In this document: positions 1-64,000 of the stretch, in pieces | Position numbering within the stretch: position 1 is the stretch's first letter | Layout of the letters: each line of letters begins with the position of its first letter | UHGV virus genome: UHGV-1351333 | Direction: 5' to 3' (one strand) | DNA length: 64,000 bases | Origin: a virus | Notes under the pieces: model-generated | What the model was told of the DNA's origin: nothing | The model's input: only the letters and a program-made list of their open reading frames with translations | The model's database searches: none | Made by a program: the position numbers and the translations under genes

Positions 1-1739
1 AGATAACCAGCGTGCCGGCCACAATCCGGGACAAAATCAACCGCATCATCCAGCGGGAATATGATAAAGGGTCCTCGGTGTTCGATACGATTGCCGCCGT
101 GCGCCGTCAGACCCCGTCACTGGCCGCCGGCCGCATAGCCACGATTGTCCGCACCGAACTTGGGCGGGCCGCGGATATTGCCAATATCCAGGCGGCCATG
201 GAAGGGACCTGCACGCACATGTCGGTTATCGGGTGCGAAACCATTGAACGCACCTACACCTACCGGGGTTTGCCGACGTGCAACATCCAAAATGTGCCAA
301 TCAACGAATGCATGAACGTCCGGTTCCATCCGAACCATACCGGCTGCTGGGTTCCGTCGGCGTTCAGGCAGTCGGACGGCTCGGTTCCGGAGCTGGACCC
401 CCGCAGCAATTCCGGCCACGGCACTTTTGAAACGCAGCAGGAAAACCCGGAAGGAAACAGCGCCCCGTTCCTGAATCCAAGACCGGCTCCCGGCCCGGAA
501 ATGGAAAACCCGGTAACGCTCGCTCCTACGCCGGAACCGCCTCCGGCTCCTATAGATATTCTTCCCCAGGGTTCATCATCGCCGGTACTGCCGACCACCC
601 CGGAAAACTGCGGGGCGCCGGTCGTAGGAAGGCCGCTTCCGTCAGGAAGGCCGCCGAAAAATGTAATTGATTTTGACGCGCTTCCGGCATCCTACCAGGA
701 CACGGAAGAAGTGCGCCATGCCGTTGAGGTGATTCGCAGCCGCGCCAGTTCGGTAACAAGATTCGTTGCGGACGATAAGGACATTTATGACTTTTTCCGG
801 ACGGTCGGAGTTCTTCCGGACGCTATGGAATCCCTTTTGCTCCAGGACATCCCCCTTAATCTGGCGGATTCGATGGAACTGGTTATTCGCGCCGGACGCA
901 CTTTTGACTGCATCGGCAGCGTAGGCGGAAAACAGTCATTTTTGTATCGGCGCACGATATGCGTAGATGAACAAGGCCGTCTGTACATCCACCACAACGA
1001 TTTTGAAATATGGGCGGAGTACCAGGGGAACGGGTACGCGAGAAAACTGCTGCAAAACCAGATTAACTTTTACGATGCTATCGAGGCCAATTACATCACG
1101 ATGGCGGCCAACATTGACGTAGGCGCTTACGCCTGGGCCAGATACGGATTTTATCTGACTGACGACGGCGCGGAGGCATTGACAAGGCAGCTGCGGCGGG
1201 GCTGGAACCGGATAATCACTAAAGATTTGGCTCCGGCCAATCCGACGGACAAGGAAGCGTTTGACGCGTCAATAGCCCGCTTGGAGCGGATTGTTGAAAA
1301 AAACCCGATGGAACCCAAAGACCTTTGGGCTATCGCGTCCGAACACATCAAAGTACGCACCCCGGGGGGCCAGGAACGGAAGCTGGGGTATCATGTGCTG
1401 TCCGGAACCTACTACAACGCCCGGCTGGACTTGAACGACCCGGAACAGTACGCGCGGCTGGTATCGTACATCAACCACAATCCCACAATTAACAAAGGGC
1501 GGGAATTGTATTCCGTCGTTGACGGACGCCGCCGGGACGCGCTGCTGCACGCGGAGTTTCTTTCCAGCGTATGGGGAAACTTCCGGGCAGACTTCGCCGG
1601 GGTGGAACAGGCCATACGTTCCGGCTGCCCGGAAGACGAGGCGCTGTGGCTTTACGCGTCTCCGGAATCCGTGGCGCTTATGGCCCCGCAGTTGCCGCAA
1701 GAACTGTACACCCGTTATTTGTCATTGCTTAACCGATGA
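1..1739 (+). CDS. Head morphogenesis protein, MuF-like domain (5' partial; ORF open to window start), with C-terminal GNAT-like acetyltransferase-like domain
   Basis: Reading frame open from position 3 with no upstream stop. N-terminal visible part has RTELGRA...C..C...FHPNHTGCWVP, resembling the Cys/His-rich C-terminal motif of the Mu F / SPP1 gp7 family (recalled consensus P.HPnCRC..P). A Pro-rich linker PAPGPE...PTPEPPPAP follows. The later segment YQGNGYARKLL...ANIDVGAYAWARYGF fits GNAT motif A (Q-x-x-G-x-A) and motif B. Confidence 0.5.
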   Translation, partial: ITSVPATIRDKINRIIQREYDKGSSVFDTIAAVRRQTPSLAAGRIATIVRTELGRAADIANIQAAMEGTCTHMSVIGCETIERTYTYRGLPTCNIQNVPINECMNVRFHPNHTGCWVPSAFRQSDGSVPELDPRSNSGHGTFETQQENPEGNSAPFLNPRPAPGPEMENPVTLAPTPEPPPAPIDILPQGSSSPVLPTTPENCGAPVVGRPLPSGRPPKNVIDFDALPASYQDTEEVRHAVEVIRSRASSVTRFVADDKDIYDFFRTVGVLPDAMESLLLQDIPLNLADSMELVIRAGRTFDCIGSVGGKQSFLYRRTICVDEQGRLYIHHNDFEIWAEYQGNGYARKLLQNQINFYDAIEANYITMAANIDVGAYAWARYGFYLTDDGAEALTRQLRRGWNRIITKDLAPANPTDKEAFDASIARLERIVEKNPMEPKDLWAIASEHIKVRTPGGQERKLGYHVLSGTYYNARLDLNDPEQYARLVSYINHNPTINKGRELYSVVDGRRRDALLHAEFLSSVWGNFRADFAGVEQAIRSGCPEDEALWLYASPESVALMAPQLPQELYTRYLSLLNR

Positions 1740-2452
1740 ACTTTGTCTGGCTTAACAACCAATTCGGCAACCAGCTATGGCAGATTGCCGTCGCGACGTT
1801 TTTTTTTGGCCGGGGAAACTTCGCCGCAATAACTTCCTATGCCGTGCCGCTGAAAGGAATCGGTTTCCATGCGTTCCTGCATGTGCCCTGCTTCCCGTTC
1901 AACCGGGAGACGAGCGCCTTAGCGCCGCAAACGGTTTACGTCAAAAGAGGAACGCCCCTGCCTCCCGGCACGAACTCTATCATTGACGGGCAGTTGCAGG
2001 ACGTAGCCTGGCTGCGCGGATTGAATATCCAGCAACTATTGACGTTTGACGGCATCGATAACGATTTTCGCATTGTCCATGTCCGGGGCGGCGATTACTT
2101 TACCAGCAAATCGCACAAGCCCTACGTCAAAAACCGAGACTGGTATCTTAAAGCCATTGCCGCTGTTCCTGATATGCGGAAGCATCAGGACAAAATAATC
2201 CTGTGCACGAATGATGGAAAATATGCGAAAAAAATCCTTCCTGAATTTCCTATACTGGACGTGCCGCCCTTGACTGCGTTCCGCCTGATGATGGGTTGCC
2301 GCTCCCTGGTAATATCCGCGTCGTCCTTTAGCTGGTGGGCCGGGTATCTAAATCCGTCAGCGCAGATTGCCGCCCCTTCCCGGTGGTGCGGCGCCGGAGA
2401 GGATTCGGCGAAATATTACGGACATAGCCGCTTGATGTTCATACCTGATTAA
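1736..2452 (+). CDS. Alpha-1,2-fucosyltransferase-like glycosyltransferase (GT11-like)
   Basis: Contains HVRGGDY (GT11 motif HxRRGDY) and SASSFSWWAGYL (GT11 C-terminal motif SSFSWWAAYL). Start ATG overlaps the upstream stop (ATGA). Confidence 0.6.
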   Translation: MNFVWLNNQFGNQLWQIAVATFFFGRGNFAAITSYAVPLKGIGFHAFLHVPCFPFNRETSALAPQTVYVKRGTPLPPGTNSIIDGQLQDVAWLRGLNIQQLLTFDGIDNDFRIVHVRGGDYFTSKSHKPYVKNRDWYLKAIAAVPDMRKHQDKIILCTNDGKYAKKILPEFPILDVPPLTAFRLMMGCRSLVISASSFSWWAGYLNPSAQIAAPSRWCGAGEDSAKYYGHSRLMFIPD

Positions 2453-2469
2453 CCCGGCAGACCGGCAAA

Positions 2470-2486
2470 TTTGCAATCATTGCAAA
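2470..2486. promoter_or_regulatory. 7-3-7 inverted repeat TTTGCAATCATTGCAAA
   Basis: Perfect palindrome in the intergenic region upstream of the 2666 gene. Confidence 0.7.
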
Positions 2487-2665
2487 TTCGTTTGTATAGA
2501 CCGAAAATGATTATATAGACCTTTTCCTTATTTTCGTTTTTCGTCATTTGCCCTATGGTCGGATAGTTCCCTCCCGCGAGGGCCGGGAACCCTGAAAACT
2601 TCCTGTGGTTTTCAGGAGCATCACAATTAAGCAGGACAAAAACCAAATAGAAAGACAGCACAAAA

Positions 2666-3583
2666 ATGTACGGCACCAGCCCTATGTTTACCATGCCCGT
2701 GTCCTCCGTGGATTCCGGGCGCAGCAATGATAACTACGGAAATTGGAACAATCCGTTTGTGTACCTCGTCTGGATGTGGGCGTTCTCCATGTTCGGCGGC
2801 AATGGCCTGTGGGGCAACAGGAACGGAGCGGGAACCGTAGAAACCCAAGCGATTACCGCGTCTCAGGTCGATGACATCAGGGCGCAGGTAGCCGCTATCC
2901 GTCAAGGGATTGAATGCGGCGACGCAAATATCATGCGGGCCGTTGACCAGCTCGCCGATACCGCACGCGCCAACCAGATTAAAATTGACGGAGGCTTTAC
3001 GTCCGTCAACCAGAACCTGTGCTCCGGCTTCGGCTCCGTCAACTCCAACATCTGCGACGCTAAGACGGCCGTTCTTGGCGCCCTCTGCAACATCGAGCAC
3101 AATCTCGCCATGCAGGGATGCCAGTTCGCCAACCAGATGCAGCAGTGCTGCTGCGAACTCAAGACCGCTATCGGCGATGTCGGATGCGGCGTAGAAAAAG
3201 GCCTCCTGAATCAGACGATTCAGCTCAACCAGGGACTGTGCGGCGTCAACCAGAACATTCAGCAGACCGGCGCGCAAATTGCCAATGGCATTTCCAACCT
3301 CGGATTTACCATTCAGCAGCAGTTCTGCAACACGAACAGCCTGATTGAGGCGAACACGAGAGCCGTGCAGGCGGAAGGCGCCATGACCCGCCAGCTGCTG
3401 GTTGACCAGGTGAAGGACGCCGAAATCTCCCGGCTTCGCGGCATCGTCGCTGAAAACAGCCAGCAAAGGCAGACTACGGAACTGTTTGCCGCCCAGCAGG
3501 CCCAGACGGCTACTCTGCTGCCCCTGTTGCAGCAGATTATCAACAACACGACGAAAACCACCAGCCCCGCGACAGCTGCCTAA
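2666..3583 (+). CDS. Hypothetical protein, N-terminal hydrophobic segment, Cys/Gln/Asn-rich
   Basis: 305-aa ORF after an intergenic promoter region. Hydrophobic WMWAFSMFGG segment near the N-terminus and 11 Cys in a Q/N-rich repetitive C-terminal region. No recognisable family. Confidence 0.45.
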   Translation: MYGTSPMFTMPVSSVDSGRSNDNYGNWNNPFVYLVWMWAFSMFGGNGLWGNRNGAGTVETQAITASQVDDIRAQVAAIRQGIECGDANIMRAVDQLADTARANQIKIDGGFTSVNQNLCSGFGSVNSNICDAKTAVLGALCNIEHNLAMQGCQFANQMQQCCCELKTAIGDVGCGVEKGLLNQTIQLNQGLCGVNQNIQQTGAQIANGISNLGFTIQQQFCNTNSLIEANTRAVQAEGAMTRQLLVDQVKDAEISRLRGIVAENSQQRQTTELFAAQQAQTATLLPLLQQIINNTTKTTSPATAA

Positions 3584-3599
3584 TCGTCAATTCAGGCTT

Positions 3600-3628
3600 C
3601 CCGCCTTTTACCGGGCGGGGGCCTTTTT
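3600..3628 (+). terminator. Intrinsic terminator
   Basis: CCCGCC-loop-GGCGGG followed by GCCTTTTTG, after the 2666-3583 gene. Confidence 0.55.
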
Positions 3629-3684
3629 GAATCCTGGGGCGGCAACGCCCCGAAACACCAATCCAGAAAGGAGAATTGACGATA

Positions 3685-4326
3685 ATGTTCGGAAATATGA
3701 TGCCCGGAATGCCGGGCGCAAATCCCGCCGCAGGAGGCATGGGCATGCCTCCCATGTTTCCAGGCATGCCGGGTATGGGTTCCGCCATGCCGACCCAAGC
3801 GGAGGTGCAGGCTCAAATTGAGCAGCATATCCAGGAGGCGATGGTCCGAATGCTCGAAGAACCGACCGCGGAAGTAGAAGCCGCCATATTGAAGGCGTGC
3901 AAAAAGCTGCTCCGCAAACACGGCTTCCTGGAATCGGACGCGATACGCAATAAGCACCGACGCGAGGAATCGGACAAGGAGGAACATGCCCATGACCCGT
4001 TTTCCGCGAACAGCGAAGAGACGGAAGACGAGGACCGCTGCCATGCCTGGGGCGAAAACCCCATGGGGCGGTTGTTCCTGCTCGTCGATGAATTGCAGGA
4101 ACTGGCCTACAAGGGCCACGGGCCGCAGGTCATCGAAAAACGCTTCCGGGAAGCATGCTCGGACGAAGTATGCGATGAAGAACTTAAAGTCATGGGCCGT
4201 CTGGTCCTGGCTGACGGGTTCCGAAAGCATGCGTCGGCCCTCGGAATGACCAAAGAAGCCTTCAAAAAGCATCTTGCGTCCATTGCCGACAAAATCAAAC
4301 GCAACGACACGGACGACGAAGACTGA
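3685..4326 (+). CDS. Hypothetical protein with Met/Pro/Gly-rich N-terminus
   Basis: ATG preceded by AAAGGAG about 12 nt upstream, one of few clear SD sequences in the window. Low-complexity MPGMPG repeats, acidic C-terminus. Confidence 0.5.
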   Translation: MFGNMMPGMPGANPAAGGMGMPPMFPGMPGMGSAMPTQAEVQAQIEQHIQEAMVRMLEEPTAEVEAAILKACKKLLRKHGFLESDAIRNKHRREESDKEEHAHDPFSANSEETEDEDRCHAWGENPMGRLFLLVDELQELAYKGHGPQVIEKRFREACSDEVCDEELKVMGRLVLADGFRKHASALGMTKEAFKKHLASIADKIKRNDTDDED

Positions 4327-4399
4327 CGGCTTTTTATATTGGTTATTGCGAGGTTGCGGGCTTGATTGGCTGAACGCCGTCAGGCCCGCAATTTTATTG
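4323..4399 (+). terminator. Structured terminator region
   Basis: Nested stems CTGACGGC/GCCGTCAG and GCGGGC/GCCCGC followed by AATTTTATT. Confidence 0.4.
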
Positions 4400-4430
4400 A
4401 CTTGACCCCACTTTGTGCTATCCCGGAATT

Positions 4431-4883
4431 ATGACTGGTATCACTATTTGCAATACAACCGCCATTGCCGCACTATGCGGCTCTCTGGCTATGTGCGTTT
4501 CGTCCTGCTCTCAAGTATGGGACGCTACGGCCCAGCGGCAGGCGAAAGAAGCCGCCATTTCCATTACCGTATCATCCAGGGTGCGCAATGACCCGAACCC
4601 CCCGCAGCGTGAAATCGCATATAAAACCGTAGCGGCGGTATTGAGCGAATACATTGATTCCGGGAATACCGATTCCGCTACGCTGAAATCCGGCATTTAT
4701 TCTGCGCTGGATAAAGTGTTTTCCGCTAAACTGGCCGATAAAATCACCGGAGAAATCATGGATATGATTACCGACCTGGCCGGTTCCGCTACAGACCAGG
4801 ACAAACTGCTCGCCGCGGAAAAGCTGGTGCTGGACAGCATCAAAGCGGGGCTTGACATGTCTGAAACGGTCGTAGTACAGTAA
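4431..4883 (+). CDS. Putative lipoprotein
   Basis: N-terminus MTGITICNTTAIAALCGSLAMCVSSC has a signal-peptide-like h-region and an LAMC lipobox-like motif. Confidence 0.45.
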   Translation: MTGITICNTTAIAALCGSLAMCVSSCSQVWDATAQRQAKEAAISITVSSRVRNDPNPPQREIAYKTVAAVLSEYIDSGNTDSATLKSGIYSALDKVFSAKLADKITGEIMDMITDLAGSATDQDKLLAAEKLVLDSIKAGLDMSETVVVQ

Positions 4884-4943
4884 AGGCCGTCCTGATAACC
4901 ACACAGGATTAAAAGCCCAGTTGGATCATGAGAGAGATGGCAG

Positions 4944-4991
4944 CCTGTCAGGGGAGTGGCGTGTAAAATCTCCTGACAGGTTGCTTTTTTC
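4944..4991 (+). terminator. Intrinsic terminator
   Basis: CCTGTCAGG-loop-CCTGACAGG followed by TTGCTTTTTTC. Confidence 0.7.
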
Positions 4992-5029
4992 TTGTTGACC
5001 TTCCTGTTTCCGCCTCGCAATATGCCGCT

Positions 5030-5845
5030 ATGCCGTTTGTTCGTGTTGTAAAAAAAGTTCCGGCTCATTTGGCGCCCATGATGGCGAAAGCGAATAATCC
5101 GCTAACCGGGAAAGTCGTTTTCTGGAAAACCCCGGAAGGTAAAACGCTGGCGGGAAAAGTAGCCTCTGTTCACGGCAATACGGCTTCCGTGCAGTTGGCC
5201 GCCCCTTACGGGAGAAAAGAACTCATGCTCTCGGATTCCACAGTTTCCGTTCCTGCGGATTTGCTGGGAACTGTTGACTTGCCCGTGCGTTCCGGAACCG
5301 CCAAGGCATGGGAGCAATCCTCATTTTTCAAAAAGTTTATCGCCGTCGTAGAAAAGGACGAGGGCAGCGACCGTGTCAAAGACTACCTGGACGTTGCCAT
5401 TGAGGGCTACGGCTCCACGTTTGAAAACTTTACCAAAGCCGACCGCGCCGGAGACTCCATTCTTCCTTCCGCCTTTGACCAGACCCTGGACGATTTTCGG
5501 CGCAATCCGGTCATGCTCCGGGACCACTGGATGGACACCGACCACACGATAGGCAAATGGACTGTCGTAGAGACTGACGCCAAGGGCCTGCACATGGTGG
5601 GAGTGCTCTCCAACGCCGACGACGTGCGGGACATCAGATTCAAAATCGCCGAAGGCATTTTGACCACCTTGTCCATTGGCGGCCTCTTCCTTTATCAGGA
5701 CGATAATTCCACCATTGAAAAGATTTACCTGTACGAAACGTCTGTGGTAGTCGTGCCGTGCAACCCGGACGCGACATTCACCGTGCGCTCGCTGGATATT
5801 GACACTGTTACCAAGGCATTCGATTTCAGGCGGTTTTTTTCGTAA
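5030..5845 (+). CDS. Prohead protease (HK97 gp4 / peptidase S78 family)
   Basis: AIEGYGSTFENF...GDSILPSAF, RDHWMDTDHTIGKW and IYLYETSVVVVPCNPDA match conserved blocks of HK97-type prohead serine proteases. Located immediately upstream of the capsid gene. Confidence 0.7.
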   Translation: MPFVRVVKKVPAHLAPMMAKANNPLTGKVVFWKTPEGKTLAGKVASVHGNTASVQLAAPYGRKELMLSDSTVSVPADLLGTVDLPVRSGTAKAWEQSSFFKKFIAVVEKDEGSDRVKDYLDVAIEGYGSTFENFTKADRAGDSILPSAFDQTLDDFRRNPVMLRDHWMDTDHTIGKWTVVETDAKGLHMVGVLSNADDVRDIRFKIAEGILTTLSIGGLFLYQDDNSTIEKIYLYETSVVVVPCNPDATFTVRSLDIDTVTKAFDFRRFFS

Positions 5846-6064
5846 ACAGTTTTCTTGCTCCGGATAGTCTGCCGGAATGTGAGGATAAACAAGGGAAACG
5901 CAGAGGGCCGGAACGCCGGGAGGCGCCCCGCAACCCTTCACATGCGCTTGCCTCGTAATAACAGGAATATTGACGGGATGTACCCGCCCCCTGTTCCGTT
6001 TCGCCGGTTCGGGGGCGGGTTTTCCTTTACTGGATTTGCCCGCGCCGATATTATGGCGCGGTAT

Positions 6065-6512
6065 GATTGATAAAACCCAAACCAGAAAAGACCCGCAGGC
6101 ATTCACACGCGCTATCGATTCCATGCACGATGCGCTGGAAACAGCCACCAGAAGTTTACGCCGGGGAGCGCAGGCATTCCGGTTTTCCGACCCCAAAGGG
6201 AACTACCCCCGCATTGATGACCTTTCTGACGCCGAACGGTCGGAGTTTCAGGAGAAGCTTGCGGCCGTATCAGACGCCTTGCAGGATTTATACGCCTTTT
6301 TCGGCTTTCCGGAAGACGTGCCTCCGGTAAAAAACGTCCTGCACCATATTTTGGTTAAAACGCCTGTTACTGTCACTATACCGAAAGTGATGGAACCCGT
6401 GCCCTGCGCCAAGCCGCCGACTCAGGCTCAGGCGTCGTGCCCGCTGGCAATCGCCACCCAGGACGAACAGGATAAACAACACATGGAGATTATTAAAATA
6501 AAGGTGGACTAA
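6065..6512 (+). CDS. Hypothetical protein
   Basis: ORF between protease and capsid genes. First ATG within the longer alt-start ORF 5970-6512. Confidence 0.35.
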
Positions 6513-6515
6513 AAA

Positions 6516-6532
6516 TTTGCAATCATTGCAAA
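6516..6532. promoter_or_regulatory. 7-3-7 inverted repeat TTTGCAATCATTGCAAA
   Basis: Intergenic, upstream of the capsid gene. Followed by TTTTATTGAC. Confidence 0.7.
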
Positions 6533-6688
6533 TTTTATTGACACCATATCGTCCCCTTGTTAATCGGACGTTAAGCACATGCGTATTTTTTACAAGCAGC
6601 GCGTTCCGAAATCCGCGAAAGTACGGCGGCTGACTGTGAGAATAATTGCAGCATTTTCGCTTAACAGTCTAACCGCTACAAAAAAACA

Positions 6689-8347
6689 ATGTTGACCGAA
6701 GAACAGAAAAAGCGCCTTGCCGCCCTTCATGCTAAGGATGCCGCAACCCTCACCGACCAGGAAAAGAAAGAACTTGCCGCACTGACCGGCATGGCCGAAG
6801 TAGCCGGGCTGGCTCTCGATGACGCCTTCATGGCGCAGTATGGCCCGACCGAAGACCGGCCCCTGACCGGCGATGAGCTGAAAAAGCATATTTCCGACGC
6901 CGTAACCGAGGGCCTGAAACACTACTCCGGAACTATGGACGTTTCCAAGCTGGCGGAAGAAATCACGAAAAGCCTGAACATTCCCGATACCCGGCAGGGC
7001 ATTACGCCCGAAGACCTGAAAACCGCAGTGGCGTCCGCCCTCAGCGCGGAAACTATCATTGAGGGTCTGCAAAGCAAACTGCCCGCCGTTCCGGGCGAAG
7101 ACCAAATCAAGAAACTGGTGGAAGAAGTCGTGAATACGAACCTGCGCACCCAATCCAAGGAGTTCTACCCCGTCGATGAAAACATCGAAGTGCCGCTCTC
7201 CGGCCACAAGGGGAACCTGTCCGTGGCGGAGTACCAGCTGCTGAACATCTGCAAGATGACCGGCAAGTTCATTGACGTGAAAACCGCTCCCGCGGACATA
7301 AACGACGGCATTCCGGAATCCACCCGGAAGGCTGCCGAACAGGCCGGGGCCAAGTTCATCCGGTCGTTGAGGATGGGCCGAAAGGACGTATTCACTACCA
7401 CCGACGGGCACATCTTCCCGTCTGACCTGTCCAGTACGTTGCTTTACCGGCTGTATCTTGAGTCCCAGTTGGCCGCCGCGCTGATTTCCCAGGAAGTGCC
7501 GATGCCGACCGACCCCTATACGCTGCCTATCGCTACCACCCGCATTCGTTACCGTAAGGGTTCCGAAGCCCCGGCTTCAACCACCGCGGACAAAATCGGC
7601 CTGTCTGACGTTACGCTGAAAACTGCGAAACTTATCGGCATTACCGATTTTTCCTACGAAGCGGCCGAAGATTCCATCATTCCGGTGCTTCCCATGCTCA
7701 TGGACGACCTGGCTAAGGGCGCTGTAGAATCCCTGGAAAGCGCCATTATCAACGGCGACACGGCGGAAACCCACCAGGACGCGGACGTTACGGCGACTGA
7801 CGACGCCGCCAAGCTGTTTGACGGTCTCCGCAAGTTCGCCCTGGCGCAGAATTCCTGTAAAGTCGATATGGCGACCGGCGGCATTTCCGCGGCTTCCATT
7901 CTCAGGATGAAAGCTTCCATGGGCAAGTACGGCCTGCGGCCCTCCGACCTGCTTCTGGTCGTTTCCGCCTCCGGCTACAACACAATGCTTGGGCTGGACG
8001 AAACGCTGACCGTGGACAAGGCAGGACCGGGAGCCGCGAGAATCCTTACCGGCATCGTGCCGTCTATCTACAACATTCCGATTATCGTGTCAGAGGCTAT
8101 CAAGGCCACAAACACTTCCGGCGTCGTAGACGGCACGAGCAGCAATAACGTCAAGGATTCCCTGCTGCTGCTTTACAAGCCGTCGCTGATTCTCGGCTCC
8201 CGCCGGGGCTTCACGGTGGAATCCGAAGTGGACAAGAAACGCCAGGTTAACAGCCTGATTGCTTCTTTCCGCCGGGACTTCAAACTTAAGGAGCCGCTTG
8301 CCAGCGCGCCTACGGTCATTCTCGGCTATGGTGCGCCTGTCCTGTAA
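6689..8347 (+). CDS. Major capsid protein, HK97 fold, with N-terminal coiled-coil delta/scaffold-like domain
   Basis: 552 aa. Charged coiled-coil N-terminus (EEQKKRLAALHAKD...) followed by a domain typical of HK97-family MCPs. Sits after the protease and is followed by a strong terminator. Confidence 0.8.
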   Translation: MLTEEQKKRLAALHAKDAATLTDQEKKELAALTGMAEVAGLALDDAFMAQYGPTEDRPLTGDELKKHISDAVTEGLKHYSGTMDVSKLAEEITKSLNIPDTRQGITPEDLKTAVASALSAETIIEGLQSKLPAVPGEDQIKKLVEEVVNTNLRTQSKEFYPVDENIEVPLSGHKGNLSVAEYQLLNICKMTGKFIDVKTAPADINDGIPESTRKAAEQAGAKFIRSLRMGRKDVFTTTDGHIFPSDLSSTLLYRLYLESQLAAALISQEVPMPTDPYTLPIATTRIRYRKGSEAPASTTADKIGLSDVTLKTAKLIGITDFSYEAAEDSIIPVLPMLMDDLAKGAVESLESAIINGDTAETHQDADVTATDDAAKLFDGLRKFALAQNSCKVDMATGGISAASILRMKASMGKYGLRPSDLLLVVSASGYNTMLGLDETLTVDKAGPGAARILTGIVPSIYNIPIIVSEAIKATNTSGVVDGTSSNNVKDSLLLLYKPSLILGSRRGFTVESEVDKKRQVNSLIASFRRDFKLKEPLASAPTVILGYGAPVL

Positions 8348-8386
8348 ATCTATGTAACGCCATAGATTGCTTGTAAACTGTATTTT

Positions 8387-8428
8387 AGCCGGGAGGCATA
8401 CGATGTATGCTTTCCGGCTTTTTCTTTG
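8387..8428 (+). terminator. Intrinsic terminator after capsid gene
   Basis: AGCCGG...nested GCATAC/GTATGC...CCGGCT followed by TTTTCTTTG. Confidence 0.65.
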
Positions 8429-8458
8429 ATTTACGATTTTTTCATACCAACCACTGCA

Positions 8459-8793
8459 TGAATTCACAGCAAATCAAGTTTTGGGCGCAACAACAGTCAG
8501 CGCTGGTCTGCGCCAACTTTATCGCCGACGCTTACGGCCTTGACGCGGCAGAAATCAATCTGCTGACGGAAAAACTCGACCGGAAAAGCCAGCTGGGAAA
8601 GCCAAAAAAAGTGTTAATCAGAACTTTGCAGCTTCTGAAATATCCGTCGATGGAAGTAGCCCAAGCATTCGACACTACGCCTAAATATATCACGCTAATC
8701 TGGGGGAAAGTCCGCAAAGACCCGGAACTGGAATTGGTGGCGAACCGCATTTATCAGAAAACGATGCAAACTATTAACCGTGCGAGACTGTAA
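8459..8793 (+). CDS. Hypothetical protein
   Basis: First ATG inside alt-start ORF 8407-8793. No family recognised. Confidence 0.3.
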
Positions 8794-8848
8794 TTACCGG
8801 AAAAAGGTTTGCCTTGTATTTTAGCTATTTTTTTTTACCGTTACAGCC

Positions 8849-9424
8849 ATGAGAAACGCTACTTATTTAGGCCCCGCAAAAAATATCGGCCGGTTTGGAT
8901 TGTTAAGAAAAAAAGATGTCGTAGCTCTGTATGAGTATGAAATCGAATCCATTGACGGAACCAGGATGTTTCAGGTAGCCGAGTTCGATTTTGGCGATTC
9001 CGTGCCAAAAGGCGTTCAGCCGCTGGGAACTCCCGTTTACGACCTCCGCACCATTCCCTGGAACCACCCCCATTTGTTCAAATGGCTGAAACGCCGCGGG
9101 CCTCAAACGCTGAAAAATATCGCCTGCGCCGTGGAAAGCCTGGGCATCCGTTTAACCTTGGACAGCCAAAAATCCGCCTTGTCCATAGCCGATGCCGTTT
9201 ATGCGGCCGCCAAGTATTTCAACTGGACGTCATTGACTGTTTCCGACGCTAAAAACCTGCCGTCCACCGTTGACCCGCCGGCAGCCGAAATCCCGCAAAC
9301 GGTCGGACCGGAGCCGGAACCCGAATCGCAGAAGGAAAAGGAAGCCGAAGAAACCAATGAAACGAAAGAATCATCCGCGATGTTTGGGAATCCGGACGCG
9401 CAAGAAAGACATAGAAGCCGATAA
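8849..9424 (+). CDS. Hypothetical protein
   Basis: 191-aa ORF with acidic, Pro/Glu-rich C-terminus. Confidence 0.4.
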   Translation: MRNATYLGPAKNIGRFGLLRKKDVVALYEYEIESIDGTRMFQVAEFDFGDSVPKGVQPLGTPVYDLRTIPWNHPHLFKWLKRRGPQTLKNIACAVESLGIRLTLDSQKSALSIADAVYAAAKYFNWTSLTVSDAKNLPSTVDPPAAEIPQTVGPEPEPESQKEKEAEETNETKESSAMFGNPDAQERHRSR

Positions 9425-9427
9425 ACG

Positions 9428-9619
9428 ATGACAATGAGCAACCATGATTTGAATATCGCCAGTTTCCGCAGGCTCGCCCTTGACAGCGGCCATTCCGGTG
9501 CGGCTCTGGATATGATGGTAAAGTCTTACGCCAAAGCATCCACTACCGCTAAACGCTGTATGGTTCAGGCGCTGATTCGCATTCAGGCGCAGAAAAGCAA
9601 GGCTCCGCAAACTAAATAA
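9428..9619 (+). CDS. Small hypothetical protein
   Basis: 63-aa ORF tightly packed between neighbours. Confidence 0.3.
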   Translation: MTMSNHDLNIASFRRLALDSGHSGAALDMMVKSYAKASTTAKRCMVQALIRIQAQKSKAPQTK

Positions 9620-9631
9620 TCTGTTCCGGTC

Positions 9632-10213
9632 ATGGTCACTCCACTGCCTTATTGCACGCTTAGCGAAGTGCAGGCGGAAATCCGCAATTACGACGCCAAT
9701 ATCAACGATAAGCTGATTTCGGCCATTGAACGGGCGACGGCGTACATTGACGAATACTGCCGGAAAACCTATCAGCCTGTCGACCGGGTGTCTGTCCCTT
9801 TCCGCGTTCCGTCTCCATGCGTTGCCGGAAAATCCGTGCTGCTGCCGTTTCCCGTCCGGGAATTACTGAGCATTGAAGACGGAGACCAGTATGGAGAGGC
9901 CCTGACCCCGCAGACGGTCGAATGGTACTCCGGTTCAACCCGCATTATCGCCCCAAGAACCCTCGTCAACCCGGTCAACATTTACGGCACGTTCGGCGGG
10001 GAATCGTCCAACAACGCACAGGAACCGCCATTAGATTTGCCTGCCGGCATACGACGCGCCGCCGTGCTAATTGCCGCCGCCTTTTCCGGCGAATACAACC
10101 GCGAGCGCATTGACATTAATGGCGAGCGGCAGAATGTCCTTGAGACGTGGATTCCGAAAGAGGCCAAGGAATTGCTGAACCGGTACGCCAGAACACCGGC
10201 ATCCTACATTTAA
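9632..10213 (+). CDS. Head-tail connector/adaptor protein (gp6-like)
   Basis: N-terminus LSEVQAEIRNYDANINDKLISAIERATAYIDEYCRKTY resembles the gp6-like head-tail connector family. Position after capsid genes. Confidence 0.45.
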   Translation: MVTPLPYCTLSEVQAEIRNYDANINDKLISAIERATAYIDEYCRKTYQPVDRVSVPFRVPSPCVAGKSVLLPFPVRELLSIEDGDQYGEALTPQTVEWYSGSTRIIAPRTLVNPVNIYGTFGGESSNNAQEPPLDLPAGIRRAAVLIAAAFSGEYNRERIDINGERQNVLETWIPKEAKELLNRYARTPASYI

Positions 10214-10218
10214 CGCTC

Positions 10219-10845
10219 ATGGGCTGGATGCGCTGCAAATATGCTTCCGGCAGTTTCAGTCGGGCGCTTTCCCGCATGGAAAAAGCCCTGTCGCCCCAGC
10301 GGCTGGACAGGGAGGTCGCTAAAAAGTGCGCGGATATTGTGAAGGCAAGGCTGGTGCGGCGCACCCCAAAACGCTGGACAGGCCAGCTTCGCCGCAACTG
10401 GCGCACAGTGCAATGGACAACCGGCATATGGGTGGTGGAAAACCCGTCTCCGGTCATGTCGTACCTGGAACACGGGACCAAGTCGCATGGCGCGCACGGA
10501 GTTCGGCGCACCAGCAGGGGGAAAGTTGTTAAAAGACGGCTGTTTATTCCCCTGAACCGTCAAACCGCTATGGCTTATGCTTCTCAGGGAGGCACGCTGG
10601 AATCAAAACGAAACCTGTTCCGGAACGGTCGGCTTGTAACGTCAATAAGAAAAAATCGCCACGGAATCAAATATCCGCGGACGACCCGAAAGAAACTTGT
10701 GTACGGAAAAGACTACATCCTGGCGAAACGGGTGAAAGGCATCCGGGCAAGGCACATTGTGGAGAGCATGCGGCCGTTCGCCCGGAAACTGCTTCAAATT
10801 GAAATGCGCCGGTACTTGCGCAAAGCGGTTCTTGGCCGTATGTGA
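10219..10845 (+). CDS. HK97 gp10-like head-tail joining protein
   Basis: VRRTPKRWTGQLRRNW resembles the P.dTG.LR.S motif of the HK97 gp10 family. First ATG, 6 nt after the previous stop. Confidence 0.4.
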   Translation: MGWMRCKYASGSFSRALSRMEKALSPQRLDREVAKKCADIVKARLVRRTPKRWTGQLRRNWRTVQWTTGIWVVENPSPVMSYLEHGTKSHGAHGVRRTSRGKVVKRRLFIPLNRQTAMAYASQGGTLESKRNLFRNGRLVTSIRKNRHGIKYPRTTRKKLVYGKDYILAKRVKGIRARHIVESMRPFARKLLQIEMRRYLRKAVLGRM

Positions 10846-10898
10846 TTCCATCTTTTTTATTTTGCCGCGAACTGTCACAGGTTAATGTTAACGCTATG

Positions 10899-11495
10899 AG
10901 CACTCAACCCCTCGACACCTCAAAACTGCCTATGGCCCTGGCGCCGCTCCACGTCCTGCTGAACCGGTTAACCGGGCACACGGATAAAGGACGCATGCTT
11001 TATGGCCTGCGCCTGGAACTCTCCCCGGCAATGGCCAGGGTTCAGGGAAAAAAAGATTATCCGGTGCTCCGGCTGCTGGTTCCGGCCCTCGGATGCAGGC
11101 CTTCTGATGCGGGTTCCGGAAAACGGGCGGCGCAAAACAGGGTCACGGAAGAATCCGCCTATCTCACCCCGGCGGACAATCTGATGACTGTAACCTTTCA
11201 GCTGGAAACTTCCGCCGAGTCCGGCTGGTTCGGTCCGGCAGTCCCCAGGGGCCGCGACCGGTGCGCGCTTGGTCATCTTGACTGGCAATGTCTGGTTATG
11301 GACGCAATGGAAACGGACTGGACCCGCGGAGATGATTTTATTGACATGAGACTTTGCAAGACGTTGCAATCGCCGTTTTCCATTGAGCTGACCGACGACC
11401 CTAACGTCAATGAATCCAGCATCGCGTCATTGATTGTCGTTAACATGACCCAATCATTTCTTCCGCGGGGTTCCCGGTACAGCACGATTGTATAG
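10899..11495 (+). CDS. Hypothetical protein (tail completion position)
   Basis: First ATG in ORF 10842-11495. Assigned by position only. Confidence 0.35.
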   Translation, partial: STQPLDTSKLPMALAPLHVLLNRLTGHTDKGRMLYGLRLELSPAMARVQGKKDYPVLRLLVPALGCRPSDAGSGKRAAQNRVTEESAYLTPADNLMTVTFQLETSAESGWFGPAVPRGRDRCALGHLDWQCLVMDAMETDWTRGDDFIDMRLCKTLQSPFSIELTDDPNVNESSIASLIVVNMTQSFLPRGSRYSTIV

Positions 11496-11569
11496 CTTTA
11501 TTTTTATTGACCTAGTATATAGCGGCTAGCAAACTCTCACACAAACGGAGGAACATTTTTTCTACTGCC

Positions 11570-11941
11570 ATGCCTGAAAGCAAATACAAACAATTTGGCG
11601 ACGAGCTTATTTGGGGCGTACCTAAAGATGAAATGAGCTTGGTAACACAGACTGTTACGTTTACTCAAAAATCCGACAAAAAGGAAGTGCGCGACCATGA
11701 AGGGGAAATACGTACCGTTACGTATTACAACCAATCCGCGGACGTTACCATTGAAGGTTTCGGCGACGCTTCCGCAAGCGTTGCTACCCGCATGACGATG
11801 CAAAACACGTTCCAGTCCGCCATGTCCGGGGCCTTGCTTATTGACCAGTGCCAGGTGTCCCTGTCAAATGAGGACCACATCAAGTCATCCATCACGGCAG
11901 TGCTCTATCCGAACATTGCCGCATCGGGTTCAGAACCGTAA
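11570..11941 (+). CDS. Hypothetical protein (possible tail tube subunit by position)
   Basis: 123 aa. Own upstream AT-rich region. Predicted function is positional only. Confidence 0.3.
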   Translation: MPESKYKQFGDELIWGVPKDEMSLVTQTVTFTQKSDKKEVRDHEGEIRTVTYYNQSADVTIEGFGDASASVATRMTMQNTFQSAMSGALLIDQCQVSLSNEDHIKSSITAVLYPNIAASGSEP

Positions 11942-12009
11942 GCGAATTTTCACGCTTTGAAAATTGACGCGCCCTTGCTGTTTTTTTACAGTAAGGGCGC
12001 ATTGCCGTT

Positions 12010-12516
12010 ATGACCGATACCCCGAACTCGTCCCCTCCCGCCGCGTTTGCTTTTGAGCAGGCGCAATTAGATGCCATGCGCCTTAATGGCCAGCACTTCG
12101 TCTACACAAAAGATACGGAAATCGCCGCCATGCTGGCGATATGCGGATATCGGCTGAAAAGCCCGAAAAACGATTATGTCATGGAGACCAAGGCGGGTAA
12201 AAAAGTGTATGCCTGGACATTTTATGATGACGTTATCGACATCAATCTTCCCCCCCCGTATAAAACGGCGTCGCTGAAAGCCGTTATGCAGCTTATTGCC
12301 AAGCACGGGGAATCGGGGTTTGCTTCCGAATTTCCCGACTGCATGCTTTCCCCGCTGCTCCTGCTGCGGACCACCCGGAACAAGTTCCAGCAGAAGCTTG
12401 ATTCCTGCGACCACACATACGTTGTTTTTCTCGCCGGAGCCTCTGACAGATACTGCTATCCTAAAAATTCTCCCAGAGCGAAACTTTTTCAGGAAAAGGG
12501 CATTCCGCAATTATAG
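12010..12516 (+). CDS. Hypothetical protein
   Basis: 168-aa ORF upstream of the tape-measure gene. Confidence 0.4.
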   Translation: MTDTPNSSPPAAFAFEQAQLDAMRLNGQHFVYTKDTEIAAMLAICGYRLKSPKNDYVMETKAGKKVYAWTFYDDVIDINLPPPYKTASLKAVMQLIAKHGESGFASEFPDCMLSPLLLLRTTRNKFQQKLDSCDHTYVVFLAGASDRYCYPKNSPRAKLFQEKGIPQL

Positions 12517-12535
12517 ATTTGATTTTCCCTGCGAA

Positions 12536-12552
12536 TTTGCAACGATTGCAAA
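12536..12552. promoter_or_regulatory. 7-3-7 inverted repeat, spacer variant TTTGCAACGATTGCAAA
   Basis: Intergenic, 27 nt upstream of the 12579 ATG. Confidence 0.65.
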
Positions 12553-12578
12553 TTATCCGTCCAATCGCATAACTTACT

Positions 12579-13154
12579 ATGGCTACACAATCATCCTCTG
12601 ATATTGCCTCTCTTGCCGCACAACTGGCGGCGGCGCCGCTTCCGGGAAACGAGGGGAAAACTTCCGCCATTTCCGAATCGTCCCGCATGCTTCCTCAGGA
12701 AAAATATGACCGGGATTTATCTGAACTGTTCCTCACGGAGGGCACGACGGAAATTGCCGGATATAAAGTCGCCTCGCCCACGCTGGCCTCGTTTATGCTG
12801 CTTGAATTGCTGGGCAACAGTTTCGTCATGGTTGAAAACCTTGGCCAGATTCCGGCAAACCTGTTCACGTTCACCACCGTCCAGGCGCTGGCCGTCCTGC
12901 GTTTCAAGGACACCTACAAACTGGTGAAAATGATTGCCGAAGACCGGGACGCTTTTGACCGTCTGGTGCTGCGCATGGCCGAAGAGCTTCCGGCATCAAC
13001 CCCCGTACTGGACATAGCCGTTGCCATCGTCGAATTGATGAATAACGGAAAACGGTCGAGTGCCAAGGAATCCCCCAACCCGAAAAAGCGTCAGGCCCCG
13101 GCAAAAGGAAAAAAAGCGTCAAGCCGCCGTGGTGGTTTATCACAGCCAGCATAG
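12579..13154 (+). CDS. Hypothetical protein (tail assembly chaperone position), Lys-rich C-terminus
   Basis: Preceded by 7-3-7 palindrome. Lies directly upstream of the tape-measure gene. Confidence 0.35.
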   Translation: MATQSSSDIASLAAQLAAAPLPGNEGKTSAISESSRMLPQEKYDRDLSELFLTEGTTEIAGYKVASPTLASFMLLELLGNSFVMVENLGQIPANLFTFTTVQALAVLRFKDTYKLVKMIAEDRDAFDRLVLRMAEELPASTPVLDIAVAIVELMNNGKRSSAKESPNPKKRQAPAKGKKASSRRGGLSQPA

Positions 13155-13307
13155 CGGCGAAACAGAGCGGAACAACGTTCCATCATTGCCTTTACCGGAT
13201 GCCCGCTATGGAGGCGTTTGCCCATGAGCATGTATGGATGCTGATGCAGGGCATTGAGTGCTATCTCCCGTTTTACGAGTCTTCATAAATCCATACACAC
13301 ACATTCT

Positions 13308-13336
13308 GGGTTGATTTACATCAACCCTTTTTTATT
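13308..13336 (+). terminator. Intrinsic terminator/attenuator upstream of tape measure gene
   Basis: GGGTTGAT-TTAC-ATCAACCC followed by TTTTTTATT, 12 nt before the 13348 ATG. Confidence 0.6.
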
Positions 13337-13347
13337 CTTTATCGTAT

Positions 13348-16300
13348 ATGGCCCAGGCGAATCAACAGGCGGAACGTATTATTTTTGACGCGGAGATTTC
13401 TTCCGCGCAGTCAAACCTGGCGAAGCTGCGCACGGAATTAAATCTGATAATAGCGGCGGCGACGCGAACCAATGCCGCCCTTTCGCGGATTAACCTGTCC
13501 GGCATGCTTGGCGGGGCCGGGGCAGCGGGAAAAGGGTTATCCGGATTGACTGGCGGCGGAACAGCGTCAAAGGCATTCGCCGCGGCGCAGAATGCCGCTA
13601 CCGCGGCAACGAACAGGCTGACTACAGCTATGCGGGCGGGCGTAGGCACGGCGGGAGCCTACAGCAGGGCGCTGGCCGGGGCCGCCGCGTCAGCCAGATT
13701 GCTGTCCGGAACCCGAATCGGCCAGACAATCAACACAACAAGAACGCCGTTGCGCGGGGCCAAAGCGGAATCCGACGGGCTACGTTCCAGCTTTTCCGGC
13801 ATGGGGCTTGCGGCTACAGGGGCCGCCGTGGCGGTATTGGGCTTCGCCACCAAGCTTACCGGAGTTATCCGGGAATCTTCGGAAGCGGCAGCCAGCATGC
13901 AGCGTCTGAACACTGTTTTTGGTGTATTGCTGCAAAGCCAGGCCAAAGGCTCTGCGCTGCTGGGAGAAGTCACGCAGTTCGCCAACGCCACGCCCATGAA
14001 CGTCCCGGAACTGGCTAACGCTACAAGAGTGCTGCTGGCCTACGGCGAAAGCTCCACAACCGTCATGGACACCCTACGGAGGCTCGGCAACATTGCGGCC
14101 GGCACGGGACAGCGCATTGATGAAATCGCCACGCTCATCGGTAAAGCCAGGCAGGCAGGACGCCTGTACGGGGATGACCTGAACCGCCTGAATGACCGGG
14201 GTATCCCCCTTACCGCTACATTGGCGAAAAACTTCGGCATCACCAGCATGGAAGTGCGGAAGCTTGTAGAGCAGGGCCAAGTAGGGTTTTCCGCTCTGGA
14301 CGACGCCATTAAAACAGTAACCAATGAAGGAGGGCTATTTTACGGCATGCTGGAAAAAACGTCCAAAGACTACGGCGGCGTCATGTCCAACCTGGAAGAT
14401 AACATTCTTACGGCGAAAAAGGCATTCGGCGCTCCTATCAATAATGCCCTGGTGCCCGTCATGCTCGACACGATTGAAATGCTTCAGCAAATGAAGCCTC
14501 AGTTTGCCGAATTGGGCGAGGCAATGGCCCCGGTAGTCGCCAGCCTGGCTACGGCATTCAAAGACATGCTCGCCTGGATTGCGGAAAACGGGAAACAGGT
14601 TTTAGCCCTGGTTCAAACCTATGGCCCTCTGGTAGCCAAGGCTTTGGCGTTGGCGACGGCGGTTAAAGCCGCTCAAATGGTGTTTGGCGCTCTCAGCGCC
14701 ATTGTCCGGGGGATTACCGGGACCATAAGCGGATTTACGTCAATAGTCACCGCAGCCGCCACAGCGGTGACGAATCTCGGTTCCACTCTTGACCGTCTTG
14801 CCGCCAAATACGCGACTGCCGGGACGGCGGCCAGAGCCGCAGGGTCGCAGATAGCCGCATCTTCCGCGGCAATGGGAGCCGCTGCCGGAGGTACTGCCGG
14901 GGCCGCTGCCGGAGCGGCAGGCGCCGCAGGCGCGGGAGCTGCCGCCGGGGCGGCGGGGGCGGCAATAGGGGCGCTTTCCACCGGCTCAAAAGTGTGGTCG
15001 GTCGTAAAGGGTGTGGGAGGCAAGGCGTTGAGCATAGTCGGTACCCTTGCCGCGCTGGATGCTTTAAGCAAAACCGTCAGCGGATTTGTTTCCGGGGATG
15101 CCCCCTTGTCCTGGGGAACCAAAATCAGCTATAGTTTAGCCGGTATTGCCGGCCTGGTAGGCCTTATCCCCGGAGTCGGAAGGCTTTTCGGCGTCGCGGC
15201 TGAAGGGCTTGCATGGCTGGGCGATACGCTTAAAGAGTCCGATACGCAAGAATATATGCGCGGCCAGTATTCACAAGCGCTTAAAGCCGCCCCGGGCCGC
15301 GGCATTAAACGCGTTTACCGGAAAAACCTGACGGAGTTGTTTCAGTCGGAAGAAGCGGGAACGCGGGGCAGCAGGACGGTTTCTTCTGTACAGGAGGAAC
15401 TTCGGGCCGAAATATCAAGGCAGACTGCAGTTCTTGATAAGCAACTCCGTGAAAACACGGCTATTTCCGATGCGCAGAAAGCCCTGCTCCAACGCAGGCT
15501 GGATTATCTCCGGAGCATTGACGATGCCACCATATCCCGATGGACGGAGCAGCTTCTCGACGAAACGAGGAACGTAGCCGGACGGGCCAAGTATGACGCG
15601 GCCATTGCCGCTGAACAGGAAGCCGCCAGACGGTCGAACGAGGAACGGAGGGCGGCTGAACGTTATGGTCAGGTTAAGGACAACCGCATTAAATTGCAGG
15701 AGGCGGAAATCAGGTATGCGTCCGGGATGGAACAGCGAATGTTCTGGTGGCGCAGGCGCCGTACCGCATTGCAGGAAGCGCAGCCTTATGTTCAGGATTT
15801 GCTGACCGGGCCGGACACCGGAGCCTACATGACGGAAAAGCTTGGAGCCGACTTCCGCATCCGGGGGACTGAAGACATTAAAAAGGTGCTGGACGCGGCG
15901 GGGGAATCGAAAGATACCGTGATTTTCGCCAGCGAAAACGTGTTGAACCTCCAGAAAGCCTACGAAAAAATCCTCGATTACGAAAAGGAAGAGCAAAAGC
16001 TTCGGGAAGCCAAGCAGGAATACGACAGGCAGGAAGAAGAGCGGGCACGGAATCTTGGCGTCCTTAAGCAGAAAATCTATCTCGACCAGGCTTACGCCGC
16101 CGGGCTTATCAATGCGGAACAGAGGACGCAGTACGAAGAGCAGCTTAAAGCCCTCGACACGGCAAAGTCGCTTATGGAAGCGGGCATGGGCCGGGAGGAA
16201 GCCATGCAGATGGGCCTGGCCTCGGTGGAAGCCGAACGGCGGGCCGCCGGGCAGGCCGCTATCGACAATGCGGCGGAAACCTATAAATCCGCGGCTACAG

Positions 16301-16518
16301 GGACCCTGGTGCGGCAAGGATGGATGGATGTCATCTCGCTTGGCTGGCGGAAGGATTCTGCCGGGGCGTATCTGGACCCGAACCGATATGACGAACAGAC
16401 CACAGGCCCGTACCAGAATGAGGACACGGATTTACTGAAAAAAATCAACGATACGCTTGAAGCTATCCAGGCGAACACCAACCCTGACCTGAAAAAATCC
16501 TCGGTTGTCTGGGGATGA
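13348..16518 (+). CDS. Tail tape measure protein
   Basis: 1056 aa, Ala/Gly-rich with long coiled-coil stretches and poly-Ala blocks. Typical position for a tape measure gene. Confidence 0.85.
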   Translation: MAQANQQAERIIFDAEISSAQSNLAKLRTELNLIIAAATRTNAALSRINLSGMLGGAGAAGKGLSGLTGGGTASKAFAAAQNAATAATNRLTTAMRAGVGTAGAYSRALAGAAASARLLSGTRIGQTINTTRTPLRGAKAESDGLRSSFSGMGLAATGAAVAVLGFATKLTGVIRESSEAAASMQRLNTVFGVLLQSQAKGSALLGEVTQFANATPMNVPELANATRVLLAYGESSTTVMDTLRRLGNIAAGTGQRIDEIATLIGKARQAGRLYGDDLNRLNDRGIPLTATLAKNFGITSMEVRKLVEQGQVGFSALDDAIKTVTNEGGLFYGMLEKTSKDYGGVMSNLEDNILTAKKAFGAPINNALVPVMLDTIEMLQQMKPQFAELGEAMAPVVASLATAFKDMLAWIAENGKQVLALVQTYGPLVAKALALATAVKAAQMVFGALSAIVRGITGTISGFTSIVTAAATAVTNLGSTLDRLAAKYATAGTAARAAGSQIAASSAAMGAAAGGTAGAAAGAAGAAGAGAAAGAAGAAIGALSTGSKVWSVVKGVGGKALSIVGTLAALDALSKTVSGFVSGDAPLSWGTKISYSLAGIAGLVGLIPGVGRLFGVAAEGLAWLGDTLKESDTQEYMRGQYSQALKAAPGRGIKRVYRKNLTELFQSEEAGTRGSRTVSSVQEELRAEISRQTAVLDKQLRENTAISDAQKALLQRRLDYLRSIDDATISRWTEQLLDETRNVAGRAKYDAAIAAEQEAARRSNEERRAAERYGQVKDNRIKLQEAEIRYASGMEQRMFWWRRRRTALQEAQPYVQDLLTGPDTGAYMTEKLGADFRIRGTEDIKKVLDAAGESKDTVIFASENVLNLQKAYEKILDYEKEEQKLREAKQEYDRQEEERARNLGVLKQKIYLDQAYAAGLINAEQRTQYEEQLKALDTAKSLMEAGMGREEAMQMGLASVEAERRAAGQAAIDNAAETYKSAATGTLVRQGWMDVISLGWRKDSAGAYLDPNRYDEQTTGPYQNEDTDLLKKINDTLEAIQANTNPDLKKSSVVWG

Positions 16519-16532
16519 TGTGGTATTAGAAA

Positions 16533-16549
16533 TTTGCAATCATTGCAAA
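16533..16549. promoter_or_regulatory. 7-3-7 inverted repeat TTTGCAATCATTGCAAA
   Basis: Between the tape-measure stop and the 16559 ATG. Confidence 0.7.
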
Positions 16550-16558
16550 TCGGGAATT

Positions 16559-17356
16559 ATGGCTATTTCACACAACGGACTTCGGGAACCCATTGAGCAG
16601 CCCGGAACGATGACCGTCGAACGGGTATCGGAAGACGGCGTCGTCCGGTATGAAAAATCGGCAACCAGAGTGTTTGAGGTTCCGAAAGACATGGCGGCGG
16701 CCTTCATGCTGACCCCTCCGGCCACTCCAATGCCGGGGACGATATTCCTTGAATCAAGGTGCGAAGAGGAAAATGCGGAGTGGTCTAAAGTGACGTTCAC
16801 TTACGGTGAAGACCCTGACGATTCTTCCGGAAGCGGTGGTGACGATTCGGTGCGCCGAACGGTCAACGTCACTACGTCCCTGGTGGATATCCCGATTCAG
16901 TGCTCCCCGAAGTACATTGATATGTCCGGAGATTCCCCAAAGTCAAAAATCCCTGACGAAGATTTGAAGCTTTTGGCCTACGCCATGTCCGGCCAGTTCA
17001 AAGACCCGCGAAACAATACCTATATCAAGGACAGCCTCACATCGGACCTGGCTCGTGAAATTTTCGACTATTTAACGCTCGGAATCACGCATTTCGCCTA
17101 TCCGCAGACGGTGATACGCATTTCTTACCCAAAATCCAAAGTAGGTTCCGGCCAGCAGTTCGGCGTTCCCACCAAGACGCCGGGGAAGAAGGGCGACGCT
17201 ATCCCGGTAAAGCTCCCGGAAGACAGCAAGATTGATTTCCAGCTGATTTCCCGGTCCATTAACTACGACGGAAAATACCACACAACGGATGAAGAATACC
17301 AGTCGTCATCCCCGCTGGGCTGGGCGAATGACCGGAAATTCTGGGGGGAAGAATAA
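16559..17356 (+). CDS. Distal tail protein candidate
   Basis: First ATG after the palindrome at 16533-16549. The ORF-table start at 16505 would translate the palindrome. Lies directly after the tape measure gene. Confidence 0.35.
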   Translation: MAISHNGLREPIEQPGTMTVERVSEDGVVRYEKSATRVFEVPKDMAAAFMLTPPATPMPGTIFLESRCEEENAEWSKVTFTYGEDPDDSSGSGGDDSVRRTVNVTTSLVDIPIQCSPKYIDMSGDSPKSKIPDEDLKLLAYAMSGQFKDPRNNTYIKDSLTSDLAREIFDYLTLGITHFAYPQTVIRISYPKSKVGSGQQFGVPTKTPGKKGDAIPVKLPEDSKIDFQLISRSINYDGKYHTTDEEYQSSSPLGWANDRKFWGEE

Positions 17357-17376
17357 TTCATTGATAAAATAACATT

Positions 17377-19827
17377 ATGGCATTACGGCGCGTACAGAGA
17401 GGCGAACCTCTGCGTATCGGTCAGATTAACCAATACGCCGAACTTCTTGGCCAAATGACCGGCGGGGGAAAACTCTTCCGGGCCAACAGGACCGGCTACC
17501 AGATGGACCGGGACCTGAACCCCCTGTTCCCGTTCGAGCTGATGGCCCTGGACGCGCAGTCGAGTACCGGAGGAAGCGCAAAAGGCGTGCCGTTGGCGGA
17601 ATCTAAAGACCTGGTCGCTTTTCTTCACCCCGGTTCCGTCACGTTTATCGGTCTGGACGGCATGGCCTCACAGGTGTTTCCCGTCATTAAAAACCCGAAA
17701 TACGCTCCTACGGATTCTCCCGGCGGAGGCAATGAAGATGGGGCCGCGGTCAACACCTGGCCCCGCCCCGGCATCCAGATTGAGCTTGATACGGTGTACG
17801 GCGTTCACCTGTTCGCCAAGCTGGAACGGGTGACGATGCAGATAGGCCGTGACCGGATAATTCAAGTGTCGGTCAAGAAATGGTGCCGTGACCGGACTCC
17901 ATTCATCGGCACGGAAGACGAAATGGACAGTTCCGCTTCGGATGACGAAGATATTATCCGGACGTTCATTCCGTTGTTCCGCCCCACGGAAGACAGCGCA
18001 ATCGAAGGAAACGTTTATGTGGAAAATCTGCATGAAAGCGATTTGATTCTGCCGGATATTCCGCTTGAAGGCGGATCGTCTTCATCTTCGGCGTCCTCTT
18101 CCTCGTCTTCCAGCAGTTCAAGTTCAAGCGGTGGAGTATCGTTCAGCAGCTCTTCATCAAAATCGGAAAGCTCGGAATCCGCGTCTTTTTCTTCCTCGTC
18201 TTCATCGTCAAGAGGCCCGTATATTGACCCGACGCTGATTTCCGTACCGGCGCGGGAAACCGATTCCGGATTCGGCGGCATCTACCGCACGCTGAAAGGC
18301 TTTAACTTCCCGCCCAGCGATGATAAGCCGGGCATGGCGTATATCATCATTTACAGTCCGGTCGAGGCCTGTGATTGGGTAAACTTTTCCACCGCCGGAT
18401 TGGCGGAAACGAAAACGGACCAGCAATGGGAAGGCTATGTCGCCATTGACGATAACGGAAATTGGGATTGCAATGTCATCATCGACGAATTCACAGACCC
18501 TGAAAATACGGGCGCTCACCGATTCAAGGATTTCAAAGTAGGCTACCGGGCAAAAAAACAAAATACGGCTGTCGATATTCTCATTGTTGACCAGTCGCCC
18601 CCGGAAATGTCCTCTTCCTCGTCCTCGTCGGCAGAAAGTTCGTCGTCGGAAGAAAAATATTATTTCCGCTTTGTTCCGAATAACATCACTGTAGACAGCC
18701 GGTGGCAGAAAGTTCAGGGCTATATCCGCACCGATTCCCCCTATGGGTGGAAAATCCCGGAAGATTTTGCAGCGCAGTTTCCTTCCGGAAAATGGGTATC
18801 TATCTCCCCGCTGACCGGGAAGGACCACGACAATTTTGAAGTCACGTTCCAGACGAACGAAGAAGGCGCCTCCCGCGATAATCTGGTGACAGGCTACGCG
18901 CTGACGTCGCGCGGCACGTTGATGCTGACGGCGACCGACACATTAAATGTCACCCAAACCTCGGAAGCTTCTTCTTCCTCATCGAGCAGTTCAAGCAGCT
19001 CGTCAAGTTCAAGTTCTTCTTCGTCTTCCGGTTCGTCGAGTTCATCCCAGGCGGATTGGTTTGAGGTGTTTCCCACGTCGATGGCTTTCGGCGCAGACGG
19101 CAAACCGAAAGATTCCAACAAGGTAAGGTTGCGCGGAACGGTCGAATGGTCAGCTGACACGCAAAGCGCCTGGTGTTCCATGTCTCCCACGTCAGGACCG
19201 GCGCCGGGGGATGCCGGGACGGAAGCCATAATCACCTGCCAGCCTAATGAGGGAGTAAATGGCCGGAGCACGCTCGTCGAGTTTACCGTTAGTTTGAACG
19301 GATCGCCGCAATATTACTATGTCAACGTTATCCAGGAGGGCAACCCTCCCGTGCCTTCATCGGGAAGCGAGTCCTCTTCCTCGGAAGCTTCTTCCGGGGC
19401 CAGCTCGGCCTCGTCAAGCAAGACCGCTATTTTGCCGGTCCGGGGAAAGTTCCTGGGCGTGATGTGCATGGAGTCCCCGGAAACATGGTTTGTGGACTTC
19501 GCCACCGTTCATTTTCCGCTTGGATTGGCGTTAATCGACCGGACGTTCATCGACGTCACCGAACCCGGTTCCATAGCGGTTGTTTCCGCTGTAGATGATA
19601 GGGGCCGCCCCGCGCGGGCATGGCTCCGGCAGGAAGGAAAGTACCTTACCCTGTACGCGAAGCCGCAGGGGTTAAGCCGCGTATTCCGGCCGCAGTCTGT
19701 TATTGTCCAGCTCATCGGCAAGCGTCTGGGCCACCGCGCGCGGTTTCCGGAATTTACGAAAGACCAGTTTATCGCCAATGAAGCGTTTTACGCTAAAGCC
19801 CACCAGCCGGAACCTCCGGAAAAGTAG
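17377..19827 (+). CDS. Tail fibre / receptor-binding protein with two BACON-like domains and four poly-Ser linkers
   Basis: 816 aa. Four Ser-rich linkers. WVSISPLTGKDHDNFEVTFQ...LNVTQ and WCSMSPTSGPAPGDAGTEAIITCQPNEGVNGRSTLVEFTVSLNG...YYVNVIQ match the BACON domain pattern W.S.SP.SG...TV......R.A.IT.. Confidence 0.65.
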   Translation: MALRRVQRGEPLRIGQINQYAELLGQMTGGGKLFRANRTGYQMDRDLNPLFPFELMALDAQSSTGGSAKGVPLAESKDLVAFLHPGSVTFIGLDGMASQVFPVIKNPKYAPTDSPGGGNEDGAAVNTWPRPGIQIELDTVYGVHLFAKLERVTMQIGRDRIIQVSVKKWCRDRTPFIGTEDEMDSSASDDEDIIRTFIPLFRPTEDSAIEGNVYVENLHESDLILPDIPLEGGSSSSSASSSSSSSSSSSSGGVSFSSSSSKSESSESASFSSSSSSSRGPYIDPTLISVPARETDSGFGGIYRTLKGFNFPPSDDKPGMAYIIIYSPVEACDWVNFSTAGLAETKTDQQWEGYVAIDDNGNWDCNVIIDEFTDPENTGAHRFKDFKVGYRAKKQNTAVDILIVDQSPPEMSSSSSSSAESSSSEEKYYFRFVPNNITVDSRWQKVQGYIRTDSPYGWKIPEDFAAQFPSGKWVSISPLTGKDHDNFEVTFQTNEEGASRDNLVTGYALTSRGTLMLTATDTLNVTQTSEASSSSSSSSSSSSSSSSSSSSGSSSSSQADWFEVFPTSMAFGADGKPKDSNKVRLRGTVEWSADTQSAWCSMSPTSGPAPGDAGTEAIITCQPNEGVNGRSTLVEFTVSLNGSPQYYYVNVIQEGNPPVPSSGSESSSSEASSGASSASSSKTAILPVRGKFLGVMCMESPETWFVDFATVHFPLGLALIDRTFIDVTEPGSIAVVSAVDDRGRPARAWLRQEGKYLTLYAKPQGLSRVFRPQSVIVQLIGKRLGHRARFPEFTKDQFIANEAFYAKAHQPEPPEK

Positions 19828-19836
19828 AAAAGTAAA

Positions 19837-20205
19837 TCAGGCCCATATTACGTTTCCGGATTCATCAATATCTACGGCTTTTTTGTGCGCCAGCCGAGCT
19901 TCATTTAATTTCCGGGAGTCCCGGATAACGTCGCCGGTTTCCGGGTATTCCTTGAATACGTTAATATAATTCAATAAACGTTCCTTGTCGGAATATACCA
20001 CGGCCGCATTTACAACATAGAACTTCCCTTTATCATCGTACCGACGGATAACGCTCGTATCCGTGGCGCAACGCCATGTGTCAAAGTCGCGGGTAATATA
20101 AACGCGCTCATGCGCTCTAAGCCATATCATTGTTTCCCTGGCGATAAACTCCGGAACAAGAGTAAAGAGCTGCTCTTTTGTTAAAGTAGTATTGCTTATA
20201 ATCAT
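19837..20205 (-). CDS. Hypothetical protein
   Basis: 122-aa minus-strand ORF driven by an inverted copy of the conserved promoter-leader element. Confidence 0.45.
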   Translation of the reverse strand: MIISNTTLTKEQLFTLVPEFIARETMIWLRAHERVYITRDFDTWRCATDTSVIRRYDDKGKFYVVNAAVVYSDKERLLNYINVFKEYPETGDVIRDSRKLNEARLAHKKAVDIDESGNVIWA

Positions 20206-20330
20206 ATTGACCCGTGGGGTTTCTTAATGAGAAGGTTTTTCCCTCCCTTTGATGAGAACAATTTAACACTATATTTTAAAAATTGCAAGAGAAAAAAGCA
20301 TAAAAATGATTTTTTATTACATCAAATCAA
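20206..20330 (-). promoter_or_regulatory. Inverted copy of promoter-leader element lacking the palindrome
   Basis: The reverse complement contains ...TCTTGCAATTTTTAAAATATAGTGTTAAATTGTTCTCATCAAAGGGAGGGAAAAACCTTCTC upstream of the 19837-20205 minus gene. Confidence 0.55.
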
Positions 20331-20510
20331 TCGGCAGCAAATAATACGCGCATTTAATCAGCACGATGCCCGCCAGCCAGTTAAGAACCGCCATAACCGG
20401 CATTCGGTGCTTGATGCAGGAAAAAGTGCAAAGCATCATTTGAGCGCCAAGAATCGTTATGGCCCCGGAAATTAAAAATTGCAAAAACATCGATTGGCGG
20501 TCAGCGCGTG

Positions 20511-20843
20511 CTAACGTCTTGAAACTTTTATCGCGGAAGGCTCGTATCGGTACACTATTTCCTCGAAACGCTTTTCAGCATCCGCCAGGGTAGTAAGCGT
20601 CCAGCCATAAGTTCCCCAGGAATTGGGGCCCGGAAGATACTCGTCGCCAATCTGGTGGAACTTCGTAGGGGACGTGACCGTTTGAACCCGCATAACTTCA
20701 TAGCTGATTTGTCCGTGTTTTTCCTGCTCATATATAACCACATTTCCCTGCCTTCGGATTAAACGATAATTAAACCCGTATTTCCGGAACTCGGATTTAA
20801 TTTTTCTTGATGGCGAAGTTATCGGCTTATCTTCCATGCTCAT
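20511..20843 (-). CDS. Hypothetical protein
   Basis: 110-aa minus-strand ORF in a three-gene minus operon. Confidence 0.4.
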   Translation of the reverse strand: MSMEDKPITSPSRKIKSEFRKYGFNYRLIRRQGNVVIYEQEKHGQISYEVMRVQTVTSPTKFHQIGDEYLPGPNSWGTYGWTLTTLADAEKRFEEIVYRYEPSAIKVSRR

Positions 20844-20871
20844 ATTATTTTTTTATTAAAAAAATTGTAGT

Positions 20872-21093
20872 TTAACTCCTAAACTTGCGCCTCACCCGGC
20901 GCATTTTCAGCTCCGAAGAAACAGAAGGAGTATTTGACGCTTTTCGCAGTTCCAGCAACTGGTCCACAGTGCGCTGTAGAGCAATTATGCCTTTCTCCAA
21001 TTCCACTTTATTTATCCGGTAATTATCCGCAATCCAGTCTATATTTCTGGACAGGTTGTGCCGGTGTGCGTCTATGTCCTGCCGCGGCTCCAT
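20872..21093 (-). CDS. Hypothetical protein
   Basis: 73-aa minus-strand ORF. Confidence 0.35.
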   Translation of the reverse strand: MEPRQDIDAHRHNLSRNIDWIADNYRINKVELEKGIIALQRTVDQLLELRKASNTPSVSSELKMRRVRRKFRS

Positions 21094-21114
21094 ACATTTA
21101 TTATTAACTTTTAT

Positions 21115-21143
21115 CCTCAGGGGGGGTAATTCCCCCCCCCTCC
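21115..21143. other. G7-TAATT-C9 homopolymer hairpin
   Basis: GGGGGGGTAATTCCCCCCCCC between two minus-strand genes. Confidence 0.5.
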
Positions 21144-21156
21144 CTGGAAGCAGGAA

Positions 21157-21432
21157 TTAACGCAGATTAAAGATGAACTCGTAGCCGCTGGAATACCGGT
21201 CAATATCTACGGATTCCACATCCATGCAGGTCATATCCCGCACAAGCTGTTTCAAATGGCGCAGGGCTTTTCCGCAGCGGGAATCGTCTTCAATATCCTT
21301 GGGGTCCAGTTTTACCATTATTGAAGTTTGAGAGATAAGAGAAGCGCTGCGTACTTCGCTGCTGCAAAAATACTTTTGAAAGTATTTATTGATTTCTGAA
21401 ACTCCGTTTTGCAGTGTGGTTTTAGTATTCAT
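21157..21432 (-). CDS. Hypothetical protein
   Basis: 91-aa minus-strand ORF immediately downstream of the inverted full promoter-leader element. Confidence 0.45.
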   Translation of the reverse strand: MNTKTTLQNGVSEINKYFQKYFCSSEVRSASLISQTSIMVKLDPKDIEDDSRCGKALRHLKQLVRDMTCMDVESVDIDRYSSGYEFIFNLR

Positions 21433-21567
21433 TTTTTTCTAACAGGTTTTTTGTTTTTTTTCTCTCAGGAGCTTTCCTCCCTTTGATGAATGTAATTTAA
21501 CACTATATCTTAAGAATTGCAAGAGAAAAAAGAGTTTTTCACGAAAAAAATTTGCAATCGTTGCAAA
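21433..21567 (-). promoter_or_regulatory. Conserved promoter-leader element, inverted (full copy) driving minus-strand operon
   Basis: The reverse complement of 21465-21567 reads TTTGCAACGATTGCAAA...CTCTTGCAATTCTTAAGATATAGTGTTAAATTACATTCATCAAAGGGAGGAAAGCTCC. Confidence 0.65.
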
Positions 21568-21620
21568 TTCCGAAAATCAATATTGCTCCTAAAAAATCAA
21601 GCAATTATATTGGCAAAGAC

Positions 21621-22673
21621 ATGATAACCTTAAACCATCTTGGAATATCCCACGCGGTCATCATTGCCTTGCCGGAACGCGCTGAACACGTCGCCCGCCT
21701 GAAAAACTCCATGGCCTCCGGGGGCATTGACCCGGAAAACAGCGTTACCCTGCTTCCCGCCTGGAACGGTCGAGAGCTGTTTCCTCCGAAAAGCTGGAAA
21801 GGGACCCGCGGCGCCTGGGGCTGTGTGCAGTCCCATATCCGGGCCTTGCGGCTTGCGGTTAAAAATAATTGGGAGTCAGTGCTCATCCTAGAGGATGACG
21901 CCCTGTTTTGCCGCAACGCCGCCGCCAGATTGCAGACGCTTTTTTCCGCGCTGCCGAAAGACTGGCGCCTGCTCTATCTCGGAGGGCATCACCAAAACTG
22001 GCCGAAGGAGGTCCACGCGGATTATATCCTGGCCTCCGGCATGACGGCCACTCATGCTTATATCGTCAAACGGGAATCTATCCCGTGGCTTATTAAGCAC
22101 ATCGCCTATTATCCCGACTACGAACAGCAGCAATGGGGAGTTGACCAGCAAATCCGGAACGCCGTTTACCGGGGCGACATCCTCCAATACGCCCCGCGCT
22201 GGAATATCGTAGGACAGCAGCGGCAGGAATACAGCACCATTGCCCATTCCAGGGCCGGGAACCGGGAGCGCTGGTGGGAGCATTCTCAAAATGACCAGTT
22301 CCGCCTGCTTCCGCTTCTGCTGCTGCGGGAGCCGCTAACCGTGGAGGACGTTGACGGGCTTGAGGAACTGGTGGACGTCGCCCCCGAAAAAAGCGTCGAA
22401 TGCCTTTTGGAGAAAACAGAAGATATGGCCGGCGCCATCATTGAGGCGCTTTCCTGCAGCGCGCGGGGGGCATTCAGCCATCGGCGCGTCCCTGCCCTGT
22501 ACTATACTGACCGTAAAGCCGCGGACAGGTGCGCCCGCCTATGGTCCGCGGAATGCCTGTTTGCTGATGTTGACGATTCCGAACAAACCAGGAAATCGCT
22601 TATTGCCGCCCTGCGCCGCATTGTCGACTATGCGGAAAATCCGGACATGAACCCGGACGTGAACAATGATTAA
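21621..22673 (+). CDS. Glycosyltransferase family 25-like (LPS glycosyltransferase-like)
   Basis: AVIIALPERAEHVARL...WKGTRGAWGCVQSHIRALRL...VLILEDDALF...WRLLYLGG matches the GT25 pattern VINL.R..dR......WkG..GalGC.lSH......LILEDD...dw.i.yLg. First ATG in ORF 21552-22673. Confidence 0.6.
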   Translation: MITLNHLGISHAVIIALPERAEHVARLKNSMASGGIDPENSVTLLPAWNGRELFPPKSWKGTRGAWGCVQSHIRALRLAVKNNWESVLILEDDALFCRNAAARLQTLFSALPKDWRLLYLGGHHQNWPKEVHADYILASGMTATHAYIVKRESIPWLIKHIAYYPDYEQQQWGVDQQIRNAVYRGDILQYAPRWNIVGQQRQEYSTIAHSRAGNRERWWEHSQNDQFRLLPLLLLREPLTVEDVDGLEELVDVAPEKSVECLLEKTEDMAGAIIEALSCSARGAFSHRRVPALYYTDRKAADRCARLWSAECLFADVDDSEQTRKSLIAALRRIVDYAENPDMNPDVNND

Positions 22674-23733
22674 CTTTCTTCGCTACACTGCTATGGATTA
22701 TTTATTTCCGCATTATTTCGACCGGATTGTCGTCATCAACCTTACTAAAAACCCCGAACGGTTTGCCCGCATTGCCGATGAATTGAAGTATAAATGCCTG
22801 GCGGGGCCTGATGATATTGTCAGGCATGAAGCCGTGCACGGGGATTCCATGCCGCATCCGGCGTGGTACAGGGCCGGAAACGGGGCGTGGGGGTGCTTGT
22901 CCAGCCATATCGAGGCGCTGGAAGACGCCTGGAACACCGGAAGCGAGCACACGCTGATTATCGAGGACGATGCCGTATTCGCCAATGACCTTTTGACGCG
23001 GTTCCCGGAAACCATGAAGGAAGTTCCGAAAGAATACGGGCAGTTGTACCTTGGGGGACAGCACCAGCAGGCCCCGGAGGCCCTCAGCGATACTTTGTGG
23101 CGCGGCACGTCTGTCAATCGGACGCATTGCTACGCCGTTACCCGGAAGTTCATTCCGGAGATTCTCGCCCATATCATGGATTGGGATACCCATATCAAGG
23201 CTGCCGGAAACCCGCTCCACATCGACCACACGCTGGAAATCGGGCATCAGCGCAGATACTGGCCCGTATTTTGCCCCCGGTTCTGGTTTGCCGGTCAGGG
23301 GGAAAACCAATCTGACATCAACGGCAGGCCCCAGCGGGAAATGTGGTGGGAGTACTCCGTGAAACAACAGCATTTAGAGCTTCCTTTGCTTGTGTTACGG
23401 ACCGCCGACATGCCGGAACACGTTAAAGACCTGGCGTTTGTCGGCTGGCCGTCGGATTTGGACGCCCGCGGCGTCAACAGGAAAATCGAAGAGGCTAAAA
23501 AAGACAAGGCTACCCTGTTGCGGGAAATCAGCTGGCTGGCGTATGTAGGATTCCAGCACCACAGCCTTCCGGCGGTTTATCTTCCGGAGCCGGAACCGGT
23601 TTCCGCATTGCAGCGCCTGTGGTCCGGTGAGGTTATCGACACGGCGCATGCGGATGATGCGGATATCCACCGGATGCGCCGCATCCTGGAATTCGCCGAT
23701 AATCCGGAAATGCTGAAATATAGATTCCGGTAG
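22666..23733 (+). CDS. Glycosyltransferase family 25-like, tandem paralogue
   Basis: RIVVINLTKNPERFARI...AWYRAGNGAWGCLSSHIEALE...LIIEDDAVF...GQLYLGG. Same domain order and similar C-terminal tail (ADNPEML vs AENPDMN) as the upstream gene. Confidence 0.6.
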   Translation: MINFLRYTAMDYLFPHYFDRIVVINLTKNPERFARIADELKYKCLAGPDDIVRHEAVHGDSMPHPAWYRAGNGAWGCLSSHIEALEDAWNTGSEHTLIIEDDAVFANDLLTRFPETMKEVPKEYGQLYLGGQHQQAPEALSDTLWRGTSVNRTHCYAVTRKFIPEILAHIMDWDTHIKAAGNPLHIDHTLEIGHQRRYWPVFCPRFWFAGQGENQSDINGRPQREMWWEYSVKQQHLELPLLVLRTADMPEHVKDLAFVGWPSDLDARGVNRKIEEAKKDKATLLREISWLAYVGFQHHSLPAVYLPEPEPVSALQRLWSGEVIDTAHADDADIHRMRRILEFADNPEMLKYRFR

Positions 23734-23770
23734 ATTGACGGTTTTTTCCGGCGCAAGTATCATGGCAGGC

Positions 23771-24379
23771 ATGAAACGATTACGTTTGATGCCTGTTTTT
23801 TTTATTATTGCCGGATGCGCCCAGCAGAATCAGGCGCCGTCCATTACAACGCCGGTTCCGGAGCCGGTCGTAGAAAAAACAGTCGTCCGGCCTGTGGCGG
23901 CGTCAACGGTCGAATGCGCGGCTACCGTTAAGGATGCGGCCAATGCCGTGCAGAACAGCATTACGGCCATCGTCTCCACGATACGGCAGGCGGAAACCGC
24001 CGCGCAAGAACAGCAAATCCCCGGCTGGGCAACATGGCTGTCCGAACTGGCGAATCAGGCCGGAAACGCGGATAAGCAGGCTGCCGTGCTGATGGACCGC
24101 TCTGACAATATGACCAAAAAAGCAGCCGCCTTGTCCGAAACGTGCGAGCAGCTGGCGGAAGAACGGGACACGGCAGTTAAAGCCGCGCAGGAATCCAGGG
24201 ACGCGGCAGCGGCAATCAAGGCGGAAGCCGCGGAAGTCAAAGCCGATGCCCAGGCCCGCCTGTCCTCCATGACGGATGAGCGTTCCTGGTGGCGGAAATG
24301 CGCTTTATGCACCTGGGCCGGCATAGCTGTTTTTTGTCTGGCGTGGCTCGGAATCCGACTGGCGAGGGCTGCCGGATAA
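23771..24379 (+). CDS. Unimolecular spanin candidate (N-terminal lipoprotein signal, C-terminal TM)
   Basis: MKRLRLMPVFFIIAGC has a lipobox, followed by a coiled-coil middle and a C-terminal hydrophobic segment WAGIAVFCLAWLGI. Lies upstream of the holin-endolysin pair. Confidence 0.35.
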   Translation: MKRLRLMPVFFIIAGCAQQNQAPSITTPVPEPVVEKTVVRPVAASTVECAATVKDAANAVQNSITAIVSTIRQAETAAQEQQIPGWATWLSELANQAGNADKQAAVLMDRSDNMTKKAAALSETCEQLAEERDTAVKAAQESRDAAAAIKAEAAEVKADAQARLSSMTDERSWWRKCALCTWAGIAVFCLAWLGIRLARAAG

Positions 24380-24395
24380 CAAAAATTTTCCTCAA

Positions 24396-24412
24396 TTTGC
24401 AATCATTGCAAA
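24396..24412. promoter_or_regulatory. 7-3-7 inverted repeat TTTGCAATCATTGCAAA
   Basis: Directly after the spanin-candidate stop, at the left edge of the AT-rich iteron region. Confidence 0.7.
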
Positions 24413-24505
24413 CCGGAAAAACCGGAGATTCAGGACCGTAATCCTACGGTCTTTTTTATTTGTCAATACTGTTTTTTACGCTTTTATAACTTATTAAACC
24501 TCATA

Positions 24506-24852
24506 CAGTTATAAATAATATGCACTGAGAAATCGCTAGTTTATTCATTTGTTATTCACTATTAACGAGTTATAAATAATTTGCACTTTTGAAAGTTCAG
24601 GGCATTCATAAGTATTTGCGTATCAGGCAGTTATAAACGCGATAAACCTGGAAAAACACGCTAAATTCTCATTTTACGTAAATATAACCGGCTAAGCTTC
24701 ATGCAGTTATAGATATTATGCCCTTTCACCGAAGTGCATTTATTTTGTAAATTACTGAAAGTGAAAGGGTTATAACTGCGGCCAAAGCGCGGAAACCTCA
24801 ATTTTTGCCTTTATAAGTGGCTGAACTGCATTTAGTTATAAATAATTTGCAC
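24506..24852. repeat. Iteron array (consensus CAGTTATAAATAAT[AT]TGCAC) in AT-rich non-coding region
   Basis: Direct copies at 24506, 24567, 24628 (degenerate) and 24704, with 61, 61 and 76 bp spacing. Inverted partial copy at 24779-24788. Best copy at 24834-24852. Confidence 0.7.
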
Positions 24853-25052
24853 TCTGAGAGTGCATTAATATAAATATATAATAATATTCGTTCCTCATAT
24901 TATTATACATTTACATTTCCCGTCCTGACCTAAAGGTCAGTACGTCGCCTGGGCTGTTCCGCCCAGGCACTCTGGGACAGGGACAGAGAGAGGGTTCCAG
25001 CCTGTGAAATTTCCGCTACTGTTCCGGCGGATTTCATGTTACGGTTCCGGAG

Positions 25053-25403
25053 ATGAAAAACCTTCCGCAAATCATCAAGGACAGTTGGCGCGATATTATC
25101 GCTTTTTTGTTCATCGGAATTTTCCTTTCCGTCGGGGTGGAATATCTGATTCGGCTTTCGGTCATCATGGATGTTACCGGGGCAGCTTCCTTCATCGCCT
25201 TGTTGCAGGGCTTCACCAAGTTTGCCGGGGCCAATCTCTGCGCATGGCTGCTGGGAGCCAATGTGGCCTTCCCGTATATTTCCCGTTGGGCCAGATTCGA
25301 CTTCAATGCGACCTGGCGCACGATGGAGGGGTTCCGGAAAGTCCAATGCTTCCTCGCGGTTGCCATCGGGGAATTGCTCATGGCCGCCATCTGCTTTGCC
25401 TGA
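25053..25403 (+). CDS. Holin candidate
   Basis: 116 aa with about three hydrophobic segments. Ends 10 nt before the lysozyme gene. Confidence 0.4.
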   Translation: MKNLPQIIKDSWRDIIAFLFIGIFLSVGVEYLIRLSVIMDVTGAASFIALLQGFTKFAGANLCAWLLGANVAFPYISRWARFDFNATWRTMEGFRKVQCFLAVAIGELLMAAICFA

Positions 25404-25412
25404 TACCGCCCC

Positions 25413-26105
25413 ATGAACGGTCAGAGTTTAATTGGTTTGGCCCTTGCGACCCTGTCCGCGTTTTTCGCCTGCGGGGATATGCCGGCTTCCGGTCTGGTCC
25501 TAAGTGACCGGGCCGTAGATATGATTATCCGGTACGAGACCGGAGGGAAGGCGTACTACGTGAAAAAGCTCGTTCGGCCTACATGGCCCGGAGGGGATAG
25601 CGGAGTGACCATCGGCATTGGTTACGACTTGGGATATTACTCGTCGGCGCAAATCCGTTCCGACTGGTCCTCCCTGCCGGAAAAAGACCTCCGGCTGCTC
25701 TGCACCGTAGCCGGATTGAAGCGTCAGGCCGCCCGTGCGTCTGTTAGCCGGGTGCGGTCTGTCACGGTTCCGTGGGAGTTGGCGTTGGACGTGTACCGAA
25801 AAAAGACGATTCCCGCCTATGCGTCCACGACTAAAACTGCGTTTCAGGGGCTGACCTTAACTCATCCCCATGTGCAGGGGGCTATGGTGTCTTTGGTGTA
25901 TAATCGGGGCGCTTCCATGTCAGGGGCCAGCCGGAAAGAGATGCGGGACTGCCGGGATGACATTAAAGCCGGGCAGGTGAAGCGGGTTCCCGCCCATATC
26001 CGAAGCATGAAACGGCTTTGGATTGGGAAGGGCCTGAATGGGCTGTTAATCCGCCGGGAAGAAGAAGCCTGCCTGGTTGAACTGGGGCTGAAAGAAAAAA
26101 ATTGA
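25413..26105 (+). CDS. Endolysin, phage-lysozyme-like, possible SAR type
   Basis: IRYETGGKAYY...GVTIGIGYD fits the phage lysozyme E...D...TIG.G pattern. N-terminal Ala/Gly/Leu-rich weakly hydrophobic segment SLIGLALATLSAFFACG is compatible with a signal-anchor-release domain. Confidence 0.6.
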   Translation: MNGQSLIGLALATLSAFFACGDMPASGLVLSDRAVDMIIRYETGGKAYYVKKLVRPTWPGGDSGVTIGIGYDLGYYSSAQIRSDWSSLPEKDLRLLCTVAGLKRQAARASVSRVRSVTVPWELALDVYRKKTIPAYASTTKTAFQGLTLTHPHVQGAMVSLVYNRGASMSGASRKEMRDCRDDIKAGQVKRVPAHIRSMKRLWIGKGLNGLLIRREEEACLVELGLKEKN

Positions 26106-26149
26106 TAAAATGTCTTGCAATTTTTTTGTGTTGTGGGTATAGTTTTCTC

Positions 26150-26359
26150 ATGCCTTACGATAAACACACGTTAGAACTTACTCTGGAAGAGCTTACGATG
26201 TTTGCCTCGAAGAATCCGAACTCTGATGCCGGATTTGTCGAAGCGTTGAATGTGGTTCGTGATTTTCAGCGTCAAGGGAAGCCTGTGGTTATTCTCTGGC
26301 CCAGCCGGAAGCCGGTGGAGGTCCATGAGAGGGTCGAAAGGCGCCAAGAAGCGGAATAA
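26150..26359 (+). CDS. Small hypothetical protein
   Basis: 69 aa. Upstream TTGCAAT...TATAGTTT promoter-like motif. Confidence 0.3.
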   Translation: MPYDKHTLELTLEELTMFASKNPNSDAGFVEALNVVRDFQRQGKPVVILWPSRKPVEVHERVERRQEAE

Positions 26360-26366
26360 TCGAAAA

Positions 26367-26383
26367 TTTGCAATCATTGCAAA
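26367..26383. promoter_or_regulatory. 7-3-7 inverted repeat TTTGCAATCATTGCAAA
   Basis: Intergenic, 34 nt upstream of the AAA+ ATPase ATG. Confidence 0.7.
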
Positions 26384-26416
26384 TTTTCATAATCCATAGC
26401 TATCGAGGGATACATC

Positions 26417-28090
26417 ATGACATCACAAGAAAAATACATTCAAAAATTGGACGACATGTTCGCCAGCGCGGTGAGTGTCGTATTTACGCCAAGCCGTGAA
26501 CCGCGCAGAACTGTAGAGGCTGTCAAGGCAATGGGGGCGCGGGACAATGTGCCGGTGTTCGTCTGGAACGATGTGTACGGCTGGAAAGTTTTTACCGGAC
26601 AGGACCGTACCGTAGGAGTTCCGGTTGACGCGGATTCCCCGGTAGGCAATTTTTATCAGGCGTTGCGCCGCATCCTGGGATTTAAAATCGGGGAAAACAC
26701 CAGTAACGCGTCTTCTCGGTTTGATTATGAAAAAGGCGCGGCATATATCGTCATGGAGGGCACTAGCCCGCATCTTGGTTTGCTTCCAATGACGACAACG
26801 CTTCTCAAGGATTACGCCTATTCCTTCCCGGAAACGCTCATGAGCCTTGTGTTGATTACGTCGGAATCCTACACCATTCCGGAAGAGCTGGCCCACGACA
26901 TTCTGGTTGTGGATTTTGACCTGCCGACAAAAACCGACTTGCGCCACGCATGGGAAAGCACCGTAGTCAATCAGTACGAGTCCAAGAACCTTCCGATTCC
27001 CGAAACCTATATTCCGGGGGACAGCGTGGATGCGCTGGTCAATGCAGCATCCGGCATGACGATTCTGGAAGCGGAAACTGCGTATTCAAGGGCTTTTACC
27101 CTCAATGACCGCCTGTTCCCGGATATTCCCGTTGAAAACCTTCTCGCGCAGGTCCACCGCTCGAAGGAAGACATTGTGAAAAAGTCACAGACACTGGAAA
27201 TGGTTAACCCCATTCCGGTTGATTCCATCGGCGGCCTGGAATTGCTGAAAGACTGGTTTATCACGCGGTCGGTATGTTTCAGCGAAGAGGCCCGCAAGGC
27301 GAAAGTTGATGCGCCTAAAGGCGTAGCCCTTATCGGGCCGCCTGGAACGGGTAAGTCGGTATGCTCCAAGGCGGTGGCATCCATTCTCAATCTTCCCCTC
27401 GTGCGGGTGGATTTGGGGCGGCTGTTCGGGTCTCTTATCGGTCAGACGGAAGCCCGCACCCGGACCATGTTGAAGGAATTGGAAGCTATGGCCCCCTGCA
27501 TTGTCTGGGTGGACGAAGTTGACAAGGCGGGCTTGTCTTCCGGGGCTAATGGAGATTCCGGCGTATCTTCCCGCCTGCTGGGTTCTCTGCTGACCCACAT
27601 GTCGGAAAATGAGTCTGGCTTGTTCTGGATTTTCACCGCCAACCGGACGGAGAATCTGCCGTCGGAATTCTTGCGGAAGGGGCGGCTGGATGAAGTCTTT
27701 TCCGTTCTGCCTCCGACTTGGGCCGAACGCCGCCAGATTTTTGACATCCACTTGAGCAAGCGCGGAATCAATATTGATGATATTGCCGACTTTGACCAGG
27801 TGCTGACGGAAAGCCGGGGATTCGTATCTGCGGAAATTGAAGCCGCGTGCAAGGAAGCGAAAGTGCTTTCTTTTTATCGGAACGTTCCGGTTACGAGCAG
27901 CCTTTTGCGGTCCACCCTTAAAGGCATCATTCCAATTTCGGAAGCGTACAAAGACCAGTTTGACGCTATGACCGAGTGGGCGCAGAATAACGCGAGGCCG
28001 TCTTCCGAGCAAGAGGTTGACGTTGATGCTTCCAGCCCGCTTCCGTCCAGCATTCCGGAATCGTTGCGTGCCCGCCGCCGCAGGCATTGA
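26417..28090 (+). CDS. AAA+ ATPase (Ycf46-like architecture)
   Basis: Walker A GPPGTGKS, Walker B IVWVDEVD, sensor/arginine region FTANRTENLPSEFLRKGRLDEVF. A 300-aa N-terminal domain precedes the AAA module. Confidence 0.75.
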   Translation: MTSQEKYIQKLDDMFASAVSVVFTPSREPRRTVEAVKAMGARDNVPVFVWNDVYGWKVFTGQDRTVGVPVDADSPVGNFYQALRRILGFKIGENTSNASSRFDYEKGAAYIVMEGTSPHLGLLPMTTTLLKDYAYSFPETLMSLVLITSESYTIPEELAHDILVVDFDLPTKTDLRHAWESTVVNQYESKNLPIPETYIPGDSVDALVNAASGMTILEAETAYSRAFTLNDRLFPDIPVENLLAQVHRSKEDIVKKSQTLEMVNPIPVDSIGGLELLKDWFITRSVCFSEEARKAKVDAPKGVALIGPPGTGKSVCSKAVASILNLPLVRVDLGRLFGSLIGQTEARTRTMLKELEAMAPCIVWVDEVDKAGLSSGANGDSGVSSRLLGSLLTHMSENESGLFWIFTANRTENLPSEFLRKGRLDEVFSVLPPTWAERRQIFDIHLSKRGINIDDIADFDQVLTESRGFVSAEIEAACKEAKVLSFYRNVPVTSSLLRSTLKGIIPISEAYKDQFDAMTEWAQNNARPSSEQEVDVDASSPLPSSIPESLRARRRRH

Positions 28091-28168
28091 TTAGCGTGGT
28101 GATTTTTTATCCTGCATTTTTTCAATATTTGTCTTGCAATTCTTAAATTAAAAGGGTATATTACTGAC

Positions 28169-28810
28169 ATGAGCAATGATTTAAGCACTCTTGATACCGT
28201 CACCGGGGAAATGCAGACGCTGGTGAATGGGTATGTTAAAGTGATTTTATTCAAGGTTCAGCTTCCGGGGCCGGGAACGCTGTACAAGGAAGATGGCATT
28301 TTCCGCAACAACGTTCCGGGCGTGAACCGCATCGGGTTCCCTGGGTCTATCGCCTCCCTGCAAAATGGGAGGCCGGAAGTGTGCGGAACGGTTTTTTCCG
28401 GGAAGTACAGCCTGACCCCAGGTTCTTTCCTTAAAATTTTTGTCAAGGCGCATCGGCGCAGGTCATTTCCGGAATCGGCCAGCCTGTTCATCAGGATGCG
28501 CCCTTCGGCCGCCTTGCGGCGTATCACTGTTTCCTGCCCGGAAGACCCTAAAGCCACCATTTCCGAGTTCAGCATTACCGGACGCTTCGACCTGGTAAAA
28601 CCCATTGAGGCCATTGCCGCCGGGTGTAGAATCCCTGAGCAGTTCAAGCTTGGGTACGCTCCCACAGTGGTAAACCGTTTGATGCGGTTTAGCGTTCTGT
28701 CTCCGGAAACAGCCACCCGGACCGTAGTCCGCACGGCTTCCGGGGAAGAAAAAGAAGTCATTGTCGCCAAGAGGCGGCGGCGTTTGGGCGGGGTACGTTC
28801 CCACTCCTGA
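28169..28810 (+). CDS. Hypothetical protein
   Basis: 213-aa ORF between the AAA+ gene and the DUF1257-like gene. Upstream solitary TTGCAAT promoter element. Confidence 0.4.
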   Translation: MSNDLSTLDTVTGEMQTLVNGYVKVILFKVQLPGPGTLYKEDGIFRNNVPGVNRIGFPGSIASLQNGRPEVCGTVFSGKYSLTPGSFLKIFVKAHRRRSFPESASLFIRMRPSAALRRITVSCPEDPKATISEFSITGRFDLVKPIEAIAAGCRIPEQFKLGYAPTVVNRLMRFSVLSPETATRTVVRTASGEEKEVIVAKRRRRLGGVRSHS

Positions 28811-28848
28811 AAAAAATCTCTCTCATTATCACCAACAAAAAATAAACC

Positions 28849-29334
28849 ATGAGCCATACAACCAAAGTCAAATCCGTAGTTATCCGGGACGTCCGGGCCA
28901 TTCGCGCCGCTGTGCAGGAACTCCAACGCGAGGGGCGGAAAATCGCCCTGAAAGAAAACGCCGTTCCGCGGATGTATTACAAGGACCAGTTCCAGTCGAG
29001 CACCAAACGCCAGCAGGCGGAATTCGTCATCGAATGTCAGGGAATGTCCGTCAGTACTGGAAAACCGTGTGACGTGGGCCTGGTCAAGCAGGACGACGGG
29101 ACGTTCATTCCGTATCTCGATACGTGGGGCGGGTACGTCAAAGAGCATTGCGGGAATCCGAAACTGACTGCCGGAAACGGCCTTACGGATTCGGATATTG
29201 CCATTGCCGCTTTTTCCCAGGCGTATTCCAAACATGCGGCTATTTTCGCGGCAACCGACCAGGGCTATACTGTCCAGGACTGTTATCTTGACTCCGCGGG
29301 CAACGTGCAGTTGACCGTAGCCACCGGATTTTAA
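28849..29334 (+). CDS. DUF1257 (Ycf35)-like protein
   Basis: MSHTTKVKSVVIRDVRAIRAAVQEL...AEFVIECQGMSVSTGKPCDVGLVKQDDGTFIPYLDTWGG follows the remembered DUF1257 pattern MSH..I.T.I.d...L..A...L....aefVI....yDvGf..q.dGsy....D.w. Based on recollection, not a search. Confidence 0.4.
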   Translation: MSHTTKVKSVVIRDVRAIRAAVQELQREGRKIALKENAVPRMYYKDQFQSSTKRQQAEFVIECQGMSVSTGKPCDVGLVKQDDGTFIPYLDTWGGYVKEHCGNPKLTAGNGLTDSDIAIAAFSQAYSKHAAIFAATDQGYTVQDCYLDSAGNVQLTVATGF

Positions 29335-29342
29335 TTCTGAAA

Positions 29343-29359
29343 TTTGCAACGATTACAAA
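29343..29359. promoter_or_regulatory. Degenerate 7-3-7 inverted repeat TTTGCAACGATTACAAA
   Basis: One mismatch in the right arm. 11 nt upstream of the DUF2997-like ATG. Confidence 0.5.
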
Positions 29360-29369
29360 AATCAAAAAC

Positions 29370-29573
29370 ATGGAGACAATTCACATTACGATTGACCCGG
29401 CAGGCCGTCCGACCCTGAAAGGGGAAGGGTTCACCGGCACAAAATGCAACGACCGCATGAAGGCTATCGAGGACAAGCTCGGCGCCGGAAAGGGAGCTAC
29501 GCGAACCGACCATCCGGAAATGTACGCGCCGGAAGAGACGACCAGCACGGAGCAGCCGATTCACATGTGGTAA
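29370..29573 (+). CDS. DUF2997-like small protein
   Basis: METIHITIDPAGRPTLKGEGFTGTKCNDRMKAIEDKLG matches the remembered DUF2997 pattern I.I.i..dG.v..ev.Gf.G..C...T..lE..LG. Lies next to the DUF1257-like gene, as is commonly seen. Confidence 0.4.
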   Translation: METIHITIDPAGRPTLKGEGFTGTKCNDRMKAIEDKLGAGKGATRTDHPEMYAPEETTSTEQPIHMW

Positions 29574-29593
29574 AAAATCAAACTGTCATTGTT

Positions 29594-29914
29594 ATGAGCC
29601 AGCAAATCACCATTTATCCGGACGGCGGCATGGAATCGCTCAGGGTAGCTTCCGGGAACGGGCTGGACCTGCGGATGTTCGGAACCGTAGAAGCCCGGCG
29701 CGTGTCTGATATAGTTTTCGACGATGCGGCGCAGAAGTGGAAAATTGACATACTTGGGCAGGGCCTGCTGACCTTTTCCGAGTGGGCCAATGTGGCGAAA
29801 AAGCCTTTGCCGCACTTTGCGCGGCTGGCGGCGGACGGCGTGATTTTGCTGGCGGAATACGAACAGGCAGTTGACGTTGAAGTGCAGTATTTTAACGCCC
29901 GGAGGATTAAATGA
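29594..29914 (+). CDS. Hypothetical protein
   Basis: First ATG in frame of ORF 29444-29914 after the upstream gene. Followed by a hairpin. Confidence 0.4.
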   Translation: MSQQITIYPDGGMESLRVASGNGLDLRMFGTVEARRVSDIVFDDAAQKWKIDILGQGLLTFSEWANVAKKPLPHFARLAADGVILLAEYEQAVDVEVQYFNARRIK

Positions 29915-29923
29915 GCAAAAAAA

Positions 29924-29957
29924 GACCCTCGACCAGCCGGAATCACTGGTCGAGGGC
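29924..29957. other. 13-bp-stem hairpin with A7 tract on 5' side (minus-strand terminator-like)
   Basis: GACCCTCGACCAG-CCGGAATCA-CTGGTCGAGGGC preceded by AAAAAAA and not followed by a T run. Confidence 0.35.
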
Positions 29958-30003
29958 CTGATACAAGTTACGCTGAAAACACTTTAATCGTGCGCCGTGA
30001 ATT

Positions 30004-30912
30004 GTGCCAAAATCTCATGTACAGTCAAGCGGAATTCAGGATTTTCACAAAATCTGGTGCTGGCTGTACCGAACGGTCCGCCCCGCGCTGGAAGCGGAAT
30101 CCGTTACATTGTTTCCCGTGCTGGAATTTGTGTTCGACCGGACATTGGCCCGCGGAAAGCCCTGGGAAGTTATCAGGCTTTTTCAGTTTTCGCAAAATCT
30201 GGCGTTGCACCGGAACACTATTTCCCGGAATATCAAGCGGCTGGTTGCGCTGGGGCTTGTTCTTGCCCGGAGTCCGAAACATGGCCGGGCGGTTTATTCC
30301 ATCAATTTAACCTGGACTGACACCGATATGATGAAAACACCGAAACGGGGCCGGACGGAAGCCCCTGTAATTCCCCTTTCCGAGATAGGCCGCATGGCGG
30401 CGGAAAAAGCGGCGGAAGCCAAAAAGAGAAAGCAGCGTAAATTGTCGTTTGACGCGGTTTCCGGTTTTTGGGCTTCTACCGTCATAGATTTGCTGGGAAA
30501 AGACGCTTTTATTGCGCCGACGAAAACGAATTACATGACGTTATTCGCCTACGCGAAACGGTTTACGTCCGGGGACAAAACTTTTTCTGATTTTAAGGAT
30601 TTTTTAACCTGGGCAATCGGCCGCTGGCAGCTTGTCATGCGAGATTCTTTCCGGTGGACAAAAAACACCGCCCCGAAAGTGCCGTCTATCGGCTGGCTGG
30701 TGAAATTTTCCGCTCAATTCGAGGAAGCTTATTTGCTTTATCTCAATCCGGTCGCGGGAAAAAACCTGTCTGCCGACCCAGCGGCCAAACCGGAGAGCAG
30801 CCGCCCCCGAACGGTCAGACCGAAAACGGCAAAGCCTAAACCACAGCCGCCGAAACTCCTGAGGCCGTCAGGCGCCGAGGCCGGAATTGACGAGCTTCCG
30901 GAGTGGCGATAA
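30004..30912 (+). CDS. Putative winged-HTH DNA-binding protein (replication initiator/organiser candidate)
   Basis: LFQFSQNLALHRNTISRNIKRLVALGLV is an HTH-like segment. Basic Pro-rich C-terminus. Sits upstream of the helicase gene. GTG start as in the ORF table; true start uncertain. Confidence 0.35.
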   Translation: MPKSHVQSSGIQDFHKIWCWLYRTVRPALEAESVTLFPVLEFVFDRTLARGKPWEVIRLFQFSQNLALHRNTISRNIKRLVALGLVLARSPKHGRAVYSINLTWTDTDMMKTPKRGRTEAPVIPLSEIGRMAAEKAAEAKKRKQRKLSFDAVSGFWASTVIDLLGKDAFIAPTKTNYMTLFAYAKRFTSGDKTFSDFKDFLTWAIGRWQLVMRDSFRWTKNTAPKVPSIGWLVKFSAQFEEAYLLYLNPVAGKNLSADPAAKPESSRPRTVRPKTAKPKPQPPKLLRPSGAEAGIDELPEWR

Positions 30913-30935
30913 TCCTCTACTGCTTTTTCAAAAAA

Positions 30936-31499
30936 ATGAATAACGCGATTTCCTGTGACGAAGTGGCCGCCGTGTTACGGCGCAACGGCGTTCCGAGAAT
31001 GTTTACCCGCCCTGGATATTCCGGGCTTTCGGACATTAAAAGCCGTCAGGCCAGCAATACGCGCGTATTGCTCCTTGACCGCGTAGCCGGATGTTCGGCC
31101 GCCGCCCCATTGGTGCTGGAATTGTCCGGAGACGGAAAAACGCCGACGGAAATATTTTACGGGGCGATACGGGTGCTGGTCCTCCGGTACAGATTTTCGG
31201 TGTTGGCGTCGAACCCGGCAGACCTGCTTTCCCGCATTGAGTCGTATTTCGATTTTTTGAAGACGGACAAGTACCATGTGCTGGCCTTATCTCCGCTGGT
31301 AGAGGACGACCGGACGGCGGGGTATCTTTCCCGGCCTGAGCTGTACCGGTTCGAGCGGTGCATTCAGAATTGGCTGTTGAGCGGAAGGCATCTTATCTTC
31401 AATGGGGCCAGACCGTTGAAAGATTCGGAAATGTTCAGCCGGGGCTTTATAAACTTTTTGACCAGTCAGGATAATTACATTTTCGTTCCGGAGGATTGA
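30936..31499 (+). CDS. Hypothetical protein
   Basis: First ATG in ORF 30903-31499. Ends 4 nt before the helicase gene. Confidence 0.4.
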   Translation: MNNAISCDEVAAVLRRNGVPRMFTRPGYSGLSDIKSRQASNTRVLLLDRVAGCSAAAPLVLELSGDGKTPTEIFYGAIRVLVLRYRFSVLASNPADLLSRIESYFDFLKTDKYHVLALSPLVEDDRTAGYLSRPELYRFERCIQNWLLSGRHLIFNGARPLKDSEMFSRGFINFLTSQDNYIFVPED

Positions 31500-31502
31500 C
31501 TT

Positions 31503-32774
31503 ATGGCCGTAGGCATTGATTTTTTGCGCGCCGTCTGCGCCGAACAGAACGTGTCCCTGCTCCACCAGGTGGACGCCACTTATTTTCTCGATGACGAGCA
31601 GCCTTTTTACCGGTTTGTCCGCAACCATTACGACAATTATCATTCATTGCCGGACGCGAGGGCGCAGGCCATTGGGCGGTTTTCCTTTAATACGCCGCTG
31701 GTCAACAACGGGCAATACTGGTTTGCCACGCTCGTCAACCGGACGCGGTACAATGCCGTGCGGAGATATTACTCTCAATTCCAGACGGCGATAAAGACCT
31801 ACGATTGGGAGCAGCTGCTTGGCATTACGTCGGCAATACAGTCATCAGTGCTCGCTGTCGGCGCCAGTCAGGGCTATACCAATATGCACCAGCAGGCCCA
31901 AGCGGTGTGGGAAGATTACCAGATTGCCAGACGGTCGTCTGACATGCGGGGCATCCCTACTCCGTGGGAGACGCTGAATCAGGCGACCGGGGGCTGGGCC
32001 GGGGGCGATTTGGTAGTGATTGCCGGACGTCCCGGCATGGGCAAATCGTGGTCGCTGCTCAAATGTATGGAGGCGGCCTTTACGGCGGGAAAAAAATGCG
32101 GATTCGTTTCTATGGAAATGTCGCCGATTCAAATCGCCCGCCGTTGGATAGGGCTTCGGGCCGGCATCAACCCGAACCTGATTAGGCAGGGGACTATGAC
32201 GACGTACTCGGAGCGCCGGATGCGGGATTTGATTGCCCGGATGGCGGACGAAGAAGCCCTCCATATCCTTTCCGGCGATATGTCGAAAACGACCGACAAA
32301 GTAGTGGGGATGATCGACCAGCTTCATCCGGACATCATGTTTGTTGATGCGGTTTATCTGCTTTCGCCGTCCGGGATGCGGCTTGGGTACGTGAAACGGT
32401 GGGAAGCGCTGACGGAAGTTATCCGGGAGCTAAAACAGTGCGCCATTAAAAATGGGATTCCGATTGTGATTACCGTGCAACTTAACCGGAACGTGAAAAC
32501 GAACTCAAGGCGGGAACTGGATTCCGGGGATATTTCCGGCTCGGATTCCATTCCGCAGGACGCGTCTATTTTGCTCGGTCAAAGACACGGGCCGGGTCCT
32601 TTCGGCTATCGCTACCGGTATTACGACTTTATGAAAAACCGGGACGGCGAAACTCCCGATTTCATGACCAATTTTGTTTTCGACCCCCCTAATTTTGATG
32701 AGGTTCCCATACCGGACGATGAGGCTTCCGGGGAACCTGTGGAGCCTGATTCGGCTACCGGTTACACTTACTAA
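31503..32774 (+). CDS. dnaB: Replicative DNA helicase, DnaB family
   Basis: LVVIAGRPGMGKSWSLL (DnaB Walker A G.RP.MGKT), FVSMEMS (DnaB SLEMS motif), and the RecA-like C-terminal domain. Confidence 0.8.
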   Translation: MAVGIDFLRAVCAEQNVSLLHQVDATYFLDDEQPFYRFVRNHYDNYHSLPDARAQAIGRFSFNTPLVNNGQYWFATLVNRTRYNAVRRYYSQFQTAIKTYDWEQLLGITSAIQSSVLAVGASQGYTNMHQQAQAVWEDYQIARRSSDMRGIPTPWETLNQATGGWAGGDLVVIAGRPGMGKSWSLLKCMEAAFTAGKKCGFVSMEMSPIQIARRWIGLRAGINPNLIRQGTMTTYSERRMRDLIARMADEEALHILSGDMSKTTDKVVGMIDQLHPDIMFVDAVYLLSPSGMRLGYVKRWEALTEVIRELKQCAIKNGIPIVITVQLNRNVKTNSRRELDSGDISGSDSIPQDASILLGQRHGPGPFGYRYRYYDFMKNRDGETPDFMTNFVFDPPNFDEVPIPDDEASGEPVEPDSATGYTY

Positions 32775-32791
32775 CCATTCCCGCCCTAAAA

Positions 32792-35623
32792 ATGATGAGA
32801 AAAACCAATACCGCCAACTTAAACCTGTTGCTTCAAAGTGACCGTAAAACGGTCAAGCCCCCGATTCTGGTCGTGTGCGAACCGCCCGGAGAACAGACCT
32901 TTTCCCAGGGCGGCGTCATGTCCCAATTCCACATGAGCCGGTTTAACCGGATGTGCAATGACTGCGGCATCCCGCTTTCAATGCTGGAATTCATTACGCC
33001 GTGCCCCCCGGTTCCGGAGGCCATTACCAAACGGGAAAAAAAGGTGCTTGAGTATTTGAGCCAGTACCGGGACGAGTTTATAACCGCCCTGAACAGGCTG
33101 CTTCCCGGAAAGCGCCTTGTTATCTTTTTAGGCAAAAACGCATTGAGACAGTTCGCCGGAAAGAATGTCTCGATTAAAGAATTGCGTGGGTCGTTCGAGC
33201 GTATTGACCCGAAGCTGATGGCCGTACCGGCATCCTTGCGTACCGTAGCTATCTACGGGCCGGGGCATTTCACCCGGTCGCCGGAAGTGCTTCCGGTCGT
33301 GGAGGCTGATATGCGCCAGATTGGCAACCTGATTAAAAATAATTGGGATTACTCCTGCTTCCGCTCGTCTATCGAGAGCGGCGAGTATGTCTGGTGCCGG
33401 GATTTATCGCCGCTGCTGGCAAACCCGCCGAAGTTTATCGGGCTTGACACGGAAACGCGGGGCCTGGATTACGCGATGGGACGGAAAGCCGTCCTGACTG
33501 TGCAGATGACCGTCAAGGATGGGAAAAGCCTGATTATTCCGTTAGACCCGGAGTTTTACAACAACAAAGTTTTACGCGATGAAACAGTCGATTACGGGGA
33601 AGACCTGACCCCGGATGAGGTGCGGAAAATCATTGGCCAATTGAAACAGCTTTTCGCCAATCCGGCCATTAAAGTTTTCGGCCATAATCTCAAGTTCGAC
33701 CTGCACCACCTGAAAAATTACGGAATCGAGGTGGCGAACTGGTTTGCGGACACGATGCAGCTTTCTTATGTTGTCGATGACAACATGCAGGAGCGGAATC
33801 TTGACGAGTGCACCCGCCGCTGGGTTAAGCCGATGGCCGGGTATGCCGACGAGTTTAACAAAAAAGTGGATAAAAGCCACATGGAGACGGTGCACCACCG
33901 CGAGTTTCTGCGCTATGCCGGAGGCGACACGGACGCCGTGTTTCGGCTTTACCGTGAGCTTGTCATTCTGGCCAAGCAGGACAGACGGAACTGGAATTGT
34001 TTTTTACGGGTGCAAATGCCCGCCCTGCGGGCGTTTTTGAAGATGGAGCATGTCGGCATGAATGTGGACCAGCAGTCCCTGCGTTCCTTGGGTGATGAGC
34101 TGGATGTGATGAACGCCGACCTGGAACGGGAACTTTCCGAAACGGTCAAACGTGATGTGCCCCAGGCGGTGAAAGAGTTGTTCGCTGACGGAAAGCCGCT
34201 TGATTTTAACTCGCCCAAATGCGTATCGCACTTGCTGTTCAGCCGCTCCGGGTACGGACTCGCCCCGAAAGTGTTTACTCAAGGCAGCACCAAAGATTCG
34301 CTGGTGCCGTCCGTGTCCATAAAAACGCATCTTCCTTTTTTTTCCGATTCCTGCCCGTTTGTTGCCCGATATATTGAGTATAAACAGCTTCAAATGCTTC
34401 GGAATACCTACGTCGGAAAGCCGCGCCAGAGCAAGGAGACGCCTATTGCCCGCCTGAAAAACGGCAATTATCCCGCGGTGTACAAAAAGGCGCTTGAAGA
34501 GATAGACGCTCAAATCATGGCTAAAGTCCCCGCGTTTACCCGGACGAGGGCCGCGGGCGGGGAATCTTCCCCGGACGGTCGGACCGTGTTGGCGCGGGCC
34601 GCAGTCCCAAAGGGCACTGTGGCGCTATATCGGGGCGGTCAGGCCACCATCACCACCGAGCAGCCTCCGTCCGGATTCTGGCAGAACATTTGCGCCGACG
34701 GGTCCATACACGCTACATTCCGGTTGGATAAAACCGTCACCGGGCGGTCGTCCTGCCAGAATCCGAATTTGCAGAATATTCCCAAGCGGGGGCGGCTGGC
34801 AAAAATGTTCCGCAGGGTGTTCACCGCCAGGCCGGGAAAAGTCATCATCGAATGCGACCTTTCTCAAGCCGAGCTGCGTATCGCAGCCTGGATGGCAAAT
34901 GAGCGGCACATGATTGAGCTGTACCGGAATGGCGTGGATATTCACGCCGCTACGGCGGCCAAGGCGGCGCAGATGACTTTGGAGCAGTTTCAGGCGCTTC
35001 CGCATGACCAATACAAAAAACTTCGTCAAAACGGGAAGCCCGTCAACTTCGGTTTTTTGTACGGCATGGGATGGGACAAATTTATGCGGTTCGCCAGAAC
35101 CGATTATGGCGTGACGTTTACTCCGGAAGAGGCTCAAAATATGCGCAAGCATTTTTTCGAGGCGTATCCGGCGCTTCAAATATGGCACAAAAATATGCGG
35201 GCTTTTGTCCGCAAACATGGGTACGTGCGCGCCCTCCACGGCAGCCTGCGGCGGCTTCCCGGCATCTATTCTACAGATGAGGCGGTCGTAGCTGAATGCG
35301 AGCGTCAGGCCATTAACTCGCCTGTTCAAAAATTCGCGTCGGATATAGGGCTTATGGCCCTTGCGGAATTTTCCAAGCATGACACTCCGGATTATTACGG
35401 CATTTCGTTTATTCACGACGCGAACTACATCGAGGTCAACGCCGAGGCGGCGTATGAAGTTACCGGGTGGCTGAAATGGCAAATGCAGAATATCCCGTTT
35501 TATGACTGGTTCGGCTTGGAGCCTCCGCTTCCCATCATAGCGGACGCGGCTGTAGGCCCCAGTCTGGACAAAACGGAGGAGCAGGAAAATCAGGAGGTTA
35601 TTGTTCCGCCGTGGGCAAAATAG
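32792..35623 (+). CDS. polA: DNA polymerase I-like (family A) with 3'-5' exonuclease domain
   Basis: Exo motifs FIGLDTETRGLD, FGHNLKFDLHHL and YAGGDTDAVFRLY. Pol motif A ECDLSQAELRIAAW, motif B RQNGKPVNFGFLYGMG, motif C FIHDANYIEV. Also NPNLQNIPKR. Confidence 0.9.
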   Translation: MMRKTNTANLNLLLQSDRKTVKPPILVVCEPPGEQTFSQGGVMSQFHMSRFNRMCNDCGIPLSMLEFITPCPPVPEAITKREKKVLEYLSQYRDEFITALNRLLPGKRLVIFLGKNALRQFAGKNVSIKELRGSFERIDPKLMAVPASLRTVAIYGPGHFTRSPEVLPVVEADMRQIGNLIKNNWDYSCFRSSIESGEYVWCRDLSPLLANPPKFIGLDTETRGLDYAMGRKAVLTVQMTVKDGKSLIIPLDPEFYNNKVLRDETVDYGEDLTPDEVRKIIGQLKQLFANPAIKVFGHNLKFDLHHLKNYGIEVANWFADTMQLSYVVDDNMQERNLDECTRRWVKPMAGYADEFNKKVDKSHMETVHHREFLRYAGGDTDAVFRLYRELVILAKQDRRNWNCFLRVQMPALRAFLKMEHVGMNVDQQSLRSLGDELDVMNADLERELSETVKRDVPQAVKELFADGKPLDFNSPKCVSHLLFSRSGYGLAPKVFTQGSTKDSLVPSVSIKTHLPFFSDSCPFVARYIEYKQLQMLRNTYVGKPRQSKETPIARLKNGNYPAVYKKALEEIDAQIMAKVPAFTRTRAAGGESSPDGRTVLARAAVPKGTVALYRGGQATITTEQPPSGFWQNICADGSIHATFRLDKTVTGRSSCQNPNLQNIPKRGRLAKMFRRVFTARPGKVIIECDLSQAELRIAAWMANERHMIELYRNGVDIHAATAAKAAQMTLEQFQALPHDQYKKLRQNGKPVNFGFLYGMGWDKFMRFARTDYGVTFTPEEAQNMRKHFFEAYPALQIWHKNMRAFVRKHGYVRALHGSLRRLPGIYSTDEAVVAECERQAINSPVQKFASDIGLMALAEFSKHDTPDYYGISFIHDANYIEVNAEAAYEVTGWLKWQMQNIPFYDWFGLEPPLPIIADAAVGPSLDKTEEQENQEVIVPPWAK

Positions 35624-35643
35624 TTCTGTTCTCTTCCTCGAAA

Positions 35644-35764
35644 TTTGCAATGATTGCAAATTTTTTTCGTGAACAGGATTTTTTATCTTGCAATTTCCAT
35701 TTTTTAGTGATATAAAAAAGCCATCACAGAGCGAAAGCCCTGAATCAATAAAAACACCACTATT
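35644..35764 (+). promoter_or_regulatory. Palindrome plus downstream TTGCAAT promoter element (non-conserved leader)
   Basis: TTTGCAATGATTGCAAA at 35644-35660, TTGCAAT at 35688-35694, then a unique leader to the 35765 ATG. Confidence 0.6.
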
Positions 35765-37045
35765 ATGAGCAAGACCGAAATTGATATTACCAAGCCGCTT
35801 AATTTGGCTGACCGACAAGAACTCCGTTTTATCGGATACGCCACGCAAAACGCTGACCCGAAGCTGTCTCCGGGAGACGTCATTTATTTTTTGAAGCAGG
35901 CGCGGGATGATAAAAATATCCCTGTGTACGATGTCGCCACCACCAAAAAAGGCAAGGTGGCCGTTGAAAGCCTTTACGCCGACGAGTTTGAGGTTGTAGA
36001 TGCGGATTCCGCAGCGGAAGCCGCCCCTGTTGCGGCGCCGGTTAAAAAGAAAAAAGCCGAACTTAAAAAAGTGGAAGAACCCGACGAGGAACAGCCTGCC
36101 GCCAAGCCCAAGAAGGTCAAGGCCGCCAAAGCGGAAGTTGTTGCCCCTAAAAAAGGAAAGAAGGAAAAAACGAAGGCGGCGGAACCCGTGGAAGAGCCTG
36201 TGGAAGTTCAGGAGCCGCAGGAAGTTCAGGAAGCCGCAACTGAGATTGAACCTGCGGCTGTCGTCCAGCCCGAACCGGTTAAAGAGGCTGCGGACATCAA
36301 GCCCGCTTCTACTCCGGAGCTGGGAATGGACGCCGTAACCCTTAATCTGATTCAGGAGCACGGCGGAAACGCCTGCGCCGCGGCTCTCGCCATCGCCAAA
36401 GATTCCGAGGCTAAACGATTCCTGCTTGGCGGCATCCTGCTTTATATCCAAAAAACGAAAGTTTACGAGGAGGAAAAAGATTCTGCCGGCGCCCCGCGTT
36501 TTACCGGGCAAAAGGGCTTTGCCCTGTTCTGCGAGCAGTATATCGGCCTTTCCTATTCTTCTGCAAAATTGTACCAGCGCATCTACGCCAGTTTCACCAG
36601 CATGGGCCTTGGCGTTGAGGACTTCCGGCGGGTTGGCACGGCCAAAGCCCGTGAAATCGTGCAAATGATTGAGCTGGATTTTTCCAAGGCGGAAGTTGAA
36701 GAGGCTATCCAAATCGGCGAAACGAAAACGCATGACGAACTGCATTCCCACGTGAGTTCGAAAATGCAGGATGCGGAAATTGAGGGTCATGGGCTGCGGG
36801 ATAAAGTCAAGTGCACGCTTTACCGTTTTGAGGTGTTTGCCGACCAGGAGGACATCATCAACGCGGCTATCCGGCTGGCAATGGACAATGGCGACATCAA
36901 GGAGACCGACCAGAACGCCCTTGGACGCGCATTCGTCTCTATCTGCTCCGATTATTTGCAGGCGTACAGCAAAGTGGCGCAGCCCGTGGTGGACGAAAAC
37001 GAAGAGTTCCAGGAATCCGTAGCCCAGGAATCAGTCAATGCCTGA
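35765..37045 (+). CDS. Hypothetical protein with histone-H1-like Lys/Ala/Pro-rich low-complexity region
   Basis: AAPVKKKKAELKKVEEP...AAKPKKVKAAKAEVVAPKKGKKEKTKAAEP repeats. Preceded by palindrome plus TTGCAAT promoter element. Confidence 0.5.
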   Translation: MSKTEIDITKPLNLADRQELRFIGYATQNADPKLSPGDVIYFLKQARDDKNIPVYDVATTKKGKVAVESLYADEFEVVDADSAAEAAPVAAPVKKKKAELKKVEEPDEEQPAAKPKKVKAAKAEVVAPKKGKKEKTKAAEPVEEPVEVQEPQEVQEAATEIEPAAVVQPEPVKEAADIKPASTPELGMDAVTLNLIQEHGGNACAAALAIAKDSEAKRFLLGGILLYIQKTKVYEEEKDSAGAPRFTGQKGFALFCEQYIGLSYSSAKLYQRIYASFTSMGLGVEDFRRVGTAKAREIVQMIELDFSKAEVEEAIQIGETKTHDELHSHVSSKMQDAEIEGHGLRDKVKCTLYRFEVFADQEDIINAAIRLAMDNGDIKETDQNALGRAFVSICSDYLQAYSKVAQPVVDENEEFQESVAQESVNA

Positions 37046-37757
37046 CATTTCCAGATTTCGGTCTGAACTGGCCCGTTTCTTTTCGGAGAGCGGGCCAGGC
37101 TCGCGGCCTGTATTTCCCGACGTCAATGAGGGCGACTTGTGTTTGTGGACGGACGGGTCGGCCCTCGGAGACGCGAGGCAGTTAGGCACGGGCGGAGGGG
37201 CCGCGTTCGTCGTGACGCTGATGGCCGGAGGTGTGGAGCATTATGTAATTTCCTATGCTGAGCGGCTGGACCATCAATCGGATTTTTTTGATTATGGGGT
37301 GACGGTAAATTGCGCGGAAATCAAGGCAATCAACAACGGGCTTTCCTACCTCCAAAAACTGGACTGCGCGGAAGATGCGACGGTGCATGTGTTTTCCGAT
37401 TCCGCTTACGCTGTTTCCGTCCTGTCCAAATGGGTACATGTTTGGGAACGGTCGGAGCGTAAACAGGAATCATGCGCGAAATCCGGCTGGCTGTGTTCTG
37501 ACGGGTGGCCGGTGGCTAACGCCCGATTGATAAAAGATACGCATCGCCTACAGCAAATTTTTCTCCGGGTCGTATATCATAAAGTCGCCGGGCATGCCGG
37601 GTACTTTTTCAATGAGCACGCCGATAATCTGGCGTCAATCGCCCGGAACGGTCAGCTTTCCGACCCGCTGGCGGCAGATTTTAGCTGGTCAGGCCAAAAG
37701 GCGAAATCGGTCCGTTTTGATTATGCCTCCGGAAAAGTCGCGTTGGAGGAATATTAG
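37038..37757 (+). CDS. rnhA: Ribonuclease H
   Basis: LWTDGSALGD (DGS), NCAEIKAINNGL, VFSDSAYAV and HKVAGHAGYFFNEHADNLA match the RNase HI D-E-D-D architecture. Confidence 0.7.
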   Translation: MPDISRFRSELARFFSESGPGSRPVFPDVNEGDLCLWTDGSALGDARQLGTGGGAAFVVTLMAGGVEHYVISYAERLDHQSDFFDYGVTVNCAEIKAINNGLSYLQKLDCAEDATVHVFSDSAYAVSVLSKWVHVWERSERKQESCAKSGWLCSDGWPVANARLIKDTHRLQQIFLRVVYHKVAGHAGYFFNEHADNLASIARNGQLSDPLAADFSWSGQKAKSVRFDYASGKVALEEY

Positions 37758-37774
37758 CTTCTTCATTTTTTCAA

Positions 37775-37928
37775 TTTGCAACGATTGCAAATTTTTTTCG
37801 TGAAAAACTCTTTTTTATCTTGCAATTTATAAAAAACAATGCTAAATTACATTCATCAAAGGGAAGGAAAAACCTTCCCGCACAGCTAAAAAACCTGAAA
37901 GTTAAATTAAAAAAAGGAACTAAAAAAA
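37775..37928 (+). promoter_or_regulatory. Conserved promoter-leader element (palindrome, TTGCAAT box, TAAATTAC box, leader hairpin)
   Basis: TTTGCAACGATTGCAAA, then ...TCTTGCAATTTATAAAAAACAATGCTAAATTACATTCATCAAAGGGAAGGAAAAACCTTCCC... before the ATG at 37929. Leader hairpin GGGAAGG/CCTTCCC. Confidence 0.7.
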
Positions 37929-38261
37929 ATGATTATTAGCATGAATCCTTGCAGCTCCTGGATGATTGAAGTCAGCGAATTTTCTCATCTTAATTTGGGC
38001 ATTGAAAATTCCGAATCAATCCAGCTCGAAGATGAAACGGAAGTAACGTGGTTCCGGGAAAAGCTGGAATCCAGAATGGAAGAAATAGAAGACCAGATTG
38101 ATACGCATCCTGAAGATAAAATTTTGGAAGACAAATACAACGAACTGAACGAAGCGCTGGAAGACCTTGCCGCGGCTCGTGAAGAACAGGAAGAATACGA
38201 AGTCAGGGAAGCGGAAGCTTTTTTGCAGGAACGCTATGAAGAAAAGCTCTGCTGCTATTGA
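37929..38261 (+). CDS. Small highly acidic protein
   Basis: 110 aa, about 30% Asp/Glu, predicted helical. Immediately downstream of a full conserved promoter-leader element. Confidence 0.5.
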   Translation: MIISMNPCSSWMIEVSEFSHLNLGIENSESIQLEDETEVTWFREKLESRMEEIEDQIDTHPEDKILEDKYNELNEALEDLAAAREEQEEYEVREAEAFLQERYEEKLCCY

Positions 38262-38293
38262 TTAAAAAAATCTTAAAAAACCTATTAAACAAA

Positions 38294-38743
38294 ATGAAAA
38301 AGAACACATACGTTAGAAATCGCCGTCAGGAACCGCTGAATTCCGAAGTGAAGCAGCCGACTTCCAAGGAGCTGGAGGACATCGCTACGTTGGCCTGCCA
38401 GTTTTATCAGCAAAACAAGATTAAAAATGCCGCCGCGGCCAAAGAACGCTCCATACGTTCCCGGCTGCTTTCCCTGTGCGTGGAAGCCGGCGTGAAGTCC
38501 CAGGAAGTGACCTGCGTTTCCGAAGACGGTTCCAAGCTGGTTCTTTCCGTTACCGTGGCTCCGGGGCAGAAGAGCGTCATTGACCTGGATACGCTGAAAA
38601 GGCTCATCCCCGCGGAACAGTATGAAAAATGCCTGTCCGCGACCCAGACGAGGGTTGAAGAAGTGGCTGGAAAAACTATCGCGCTGGCCGCAAGGCGCGT
38701 AGTGTCCACGGAAATGAACGTGTCCGTTTCCACGAAAAAATAA
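38294..38743 (+). CDS. Hypothetical protein
   Basis: First ATG in ORF 38258-38743; the 38258 ATG overlapping the upstream stop is also possible. Confidence 0.4.
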   Translation: MKKNTYVRNRRQEPLNSEVKQPTSKELEDIATLACQFYQQNKIKNAAAAKERSIRSRLLSLCVEAGVKSQEVTCVSEDGSKLVLSVTVAPGQKSVIDLDTLKRLIPAEQYEKCLSATQTRVEEVAGKTIALAARRVVSTEMNVSVSTKK

Positions 38744-38766
38744 TTAACCGAAGCCGGGGCGAGGGT

Positions 38767-39786
38767 ATGAGAGAATCCAGCATTCGGGAAATTTTAGCCG
38801 AATTGGGGATAGATGCGGCCCATCTGTCCCCCACCGGCTGGCTAATCTGCTCCTGCCCGTTCGCCCCGGCGACACACCAGTATGGGACTGACCGCAGGCC
38901 GTCTTTCGGTGTCAAGGTAGATTTGGAATCCCCGTCGGCGTACAAATGTTTCACGTGCCATGAACACGGATTGTTCACCGGGCTTCCCATCCGGCTGGGC
39001 GCCTTGCTGGGCGACCCCGGCATGTACAAGCAAGTCCGCAACCGGGCCGTTTTTTTGGAATCCGCCACCCTTCCGGATTTTGACGAAGGCGTGAACGCGC
39101 AAACGGTCGAATCTCTGAGGGTGCTTGACGTGTCGATGCTGGACATATACCCGTCGCCGATGGATGCGGAAGCCCCGCGGAAGTATTTGTTTGAGCGCGG
39201 AGTTTCAGAACATGCCGCGCTTGTCATGGACCTGCGGTTTGACCCGCAGGAAAGCCGGATTCTTTTTCCGCTGTTTTCCAGGGACCGGGAGTTGCTTGGA
39301 TTTTCCGGGCGGTCTATCCTGTCCCCGCTTCCGGAGGGCGCTCCAAAGATAAAAAACTATGCGGGAGTGAAAACCGATCGATGCTTGCTGGGCGCCCATT
39401 TGATTCCGCATCAGCCGGACGGCAAACCGGTATTTGTCGTCGAGGGCCTGTTTGCTTATGCTCACTTAATCTCGATTGGCGCCCGCAGATTCTGCCACCC
39501 GGTAGCCACTCTTGGCAGCCATTTGTCTTTCCCGCAGCGGGATTTATTGGCGATGCTGGGGCGGCCTGTGTTTCTTTGCTACGACGGCGACGCCGCCGGG
39601 ACAATAGGCCTGTTCGGTCAATGGAACCGGCAGGCGAAGAAGTTTATGGGCGACGGGGCGGTGGACAGATTAAAAGACCATGTGCCGACATTCGTCTGCA
39701 AGTACCCGGCGGGGCGTTCCGACCCTGATGCCTTGAGGCTGTCGGACGTAACCCAGATGCTCGATAAATGGAACATCAGCTATTAA
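38767..39786 (+). CDS. dnaG: DNA primase, DnaG-like (zinc ribbon + TOPRIM)
   Basis: CSCPFAPATHQYGTDRRPSFGV (DnaG zinc-binding CPFH.E.TPSF-like) and KCFTCHEHG. TOPRIM FVVEGLFAYAHL and FLCYDGDAAG. Confidence 0.75.
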   Translation: MRESSIREILAELGIDAAHLSPTGWLICSCPFAPATHQYGTDRRPSFGVKVDLESPSAYKCFTCHEHGLFTGLPIRLGALLGDPGMYKQVRNRAVFLESATLPDFDEGVNAQTVESLRVLDVSMLDIYPSPMDAEAPRKYLFERGVSEHAALVMDLRFDPQESRILFPLFSRDRELLGFSGRSILSPLPEGAPKIKNYAGVKTDRCLLGAHLIPHQPDGKPVFVVEGLFAYAHLISIGARRFCHPVATLGSHLSFPQRDLLAMLGRPVFLCYDGDAAGTIGLFGQWNRQAKKFMGDGAVDRLKDHVPTFVCKYPAGRSDPDALRLSDVTQMLDKWNISY

Positions 39787-39899
39787 AATTTTTTTCATTT
39801 TTTTCTTGCAATAAAATAATGTCATGCTTTACTTTCAATGTTCCCATCATGGAACATCAATAAAAACAACACTCCCATTGGAGCTATTAAAAAAATAAA

Positions 39900-40931
39900 A
39901 TGAACTCAAATCAATCATCACAAAGCGCACGGCGCGGCAAATCCGTATTGGAGCAGGCCGCGAAAAGTCAGCAGCAGCAATTCAGCCGGCAGCGTATGCC
40001 GTTCAGGTTCTTCCTCGCCAAAGGCGGCGAGGCTAAAATCGTCATCCTTGATTACGCTTTCGCCACCGACGACGGAAACGGGAATGGGCTGGTTATCAAA
40101 GAGCACAATTTGAAAAAGCCCGATGGAACGTTTGGAAACTTCCAGCCCTGCACCTCGGAACGCGGCCATTGCGATATTTGCGAGACCTACAAAAAAGAGT
40201 TCGCACCGTACTACGCCGTCGTCATGTCCATTATCGACTGGCGGCCTTACACCAACAAAAACGGGGAAACTGTCCAAGGCTCTAAAAAACTGCTCGTCAT
40301 TAAAATGTGGCAGCGGGACAAGTGGTACGAGCTTCAGGAAGTCGCGTTCGCCCAGAACGGCAAGCGCGGCATGCGCGGCATGGTGTTGCGGATGAAGCGA
40401 AGCGAGGACGCGAAGAGCAGCAGCATCGGCGAGCCGGTAGCGTTTACTTCCCCGGCGTCGCTGGCCGGGCGCATGTGCGGATTCCTGTCGGAGGAAGCCA
40501 TGTTGAAAAAGTTTGGCGGGCAAGACATCGTTGGTCGTGACGGCAAGGTTTATCAAAAGGCCGGGGACGGCATCAAGCCGTTTAATTATGAGGAACTATT
40601 TCCGGAACCGGAACCGATTAACGAGTTTTCCAACTCCAATTCCCGGTCTTCCGGGGATGCGGATTTCGGCGATGACGACGATTTTGGTCAGGATTTACAA
40701 GGCGGCGACAACGCCTCGGAGGACTTTGACCCGGATGATTTTCGCCCCGCGGCAGGTCAGGACGGCGACGGAGAGGATTGCCTCAACGCCGATGTGGATT
40801 TTGCGGGGGATGAAGATTTCAGCCAGGAGCCTCCGGCCCGCACCAGAGGGCGCCGTGTGCCTGACCCGGAAGAGCCGGGCAACCAGCCCCAGACCGGAGA
40901 TGATTTCGATGATGACGACATCCCTATGTGA
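39900..40931 (+). CDS. Single-stranded DNA-binding protein candidate (gp32-like Zn motif, acidic tail ending DDDDIPM)
   Basis: CTSERGHCDICETY has C-x5-H-C-x2-C spacing reminiscent of T4 gp32 Zn site. About 110-aa Asp-rich C-terminal tail ends DDDDIPM (compare bacterial SSB DDDIPF tip). Confidence 0.5.
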   Translation: MNSNQSSQSARRGKSVLEQAAKSQQQQFSRQRMPFRFFLAKGGEAKIVILDYAFATDDGNGNGLVIKEHNLKKPDGTFGNFQPCTSERGHCDICETYKKEFAPYYAVVMSIIDWRPYTNKNGETVQGSKKLLVIKMWQRDKWYELQEVAFAQNGKRGMRGMVLRMKRSEDAKSSSIGEPVAFTSPASLAGRMCGFLSEEAMLKKFGGQDIVGRDGKVYQKAGDGIKPFNYEELFPEPEPINEFSNSNSRSSGDADFGDDDDFGQDLQGGDNASEDFDPDDFRPAAGQDGDGEDCLNADVDFAGDEDFSQEPPARTRGRRVPDPEEPGNQPQTGDDFDDDDIPM

Positions 40932-40972
40932 TTTTCGTTTTTAACTGTTAATTGTTAATTTATTTGCCGGAA

Positions 40973-42397
40973 ATGGACGCGGTTTTGTCTCAACTTTGCT
41001 GGATTCCGAAAATGCGGCTGACTCCGACCCAGGAAGCGGAATTGATTTCCGACCTGACTATTTACCCTCGGATTTCCGGGTTTTCGGACAACGCGCCGTT
41101 GAAGAAGATTCAAACGTTCATTTCCGGCAAAACGTATCTTGGCGTGCCGTGTTTCTACGGGCGGCAATGGTGTGATAAGCACCGCATTGCAGTCAAAGAC
41201 GACACGTCTTCCGGCTTTAATATTTCCAAATACATCCGGGCGTTGCCTGACCCGCATCATCCGTCCGCTTCCCAGGGGCAGGAAGAATTCTTTTCTTCCA
41301 TGCTGGAAGCGGTCAAGGCCAACAACACCGTACTGGCCGAAGCTCCTACCGGGAGCGGAAAAACCGTAACGGCGTTAAATGCCATTGGCCGTCTAGGCCG
41401 CTCGGCGCTGATAATCGTCCCGAATGGTCCGCTGATGGAACAGTGGAAAAAAGAGGCTATCCGGCATTTGGGCCTGAAAGACGGGGAAGTCGGCGTGATT
41501 GGTGGCGGCAAATCCTCCTGGCGGGATAAGCCGGTGGTAGTGGCTATCATCCACAATATCTGCATGGCGTCCATGCCGGATGCGTTTTACAGGTCGTTCG
41601 GAATCACGGTATGGGATGAGGCCCATGTCGTGGGGGCGGAGTGGTTCAGTTTGTCGACGCAGCATTTGCGTTCAAAATACCGGATTGCCATTACCGCCAC
41701 CCCAAACCGTTCGGACGGGTGCATGCGGATTGTCACCGACGCTTTCGGCCCCGTTGCCGTGAAGCATAGCGGGAACGCGGTACCTGTGATTTACGCTCCG
41801 TTGAGCTATAGTCTCCCGGCTAAACTGCGGGCCTGGGCCGACCGCGCCCAGGGCAAAGAAATGTCCAGAGTGCTAAAGGCGCTGACTGCCGACGCGGCGC
41901 GGAATATTAAAATCGGAAGGCTGGCGCTTGCCGGGTACAAAAAAAACCGTAACATCCTGCTGATTTCCGACCGCATTTCCCATTTGGAGGCGATGCACGA
42001 CATTTTGACCCATCTGGGCGTTCCGCCTGAACACATAGGCATGTTTTCCGGGGCGGTGAAAGGCGATAAAGCCGCGGACGGAAAGAAAAAGCTGACCAAA
42101 AAACAGAAACTGGATGATGTGGTCAAAAATCCGAAGTACCGGGTGATTTTAGCTACCTACGCGATGATGAAACTCGGAATTGATATTCCGCGGCTCGACA
42201 TGGGAATCGACATCAGCCCGAAAAGTGAAGCCGTGCAGACGGTGGGGCGTATCAGGAGGCCGTTTCTGAATAAGCCGACCCCGGTCTGGTTCACAGTTGT
42301 CGATTCGGGCCGGAGATTCCAGGCGTTGTATCGTAGCCGGGAAATGGAGCTGCTGTCAAAAGGCAGCGTGGAAATAAAACCGATTAAAACTTTATGA
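40973..42397 (+). CDS. Superfamily 2 DEAH-box helicase
   Basis: Walker A AEAPTGSGKT, motif II VWDEAHVV, motif III ITATPNRSD, motif VI TVGRIRR. First ATG in ORF 40952-42397. Confidence 0.7.
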   Translation: MDAVLSQLCWIPKMRLTPTQEAELISDLTIYPRISGFSDNAPLKKIQTFISGKTYLGVPCFYGRQWCDKHRIAVKDDTSSGFNISKYIRALPDPHHPSASQGQEEFFSSMLEAVKANNTVLAEAPTGSGKTVTALNAIGRLGRSALIIVPNGPLMEQWKKEAIRHLGLKDGEVGVIGGGKSSWRDKPVVVAIIHNICMASMPDAFYRSFGITVWDEAHVVGAEWFSLSTQHLRSKYRIAITATPNRSDGCMRIVTDAFGPVAVKHSGNAVPVIYAPLSYSLPAKLRAWADRAQGKEMSRVLKALTADAARNIKIGRLALAGYKKNRNILLISDRISHLEAMHDILTHLGVPPEHIGMFSGAVKGDKAADGKKKLTKKQKLDDVVKNPKYRVILATYAMMKLGIDIPRLDMGIDISPKSEAVQTVGRIRRPFLNKPTPVWFTVVDSGRRFQALYRSREMELLSKGSVEIKPIKTL

Positions 42398-42939
42398 CAT
42401 TGAGCGAAACTAACAAACCCGCTGTGGAGGCCGGGGCCGGGCATGATTCTGCGCGGCTTCATGGCCGCAAAAAAAAATACGAAACAAAGCGTGAAATGCA
42501 GATAGCGAAAAACCGCTACCACAAAACGCTGACTTATAAAGTCAAAAACCGGGCGCGGTATCATGTGGATTCCGATTACCGGGAATCGGTGCGACTGCAA
42601 AACCGGAAAGCAAATGAACGGAAGAAACGCATCATGCTGGCGCAAGCAGTCGTCCGGGGAGGGAAGTACCTGCGTGCGGTGATGAATGAACCGCCCATTG
42701 TCGTTGCCGGGGAAGAGCTGATAACAAGAAAAAGATTTTTGGAGTTAATCAGCCGGTCATATCCAACCCTGGTACGGTGGAGGGTACACAGGAAATTCAC
42801 CGTGGAGGAAGTGCACATTTCCGTGGTCCGGAACGGTCGGATTGTCCCCCGTCTGGAACAGATCGCCTACCGGAAAAAAGACCTAATCCAGTTCATCGAC
42901 GCCAACCGAGAATATGTCGGGTTGACGAAAACGAATTAA
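42394..42939 (+). CDS. Hypothetical basic protein
   Basis: 181 aa, Arg/Lys-rich. ATG overlaps the upstream stop. Confidence 0.4.
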   Translation: MTLSETNKPAVEAGAGHDSARLHGRKKKYETKREMQIAKNRYHKTLTYKVKNRARYHVDSDYRESVRLQNRKANERKKRIMLAQAVVRGGKYLRAVMNEPPIVVAGEELITRKRFLELISRSYPTLVRWRVHRKFTVEEVHISVVRNGRIVPRLEQIAYRKKDLIQFIDANREYVGLTKTN

Positions 42940-42951
42940 ACATTTCCTCAA

Positions 42952-42968
42952 TTTGCAACGATTGCAAA
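42952..42968. promoter_or_regulatory. 7-3-7 inverted repeat TTTGCAACGATTGCAAA
   Basis: Intergenic, 34 nt upstream of the 43002 ATG. Confidence 0.65.
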
Positions 42969-43001
42969 TTTTTTTATCAAAAACCAGAAACAAAAATAAC
43001 C

Positions 43002-43379
43002 ATGAGTCAAGAAACATCCAGCCGTTCCAGAGCGTTGCCGCCGCAAGGCGGTTCAGCTATCGTGGAAACCGCCGTCACGCAGAACCGCGTCCCAGTAACC
43101 GGCGGGGCGCATTCCATGCCGCTGAATCCGTTGTACAATGATAACCGCCCGTCAAATAATCCGGCGTATGTAGCCGTTGGCGCGTCCCTGACGCTTCCGG
43201 GGCTGCAAATGTATTCATCCGTGAAAATCATGGCTACAGTCACCCTTCCGGCTTTTCCGGATGATGAATCCATTCAGGCTGCGGCGCAGGCCGCCGGAAA
43301 TATGGCGGAGACGTTTTTATACGAAGAAGCCGACCGTTTTAAAGATTTTCTTCCGGAAGAAGGGAGGGGGCGTTGCTGA
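43002..43379 (+). CDS. Hypothetical protein
   Basis: First ATG after the palindrome 42952-42968. The ORF-table 5' extension translates the palindrome. Confidence 0.4.
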   Translation: MSQETSSRSRALPPQGGSAIVETAVTQNRVPVTGGAHSMPLNPLYNDNRPSNNPAYVAVGASLTLPGLQMYSSVKIMATVTLPAFPDDESIQAAAQAAGNMAETFLYEEADRFKDFLPEEGRGRC

Positions 43380-44605
43380 TGGCCGGGGAATCGCCAAAAC
43401 GGTCGAGGTCGCAAAAAGTATCTGCCCCGGCGGGGCTGGCCGAACTGCGTGCCGACCTTGTGAAAGGCGGGCGTGGGCGGGCTATGGACGGCAGCCGCAT
43501 CGGCGTAGATGACTGGATGATTCCCACGGGAATCTTCCACTTGGATTACGCTTTTTTGGGCGGCATCCAGGAAGGCCAGGTGACGATGTTCCTGGGGCTT
43601 CCGTCCGCGCATAAAACGACTATCGCCCTGAAAACCATTGCCGGGCTGCACCGGAAATACCCGAATAAATGGGCAGTGCTTGTGGACGCGGAAGACAACT
43701 ACGACCAGAAATATTCCCAGGATTTGGGCATTGATACCGACCGCCTGGAAGTCATCAAACCCTTTGACGGGCCTACCGCCGTTGATGCGCTGGAAGCCGC
43801 ATTGCGCGTCCCGGAAGTAGGGCTTGTCGTGTTGGATTCTATTCCCGCCTGTTCTGGGATGCAGGTGCTTACCAAATCGGCGGAAGATGCCAGCGTGTCG
43901 GAATTGGCGACAATCATGAGCCGGATGGCCAGCAAAATCACGTCAACACTGGTAAGCGAAAAAGAAAAAGGCCATTTGGTGTCGGTCATTCTGCTGAATC
44001 AGTTCCGGTCTAAAATTGGCGTGATGTTCGGCAATCCGCTGACCAGCCCCGGAGGCTATTTTATCAATCATCTGGCGACGAGGAAAATCGTATTCCGTTC
44101 CAAGGCTATCCTTCAAAGCACGAGCCTCGATGAAAAAGCGGAAGGCGTGGCCCAGATTTCTTTCACCGTGGAAAAATCAAAGTTCGGCGGCCCTGTCCGG
44201 GCTGGGGAATTTTTCATGTCGCATCTTCCGCAGGGCTACCCGGTGATGAACCCGTCGGCAACCAAGGAAAGCACCCGCATCTGCGTCAACCGCCCCTATT
44301 TACAGGGGGAGGTGATTGAAGAGCCGCAGGTAGTCCAGCTGGCCGTGAAATACGGGCTGCTTTCCGGCGCGGGCGCCAACATGGCCTGTCCGCTCATATC
44401 CCAGGAAAAAATGTCCAAAACGCAATGGATGCTATGGCTTAGAGACCATCCGGAAGAATCGGACATCCTCAAAGCGAATCTTATCGCGTTGTACCGGGCG
44501 TACTCAAACCGCCAGCCGATTCCGGTTGACGGGTATTTGCTCGGAGTGGGGAAAGACAAGATTTTGCCGGAGGAAAGCCTCCGGAAGATTATCGCCAACA
44601 TGTGA
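43379..44605 (+). CDS. RecA-like recombination ATPase
   Basis: IPTGIFHLDYAFLGGIQEGQVTMFLGLPSAHKTTIAL parallels RecA ISTGSL.LD.ALG.GG.P.GRI.EI.G.ESSGKTTL. LVVLDSIPA parallels RecA VVDSVAAL. Walker A has H in place of the second Gly. Confidence 0.6.
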   Translation: MAGESPKRSRSQKVSAPAGLAELRADLVKGGRGRAMDGSRIGVDDWMIPTGIFHLDYAFLGGIQEGQVTMFLGLPSAHKTTIALKTIAGLHRKYPNKWAVLVDAEDNYDQKYSQDLGIDTDRLEVIKPFDGPTAVDALEAALRVPEVGLVVLDSIPACSGMQVLTKSAEDASVSELATIMSRMASKITSTLVSEKEKGHLVSVILLNQFRSKIGVMFGNPLTSPGGYFINHLATRKIVFRSKAILQSTSLDEKAEGVAQISFTVEKSKFGGPVRAGEFFMSHLPQGYPVMNPSATKESTRICVNRPYLQGEVIEEPQVVQLAVKYGLLSGAGANMACPLISQEKMSKTQWMLWLRDHPEESDILKANLIALYRAYSNRQPIPVDGYLLGVGKDKILPEESLRKIIANM

Positions 44606-44617
44606 GGTGGGGGGGGT

Positions 44618-44986
44618 ATGAAACAACCAAAACGTTTAGGGGTTTTGACACAGAGCCGGGCCTATAACCACGCCCCGGTACAGGAGCGGGAAGCCGCGAA
44701 AAGGCTTGGCGGGCGTACCACCCCGGCATCTGGCTCCCTTCGGGAAAAAGGTGATGTGCGCGTTTCCGGCATTCTTCGTTTGGAGTGCAAGGCCACTTCA
44801 AAAAAATCGTTTTCCGTCACCAGGGACATGGTGCGGAAAATCACGGAAGCCGGGGAACTTTCCGGGGAACTGCCCGCCATTGAAATTGAGTTTCTTCCCC
44901 TGGCCGGGCAATTTCACGGGAGGGTTGCCGTTGTCCCGGCATACGTCCTGAATCAACTTGTTACCGGAGAAAAACAGCATGGATAA
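44618..44986 (+). CDS. Putative PD-(D/E)XK nuclease (Holliday-junction-resolvase-like)
   Basis: GDVRVSGILRLECKAT fits a D...E.K catalytic arrangement. A G8 tract lies directly upstream of the ATG. Lies within the recombination cluster. Confidence 0.35.
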   Translation: MKQPKRLGVLTQSRAYNHAPVQEREAAKRLGGRTTPASGSLREKGDVRVSGILRLECKATSKKSFSVTRDMVRKITEAGELSGELPAIEIEFLPLAGQFHGRVAVVPAYVLNQLVTGEKQHG

Positions 44987-45935
44987 GCAACAATTACTCC
45001 GCCGCCTTGGCTGGGAGCGTTCCCAGCCCCGGATAACTATATCGGAAGCGGCGCATCCGACACAGGGGCCGTCATCATCATTGGGGAGGGTTGACCTCCC
45101 CTCGGCGATTTCCGGAACGGTCGAACTTGAGTCGCTGTCCGATATTTTAAACCGGGCCAGCAGGCAGCTTCACGAGTCTGAAAGGGTGCATGCGGACTGC
45201 CTGCACGTATCAAGTCTAATAGGCGATTATTTATGCCCCCGCCGGATTTGGCTCGCGAGGCATCACCACCTCACGGCTATCAGCCGGGTCAGCCCCGCGA
45301 TGAAAATTGTGTGGGACATGGGCCGGGCATGCGAAAAAACTGTCCGCGATTTGCTGATTGCTGGGATGGGCCGGTCAAGAGTTCTTGGAAAGTGGTCATG
45401 CGCGTGCGGAAAAACGTCGCACGTCGGGCAGGGTCAGGAAATTCATTGCAGCATTTGCGATACCGACTGCGCTATTTATGGCGAAGCCGACCTGTACTAT
45501 TCGCCGCTAAAAATTTTCGGGCATTCCGATTTTATCTATCTGGACGAAAACCGGAACGTCAATGTCGTGGAGATTAAATCTATCAATAAATCCGACTGGC
45601 TTGCACTATCAGAGCCGAAACACGACCACGTTGCCCAGGTTTCTATGTATTACGTTATGTTGCGGGAGTCGGTAGGGCAGGAGCGCATGTATCCGGGCGC
45701 GCAGATTATTTATGTGTGCAAAGATTACATTACGCGGCAAATGCCGTGGAAGTGTTACACTGTCTCGCAAAGAACCTGTGAAGCCGTATCCGAAGAGGTT
45801 TTACGCACGGCAACCGCAGTCCAGAGCGGATACGCTCCCGCCTGCCCGCCCCGGCTGATGTGCTGCACGTCGCCGGATTGCCTCACGTCCCGAAATTGTA
45901 TTGCATGCGCCGTCTGTTTTATGCACAATGATTAA
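44979..45935 (+). CDS. Cas4/RecB-like PD-(D/E)XK exonuclease with Cys cluster
   Basis: HSDFIYLDENRNVNVVEIKS (D...E.K). N-terminal Cys DCLHVSSLIGDYLCP and C-terminal Cys cluster CPPRLMCCTSPDCLTSRNCIACAVC are compatible with an Fe-S Cas4-like nuclease. Confidence 0.45.
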   Translation: MDKQQLLRRLGWERSQPRITISEAAHPTQGPSSSLGRVDLPSAISGTVELESLSDILNRASRQLHESERVHADCLHVSSLIGDYLCPRRIWLARHHHLTAISRVSPAMKIVWDMGRACEKTVRDLLIAGMGRSRVLGKWSCACGKTSHVGQGQEIHCSICDTDCAIYGEADLYYSPLKIFGHSDFIYLDENRNVNVVEIKSINKSDWLALSEPKHDHVAQVSMYYVMLRESVGQERMYPGAQIIYVCKDYITRQMPWKCYTVSQRTCEAVSEEVLRTATAVQSGYAPACPPRLMCCTSPDCLTSRNCIACAVCFMHND

Positions 45936-45959
45936 ACATTAAAGATAGATAGACGATTT

Positions 45960-46187
45960 ATGTTTTCACAGCCAGTATCTTCTGCCGTAGTCCGTACTTG
46001 CCGGATGTACGGAGTTCCTGATGCCCTTGCCCCGATATGTCGGAATTTGACGAAGACGGGAATCAAAAAATTAGGAAGAGCGTATAAGGACTATACCGTC
46101 AAATGCGGAGCTGACCTGACCCGCGCTGATGCCAGCAACTGGGGCGGAACCGTCATGCGAATCTTACGTGATTATCGGAAAAAATGA
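45960..46187 (+). CDS. Small hypothetical protein
   Basis: 75-aa ORF, tightly packed; its stop overlaps the RuvC start. Confidence 0.35.
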   Translation: MFSQPVSSAVVRTCRMYGVPDALAPICRNLTKTGIKKLGRAYKDYTVKCGADLTRADASNWGGTVMRILRDYRKK

Positions 46188-46753
46188 ACATCCTCGGCAT
46201 TGATCCGTCCCTGACTGCTACAGGGCTTTATTTGCGAGAAACGGAATCCTGGACCGCCCCGGAATGCACGTTGATTTCCCCGAAAAACCTGAGGGACATG
46301 GAACGGCTGTGTTTTATCCGGGATTTTCTGCTCGGATTTATCAACAAGAACCGGGGTTTCCCCCTTGACCTGGCGGTGATTGAAGGCTACGCGATGGGGG
46401 CGAAAACCCATACGCATGACCTTGGGGAGGCCGGGGCTATGCTGAAAACTGCGATTTATGAGGCGGGGATTGATTTGTTGATAGTTCCGCCCGCTACGCT
46501 GAAAAAGTTTATTACGGGAAGCGGAAACAGCAAAAAGCAGGTAATGATGGTGGAAGCCTTGTCCCGGTATCACGTTAAAATCACGGATGACAATATATGT
46601 GATGCGTTTTGCCTGACGCATTTCGGAGAGGCCTGGCAGGCGGTTAATCATTTTGGCCGCTCTGCGGAGCAAATGCGCATTACAAAAAATCAGCATGCCT
46701 GCCTGTCCGCCGCCCGGCTGGTTCCTGGCCGCAAACGGTCGTCCCGGAGATAG
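46184..46753 (+). CDS. ruvC: RuvC-like Holliday junction resolvase
   Basis: MNILGIDPSLTATGL (RuvC ILGIDPG motif), LAVIEGYAM and downstream acidic catalytic residues. 189 aa. Confidence 0.7.
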   Translation: MNILGIDPSLTATGLYLRETESWTAPECTLISPKNLRDMERLCFIRDFLLGFINKNRGFPLDLAVIEGYAMGAKTHTHDLGEAGAMLKTAIYEAGIDLLIVPPATLKKFITGSGNSKKQVMMVEALSRYHVKITDDNICDAFCLTHFGEAWQAVNHFGRSAEQMRITKNQHACLSAARLVPGRKRSSRR

Positions 46754-46781
46754 GCAACCGCTGATTTCTTGTCTTTTTCAA

Positions 46782-46919
46782 TTTGCAATCATTGCAAATT
46801 TTTTTCTCAAAAAAGTTCTTTTTTCTCTTGCAATTTATAAAATATAATGTTAAATTGTTTTCATCAAAGGGAGGGAAACTCCTGAGAGAAAAACAAAAAA
46901 CCTGAACATTATTAATACC
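46782..46919 (+). promoter_or_regulatory. Conserved promoter-leader element (full copy)
   Basis: TTTGCAATCATTGCAAA...TCTTGCAATTTATAAAATATAATGTTAAATTGTTTTCATCAAAGGGAGGGAAACTCCTGAGAG..., then ATG at 46920. Confidence 0.7.
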
Positions 46920-47132
46920 GTGAACAACAAAGAAACATCCTATCTGGTTGAAGTTTACCACATCGGAACCGCTACAGGGAGCCTGCTTTCCCTTGACCAT
47001 GTGCGCAAGTGTTCCTCGCTGGAAGCCGCAATGAACTTCGGGTCCGACATGAAGGAAAATAATGGGTGGTTCACAGTAACGAAAATCGATTCTTGCGGCC
47101 GGGTTATCGTATTTGATTCCAGCAACAACTAA
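46920..47132 (+). CDS. Small hypothetical protein
   Basis: 70 aa. Immediately downstream of a full conserved promoter-leader element. Confidence 0.45.
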   Translation: MNNKETSYLVEVYHIGTATGSLLSLDHVRKCSSLEAAMNFGSDMKENNGWFTVTKIDSCGRVIVFDSSNN

Positions 47133-47223
47133 AAATTAAAGATATTAAACTGCATCGATATTTAATTCTCCTTGCCCCCCCCAGAAGGGAGGCTGCCTCG
47201 CAACCTGAAAATCTTTAGCAGAA

Positions 47224-47652
47224 ATGAAGAAAAAACGTATCCGCCAGTTCGGTTCCAGGTGCGTCCATGCGCTTCTCCATCAAAAGGCCGGTGTTGAATC
47301 TATGCCTGATTCCGTGCATAAAACAACCGTGCGTTTGTCTGTGATCCGCATAACGGATTGCCCGGATTCGTCGTCTTATATGGTCTGTGCGACCATAGAA
47401 AATGTTGACGGGGTGGAGATTCCGAAATCAGCGCAAGACTGCGGTTCGGTTCTGGGTGTTCCGTGCGATTTCTTTTCCAGCTCTACGTCGGAAGATGAAA
47501 GCGTTGAGCGCGTCCGGAACGATGAAGCCGCCGCTCATGTCTGGGTAAACGTTAAAAGCATGATGTCGGCAATAAGGGCGTTGAATGCGGCTGAGGAAAT
47601 TCGAGATAAGGTATTGCGGTCATCAAAAATGTTTTCCGGCGATAGGGGATAA
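47224..47652 (+). CDS. Hypothetical protein
   Basis: 142 aa. Followed by a terminator at 47683-47730. Confidence 0.45.
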   Translation: MKKKRIRQFGSRCVHALLHQKAGVESMPDSVHKTTVRLSVIRITDCPDSSSYMVCATIENVDGVEIPKSAQDCGSVLGVPCDFFSSSTSEDESVERVRNDEAAAHVWVNVKSMMSAIRALNAAEEIRDKVLRSSKMFSGDRG

Positions 47653-47682
47653 TAAAAAATCTTCGGTGGTATTATACAGGTT

Positions 47683-47730
47683 CTGCCTCCTTTTTCGGCA
47701 TTTCGTTGCCGGGAAAGGGGGCAGTTTTTT
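47683..47730 (+). terminator. Intrinsic terminator
   Basis: CTGCCTCC...GGGGGCAG followed by TTTTTTG, after the 47224-47652 gene. Confidence 0.55.
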
Positions 47731-47897
47731 GCGTCAATTTGTAGCGGTATTTTTCCTTTTAAGACTGCGCACAACTATATGTTGCGGCTATTTTCGCGAA
47801 CGGTCGACCCCGGAAAAATAGAGACTTGAACCGGCTTGGCGGTAAGTTAAGATGCCGAAGGTTAAACACTAGTTTGGCTGTCTTTATCTATCTTTTG

Positions 47898-47940
47898 CCC
47901 CTAATCCGGAGTGATGCCCGGATTAGGGGATTTTTTATTT
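47898..47940 (+). terminator. Intrinsic terminator
   Basis: CCCCTAATCCGG-AGTGATGC-CCGGATTAGGGG followed by ATTTTTTATTT. Confidence 0.8.
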
Positions 47941-47945
47941 CTCAA

Positions 47946-48080
47946 TTTGCAATCATTGCAAATTTTTTTCGTGAAAAACTCTTTTTTCTCTTGCAATTCT
48001 TAAGATATAGTGTTAAATTACATTCATCAAAGGGAGGAAAGCTCCTGAGAGAGAAAAAACAAAAAACCTGTTAGAAAAAA
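47946..48080 (+). promoter_or_regulatory. Conserved promoter-leader element (full copy)
   Basis: Same architecture as 46782-46919. Leader hairpin GGGAGG-AAAG-CTCCT. ATG at 48081. Confidence 0.7.
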
Positions 48081-48347
48081 ATGAATACTGTAACTGAAAA
48101 TGAAATCAAATTAGGCTCCAAAGTCAAACCGAACTGGAAGCTTTCCAGGGTGCGCGCGATTGTTGGAAAAGAGACCGAAAAAGCAATCCGCATCGACCTT
48201 AGTTACAGCAGCGGGTCTGAATATCATTGGATTCCGAAAAGCCTCATTATGGCTATCGAAGAAAAAGAGGACGGAATCTGGGCCGGGGATTCCTACTTGA
48301 CGCTTCCCACCTGGTTCTGCACCGAAAACGGCTTTGTAACCGAATAA
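48081..48347 (+). CDS. Small hypothetical protein
   Basis: 88 aa downstream of a full promoter-leader element. Confidence 0.45.
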   Translation: MNTVTENEIKLGSKVKPNWKLSRVRAIVGKETEKAIRIDLSYSSGSEYHWIPKSLIMAIEEKEDGIWAGDSYLTLPTWFCTENGFVTE

Positions 48348-48351
48348 CAAA

Positions 48352-48552
48352 ATGCGTATGAAATTCTTTCTGTTCTTCGTTTCCGAAATAATAGGCGTCG
48401 CCGCGATTGGGTACATCGCTATATGTTCTTACTGGCTTTTATTCTGCTATCTGGCAACCGACCAGGAGTTCAACTCGACTCTTTACCCGCCCCCGGCATA
48501 CGTTCAGGCCGCTTTTAATGCGGCGGATTCCTTTTACCATTTAATATTTTAA
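48352..48552 (+). CDS. Small membrane protein
   Basis: 66 aa with two hydrophobic segments. Confidence 0.35.
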   Translation: MRMKFFLFFVSEIIGVAAIGYIAICSYWLLFCYLATDQEFNSTLYPPPAYVQAAFNAADSFYHLIF

Positions 48553-48554
48553 CT

Positions 48555-49160
48555 ATGAAACCGATTGCTCAACTCCAAATGACCGATTTGCTGCACGACG
48601 CCGATTGCCTTTCAGAAGAGGCGTACCGTTCCCGGCTGCGCTACCTTGGCAGGCTGGTCGATTCGCCCCGGAACAGCTCTATGGCGCGAAAAGTGCGGAA
48701 CACGAGCGCTAAACGCTGGAACCGTTTGATTCAGCTTGTGCATAATGGTTATATTGCCTCCGACGATTCCCTGGACCGCCACAGCCGCAGCTGGCTGGAA
48801 CCGGCGCTAGGCTATACGGCGCTGCACGTTTTCATTTCCGCCGGAAGAAGGCGGCTGTTGTTTGCCCAGATTATGATGGACGAGCTTTTTTCCGGGCGGG
48901 AGCCTGCCGGTTTTGCCGAACTTATCGCTCTTGTAGCCAAAGGGGTGGCCTTCGGACGCTGTAGTCCCGGAATCCGGTACGAACTGCCCCCGAAAATCAG
49001 GCAGGAGCTGGAATTGAACGCCGGAAAGGGGTGCGGGACGAGCGTCCGGAAAAATCTGGAAGACAGCATTCGGCATCTGGACGGCATCAGCCGGAAGTGC
49101 ACCGGGGAACCTGTCATTACTCACATGCTTTACTATGGCCTCCGATTGTTCTCCTGCTAA
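48555..49160 (+). CDS. Hypothetical protein
   Basis: 201 aa. Its 3' end overlaps the HsdM-like ORF by 26 nt in another frame. Confidence 0.4.
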   Translation: MKPIAQLQMTDLLHDADCLSEEAYRSRLRYLGRLVDSPRNSSMARKVRNTSAKRWNRLIQLVHNGYIASDDSLDRHSRSWLEPALGYTALHVFISAGRRRLLFAQIMMDELFSGREPAGFAELIALVAKGVAFGRCSPGIRYELPPKIRQELELNAGKGCGTSVRKNLEDSIRHLDGISRKCTGEPVITHMLYYGLRLFSC

Positions 49161-49905
49161 GCCTGCCGCGGACCATTCGGCGAAACCGAGTTTCTATTCG
49201 GTATTGGAAAAACTGCCGCTGGACCACCTGCGCTCGTCCGAACGGTTTTTTCTGTGGCTGGAATTCGTTTTTTCCGTCATGTCCGGAACGCCCCTGGATT
49301 CGTCCGCCGCTGAAAAAATGGGCAGGGGCAGGAGCAGTTACGAGACCGTTCAGCGGGGATTCCTGGACTGCATTGCGCTTCTTGGTGACGAGATGGAGCG
49401 GAGGCCGTATGAAGACCTGCTGGGCGGGTACCATGAAATGCTGAACAGCCGGATAGACCGGACCGTAAACGGTCAATTTTATACTCCGACAAACATTTGC
49501 CGCATGATGGCCCGCATTACCGTATCAGAGCAGTTTGCGGAAAACCTGAAACCGGGGGAAGTCATATCGCTAAGCGAACCTTCTTGCGGCTCCGGGCGGA
49601 ATGTGCTTGCCGCGGCGGAAGTCCTTGGCCGCCACCGCTCCAAAATGAGAGTAACCTGCACCGATATTGACATCCGGGCGTGCTGGATGTGCTACATCAA
49701 CCTGACCATGTGGGGGATTCCGGCAACAGTCGTCCACGGAGATTCCCTGCGCCTGAAAGAATGGGGGCGCTGGGTCAACATGTTCTGGCAGCTTGGGGAG
49801 GCGGAAAGAAAGCAGCAGCTTAAATCAAAAAAAATCATGGATGCGATTAAAAACCTTCAATTTGCCGAATCGGACTCCCCGGCTTTTCCCCGAAGCCGAA
49901 ATTGA
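49135..49905 (+). CDS. HsdM-like N6-adenine methyltransferase-like protein lacking NPPF/Y catalytic motif
   Basis: GQFYTPTNICRMM (gamma-class motif X), EPSCGSGRNVL (motif I), CYINLTMWGI and HGDSL blocks as in HsdM. No NPP[FY] motif before the stop. Confidence 0.5.
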   Translation: MASDCSPAKPAADHSAKPSFYSVLEKLPLDHLRSSERFFLWLEFVFSVMSGTPLDSSAAEKMGRGRSSYETVQRGFLDCIALLGDEMERRPYEDLLGGYHEMLNSRIDRTVNGQFYTPTNICRMMARITVSEQFAENLKPGEVISLSEPSCGSGRNVLAAAEVLGRHRSKMRVTCTDIDIRACWMCYINLTMWGIPATVVHGDSLRLKEWGRWVNMFWQLGEAERKQQLKSKKIMDAIKNLQFAESDSPAFPRSRN

Positions 49906-49936
49906 TAAAAAAACCTGATAGAAACCTGACAAAAAA

Positions 49937-50515
49937 ATGAAAGCTAAAAAAGTGTTTACTCCGGAAACGCGTGAAAGAATCGTCCAGTTCATCACTGAGT
50001 TGATAAGTCAGGGGGCGTGCTATAATTCCCTTGATTTTCTACTGGATTCTTTAAGCGATGACATTAAGCGCATGCGGGAATCCCTGGATGCGACGCCAAG
50101 GAGAGCGGAAATTGAAAGCGCCATTATGTGGTGTGAAGTGCTCTGCAAACAGCTTGAGCCGTTGCGGGGGAAATATAAATCCGTAAAAAATCCGTATGAT
50201 GAAGGTTTGGCGGCATACAACGCGCTGGCCCAAATCCGGATGGACCTGATTGAGCGCTTCGCTTCAAAAGAGTTTCACCGATACAACGACCCGGACGGGA
50301 AAACCATGCAATCAGACCCTAACGTCAATTACGAGTTGCTTATCTCCATCACATCCGGCGCCATGAATAATTTGCATCGCCAAATTGACGCGGCGGCAAG
50401 CCTTCACAGTTTAAATGTCATTTTGGGCATTTACGACGATATGCAAAATAACCGCATCACGCCCCATCTCACCGGCTGGTCAAAAGTCCCCGGCGAAGAA
50501 CCCAAAATTCGTTAA
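49937..50515 (+). CDS. Hypothetical protein
   Basis: 192-aa ORF. Confidence 0.45.
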   Translation: MKAKKVFTPETRERIVQFITELISQGACYNSLDFLLDSLSDDIKRMRESLDATPRRAEIESAIMWCEVLCKQLEPLRGKYKSVKNPYDEGLAAYNALAQIRMDLIERFASKEFHRYNDPDGKTMQSDPNVNYELLISITSGAMNNLHRQIDAAASLHSLNVILGIYDDMQNNRITPHLTGWSKVPGEEPKIR

Positions 50516-50542
50516 GTTTATTTACCGCTAAAAAATAAAAAG

Positions 50543-51175
50543 ATGAATACAGCGCCGAAAAAGAGTTTTTGGGTAAGCTGGTTTTACCCTTTTCCTCCGC
50601 ATTGCACCGTTCTGAATACGATTTTTTGCAGGCTTGCCCTGGCAAGTTTGACGCTTCTGGTCTGCTTGCCCGTTTACTGGTTTTTCTTTCCGGAATTGTG
50701 GGCTGAATGGGCAACGGTCGGACAATCCCTGTATTGGGCAATGGTCGTTCTCGTTTGCCTGTCGGAGTGCTCCGTCGTCTGGCTGGACCGCCTGAAAATA
50801 TCTCTGTGCCGGATGCAGTGCCATAAGGAGAAAATGCACGATTTATATTTCCGCCAGCAGGTGCGGCAGCTTATCGGTCAGGAGCGGGGCGTCGTTTATT
50901 TCGCCTGGTATCTGATTGACGGAAATCCGGTGAAAAAACATTTCCTGTTTGCATATTGGGAATTTCACTGGGGTCGTTTTTTGCTGCTCCGGGAACCGTG
51001 GCAGCTCCACCTTGTGATGCATGAGGACAAAGATTGCGCAACCATTTATTCCCGTGAGGCGGCCGCGGATTTTCATTTAATGCTTGCCAGTTATATGTCA
51101 AACATTAGCATGGCTGACGCCTACGTCTGCGACCGCGCCATTTGCATTGATTATGACCATCCCATTGTTTCGTAA
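50543..51175 (+). CDS. Hypothetical membrane protein
   Basis: N-terminal hydrophobic segments; Trp/Cys-rich. Confidence 0.4.
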   Translation: MNTAPKKSFWVSWFYPFPPHCTVLNTIFCRLALASLTLLVCLPVYWFFFPELWAEWATVGQSLYWAMVVLVCLSECSVVWLDRLKISLCRMQCHKEKMHDLYFRQQVRQLIGQERGVVYFAWYLIDGNPVKKHFLFAYWEFHWGRFLLLREPWQLHLVMHEDKDCATIYSREAAADFHLMLASYMSNISMADAYVCDRAICIDYDHPIVS

Positions 51176-51185
51176 AAAAAAATAT

Positions 51186-51620
51186 GTGCCAAATCCCCGC
51201 CTGATTTTTCCCGATACGCAGGAAGACTACCTGCTGCGATTCCAGGAGGCCGTGCTTGCGTACAAAGCTATTCATTTCGAGATAACCGGGTATCCGGGGG
51301 ATTCAAGAGCGTTCTTGTATAAAGTCCATCATCTTGACGGTACCTGCATAGAACATCGTTGCCCTAACAGGCGGGCAGTTAGCCGACTGTCCGCTTATGA
51401 CGATTTGTTTTCAGTTTATTGCAATCGGAAATTCTGGTTGTACGTTAAAGATTTTGTTGACCAAAAATGGTTCAGGTCCATGAGCACGGTTTTGTTCCTG
51501 GCCGCGAAAAAAGGGCATCGGATGTGCCGGGAGAATTTAATTTACAGAGTATTCCTGGAAGGCTACTGCTACGACCCGGATGTCGATTACGACGGGTTGA
51601 CGGTGGCTTTATTTTCCTGA
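51186..51620 (+). CDS. Hypothetical protein (start uncertain)
   Basis: Frame of ORF 51084-51620. GTG at 51186 is the first start after the upstream gene ends; real start not resolved. Confidence 0.25.
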   Translation: MPNPRLIFPDTQEDYLLRFQEAVLAYKAIHFEITGYPGDSRAFLYKVHHLDGTCIEHRCPNRRAVSRLSAYDDLFSVYCNRKFWLYVKDFVDQKWFRSMSTVLFLAAKKGHRMCRENLIYRVFLEGYCYDPDVDYDGLTVALFS

Positions 51621-51635
51621 TAGATTTTCCGGCGT

Positions 51636-51848
51636 ATGGCAAATGACACCGACGACGAGTTTTCCGGTTTTTCCAGTGATGATTTCAGTGAATTTTTCGA
51701 TGAGCCGCAGGAATCTTCCAGCGTTTCGGAGGTTCCGGGTTCACAGGAACGCTCCCCCCCCTCCGGGAAGAAACCGGCGAAGACGATGACGGCGATGGGG
51801 AACTCAATGAGCTTGCCGGGACCGGCGCCGGAACGGTCGCGCGCCTGA
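51636..51848 (+). CDS. Small acidic protein
   Basis: 70 aa. N-terminal DDEFSGFSSDDFSEFFDE. Contains a C8 tract in the coding sequence. Confidence 0.35.
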   Translation: MANDTDDEFSGFSSDDFSEFFDEPQESSSVSEVPGSQERSPPSGKKPAKTMTAMGNSMSLPGPAPERSRA

Positions 51849-51856
51849 ATCCGGAA

Positions 51857-52498
51857 ATGCGGGGCATGATTATGTCCCAGGCCAATTCCCGTGCCTGGAC
51901 GCGGCATGAACGGCATGTTGTCATGCGCCGGGCCTTGTCGATGGGAAAGCTGGAAGAGCTTATTGACTGGTACCCGCGGCCCGGACAGAGCATCCATATC
52001 CTATCGTGCGGGGAAATAGACCTGTTTTCTTATCTCCATTTCATGCTCCGGCAACGCCCCTATGCTTATATCCTGATTTCAACGTTCAGCCTCGGCTACA
52101 TGGAAATTCGCGCCCTGCACGATTATCTGGAAAAGGGCGTGATTGGGCGGCTGGATGTGTACGCGAGAAGCATCTTCCGCAACCGGACTATTCGGACGCG
52201 GGAATACGATGCGCTGGTTGCTTTACACAAAAGATTTCCGCATTGTTTCTGCGGGCTGGCGAATGTTCACGCGAAAATCATTGCCGGAATCGACCGAGAA
52301 CAGGGGGAGGGCGATTTTGTTGTGGAGGCCAGCGCCAACGCCAACCTGAACTTCCGCATTGAACAGGCGTGCCTGACAATGGATACCGACCTGGCGCTTT
52401 TTTATAAAGACGCGATGGACGGGGTCGAGTGTCCGCAGGACGCGCAATATTTCAGGAACGTGAGAAAAACCCCATGGGCGGTTGACCGAAAAAATTAA
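51857..52498 (+). CDS. Hypothetical protein
   Basis: 213-aa ORF. Weak HxK...D resemblance only. Confidence 0.45.
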   Translation: MRGMIMSQANSRAWTRHERHVVMRRALSMGKLEELIDWYPRPGQSIHILSCGEIDLFSYLHFMLRQRPYAYILISTFSLGYMEIRALHDYLEKGVIGRLDVYARSIFRNRTIRTREYDALVALHKRFPHCFCGLANVHAKIIAGIDREQGEGDFVVEASANANLNFRIEQACLTMDTDLALFYKDAMDGVECPQDAQYFRNVRKTPWAVDRKN

Positions 52499-52628
52499 TT
52501 TGCAACGATTGCAAATTTTTTTCGTGAAAAACTCTTTTTTCTCTTGCAATTTTTAAAATATAATGCTAAATTACATTCATCAAAGGGAGGGAAACTTCCT
52601 GAAATTAAAAAACCGAAAATTAAAGATA
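52499..52628 (+). promoter_or_regulatory. Conserved promoter-leader element (full copy)
   Basis: TTTGCAACGATTGCAAA...TCTTGCAATTTTTAAAATATAATGCTAAATTACATTCATCAAAGGGAGGGAAACTTCCTG... ATG at 52629. Confidence 0.7.
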
Positions 52629-53003
52629 ATGAGCAATAAAGAAACATACTGCCTGAAAGTTTCCAGTCAGCAGCTTGCCAGGCTTGCGGAGCTAATGGAC
52701 GAGCGTTCCAGGGCCACCGGGTTCGATGAACCGGTTGTATACCTGGGAACCCCATACCTGCTGGACCCCATTCCTTTTTCCGGCTCGGAAAAAACCTGTG
52801 ACACGCCCCGGATATTCTCTGCATGCCTGGTGGACGAATCCCGCGCTCATGATTTGTCGGAGCTGGTTAATCTGCTCAATGAGGCGGGTATCGTTTTTCC
52901 TCCCGGCCGGACAGTTCAGGAATATTTCAATGTTCAAAAGGTAAAATTCTGCGGGGAGTACGTTTCAACGTATTGCGCGTACATATACGTTCCGGAAAAT
53001 TAA
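52629..53003 (+). CDS. Hypothetical protein
   Basis: First ATG after a full promoter-leader element, in frame of ORF 52563-53003. Confidence 0.45.
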   Translation: MSNKETYCLKVSSQQLARLAELMDERSRATGFDEPVVYLGTPYLLDPIPFSGSEKTCDTPRIFSACLVDESRAHDLSELVNLLNEAGIVFPPGRTVQEYFNVQKVKFCGEYVSTYCAYIYVPEN

Positions 53004-53020
53004 TTTGCAATGATTGCAAA
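53004..53020. promoter_or_regulatory. 7-3-7 inverted repeat TTTGCAATGATTGCAAA
   Basis: Intergenic, 40 nt upstream of the 53060 ATG. Confidence 0.65.
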
Positions 53021-53059
53021 TTTCAAAAACTTTTTTATCCACTCCATTAAATCAAGCTA

Positions 53060-54139
53060 ATGAAATTTTACGCGAAAGTTCCTAAGAATGCTCACCATAT
53101 TTCTTATGCCCCGTCCGATTCGGACGAATACCAGGAATATCTTGAACGCGGATTTGTTTTTGACAAGCTTCCGTCTTACCGTCCAAAGCGCATAACGCTT
53201 TTTCAGGCGTTGTCTTCCGTGGCGGGGCTTAAAGCGTCCTGGAATCCCTGCTATATTTCTCCGGTAGTGCATAACAATGTCGCCTACGCCACAAACGGTC
53301 GCATTCTGGTCTGGATAGACTTGTCTCTGGTGGATGAGTCGCAGAAGTTAAGCGAAGGCATACATTTTAATCCGGATTTGTGGCCGGGAAACCTGGATAA
53401 AACGGAAAATGTGGAAGCGTCAATTTGTTCCCTGGCGGAATCCTCCTGGGAAGGGCTTAATTTTTTACGGCAGGAAAAATCCGGGGACGCTGATTACGTT
53501 ACACGGCGCTTTAATCCTAAACACATGCCAGTGCTGAAAAAGGCCGCGCAAAGCTTTTACTGCATAAAGTCCGACCTTAAAGGCGGGGTTTGGGCGTCAG
53601 TCAATATCCCGGTATGCCCGACAGTCCATATCGCAGGCGCATCCCTGTACACGCTGATGGACGTTTTTTACTCTCTGATGCCGGGAAAACAGCTTCCCGG
53701 CGTTACCGCTCATTTGCGCGTCCCCGAAACGTCCGGATGCAAGAACAACGTTTATTTGTCTGTGGACGGATTTGAGTTTAACCGCCTTGGCGCCCTCATT
53801 ATGGGCACTGACCATGTTCCGGGAATGCTGACCTATTTATGGACTGACCCGGATGCCGATTCCGGGGATGAAGAATTGCCCAGGTTGACCACCAACGGAG
53901 GTTTGAAAGCCGGGGAGCTGGATTGGGGCGAAGCGCGTCTGGTTCCCGCCCAGGATTCAACAGACCCTGCCCTGGTTATTTCCGTTCCGGGACAGAGAAT
54001 AGGCCATTGCGTCCAGTCGAAAGACGTTAACGGGTGTCCGGTGATGCACTTTTACTGCGACGAGTACACTATGCGGCGCTTTTATCGTCAGTTGGCGGAT
54101 TATTTTGCCATGCGGGACGCGGAGAAAGATAAAGCGTAA
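53060..54139 (+). CDS. Hypothetical protein
   Basis: 359 aa. Preceded by palindrome 53004-53020. Followed by a strong terminator. Confidence 0.5.
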   Translation: MKFYAKVPKNAHHISYAPSDSDEYQEYLERGFVFDKLPSYRPKRITLFQALSSVAGLKASWNPCYISPVVHNNVAYATNGRILVWIDLSLVDESQKLSEGIHFNPDLWPGNLDKTENVEASICSLAESSWEGLNFLRQEKSGDADYVTRRFNPKHMPVLKKAAQSFYCIKSDLKGGVWASVNIPVCPTVHIAGASLYTLMDVFYSLMPGKQLPGVTAHLRVPETSGCKNNVYLSVDGFEFNRLGALIMGTDHVPGMLTYLWTDPDADSGDEELPRLTTNGGLKAGELDWGEARLVPAQDSTDPALVISVPGQRIGHCVQSKDVNGCPVMHFYCDEYTMRRFYRQLADYFAMRDAEKDKA

Positions 54140-54162
54140 GCCGAAAGCAAAAACGTAAGCAA

Positions 54163-54208
54163 AACCCCGGAAGTGGCTTCCCTCTCTTCCGGGGTTTTAT
54201 CTTTTTTC
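54163..54208 (+). terminator. Intrinsic terminator
   Basis: AACCCCGGAA...TTCCGGGGTT followed by TTATCTTTTTTC, after the 53060-54139 gene. Confidence 0.75.
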
Positions 54209-54218
54209 ATCCTTTCAA

Positions 54219-54354
54219 TTTGCAATCATTGCAAATTTTTTTCTCAAAAAAGTTCTTTTTTCTCTTGCAATTTATAAAAAACAATGCTAAATTACATTCA
54301 TCAAAGGGAGGAAAGCTCCTGAGAGAAAAAAAACAAAAAACCTGAAACAAGACA
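54219..54354 (+). promoter_or_regulatory. Conserved promoter-leader element (full copy)
   Basis: Nearly identical to the 46782 and 47946 copies. ATG at 54355. Confidence 0.7.
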
Positions 54355-54747
54355 ATGGCTAAATACGAAATCAATTATACTTGCGGGCATACTTCCACGG
54401 TCCAGCTTTTCGGAAAATGCAGTGAACGTGAACGCAAAATCGAATGGATGGAACGTCAGGAATGCCCCGAATGCCGTCGTAAGCGTGAAGCGGAAGAAGC
54501 CGTGAAAGTTACGGAAGGCCTGGAACTTCCCGAACTGGAAGGAAGCGAAAAACAAGTTGCCTGGGCTAATTGCATCCGAGCCAGGTTTGCCGAGGAAATC
54601 AGCTCGAATGAAAAATACCAGAACGGCAACCCCATGAAAGTTTTGAAGTCTGTTACTTCCGCAAAAACGTTCATCGACAACAGGGATTCAACGCTCTATG
54701 GGTTTTTGACGGACATTCTGCGCCAGAACCCCGCTCTGATGAACTGA
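54355..54747 (+). CDS. Hypothetical zinc-ribbon protein
   Basis: CGH...C...ECPECRRK gives two CxxC-like pairs. Downstream of a full promoter-leader element. Confidence 0.45.
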   Translation: MAKYEINYTCGHTSTVQLFGKCSERERKIEWMERQECPECRRKREAEEAVKVTEGLELPELEGSEKQVAWANCIRARFAEEISSNEKYQNGNPMKVLKSVTSAKTFIDNRDSTLYGFLTDILRQNPALMN

Positions 54748-54806
54748 TTTAACGCAACCAGAAAGCAAACAGATACGAAAAAAACAAAAAACCGAGATAA
54801 GCCGAC

Positions 54807-55310
54807 ATGAAGAAAGAAGATTGCAAAGTAGGAACCCTTGTGAGAGCCCGTAATGGCAGCAGCGTTGGAAAAATTGTTGAAGTTAATGACGAAACGAGCA
54901 CCTTGTCGGTTGCCGTTGTGCCGCTTGACAGGCATGACAGTGCGATATGGTATGAACCTGGACAGCTGACCTGCCTTGGAGACTTGCCGACGCGCACATT
55001 CTGCGTAGGCGACAAGGTGCGCTATGTGCCGCGGGGCCGGAGCAAATACCTTTATGCGCCGAAGAAAGATAAAATATACGATGTTGTGACCAGAGAATCC
55101 GAATCCGGCCAGGTCGGGATTTCAGGGCATGGGTTTAACGATGATATTAACTGGTATGACCTGGAACTTGTCGAACCCGTCGCCAAGCCTCCCTACTATG
55201 CGGAAACCGGCCTTGTCCGCAGAAGAAAAGATGGGAAATGCGTGGTTACTTTTCTTTATAGTAGGTTGAGCAAAGAGACGGCAGATCGGTTGGCGCAGGG
55301 TGTGCGATAA
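54807..55310 (+). CDS. Hypothetical protein
   Basis: 167-aa ORF. Confidence 0.45.
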   Translation: MKKEDCKVGTLVRARNGSSVGKIVEVNDETSTLSVAVVPLDRHDSAIWYEPGQLTCLGDLPTRTFCVGDKVRYVPRGRSKYLYAPKKDKIYDVVTRESESGQVGISGHGFNDDINWYDLELVEPVAKPPYYAETGLVRRRKDGKCVVTFLYSRLSKETADRLAQGVR

Positions 55311-55511
55311 ATTAAATGAACTGGAAGGAGAAAAAGCATGAGCAGGGAGAATGAAGAAATCAGGAATACGCAGGAAAAATGCACCAGCTGCTACTATTGG
55401 GACTAGGAAGACCATTGCTGCTGGAATCTGTGGAGTCTCAAGTACCGTACCGAAGTAGGCAAAGATGATGCCTGCGAGGAATACGAGCCGGATTGAAAAC
55501 CAAAAAGCATA

Positions 55512-55742
55512 ATGACAATGAAAGCTTATAAATGTCCGCTGTGCGGAAATGAGCTGGTAATAAAATACACCCCATCCCAAAGATACCGGGCCGGGTGCTA
55601 CCATTGCGGCTGGGAAACCTATAAATCCGCGCATTCCAGGGAGGGTGCGTTGGAAACGGCGGAAAAGTTCATGGCAAAGATTCCTTCCTCCCTGAGGGTG
55701 CGGGAAGGAGAACAGAAAGGAGAAACCGATAATGATGTATGA
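55512..55742 (+). CDS. Small zinc-ribbon protein
   Basis: CPLCGNEL...CYHCGW gives two CxxC pairs. Confidence 0.4.
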   Translation: MTMKAYKCPLCGNELVIKYTPSQRYRAGCYHCGWETYKSAHSREGALETAEKFMAKIPSSLRVREGEQKGETDNDV

Positions 55743-55932
55743 TATTTTTCAACTTGTAGTTCTTTTGGCTAACGTTGCCGCAATGGGCTATTACTGTTAT
55801 CTGTCGGGCAAGGCTAAAGGTGTTCTTAAAGCGATTGAAATCGTCTTGGCCCAGAGGGAAGAAGAGGAAAAAATAAAACCGGCTCTGAACAACGCCCCGA
55901 AAAACCATTATGAGCGAACAAGCATTGTTTAG
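55732..55932 (+). CDS. Small membrane protein
   Basis: 66 aa with one hydrophobic helix. Overlaps the upstream stop. Confidence 0.3.
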   Translation: MMYDIFQLVVLLANVAAMGYYCYLSGKAKGVLKAIEIVLAQREEEEKIKPALNNAPKNHYERTSIV

Positions 55933-56263
55933 CGGTATCGCAGCCGGAACAGTCGTCCGTTTATTCCTGTTTGACGGACTATCCACTTTTGGTGTTGTGC
56001 ATCGGCGCCATCCGCATCACTTTGTGGTCCGCCCTGTAGGTTTTCCGTATGTCGCCGAAGAAAGATTCCGCTATGACGGCCTTATGGACGGAGGCAAGGA
56101 CGCCCCTCAAATCGTGTTCTTTCTTACCCCGGAAGAAGAGCAAAGCCCTTTGATTCAGGAGTACAAAAATATCCTCAAGGACCAATACGAGGTGAACCAA
56201 AAGCAATGGAGCCTCTGGACGAACATCAGGGACGCGCAGCTGACGGAAAAAGAAGAGAATTAA
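55910..56263 (+). CDS. Hypothetical protein
   Basis: 117-aa ORF. Confidence 0.4.
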   Translation: MSEQALFSGIAAGTVVRLFLFDGLSTFGVVHRRHPHHFVVRPVGFPYVAEERFRYDGLMDGGKDAPQIVFFLTPEEEQSPLIQEYKNILKDQYEVNQKQWSLWTNIRDAQLTEKEEN

Positions 56264-56267
56264 AAAA

Positions 56268-56606
56268 ATGAAACTGACGCCTGAACAAAAAGCCTTTTTG
56301 GAGTACGGGAAAGCTATTGCGACCCTTGAATACAGGATTGAGCGCATCCGTTTTACCGCCCGAATGTTGTTCAAGAAGGAATACCGGGAACTTTCGCTCC
56401 GGTTCCGCGGAGGCCTGAGGGACGACTTTCAACTGTACTACGCTATCGGCGATGTTCGCCGGAAACGGGCCGGGTGCAAAAGGTGGAATCCTCCCGGAGG
56501 AAAAGCGTGCGAGAACTGCAAGCACACCGGAACGGTCGTAGGAGACCCTTGTTTTTCCTGCTGTTTCCCGTACCAAGGGAACCCTGATTACTGGGAGCCG
56601 AGATAA
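56268..56606 (+). CDS. Hypothetical Cys-rich protein
   Basis: C-terminal CKRW...CENCKHTG...CFSCCF cluster. Confidence 0.4.
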   Translation: MKLTPEQKAFLEYGKAIATLEYRIERIRFTARMLFKKEYRELSLRFRGGLRDDFQLYYAIGDVRRKRAGCKRWNPPGGKACENCKHTGTVVGDPCFSCCFPYQGNPDYWEPR

Positions 56607-56757
56607 AAAAGAACCGGGAGAGAAAAATGAAGGGACTCCGGCTTCCCGCGGCCGAACGGTCGGATGCCTGCCCCCGGAACATGAAACCGGAATGAGAGGA
56701 TTTTACAGGCAGACGTTTGTTGCCGCTCAAGCCATGCGCATGCGCGTAAACGTGAAC

Positions 56758-56787
56758 AAAAAAAGCGGGCTTGCTTTTTCAGCCCGT
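56758..56787 (-). terminator. Minus-strand intrinsic terminator
   Basis: On the minus strand ACGGGCT-GAAAAAGCA-AGCCCGC followed by TTTTTTT. No T tract for the plus strand. Confidence 0.45.
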
Positions 56788-56925
56788 AAAATATAGGCTG
56801 GGGCCGTTTCCCCGGCAGGAAAAAAGGGAAGGGGAACAGGCGTTCTTTCTTTCCTTTTTTTTCGGGCCTGAAATCTGCGTCACCACTACCACAGGCCGGG
56901 CGGGGACGGAAAGACAAATATCGCC

Positions 56926-57624
56926 ATGCAGGAAAAAAATCCTAATACATCCGTCGGTCCAGTCCCGCACCGGGGCCGGAAAAAGCGCAGAAACCTTCCT
57001 TCCCCGGCTGATTTGCCCGCCCCTCCGTCCAACAGGATTATAGGCCGCGTTATTTCTGACGACAGCATCCGACAGAAGGCTTTGGAGATTCAACGGGCCG
57101 CTCAGGAGCAGAAAAAGAAGGAAGAGCAGGAAGCGTTCTTGAACGCCTATAAGGAGTCGTTCGCGCTGCCGCATATTGCCGCGAAAAAGTGCCGCGTTTC
57201 CATCAGCAAGCACAATTACTGGTTTAATTCGGATTCGGACTACCGCCGCCGCGCGCAGGAAATCCGCGAGTTCTGCGCCGAGCATTTGCAGGCTAAAATG
57301 TACAAGAGCGCCCTTGCCGGAGACGGCCAGATGCTCCGGTATCTGGACCAGCGGCGCATTGCCGCCGAGCAGAATAACGCGTTGAAGATTGCCGTCGAGC
57401 ATTCCGGAACGGTCGGATGCTCGTTTACGTCGGAAGAAGAACTGAAGGAGAAAACGGGCTTTACCGTGAGCCGCATGGAACACACTCTGAAAATGCTCGC
57501 TGACTACGCCCCGGAAGCGTTGCGTCAGATTCTCGTCGCGCCGGAAGAAATACCGGACACGGCCCCGGCCCTCCGGAGGAAGGGAAGGCCGTCGTCAGAG
57601 GGGCGCCGCAACAACACTCTATAA
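56926..57624 (+). CDS. Terminase small subunit candidate
   Basis: Directly upstream of the large terminase. Basic N-terminus. HTH-like AFLNAYKESFALPHIAAKKCRVSISKHNYW. Confidence 0.4.
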   Translation: MQEKNPNTSVGPVPHRGRKKRRNLPSPADLPAPPSNRIIGRVISDDSIRQKALEIQRAAQEQKKKEEQEAFLNAYKESFALPHIAAKKCRVSISKHNYWFNSDSDYRRRAQEIREFCAEHLQAKMYKSALAGDGQMLRYLDQRRIAAEQNNALKIAVEHSGTVGCSFTSEEELKEKTGFTVSRMEHTLKMLADYAPEALRQILVAPEEIPDTAPALRRKGRPSSEGRRNNTL

Positions 57625-57628
57625 TAAT

Positions 57629-57651
57629 AGCGCGTGCGCGTACGCGCGTAC
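57629..57651. repeat. GCGCGT(AC) tandem/palindromic repeat between small and large terminase genes
   Basis: AGCGCGTGCGCGTACGCGCGTAC contains the CGCGTACGCG palindrome. Followed at 57687-57705 by a C11T8 tract ending 1 nt before the TerL ATG. Confidence 0.6.
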
Positions 57652-57706
57652 AAAGAGCGTTCCTTTTCCCGGTTTTCATCTTTTCTCCCCCCCCCCCTTT
57701 TTTTTC

Positions 57707-59206
57707 ATGCACGATACCACCATCACCGCAGAAGACGGCGCGCCCGGCTGCCGGAGCCGCCTGGAAGAAACCGCCATGCTGGTCCCCCGGCTGCTGTTAA
57801 AAGCCCGTACCGATTTTACCGCGTTCCTGCTCGCCATTTCCGACGAGGAATCCGGTTACATCCTGTCCCGAATGCACCTGTTCATCGCGGGCAAGCTCAA
57901 TGATACTGTCACCCGGCGGGACGCGCCGAGGAATTACACCATTTCCGTGCCGCCCCAGCATGGGAAATCTTCCTTGATTGTGCGGTATGTCGCGTGGCTG
58001 GTAGGGGCTTATCCGAGATTGTGCGTCGCCCTGACCGGCTTTTCCGCCGAACTGATGGGCCAGATGCTCCGGCAAGTCACGTCCATTATGGATTTGCCCG
58101 TGTATCAGGTGATTTTTCCGGGGGTGAAAGTAAAGCCGAAGGATGACCGCTGGGATTACAAGCGTTTTACCAACGACGCTATCATTTACGCCAAACCGGC
58201 AGGTTCCAAGCTGACCGGGAGGCGGGTGGACATCCTCATCATCGACGACCCCCATGCCGGACGCGCCGAAGCGGAATCCCCCACTATCCGCAACCGCGTC
58301 GTGCAGTGGGCCGTTGCAGACTGCTTTTCCCGCCTTTCGCCCCATTGGCGGGTGTTCGTCATCGGCACCCGGTGGCATCCGGAAGACCTCATCGGACACC
58401 TTACCGGGAGAGAGTACAACAAACGCCTTGAAATGCTGGGCAACACCGCCATGAAATTTGAGGTCATCAAAATTCCGGCCATTTGCGAAGACCCGGCTAC
58501 CGACCCGCTGGGGCGGGAGGCCGGAGAAGTGGCGTTTCCGGAAGAACGCGACCTGGAGTTTCTAACTTCCATCCGGGGGGCCATGACCACGACGGAGTGG
58601 AAATCGCAATACCAGCAGGAGCCGGTCACGTCCAAGGGCGGGCAGGTCAACGCGGATGACTTTAACATTATTTCCCCGGACGAAGTGCCGTGGGGCGAGC
58701 TGACGGCCATCGGCTCCGGCTGGGATTTGGCCGCAACCGACAAAACGGCTTCCGACTGGACCGTAGGCACGTGCGGGGCGAGAACGAGGGATGGCCGTTT
58801 GTACATCTTCGACCAGTTCCGCAGGCAGATGCAGATTCCGAAACTGCTTCCGGCCATCGAAGCCCGCGCCCTGGCGTGGAAAGACGCGCATGGGGCCAAC
58901 CAACTGGGCGTGGAAGGCGTCGGGGGCATGGTCGGATATTATCAGCAGCTTCGCCAAATGCTTCTGGGGAAAATCAGCGTGCGGCTCAAAAATCCCCCGG
59001 TCAAAGGAGGAGGAAAGCTGGTGCGGGCGCAGAACTGGCTGGCCCTGGTCGAGGCGAAAAAAGTGTATCTGGTGCAAGCCCCGTGGGTGCGGGCGTTTCT
59101 GGAAGAAGTAGAAGTGTTCCCTGACGGTGACCATGACGACCAGGTGGACAGCGTTTCCATCCTTTATGAGCTTCTGTTCCTGTCTACCCGTATTCTGGTT
59201 GGATAG
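57707..59206 (+). CDS. Terminase large subunit
   Basis: Walker A VPPQHGKSS, Walker B ILIIDDPHAG. C-terminal nuclease-domain acidic residues (GSGWDLAATDK... FPDGDHDDQVDSVS). Confidence 0.85.
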   Translation: MHDTTITAEDGAPGCRSRLEETAMLVPRLLLKARTDFTAFLLAISDEESGYILSRMHLFIAGKLNDTVTRRDAPRNYTISVPPQHGKSSLIVRYVAWLVGAYPRLCVALTGFSAELMGQMLRQVTSIMDLPVYQVIFPGVKVKPKDDRWDYKRFTNDAIIYAKPAGSKLTGRRVDILIIDDPHAGRAEAESPTIRNRVVQWAVADCFSRLSPHWRVFVIGTRWHPEDLIGHLTGREYNKRLEMLGNTAMKFEVIKIPAICEDPATDPLGREAGEVAFPEERDLEFLTSIRGAMTTTEWKSQYQQEPVTSKGGQVNADDFNIISPDEVPWGELTAIGSGWDLAATDKTASDWTVGTCGARTRDGRLYIFDQFRRQMQIPKLLPAIEARALAWKDAHGANQLGVEGVGGMVGYYQQLRQMLLGKISVRLKNPPVKGGGKLVRAQNWLALVEAKKVYLVQAPWVRAFLEEVEVFPDGDHDDQVDSVSILYELLFLSTRILVG

Positions 59207-59219
59207 CCGGGAAATAAAA

Positions 59220-59316
59220 TTTGCAATCATTGCAAATTTGCAAGCCATGGCTAAATAGTTTCTTTTTTTTCTTGCAAAATGTTATATATGCGTTTCTTTG
59301 TATAGATTAAACAGCC
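59220..59316 (+). promoter_or_regulatory. Palindrome plus adjacent third TTTGCAA half-site and promoter-like boxes
   Basis: TTTGCAATCATTGCAAA followed directly by TTTGCAAGCC, then ...TTCTTGCAAAATGTTATATATG. At the left border of the AT-rich island, upstream of the ParB-like gene. Confidence 0.6.
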
Positions 59317-59856
59317 ATGGAAAATAATAAAATTATTTATTTATCGCCTGATAAACTTATTGAGTATGATAATAATACCCGTCTTCATGATGAGGAGCAG
59401 ATTAACCAAATTTGTAGGTCTATTCGTGAATTTGGATTTACAAATCCTATTCTTATCGATGAAAACAATATTATTATTGCTGGACACGGACGTAAAGCCG
59501 CCGCAATTAGGCTTGGGCTAAAAACAATCCCCGCTATCCGATTATCTGGATTAACGGATAAGCAAATAAAGGCACTGCGTATTGCCGATAATAAGCTTGC
59601 ACTTAATGCGGGCTGGGATGATGAGCTATTAAAGTTTGAGATTTTAAGTCTGCAAGAGAGCGATTTTGACTTAGAGTTATTAGGCTTCTCCGTGGATGAA
59701 ATTGACAGCTTTCTTGTCGCAGAGGAAGAAATAAAAGAGGAAGGAGAATTAAAATGCGAAGAAGCTAAAGAAAAAATACCAAATGATTTTAAAACTGTAG
59801 AAGAAACAAAACTAGTTCATAGATGCCCGCGATGCAATTATGAATTTAATGACTAA
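59317..59856 (+). CDS. ParB-like nuclease domain protein
   Basis: IEYDNNTRLHDEEQINQICRSIREFGFTNPILIDENNIIIAGHGRKAAAIRLGLKTIP matches the ParB N-terminal (ParBc) domain. Lies in an island of about 30% GC. Confidence 0.6.
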   Translation: MENNKIIYLSPDKLIEYDNNTRLHDEEQINQICRSIREFGFTNPILIDENNIIIAGHGRKAAAIRLGLKTIPAIRLSGLTDKQIKALRIADNKLALNAGWDDELLKFEILSLQESDFDLELLGFSVDEIDSFLVAEEEIKEEGELKCEEAKEKIPNDFKTVEETKLVHRCPRCNYEFND

Positions 59857-59876
59857 CAATGAACGGATAGCTATTT

Positions 59877-60941
59877 ATGGAGTATAAGATTCCGACAGTT
59901 TTAGAAATCAAAGAGCGTCTTGCCAAGGAGGGGCCATTATTTAATGTTGTTTCATTGTTTGCCGGTGGCGGAGGAAGTTCATGCGGCTATAGAATGGCCG
60001 GAGCCAAGGTACTCGCAATAAATGAATTTATACCTGAAGCAAGAAATACTTATCATGCTAATTGGCCAGATACTACAATCTTTCCTTGCGACGTGCGAGA
60101 CTTAGACGCAAATGATATTTTAAGAGCTATTAATATGGCGCCGGGTGAACTTGATGTACTTGACGGGTCTCCACCCTGTTGCGGGTTTTCTTCTTCCGGA
60201 AAAAGAAGTAAAGGATGGGGGCAAAATAGGAGATATTCTGACTCAGCCCAGGTAGGAGTTGAAACTCTTTTTTTTGAGTACATCCGAATTTTGCGAGAAT
60301 TAAAGCCTAAATGTTTTATCGCTGAAAATGTTGCTGGATTAGCACAAGGCGTATCACGCGGTTATCTTAATGAATTTCTAAGAGCATTCTCCGCATCTGA
60401 TTATATATGTAAAGCAAAAATCCTTAATGCACAGTATCTTGGTGTACCACAGTGCCGACATAGACTTATTTTTGTCGGTGTTAGAAAAGACTTATGGCGT
60501 TCAGAGTTTGAAAATAAAACGCATCCGAAACCGTTTAGCTATTTAATACCGCTCAAAGATGCTTTTCGCGGTATTATAAATACGTCAGAAGAGCTTGCGC
60601 AGGTTGATATATCAAAATACGTGATTTATCAACGTCTTATAAAGTTGAAAAAGGGGAAATCTGACTCTGAAAGGTTTAATCTGGTAAAAGCTGATGATAA
60701 TAGGCCGTCTCCGTGCATAACGGCGTCCACTGGACGTTTAGGGTGCGCTTGTGCCTGTCATTGGGACAATAGAGCTTTTACACTTAAAGAGCTTAAAAGA
60801 ATAACAAGCGTACCAGACGATTATATATTAACAGGAACATATAGCCAGCAGGTTGAACGGCTCGGACGTATGGTCCCACCCTTGATGATGAAAGCAGTCG
60901 CAGCAAATCTTTATACTAATATTTTAAAGGAGTTAAAATGA
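59877..60941 (+). CDS. DNA cytosine-5 methyltransferase
   Basis: Motif I FAGGGGSSCGY, motif IV GSPPCCGFSSSG (PC catalytic dipeptide), motif VI IAENVAGL. Lies in the AT-rich island. Confidence 0.8.
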   Translation: MEYKIPTVLEIKERLAKEGPLFNVVSLFAGGGGSSCGYRMAGAKVLAINEFIPEARNTYHANWPDTTIFPCDVRDLDANDILRAINMAPGELDVLDGSPPCCGFSSSGKRSKGWGQNRRYSDSAQVGVETLFFEYIRILRELKPKCFIAENVAGLAQGVSRGYLNEFLRAFSASDYICKAKILNAQYLGVPQCRHRLIFVGVRKDLWRSEFENKTHPKPFSYLIPLKDAFRGIINTSEELAQVDISKYVIYQRLIKLKKGKSDSERFNLVKADDNRPSPCITASTGRLGCACACHWDNRAFTLKELKRITSVPDDYILTGTYSQQVERLGRMVPPLMMKAVAANLYTNILKELK

Positions 60942-61594
60942 AAATTCCAAAGAGCTGGACATTTAAAGATAACCAAGTCGCAAAGAAATTTGACTCTCAT
61001 GTACGAGAGCAGTTGCCGTGGTATAACATTCTTACAAATCTTGTGGCTATTGTAGCTAAACATTACATGCCGGAGAATGGCATTGGATATGATATTGGCG
61101 CAAGTACAGGCAACCTCGGCAATGTACTTAAAGATATTATAAAATCCAGAAGATTTAACTGGATAGGAATCGATAATTCTGAGCAAATGAAAGCGTATTA
61201 TCGTGCTCCCGGAAAGCTTGAAATTTGTGATGCTATAGATTACGATTTTCAATCTTTCGATATTGCAGTCTGTTTTTTAGTCCTTATGTTCTTTCCTAAA
61301 GATAAGCGAGAACTCTGGTTAAAAAATCTTATTGAAAAAGCAAAGTTTGGAGCTGCGATAATTATCGTAGATAAAGAAGAATTAAAGGGTGGAATTTTAT
61401 CGACAGCTTTATACCGAGCAACAGTTTTAAGTAAGTTAGAATATACGACTGCTGAGAAAATTCTTGAAAAAGAATCATCTCTTTGCGGTATTCAAAACCC
61501 ATTGCCTCGTGATTTTATGCTGCAATTTGGCGCAACAGAGATTTTCAGGTTTGGTGATTTTGCCGCATGGGTTATCGAGAAAAAATGGCATTAG
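60938..61594 (+). CDS. Class I SAM-dependent methyltransferase, CmoA-like layout
   Basis: WTFKDNQVAKKFDSHV...LPWY..., YDIGASTGNLG (motif I), WIGIDNSEQM, VCFLVLMFFP...AAIIIVDK parallel CmoA blocks (WTFDERVAEVFPDM, YDLGCSLG, IAIDNSPAM, LNFTLQFL...LVLSEK). SD-like AAAGGAG upstream. Confidence 0.5.
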   Translation: MKIPKSWTFKDNQVAKKFDSHVREQLPWYNILTNLVAIVAKHYMPENGIGYDIGASTGNLGNVLKDIIKSRRFNWIGIDNSEQMKAYYRAPGKLEICDAIDYDFQSFDIAVCFLVLMFFPKDKRELWLKNLIEKAKFGAAIIIVDKEELKGGILSTALYRATVLSKLEYTTAEKILEKESSLCGIQNPLPRDFMLQFGATEIFRFGDFAAWVIEKKWH

Positions 61595-61861
61595 TCTATT
61601 TAACATTTACATTCATAATAATAAAATTATTCGTCCGAAGTATCGGAAGCCGAAAAAAACAGCTTGCAATTTCAGCCCCTTGATGCGATATTGCCAGTGT
61701 TGCCCGCGTTGACGGGAACCTGATTCATGCCTTGAAAATTTAAAGTAAAGGCGCAACAACCGATAAATAGCTGCTATCAAGAAAGACAAGCCCCCGGCCT
61801 TCTCCTGCATCCCATCGCGCATATCAAAAGCCTGTCATGCGTTCCGCAGGAAACCGGGGGC

Positions 61862-62218
61862 TTGTTTTATGCCGCCCCTCCGGATATAACGGACGGCGTC
61901 ATGATTGTCTTAAATACTCCCATTGCTACCATACCGGGACGCCGGTACTGCATTACCACCGTATCATCCGTTCAGGTGATAGCTGCCATTGACGGGGAAG
62001 AATTCGACCTGCTGGGGGGCCTTCCCGTTTCCGGCCAGGCGCAGTTCGTCGCTCCGACGGACCACATTGAAGTGCGGGACGCATCAACCCCGGAAGAAGA
62101 AACGGCCAGCGCGGCTGAACCGTCCGCGGAACCGTCAAGCGCCATGTTCGGCACAGTGTCCCTTGCCGGGGATGCGGCTTCCGTAGCCGGGAACATTGTC
62201 GAGATTGTGCGCAGTTGA
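61862..62218 (+). CDS. Hypothetical protein
   Basis: ORF-table coordinates; alternative start codon. Ala/Ser/Glu-rich C-terminus. Confidence 0.3.
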   Translation: MFYAAPPDITDGVMIVLNTPIATIPGRRYCITTVSSVQVIAAIDGEEFDLLGGLPVSGQAQFVAPTDHIEVRDASTPEEETASAAEPSAEPSSAMFGTVSLAGDAASVAGNIVEIVRS

Positions 62219-62484
62219 CAAGCTATCCCGGATTTGGCAGGATGCTCCCCGCATGCACGATTCGCTTCAAAGGCGTGGATTGAAACGATAAGGGCATGCG
62301 CTCTAGGTGTGTGCCTATTCCCGCCCTGTTCTGCGGACGGGAACAACAAGGGGTGCCCTTCCTTTTTTTCCAGGATGGCTGCGGCTGAAAAACCGCGGGG
62401 GAAGAAGGAAGGGCATTTTGCCGTGTTCATTCTTTTTTGTTTCTCGATTTTTTTATGTCTGAATCTGCTGCCCCCCCCTGCCGG

Positions 62485-63219
62485 ATGCACTGCATTATTC
62501 CGCTGAAAGCCCGCTCCGTGCGTTGTCCGGGAAAGAATTTCAGAACCTGCAACCCGTATCTTTCCGGGGGCCTGTTCTCTTTGTGGGAGGTGACGGCCAG
62601 ATACATCAGGGCGGAGGGCTGGGAGCCGGTCATCTCCTGTGACAGCCCGGAACTGCTGCGCGGCATTGCCCGGCGCGGATATGAACGCACCGTCTTATGG
62701 CGCCCTGACCCGGAATCCCCCTACATGCAGGGACACATCAGCCAGGTTGCCTTTAATATTGAAGCCAAAGATTCAGACCTGGTTTGCATAGCCCAGGCAA
62801 CTTCCCCGGTGCGCCGCTCCGGACTGCTCCGGGCCATGTACGCCCTGATGTCTTCCGATACCGCCATTCAGGCGGCGTTCACAGCGGAACGCCTGAAAAT
62901 CTGCGGCGTCCTGAACGGCGCAGTTTTCGGTCAGGATGAAAGCCAGTCCGCCCGGCACTGGTACGACCATTATGACGGGGGGCTTCTCCTGCTGCGCTAC
63001 GGAACCCTGAAACGCTGCCCTGCCCGGACGGTCGTGCATCCTGGGCTGCTGTCCGGCTCCGGCGACCGGGTGGCCGTGTTTTACCAGTTTTTGCCCTGGT
63101 CATTTCAAATTGACACGGAAGACGACTATTCCTTTTATCTGCAAATGCGTCCTGACGGGAATGAAAGCCCCCCCCTTTCCCGGACGGCCGAACACCCGTA
63201 CCGGATATACCCGGACTGA
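62485..63219 (+). CDS. Cytidylyltransferase (CMP-ulosonic/nonulosonic acid synthetase-like, CTP_transf_3)
   Basis: MHCIIPLKARSVRCPGKNF parallels IIPAR.GSKG...KN of KdsB/NeuA-type enzymes. AQATSPVRR parallels LQPTSPLR. A C8 tract lies 7 nt upstream of the ATG. Confidence 0.6.
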   Translation: MHCIIPLKARSVRCPGKNFRTCNPYLSGGLFSLWEVTARYIRAEGWEPVISCDSPELLRGIARRGYERTVLWRPDPESPYMQGHISQVAFNIEAKDSDLVCIAQATSPVRRSGLLRAMYALMSSDTAIQAAFTAERLKICGVLNGAVFGQDESQSARHWYDHYDGGLLLLRYGTLKRCPARTVVHPGLLSGSGDRVAVFYQFLPWSFQIDTEDDYSFYLQMRPDGNESPPLSRTAEHPYRIYPD

Positions 63220-63224
63220 CCAAT

Positions 63225-63824
63225 ATGATTGTGCTGATAGGCAACGCCCAGGAATCCGAGCACCGGCTTAACGACTGCTCCGCCATAATTGATTCCGGCA
63301 AGCCCCGGCTGGTGGTGAGGGTGTCGAAAATGTGCAACTACGATTCCGGGAAAACCGGAACGCGTTGTGACTGGGTATTCCTCAACCCCAATCCCGCCTA
63401 CTGGACATTCCCGCCGGAGCGCCGCCATTGGGGCGTCCTCGCCGGCGCCAGTAAAATCATCATCACGTACCCGCCGCCCGGAACCATGAAAGACGGGCCC
63501 TGCATCCCTCCGTACTGGCGCGGGGAAGAGTACCGTTTCCTGCACCAGCACCCCTTTCTGGAATATTTGCCGGAACCGGTATTCCGGGAAGGAATGTCCC
63601 GGCGGTTTACGACATTCGCCTTTGCCCTGTGGGTGCTTTCGCGGCGTTTCCCGCACGAACAGATAGCCTTGCACGGATGCATCACCTCACAGGACGTCTG
63701 GCGCCGCGTCCGCTGGTGTCCCTGGCATAATGGCGTCGGAGAGTTTGCATTGTACGCCGACCTGTTCCGGAACGGTCGGATTTTCAGACTGGACGGCGAT
63801 GAATTATGCTTTGATGACTGCTGA
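63225..63824 (+). CDS. Hypothetical protein (possible partner of cytidylyltransferase)
   Basis: 199 aa, Trp/Pro-rich. Starts 6 nt after the cytidylyltransferase gene. Confidence 0.4.
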   Translation: MIVLIGNAQESEHRLNDCSAIIDSGKPRLVVRVSKMCNYDSGKTGTRCDWVFLNPNPAYWTFPPERRHWGVLAGASKIIITYPPPGTMKDGPCIPPYWRGEEYRFLHQHPFLEYLPEPVFREGMSRRFTTFAFALWVLSRRFPHEQIALHGCITSQDVWRRVRWCPWHNGVGEFALYADLFRNGRIFRLDGDELCFDDC

Positions 63825-63922
63825 TAACTGTACGAAAAAATCGTACAGTTGATATTCCTCCCATCAGGCCCTGCCCGGAAGCGCTTACCGGCAGGGCCGC
63901 AATATATCTTGTCCCCCCCCAA

Positions 63923-64000
63923 TTTGCAATCATTGCAAATTTTTTTTCGTGAAAAACTCTTTTTCCTCTTGCAATTTATAAAAAACAATGCTAAATTGTT
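63923..64000 (+). promoter_or_regulatory. Conserved promoter-leader element (truncated by window end)
   Basis: C8 tract then TTTGCAATCATTGCAAA...TCTTGCAATTTATAAAAAACAATGCTAAATTGTT. Confidence 0.65.

Follow-up and report, generated by a model that had tools for sequence, protein, structure and literature searches.

A probable 5-carboxymethylcytosine cassette of ParB-like, CmoX-type and CmoA-like genes behind the terminase gene of an uncultured tailed phage

Directly behind the large terminase gene (TerL) of an abundant uncultured tailed phage lies a short block of low-GC DNA with three genes, and it raises two questions: where did the block come from, and what do its genes make? Here we analyse it in a 64-kb stretch of the roughly 84-kb phage genome (64,000 nucleotides, hereafter the window). 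TerL was confirmed at 57707-59206 (Terminase_6C, 8e-12), and inside about 100 bp of its stop at 59206 the GC fraction falls from 0.56-0.61 to 0.24-0.33, to recover on the right side of the island between 61650 and 61800. Across 59240-61622 the GC content is 37.5%, where the terminase gene has 59% and the downstream side 56%, which makes the island the GC minimum of the 64 kb, where the lowest 1-kb bins elsewhere stand at 0.44-0.45. The GC3 values of its genes are 0.28, 0.31 and 0.31, compared with 0.73 in TerL and 0.53-0.75 in every other open reading frame of at least 150 aa in the window, with core genes at about 60-73%. The first-pass annotation had described an abrupt drop from 55% to about 30% after the large terminase gene and a return near 61.6 kb. 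Both the drop and the return are there, with coordinates that were off by 3 and 18 bp, but a value of 30% fits only GC3, since the interval then given (59237-61640) has a GC content of 37.4%. The GC and codon-usage check proposed at that time, now run, found neither uniform GC nor core-like GC3.

Comparison with two sister phages (L005 and L006) sets the limits of the foreign DNA at 59239/59240 and 61622/61623, which delimits an imported cassette of 2,383 bp (59240..61622, + strand). The flanks at 56757-59239 and 61648-63817 align with both sisters at 79-84% nucleotide identity, and the interior does not. On the left, resident sequence ends directly ahead of the import with a perfect 23-bp palindrome, AAATTTGCAATCATTGCAAATTT (59217..59239), an intergenic repeat found in 16-17 copies in the window where 0.01-0.04 would be expected; it is kept in the sister phages, and homology with both stops directly after it. 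In eight of the copies the repeat is part of a longer promoter-like unit, about 95 nt in length, and the cassette begins just past this resident palindrome/promoter-like element, retaining its T-run plus TTGCAA. Consensus scans were not meaningfully above background, the left intergenic region showed no significant folding (z -1.19), and no convincing terminator was seen 3' of cmoA.

In L005 and L006 this position behind TerL and the palindrome is filled by a different cassette, in which a ParB_N gene is followed by a TET-associated glycosyltransferase (TAGT; PF20691, 3.9e-27). It too is of DNA-hypermodification type, with glycosylation of a hydroxymethyl-pyrimidine type base as the expected chemistry, and its GC content of 52-54% is native to these phages. 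A trace of it survives in the window. Immediately right of the foreign DNA, at 61623..61707 (+), lies a non-coding remnant of the TAGT 3' end, the last ~33 codons, interrupted by a deletion of 40 nt and a break in the reading frame: 61623-61648 matches L005 11551-11576 in 24 of 26 nt, 61648-61707 matches L005 11617-11676 in 50 of 60, and the remnant peptides KIIRPKYRKP and SRKKQLAISAP correspond to KIIRPEYRKP and SRKKLLAIPAP of the TAGT C-terminus. The CmoX cassette has thus replaced a TAGT cassette, which, judging from these alignments, occupied the site ancestrally and was displaced from the phage of the window. The earlier description of the block as recently acquired is borne out as far as acquisition as a unit goes, by the break in GC and GC3, the sister cassette and the TAGT remnant, while "recently" needs qualifying: the island has no GATC site where 8 would be expected, and the core genome likewise avoids GATC, so that either the donor had the same avoidance or selection has already acted on the island in its present phage.

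The middle gene (59877..60941, +, 354 aa) is most likely of CmoX type, a predicted DNA cytosine C5-carboxymethyltransferase with Cys101 as its catalytic residue and Arg331 as its carboxylate-binding one. It matches PF00145 (1.7e-50) over residues 22-345 and contains the C5-methyltransferase motifs F28-x-G-x-G-G, P100-C101, E150-N151-V152 and Q192-x-R-x-R196; in the alignment with SpCmoX, the enzyme of this kind from Synechococcus phage S-B43, F28/G30/G32, P100-C101, E150-N151-V152 and Q192/R194/R196 are invariant. SpCmoX (8YF3) is also its nearest solved relative, at E 7e-80 and 42-46% identity over the full length, and the next ones, which are ordinary C5-methyltransferases, follow only at 6e-21. 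The SPPC signature is S98-P99-P100-C101 in DGSPPCCGF, the counterpart of S95-P96-P97-C98 in SpCmoX, and ERLGR331MVPPLMMKA aligns with ERVGR350MVPPLMMKA, so that G330-R331 in ERLGRMVPPLMMKA falls on G349-R350 in ERVGRMVPPLMMKA. At this motif-X position the window protein thus reads G-R-M-V, where the true C5-methyltransferases 3G7U and HaeIII have GN(S/A)V (GNSV in 3G7U). The arginine occurs in 120 of the 120 nearest database homologs, and SPPC, searched by regular expression, in 118. [quoted passage not shown] 2025, PMC12783734). The gene had been called a Dcm-type C5-methyltransferase on its FxGxGG, PC and ENV motifs; the motifs are all present, but the Dcm assignment gives way to the arginine in place of asparagine and to an overall sequence that is that of CmoX. 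In public annotation an identical protein appears as 'Cytosine specific methyltransferase'. That label is probably wrong on the chemistry, and bisulfite or nanopore 5mC calls from such phage DNA would be misread.

The third gene (60938..61594, +, 218 aa) starts inside the second: the cmoX stop and the third start share the four nucleotides ATGA at 60938-60941, an overlap that implies translational coupling. Its Shine-Dalgarno sequence AAAGGAG (60927..60933, +) lies within the 3' end of cmoX, five bases ahead of the ATG, just as the first-pass annotation had it when it called the gene CmoA-like. CmoA is indeed the top match in NCBIfam, in the PDB by sequence, and by fold. The NCBIfam model TIGR00740 is matched at 6.5e-13 and 48.9 bits, below its cutoff of 193.3, a cutoff that the biochemically validated SpCmoA (115.6 bits) also misses; Mcat8 CmoA scores 63.5, Staphylococcus phage CmoA 155.1 and E. 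coli CmoA 455. Profile alignment (hhalign) with the E. coli, S-B43 and Staphylococcus phage CmoAs gave 99.9% probability and E about 3e-34 across 215 columns, residues 4-217. An AlphaFold (AF2) model (pLDDT 90.9) retrieves E. coli CmoA (4GEK, TM 0.84) as the Foldseek leader in the PDB, with 4IWN and 1IM8 beside it in the range of TM 0.80-0.84, although the discrimination by fold is modest, as CysG/BelI methyltransferases follow at TM 0.78 and E 2e-12 against E 1e-13 for CmoA. Both the N-terminal segment and the C-terminal lid of the CmoA-type class I SAM fold are present by hhalign and Foldseek.

Identity to two biochemically validated CmoAs is only 19-21% (19% to SpCmoA), and so the cofactor site deserves a closer look. 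E. coli CmoA contacts its cofactor through Y39, D62, G64, S66, D89, N90, D117, N132, F137 and E164 (Byrne et al. 2013, PMC3663124). Aligned with these contacts are Y29, D52, G54, S56, D79, N80, D98, F118 and D145 of the window protein, E164 being an aspartate here, and N132 is replaced by F113, as it is by L122 in validated SpCmoA. By MAFFT and hhalign alike, Arg199 of E. coli CmoA, which forms the carboxymethyl salt bridge, has no counterpart, as Glu179 is aligned there. Validated SpCmoA likewise has a glutamate (E188) at this position, but it has Arg192 one helical turn on, five residues past a conserved lysine, where the window protein has Cys183. The lysine itself, before the Arg199 position (K198 in E. 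coli, K178 in the window), is invariant across all clades. On sequence, profile and modelled fold, together with its position, the protein is most likely a very divergent CmoA homolog and a predicted Cx-SAM synthase supplying CmoX. The earlier guess that a modified SAM analogue might be its product is the best-supported reading; the enzyme had also been thought unusual in its context, which is no longer the case: CmoA is the defining partner of CmoX.

The first gene (59317..59856, +) encodes a ParB_N protein of 179 aa (ParB/Srx, ParB-CTPase fold), and its PF02195 match of 5e-7 bears out the ParB-nuclease domain seen earlier. An acidic linker follows the domain, and the C-terminal tail reads H-x-C-P-R-C-N-Y-E-F. 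The protein is 39-55% identical to the ParB encoded ahead of CmoX in Mcat8, a Moraxella phage, and in two further loci (L065 and L066), and 30% identical to that of a third (L068); the terminal motif HxCPxC[GN][YF]x[FW] is common to all five. By these shared features it is a member of a CmoX-associated ParB subfamily, and we predict an accessory DNA-binding partner of CmoX. ParBc genes have been reported on 1660 CmoX contigs (Yang et al. 2025, PMC12783734). A canonical ParB/Spo0J partition protein was considered and rejected: only the N-terminal domain matches, TIGR00180 scores 40.8 bits, short of its cutoff (58.45), and Pfam scans across 50 core open reading frames showed no ParA.

The arrangement of the genes recurs elsewhere. 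The ParB-CmoX-CmoA trio also adjoins terminase genes in Mcat8, L065, L066 and L068, and CmoX with an adjacent CmoA-family gene is found in L069-L071. Among 80 CmoX loci from IMG/VR, 73 have a CmoA gene, mostly directly 3' of CmoX; the CmoA-like clade of the window fills that slot in three of the 73, and of 80 other CmoX loci, 66 have a CmoA of the validated type in the corresponding position. In 80 bacterial loci of the window-type clade, from bacterial and prophage genomes, two unrelated partners occur: an arginine-type C5-methyltransferase lies upstream in 39, and in 31 the partner is a ParB-class-I-methyltransferase fusion, the latter a conserved protein of about 500 aa without a solved relative.

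Taken together, the island is most probably a mobile ParB-like–CmoX–CmoA-like cassette that replaced a ParB and TAGT pair downstream of TerL and makes Cx-SAM and from it 5cxmC. Signatures, homology, linkage of the genes and the replacement itself are read directly from the sequences; enzymatic activities, product, target motif and the role of the ParB protein we infer from them, as follows. The CmoA-like enzyme would convert SAM and prephenate into Cx-SAM. CmoX would flip a target cytosine out of double-stranded phage DNA, Cys101 would attack C6, and the carboxymethyl group of Cx-SAM, its carboxylate gripped by Arg331, would be moved onto C5 to give 5cxmC. The small ParB-fold protein would bind DNA, possibly in an NTP-dependent manner, and assist or target CmoX. 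The 5cxmC would stand as the final mark, shielding the phage DNA from restriction enzymes. The first-pass annotation had proposed an anti-restriction methylation module: its DNA-modification, anti-restriction character fits, but with CmoX as the middle gene, an enzyme type that uses only Cx-SAM, this is not a methylation module.

Could the locus nevertheless carry out ordinary anti-restriction methylation, the C5-methyltransferase making 5mC with SAM and the third gene being an unrelated small-molecule or tRNA methyltransferase? The middle gene does match PF00145 and TIGR00675 'dcm' (1.1e-42) well, its public label says as much, and the third gene matches the generic Methyltransf_25/11/12 models. 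We nonetheless regard this as highly improbable: motif X has Arg331 rather than the asparagine of the true methylases, and the similarity to an enzyme that refuses SAM far exceeds that to any methylase. The tRNA branch, also entertained in the first-pass annotation, fares no better, as neither CmoB nor tRNA genes are found in the window, CmoB stands beside the window-type CmoA-like clade in none of the 80 bacterial loci, and translation of the third gene is coupled to that of the methyltransferase homolog. A different possibility grants a genuine CmoX and questions its neighbour, which might make another SAM derivative or serve otherwise, for instance by draining SAM against SAM-dependent host defences, with any Cx-SAM that is used coming from the host. 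The missing equivalents of Arg199 and Arg192, the low identity to validated CmoAs and the clade's second partner, the ParB-class-I fusion, would all suit it, and SAM depletion has been raised as a possible side effect (Yang et al., PMC12783734). It is unlikely, however, for the homology to CmoA is full-length, the SAM contacts and the invariant lysine are kept, the gene sits in the slot of validated-type CmoA at other CmoX loci, the arginine in CmoX implies a carboxylated cofactor, and a phage carrying CmoX needs an assured supply of it.

It might also be that 5cxmC is an intermediate, from which an unrecognised phage or host ligase builds an amide hypermodification, in the manner of CmoY in S-B43. 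Several families of AMP-forming ligases are represented on 2251 of 5615 CmoX contigs (Yang et al. 2025, PMC12783734), and in the close cassette relative L066 an Asn_synthase gene lies just upstream of ParB. With SpCmoY and the L066 Asn_synthase as queries, tblastn found no match at E <= 1 in the window, the 10 kb beyond, L052-L059 or L005-L006, a search that took in all but about 10 kb of the roughly 84-kb genome. Pfam scans of the 50 core open reading frames contained neither Asn_synthase nor another ligase family, nor did the precomputed Pfam matches downstream, and 69 of the 80 CmoX loci examined likewise have no ligase. As no CmoY-type ligase was found, 5cxmC is the predicted end product, and the amide reading seems improbable to us. 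More speculatively, the CmoA-like clade may be a separate group of DNA-dedicated cofactor synthases, perhaps making an analogue other than Cx-SAM, or the HxCPxC ParB may be an NTP-gated loader that restricts modification to phage DNA; we hold this to be rather doubtful, though if the clade is separate, the ParB-class-I-methyltransferase fusion would be the sign of another, as yet undescribed, carboxymethyl-type modification of nucleic acids.

Read as a 5cxmC module, the cassette is a further instance of a recently described system. The chemistry was first described late in 2025 (Yang et al. 2025, PMC12783734), and 5cxmC was deemed an unnatural base until December of that year. With the S-B43 CmoA-CmoY-CmoX system (Yang et al., Nat Commun 2025, PMC12783734; 8YF3) the window shares SPPC, the arginine, an adjacent CmoA-family gene and the predicted chemistry. 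In S-B43, however, CmoY makes the glycine amide of 5cxmC, whereas the window has no CmoY and 5cxmC is its predicted end product; the gene order here is ParB-CmoX-CmoA, the CmoA clade is a different, much more divergent one and has no arginine at either known position, and the cassette, unlike the S-B43 system, whose SpCmoX targets GC, is compositionally foreign to its phage. E. coli CmoA/CmoB, which makes cmo5U34 in tRNA, has in common with the window the CmoA fold, the SAM-binding residues and, by prediction, the reaction of SAM and prephenate to Cx-SAM, but here CmoB and Arg199 are absent and the predicted acceptor is cytosine C5 in DNA, reached through a C5-methyltransferase homolog. An earlier, 'unnatural' 5cxmC enzyme is the engineered M.MpeI N374K (cited in PMC12783734). 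Both it and the window CmoX place a basic residue where motif X has asparagine, fitting the C5-methyltransferase scaffold to Cx-SAM; the window enzyme is natural, has arginine rather than lysine, and comes with its own predicted cofactor synthase.

The locus puts a predicted 5-carboxymethylcytosine pathway into an abundant uncultured phage and captures it in mid-move, a whole trio having displaced a glycosyltransferase-based hypermodification system at a hotspot behind the terminase gene. Such a swap suggests that DNA-modification chemistries are interchangeable modules in phage-host arms races. It also offers a natural test case for 5cxmC as sufficient protection without the amide step, for the most divergent CmoA clade as Cx-SAM synthase, and for the role of the ParB-fold partner. 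A named counterpart, in Moraxella phage Mcat8 (KR093632, genes annotated 'hypothetical'), has the trio with its order unchanged and identities of 50%, 54% and 44%, with the CPxC tail; there the trio precedes the small and large terminase genes rather than following TerL, its GC content of 38% is close to the 40% of the phage, and GATC occurs at the expected frequency. The window cassette itself recurs at 99.5-100% identity in 8 contigs of this phage from independent metagenomes, one of which has a frameshift in cmoX, either an assembly error or a real loss. In the assembly collection, 244 indexed blocks contain an identical CmoA-like protein, the contigs there measuring 83-85 kb.

The island behind the large terminase gene of this phage is best explained as a CmoX/CmoA cassette for cytosine carboxymethylation that includes an accessory gene of ParB fold and came in by replacing another cassette at a DNA-modification hotspot. 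Judged from its sequence, the cassette is a new member of a system whose description appeared in late 2025. Beyond the published description lie the extreme divergence of its CmoA clade together with a missing arginine, the exchange of a CmoX cassette for a TAGT (TET-associated glycosyltransferase) cassette, a conserved CPxC tail on the ParB partner and, outside the window, a ParB-methyltransferase fusion as an alternative partner of the same CmoA clade.

The first-pass annotation placed the island accurately, and its three + strand open reading frames match the description given there: a ParB_N protein (59317-59856), a C5-methyltransferase (C5-MTase) homolog (PF00145; 59877-60941) and a CmoA-like protein (60938-61594), the start codon of the last overlapping the stop of the second in the sequence ATGA, with the reported AAAGGAG Shine-Dalgarno (SD) sequence present five bases ahead of it. 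Measured in 100-nt windows, GC is 0.56-0.61 up to the stop of the terminase gene (TerL; 57707-59206, Terminase_6C 8e-12), drops to 0.24-0.33 directly past it and rises again between 61650 and 61800. The compositional break is thus real and sharp, but the interval has 37.4% GC, and the earlier figure of about 30% fits only third codon positions. Codon usage agrees with an insertion of foreign composition, since GC3 is 0.28, 0.31 and 0.31 in the three island genes versus 0.73 in TerL, and every other open reading frame of at least 150 amino acids in the window has a GC3 of 0.53-0.75. Elsewhere in the window, a strong AT shift in candidate coding sequence is confined to two small open reading frames at 20227-20475 and 47826-48074 (GC 0.39 and 0.37; GC3 0.39 and 0.36), which may be further small morons; the latter adjoins a copy, at 47943, of the palindrome described below.

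When all PDB sequences were searched, the closest match of the middle-gene protein was 8YF3 (E 7e-80), followed by ordinary C5-methyltransferases at 6e-21. The structure 8YF3 is SpCmoX of Synechococcus phage S-B43, a C5-MTase homolog described in Nature Communications in December 2025 that takes carboxy-SAM (Cx-SAM) instead of SAM as its cofactor and produces 5-carboxymethylcytosine, 5cxmC (PMC12783734). The position of the motif-X Asn of M.HhaI is taken in SpCmoX by Arg350, which binds the carboxylate of the cofactor; an R350N variant is dead and the wild type rejects SAM, and candidates are recognized by an SPPC motif together with the motif-X Arg (PMC12783734). The window protein carries both, as S98-P-P-C101 and as ERLGR331MVPPLMMKA aligned to ERVGR350MVPPLMMKA of SpCmoX, and the motif-X Arg is found in 120/120 of its closest relatives in a database of 5.8 billion sequences. 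The labels 'Dcm-type' and 'methylation module' therefore have to be given up, while 'anti-restriction' holds for a carboxymethylation cassette; the public entry for the identical protein reads only 'Cytosine specific methyltransferase [Caudoviricetes sp.]'. Oligonucleotide statistics were tried as a clue to the CmoX target, and the counts of GC, CG, GCGC and GGCC in the window are near expectation. The 2.5-fold over-representation of CCGG in the window is silent on CmoX, because the sister phages without CmoX have the same excess. In the SPbeta-like Staphylococcus phage L004 (3989-5688), a CmoA gene (TIGR00740, 155 bits) precedes the C5-MTase 'hhaIM', which has GSPC in place of SPPC and a motif-X Gly, neither Arg nor Asn, and lies outside the published CmoX signature despite adjoining CmoA.

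The third gene is a far more distant relative of its namesake. The top NCBIfam family of its product is CmoA (6.5e-13) and the top PDB sequence match is 4GEK (1e-6), with the weak similarity amounting to 19-21% identity to E. coli CmoA and to the validated CmoA of S-B43. Its score of 48.9 bits is far short of the NCBIfam CmoA cutoff of 193.3, a cutoff that the validated SpCmoA also misses at 115.6 bits. A profile of the window clade (26 sequences) compared with one of E. coli, S-B43 and Staphylococcus phage CmoA aligned over its full length, 215 columns, with a probability of 99.9% and an E-value of 3.4e-34. An AlphaFold model (pLDDT 90.9) had as top Foldseek matches E. coli CmoA (4GEK/4IWN) and H. 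influenzae YecO at TM 0.80-0.84, with unrelated methyltransferases close behind at 0.78. Position in the locus adds to this: 73/80 IMG/VR loci encoding CmoX relatives have a CmoA gene, mostly directly downstream of CmoX, and these are 66 S-B43-type, 4 E. coli-like and 3 window-type, the last in the same slot. The cofactor-contact residues of E. coli CmoA (Byrne et al. 2013; PMC3663124) are kept apart from N132 and, where the window protein has Glu179, the hallmark Arg199. SpCmoA likewise has Glu at the Arg199 position, but it has an Arg one helical turn on, a position occupied by Cys, Ser or Ala in the window clade; the Lys preceding the Arg199 position is invariant across all clades. Profile comparison, fold, position and contact residues together make the assignment as a CmoA homolog with the genomic role of CmoA well supported, and we infer that the protein would also act as one, in keeping with the earlier suggestion of an enzyme that makes a modified SAM analogue.

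That suggestion had been paired with another, a role in tRNA modification, which we dropped because searches of the window found neither a CmoB homolog nor a tRNA gene, and CmoB is present at 0/80 bacterial-genome loci with the window's CmoA-like clade. The gene upstream of the CmoA-like gene at these loci is an Arg-type C5-MTase in 39/80 and, in 31/80, a conserved fusion protein of about 500 amino acids that joins ParB_N to a weak class-I methyltransferase signature. The fusion loci (L060:4066-5577, L063:4511-6004 and 29 others among L150-L223) encode CmoA-like proteins about 45-50% identical to that of the window, and their gene order is a ParB_N gene, the protein of about 500 amino acids and then the CmoA-like gene, so that a C5-MTase is not the partner. 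The fusion protein has ParB_N at its N-terminus and a weak Methyltransf_23 match, a class-I methyltransferase signature, at its C-terminus; those of L060 and L063 are 47% identical to each other, and a search for a solved relative of these two found none. We consider the fusion a candidate for a new Cx-SAM-dependent transferase; non-C5 candidates were not found by Yang et al. 2025 (PMC12783734).

In the published system the amide ligase CmoY can also occur, and SpCmoY and the Asn_synthase of the L066 cassette, which has the same gene trio, were used as tblastn queries without a match in the window or 10 kb beyond it. Pfam scans of 50 core open reading frames of the genome of about 84 kb likewise showed neither a ligase nor a TET, the matches being structural, replication and glycosyltransferase genes and one N6_Mtase. 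Because the ligase searches were negative, 5cxmC is the predicted end product of the cassette. The N6_Mtase protein (256 amino acids; 49135-49905, PF02384 1.8e-8) is a second DNA-modification gene product, encoded in the core genome. Two positions downstream of the island, the gene at 62437-63219 encodes 'IIPLKARSVRCPGKNF', which by eye is similar to the P-loop motif of cytidylyltransferases (CMP-sugar synthetases) and has no Pfam match; the phage also encodes two GT25 and one GT11 glycosyltransferases and BACON-domain proteins.

The ParB gene, situated within the low-GC block, belongs to the cassette. Identity of its product to the small ParB proteins encoded ahead of CmoX is 39-55% for Moraxella phage Mcat8, L065 and L066 and 30% for L068, and all five share the C-terminal end H-x-C-P-[RK]-C-[GN]-[YF]-x-[FW]. 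ParBc genes occur on 1660 CmoX contigs (Yang et al., PMC12783734), and, according to a 2025 PNAS survey (PMC12704722), fusions of ParB-CTPase folds to phage methyltransferases are frequent and the folds are able to bind CTP, ATP or GTP. A role in DNA loading or targeting might be imagined for the protein. The closest cassette outside this phage is that of phage contig L065 (67% CmoA identity), where the ParB-CmoX-CmoA genes are separated from the terminase genes by a second ParB_N gene and, after it, a gene for a weak Radical_SAM protein (5899-7478); this pair may be a further modification cassette led by ParB.

How the island arrived can be read from its relatives. The window phage itself is present at 98.6-99.2% nucleotide identity on 83-85-kb contigs in many metagenomes, and across the eight contigs examined the island is 99.5-100% identical, with cmoX intact on 7/8. 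The remaining copy (L052:8941-10005), which gene calling missed, has a frameshift near codon 133 that reflects either a mistake in assembly or natural loss of function. The IMG/VR sister phages L005 and L006, whose TerL has 94-95% protein and 84% DNA identity to that of the window, can be aligned to the window through 59239 and again from 61648, and between these points they have different genes at native GC (0.49-0.55), namely a 330-aa ParB_N protein and a TAGT (PF20691, 3.9e-27; L005:9728-11652 and the equivalent stretch of L006). Neither CmoX nor CmoA was found in the 17 kb and 10 kb of these phages examined, and no TET/JBP gene was seen in the sister-phage stretches examined or in the core genes of the window. 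Just to the right of the island, the window retains a TAGT remnant in two pieces, 61623-61648 (24/26 nt) and 61648-61707 (50/60 nt), both deriving from the last ~33 codons of the TAGT gene and interrupted by a frame shift and a deletion of 40 nt. This remnant gives the event a direction: as read from it, the ParB-TAGT cassette is ancestral and was displaced by the ParB-CmoX-CmoA cassette. With the GC and GC3 break and the other genes at the same site in L005 and L006, it bears out the earlier view of an acquired module. A recombination scar was also considered in the direct repeat D1 (59316-59337 and 61610-61631, 19/22 nt), and this att-like reading was rejected because the left copy lies 77 nt within the junction, at the ParB start, because a 15-nt AT-only match in AT-rich DNA has a chance of about 0.1 by our rough estimate, and because the right copy runs into sequence with homology to the TAGT remnant.

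The left junction is abutted by a 23-bp palindrome, AAATTTGCAATCATTGCAAATTT (AAATTTGCAATNATTGCAAATTT), of which the window has 16-17 copies against 0.01-0.04 expected, always intergenic, starting at 2467, 6513, 12533, 16530, 21548, 24393, 26364, 35641, 37772, 42949, 46779, 47943, 52496, 53001, 54216, 59217 and 63920. Eight copies stand at the head of a conserved ~95-nt unit that by appearance comprises an operator-like part, a -35 TTGCAA, a TG-extended -10 TAAATT and the SD sequence AAAGGGAG; in the island copy the T-run and TTGCAA (59272-59277) are retained, and the sequence diverges after that. The family is probably the phage's own promoter/operator family, and the boundary element probably drives expression of the cassette; that the repeated boundary elements serve as recombination sites for cassettes is plausible. 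Neither scans for promoter and terminator consensus sequences nor an RNA fold of the left intergenic region produced a significant signal.

The age of the acquisition is less clear-cut than the earlier word 'recently' implied. The GC3 of the island shows no amelioration at all, which fits that word; cassettes of the same type elsewhere are within 0.4 to 5.8 percentage points of the GC of their own phages. However, the island shares the scarcity of GATC and CTAG seen across the window. The window has 9 GATC sites (4924, 18074, 19301, 32312, 39376, 42861, 46202, 47343 and 55284) against 238 expected (o/e 0.04), CTAG is avoided to the same degree (o/e 0.04), L005 and L006 show the same GATC, CTAG and CCGG pattern, and the island has 0 GATC against 8.0 expected and 1 CTAG against 8. 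The homologous cassettes of Mcat8, L068 and S-B43 have GATC at or above expectation. Such avoidance suggests strong GATC-directed restriction in the host, and the GATC-free island came either from a donor under the same pressure or had its sites already purged by selection. Comparison of the island by blastn with 50,697 phage records returned only a 52-nt match in the ParB domain, and a pattern search for the CmoA-like protein in IMG/VR had no match, so the island-bearing phage seems to be absent from IMG/VR though its sister phages are present. A low-GC donor was not found, because the nearest external homologs are only 67-68% identical and the closest genome match, a Congzhengia sp. MAG contig, has 50% GC. 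Nor do we assign a host, since TerL is at most 32% identical to those of cultured phages. The BACON domains were at first taken as a hint of a Bacteroidota host; the repeated promoter-like unit, with its TTGCAA/TAAATT pair and AAAGGGAG SD sequence, favours one that uses sigma-70-type promoters and SD-led translation.
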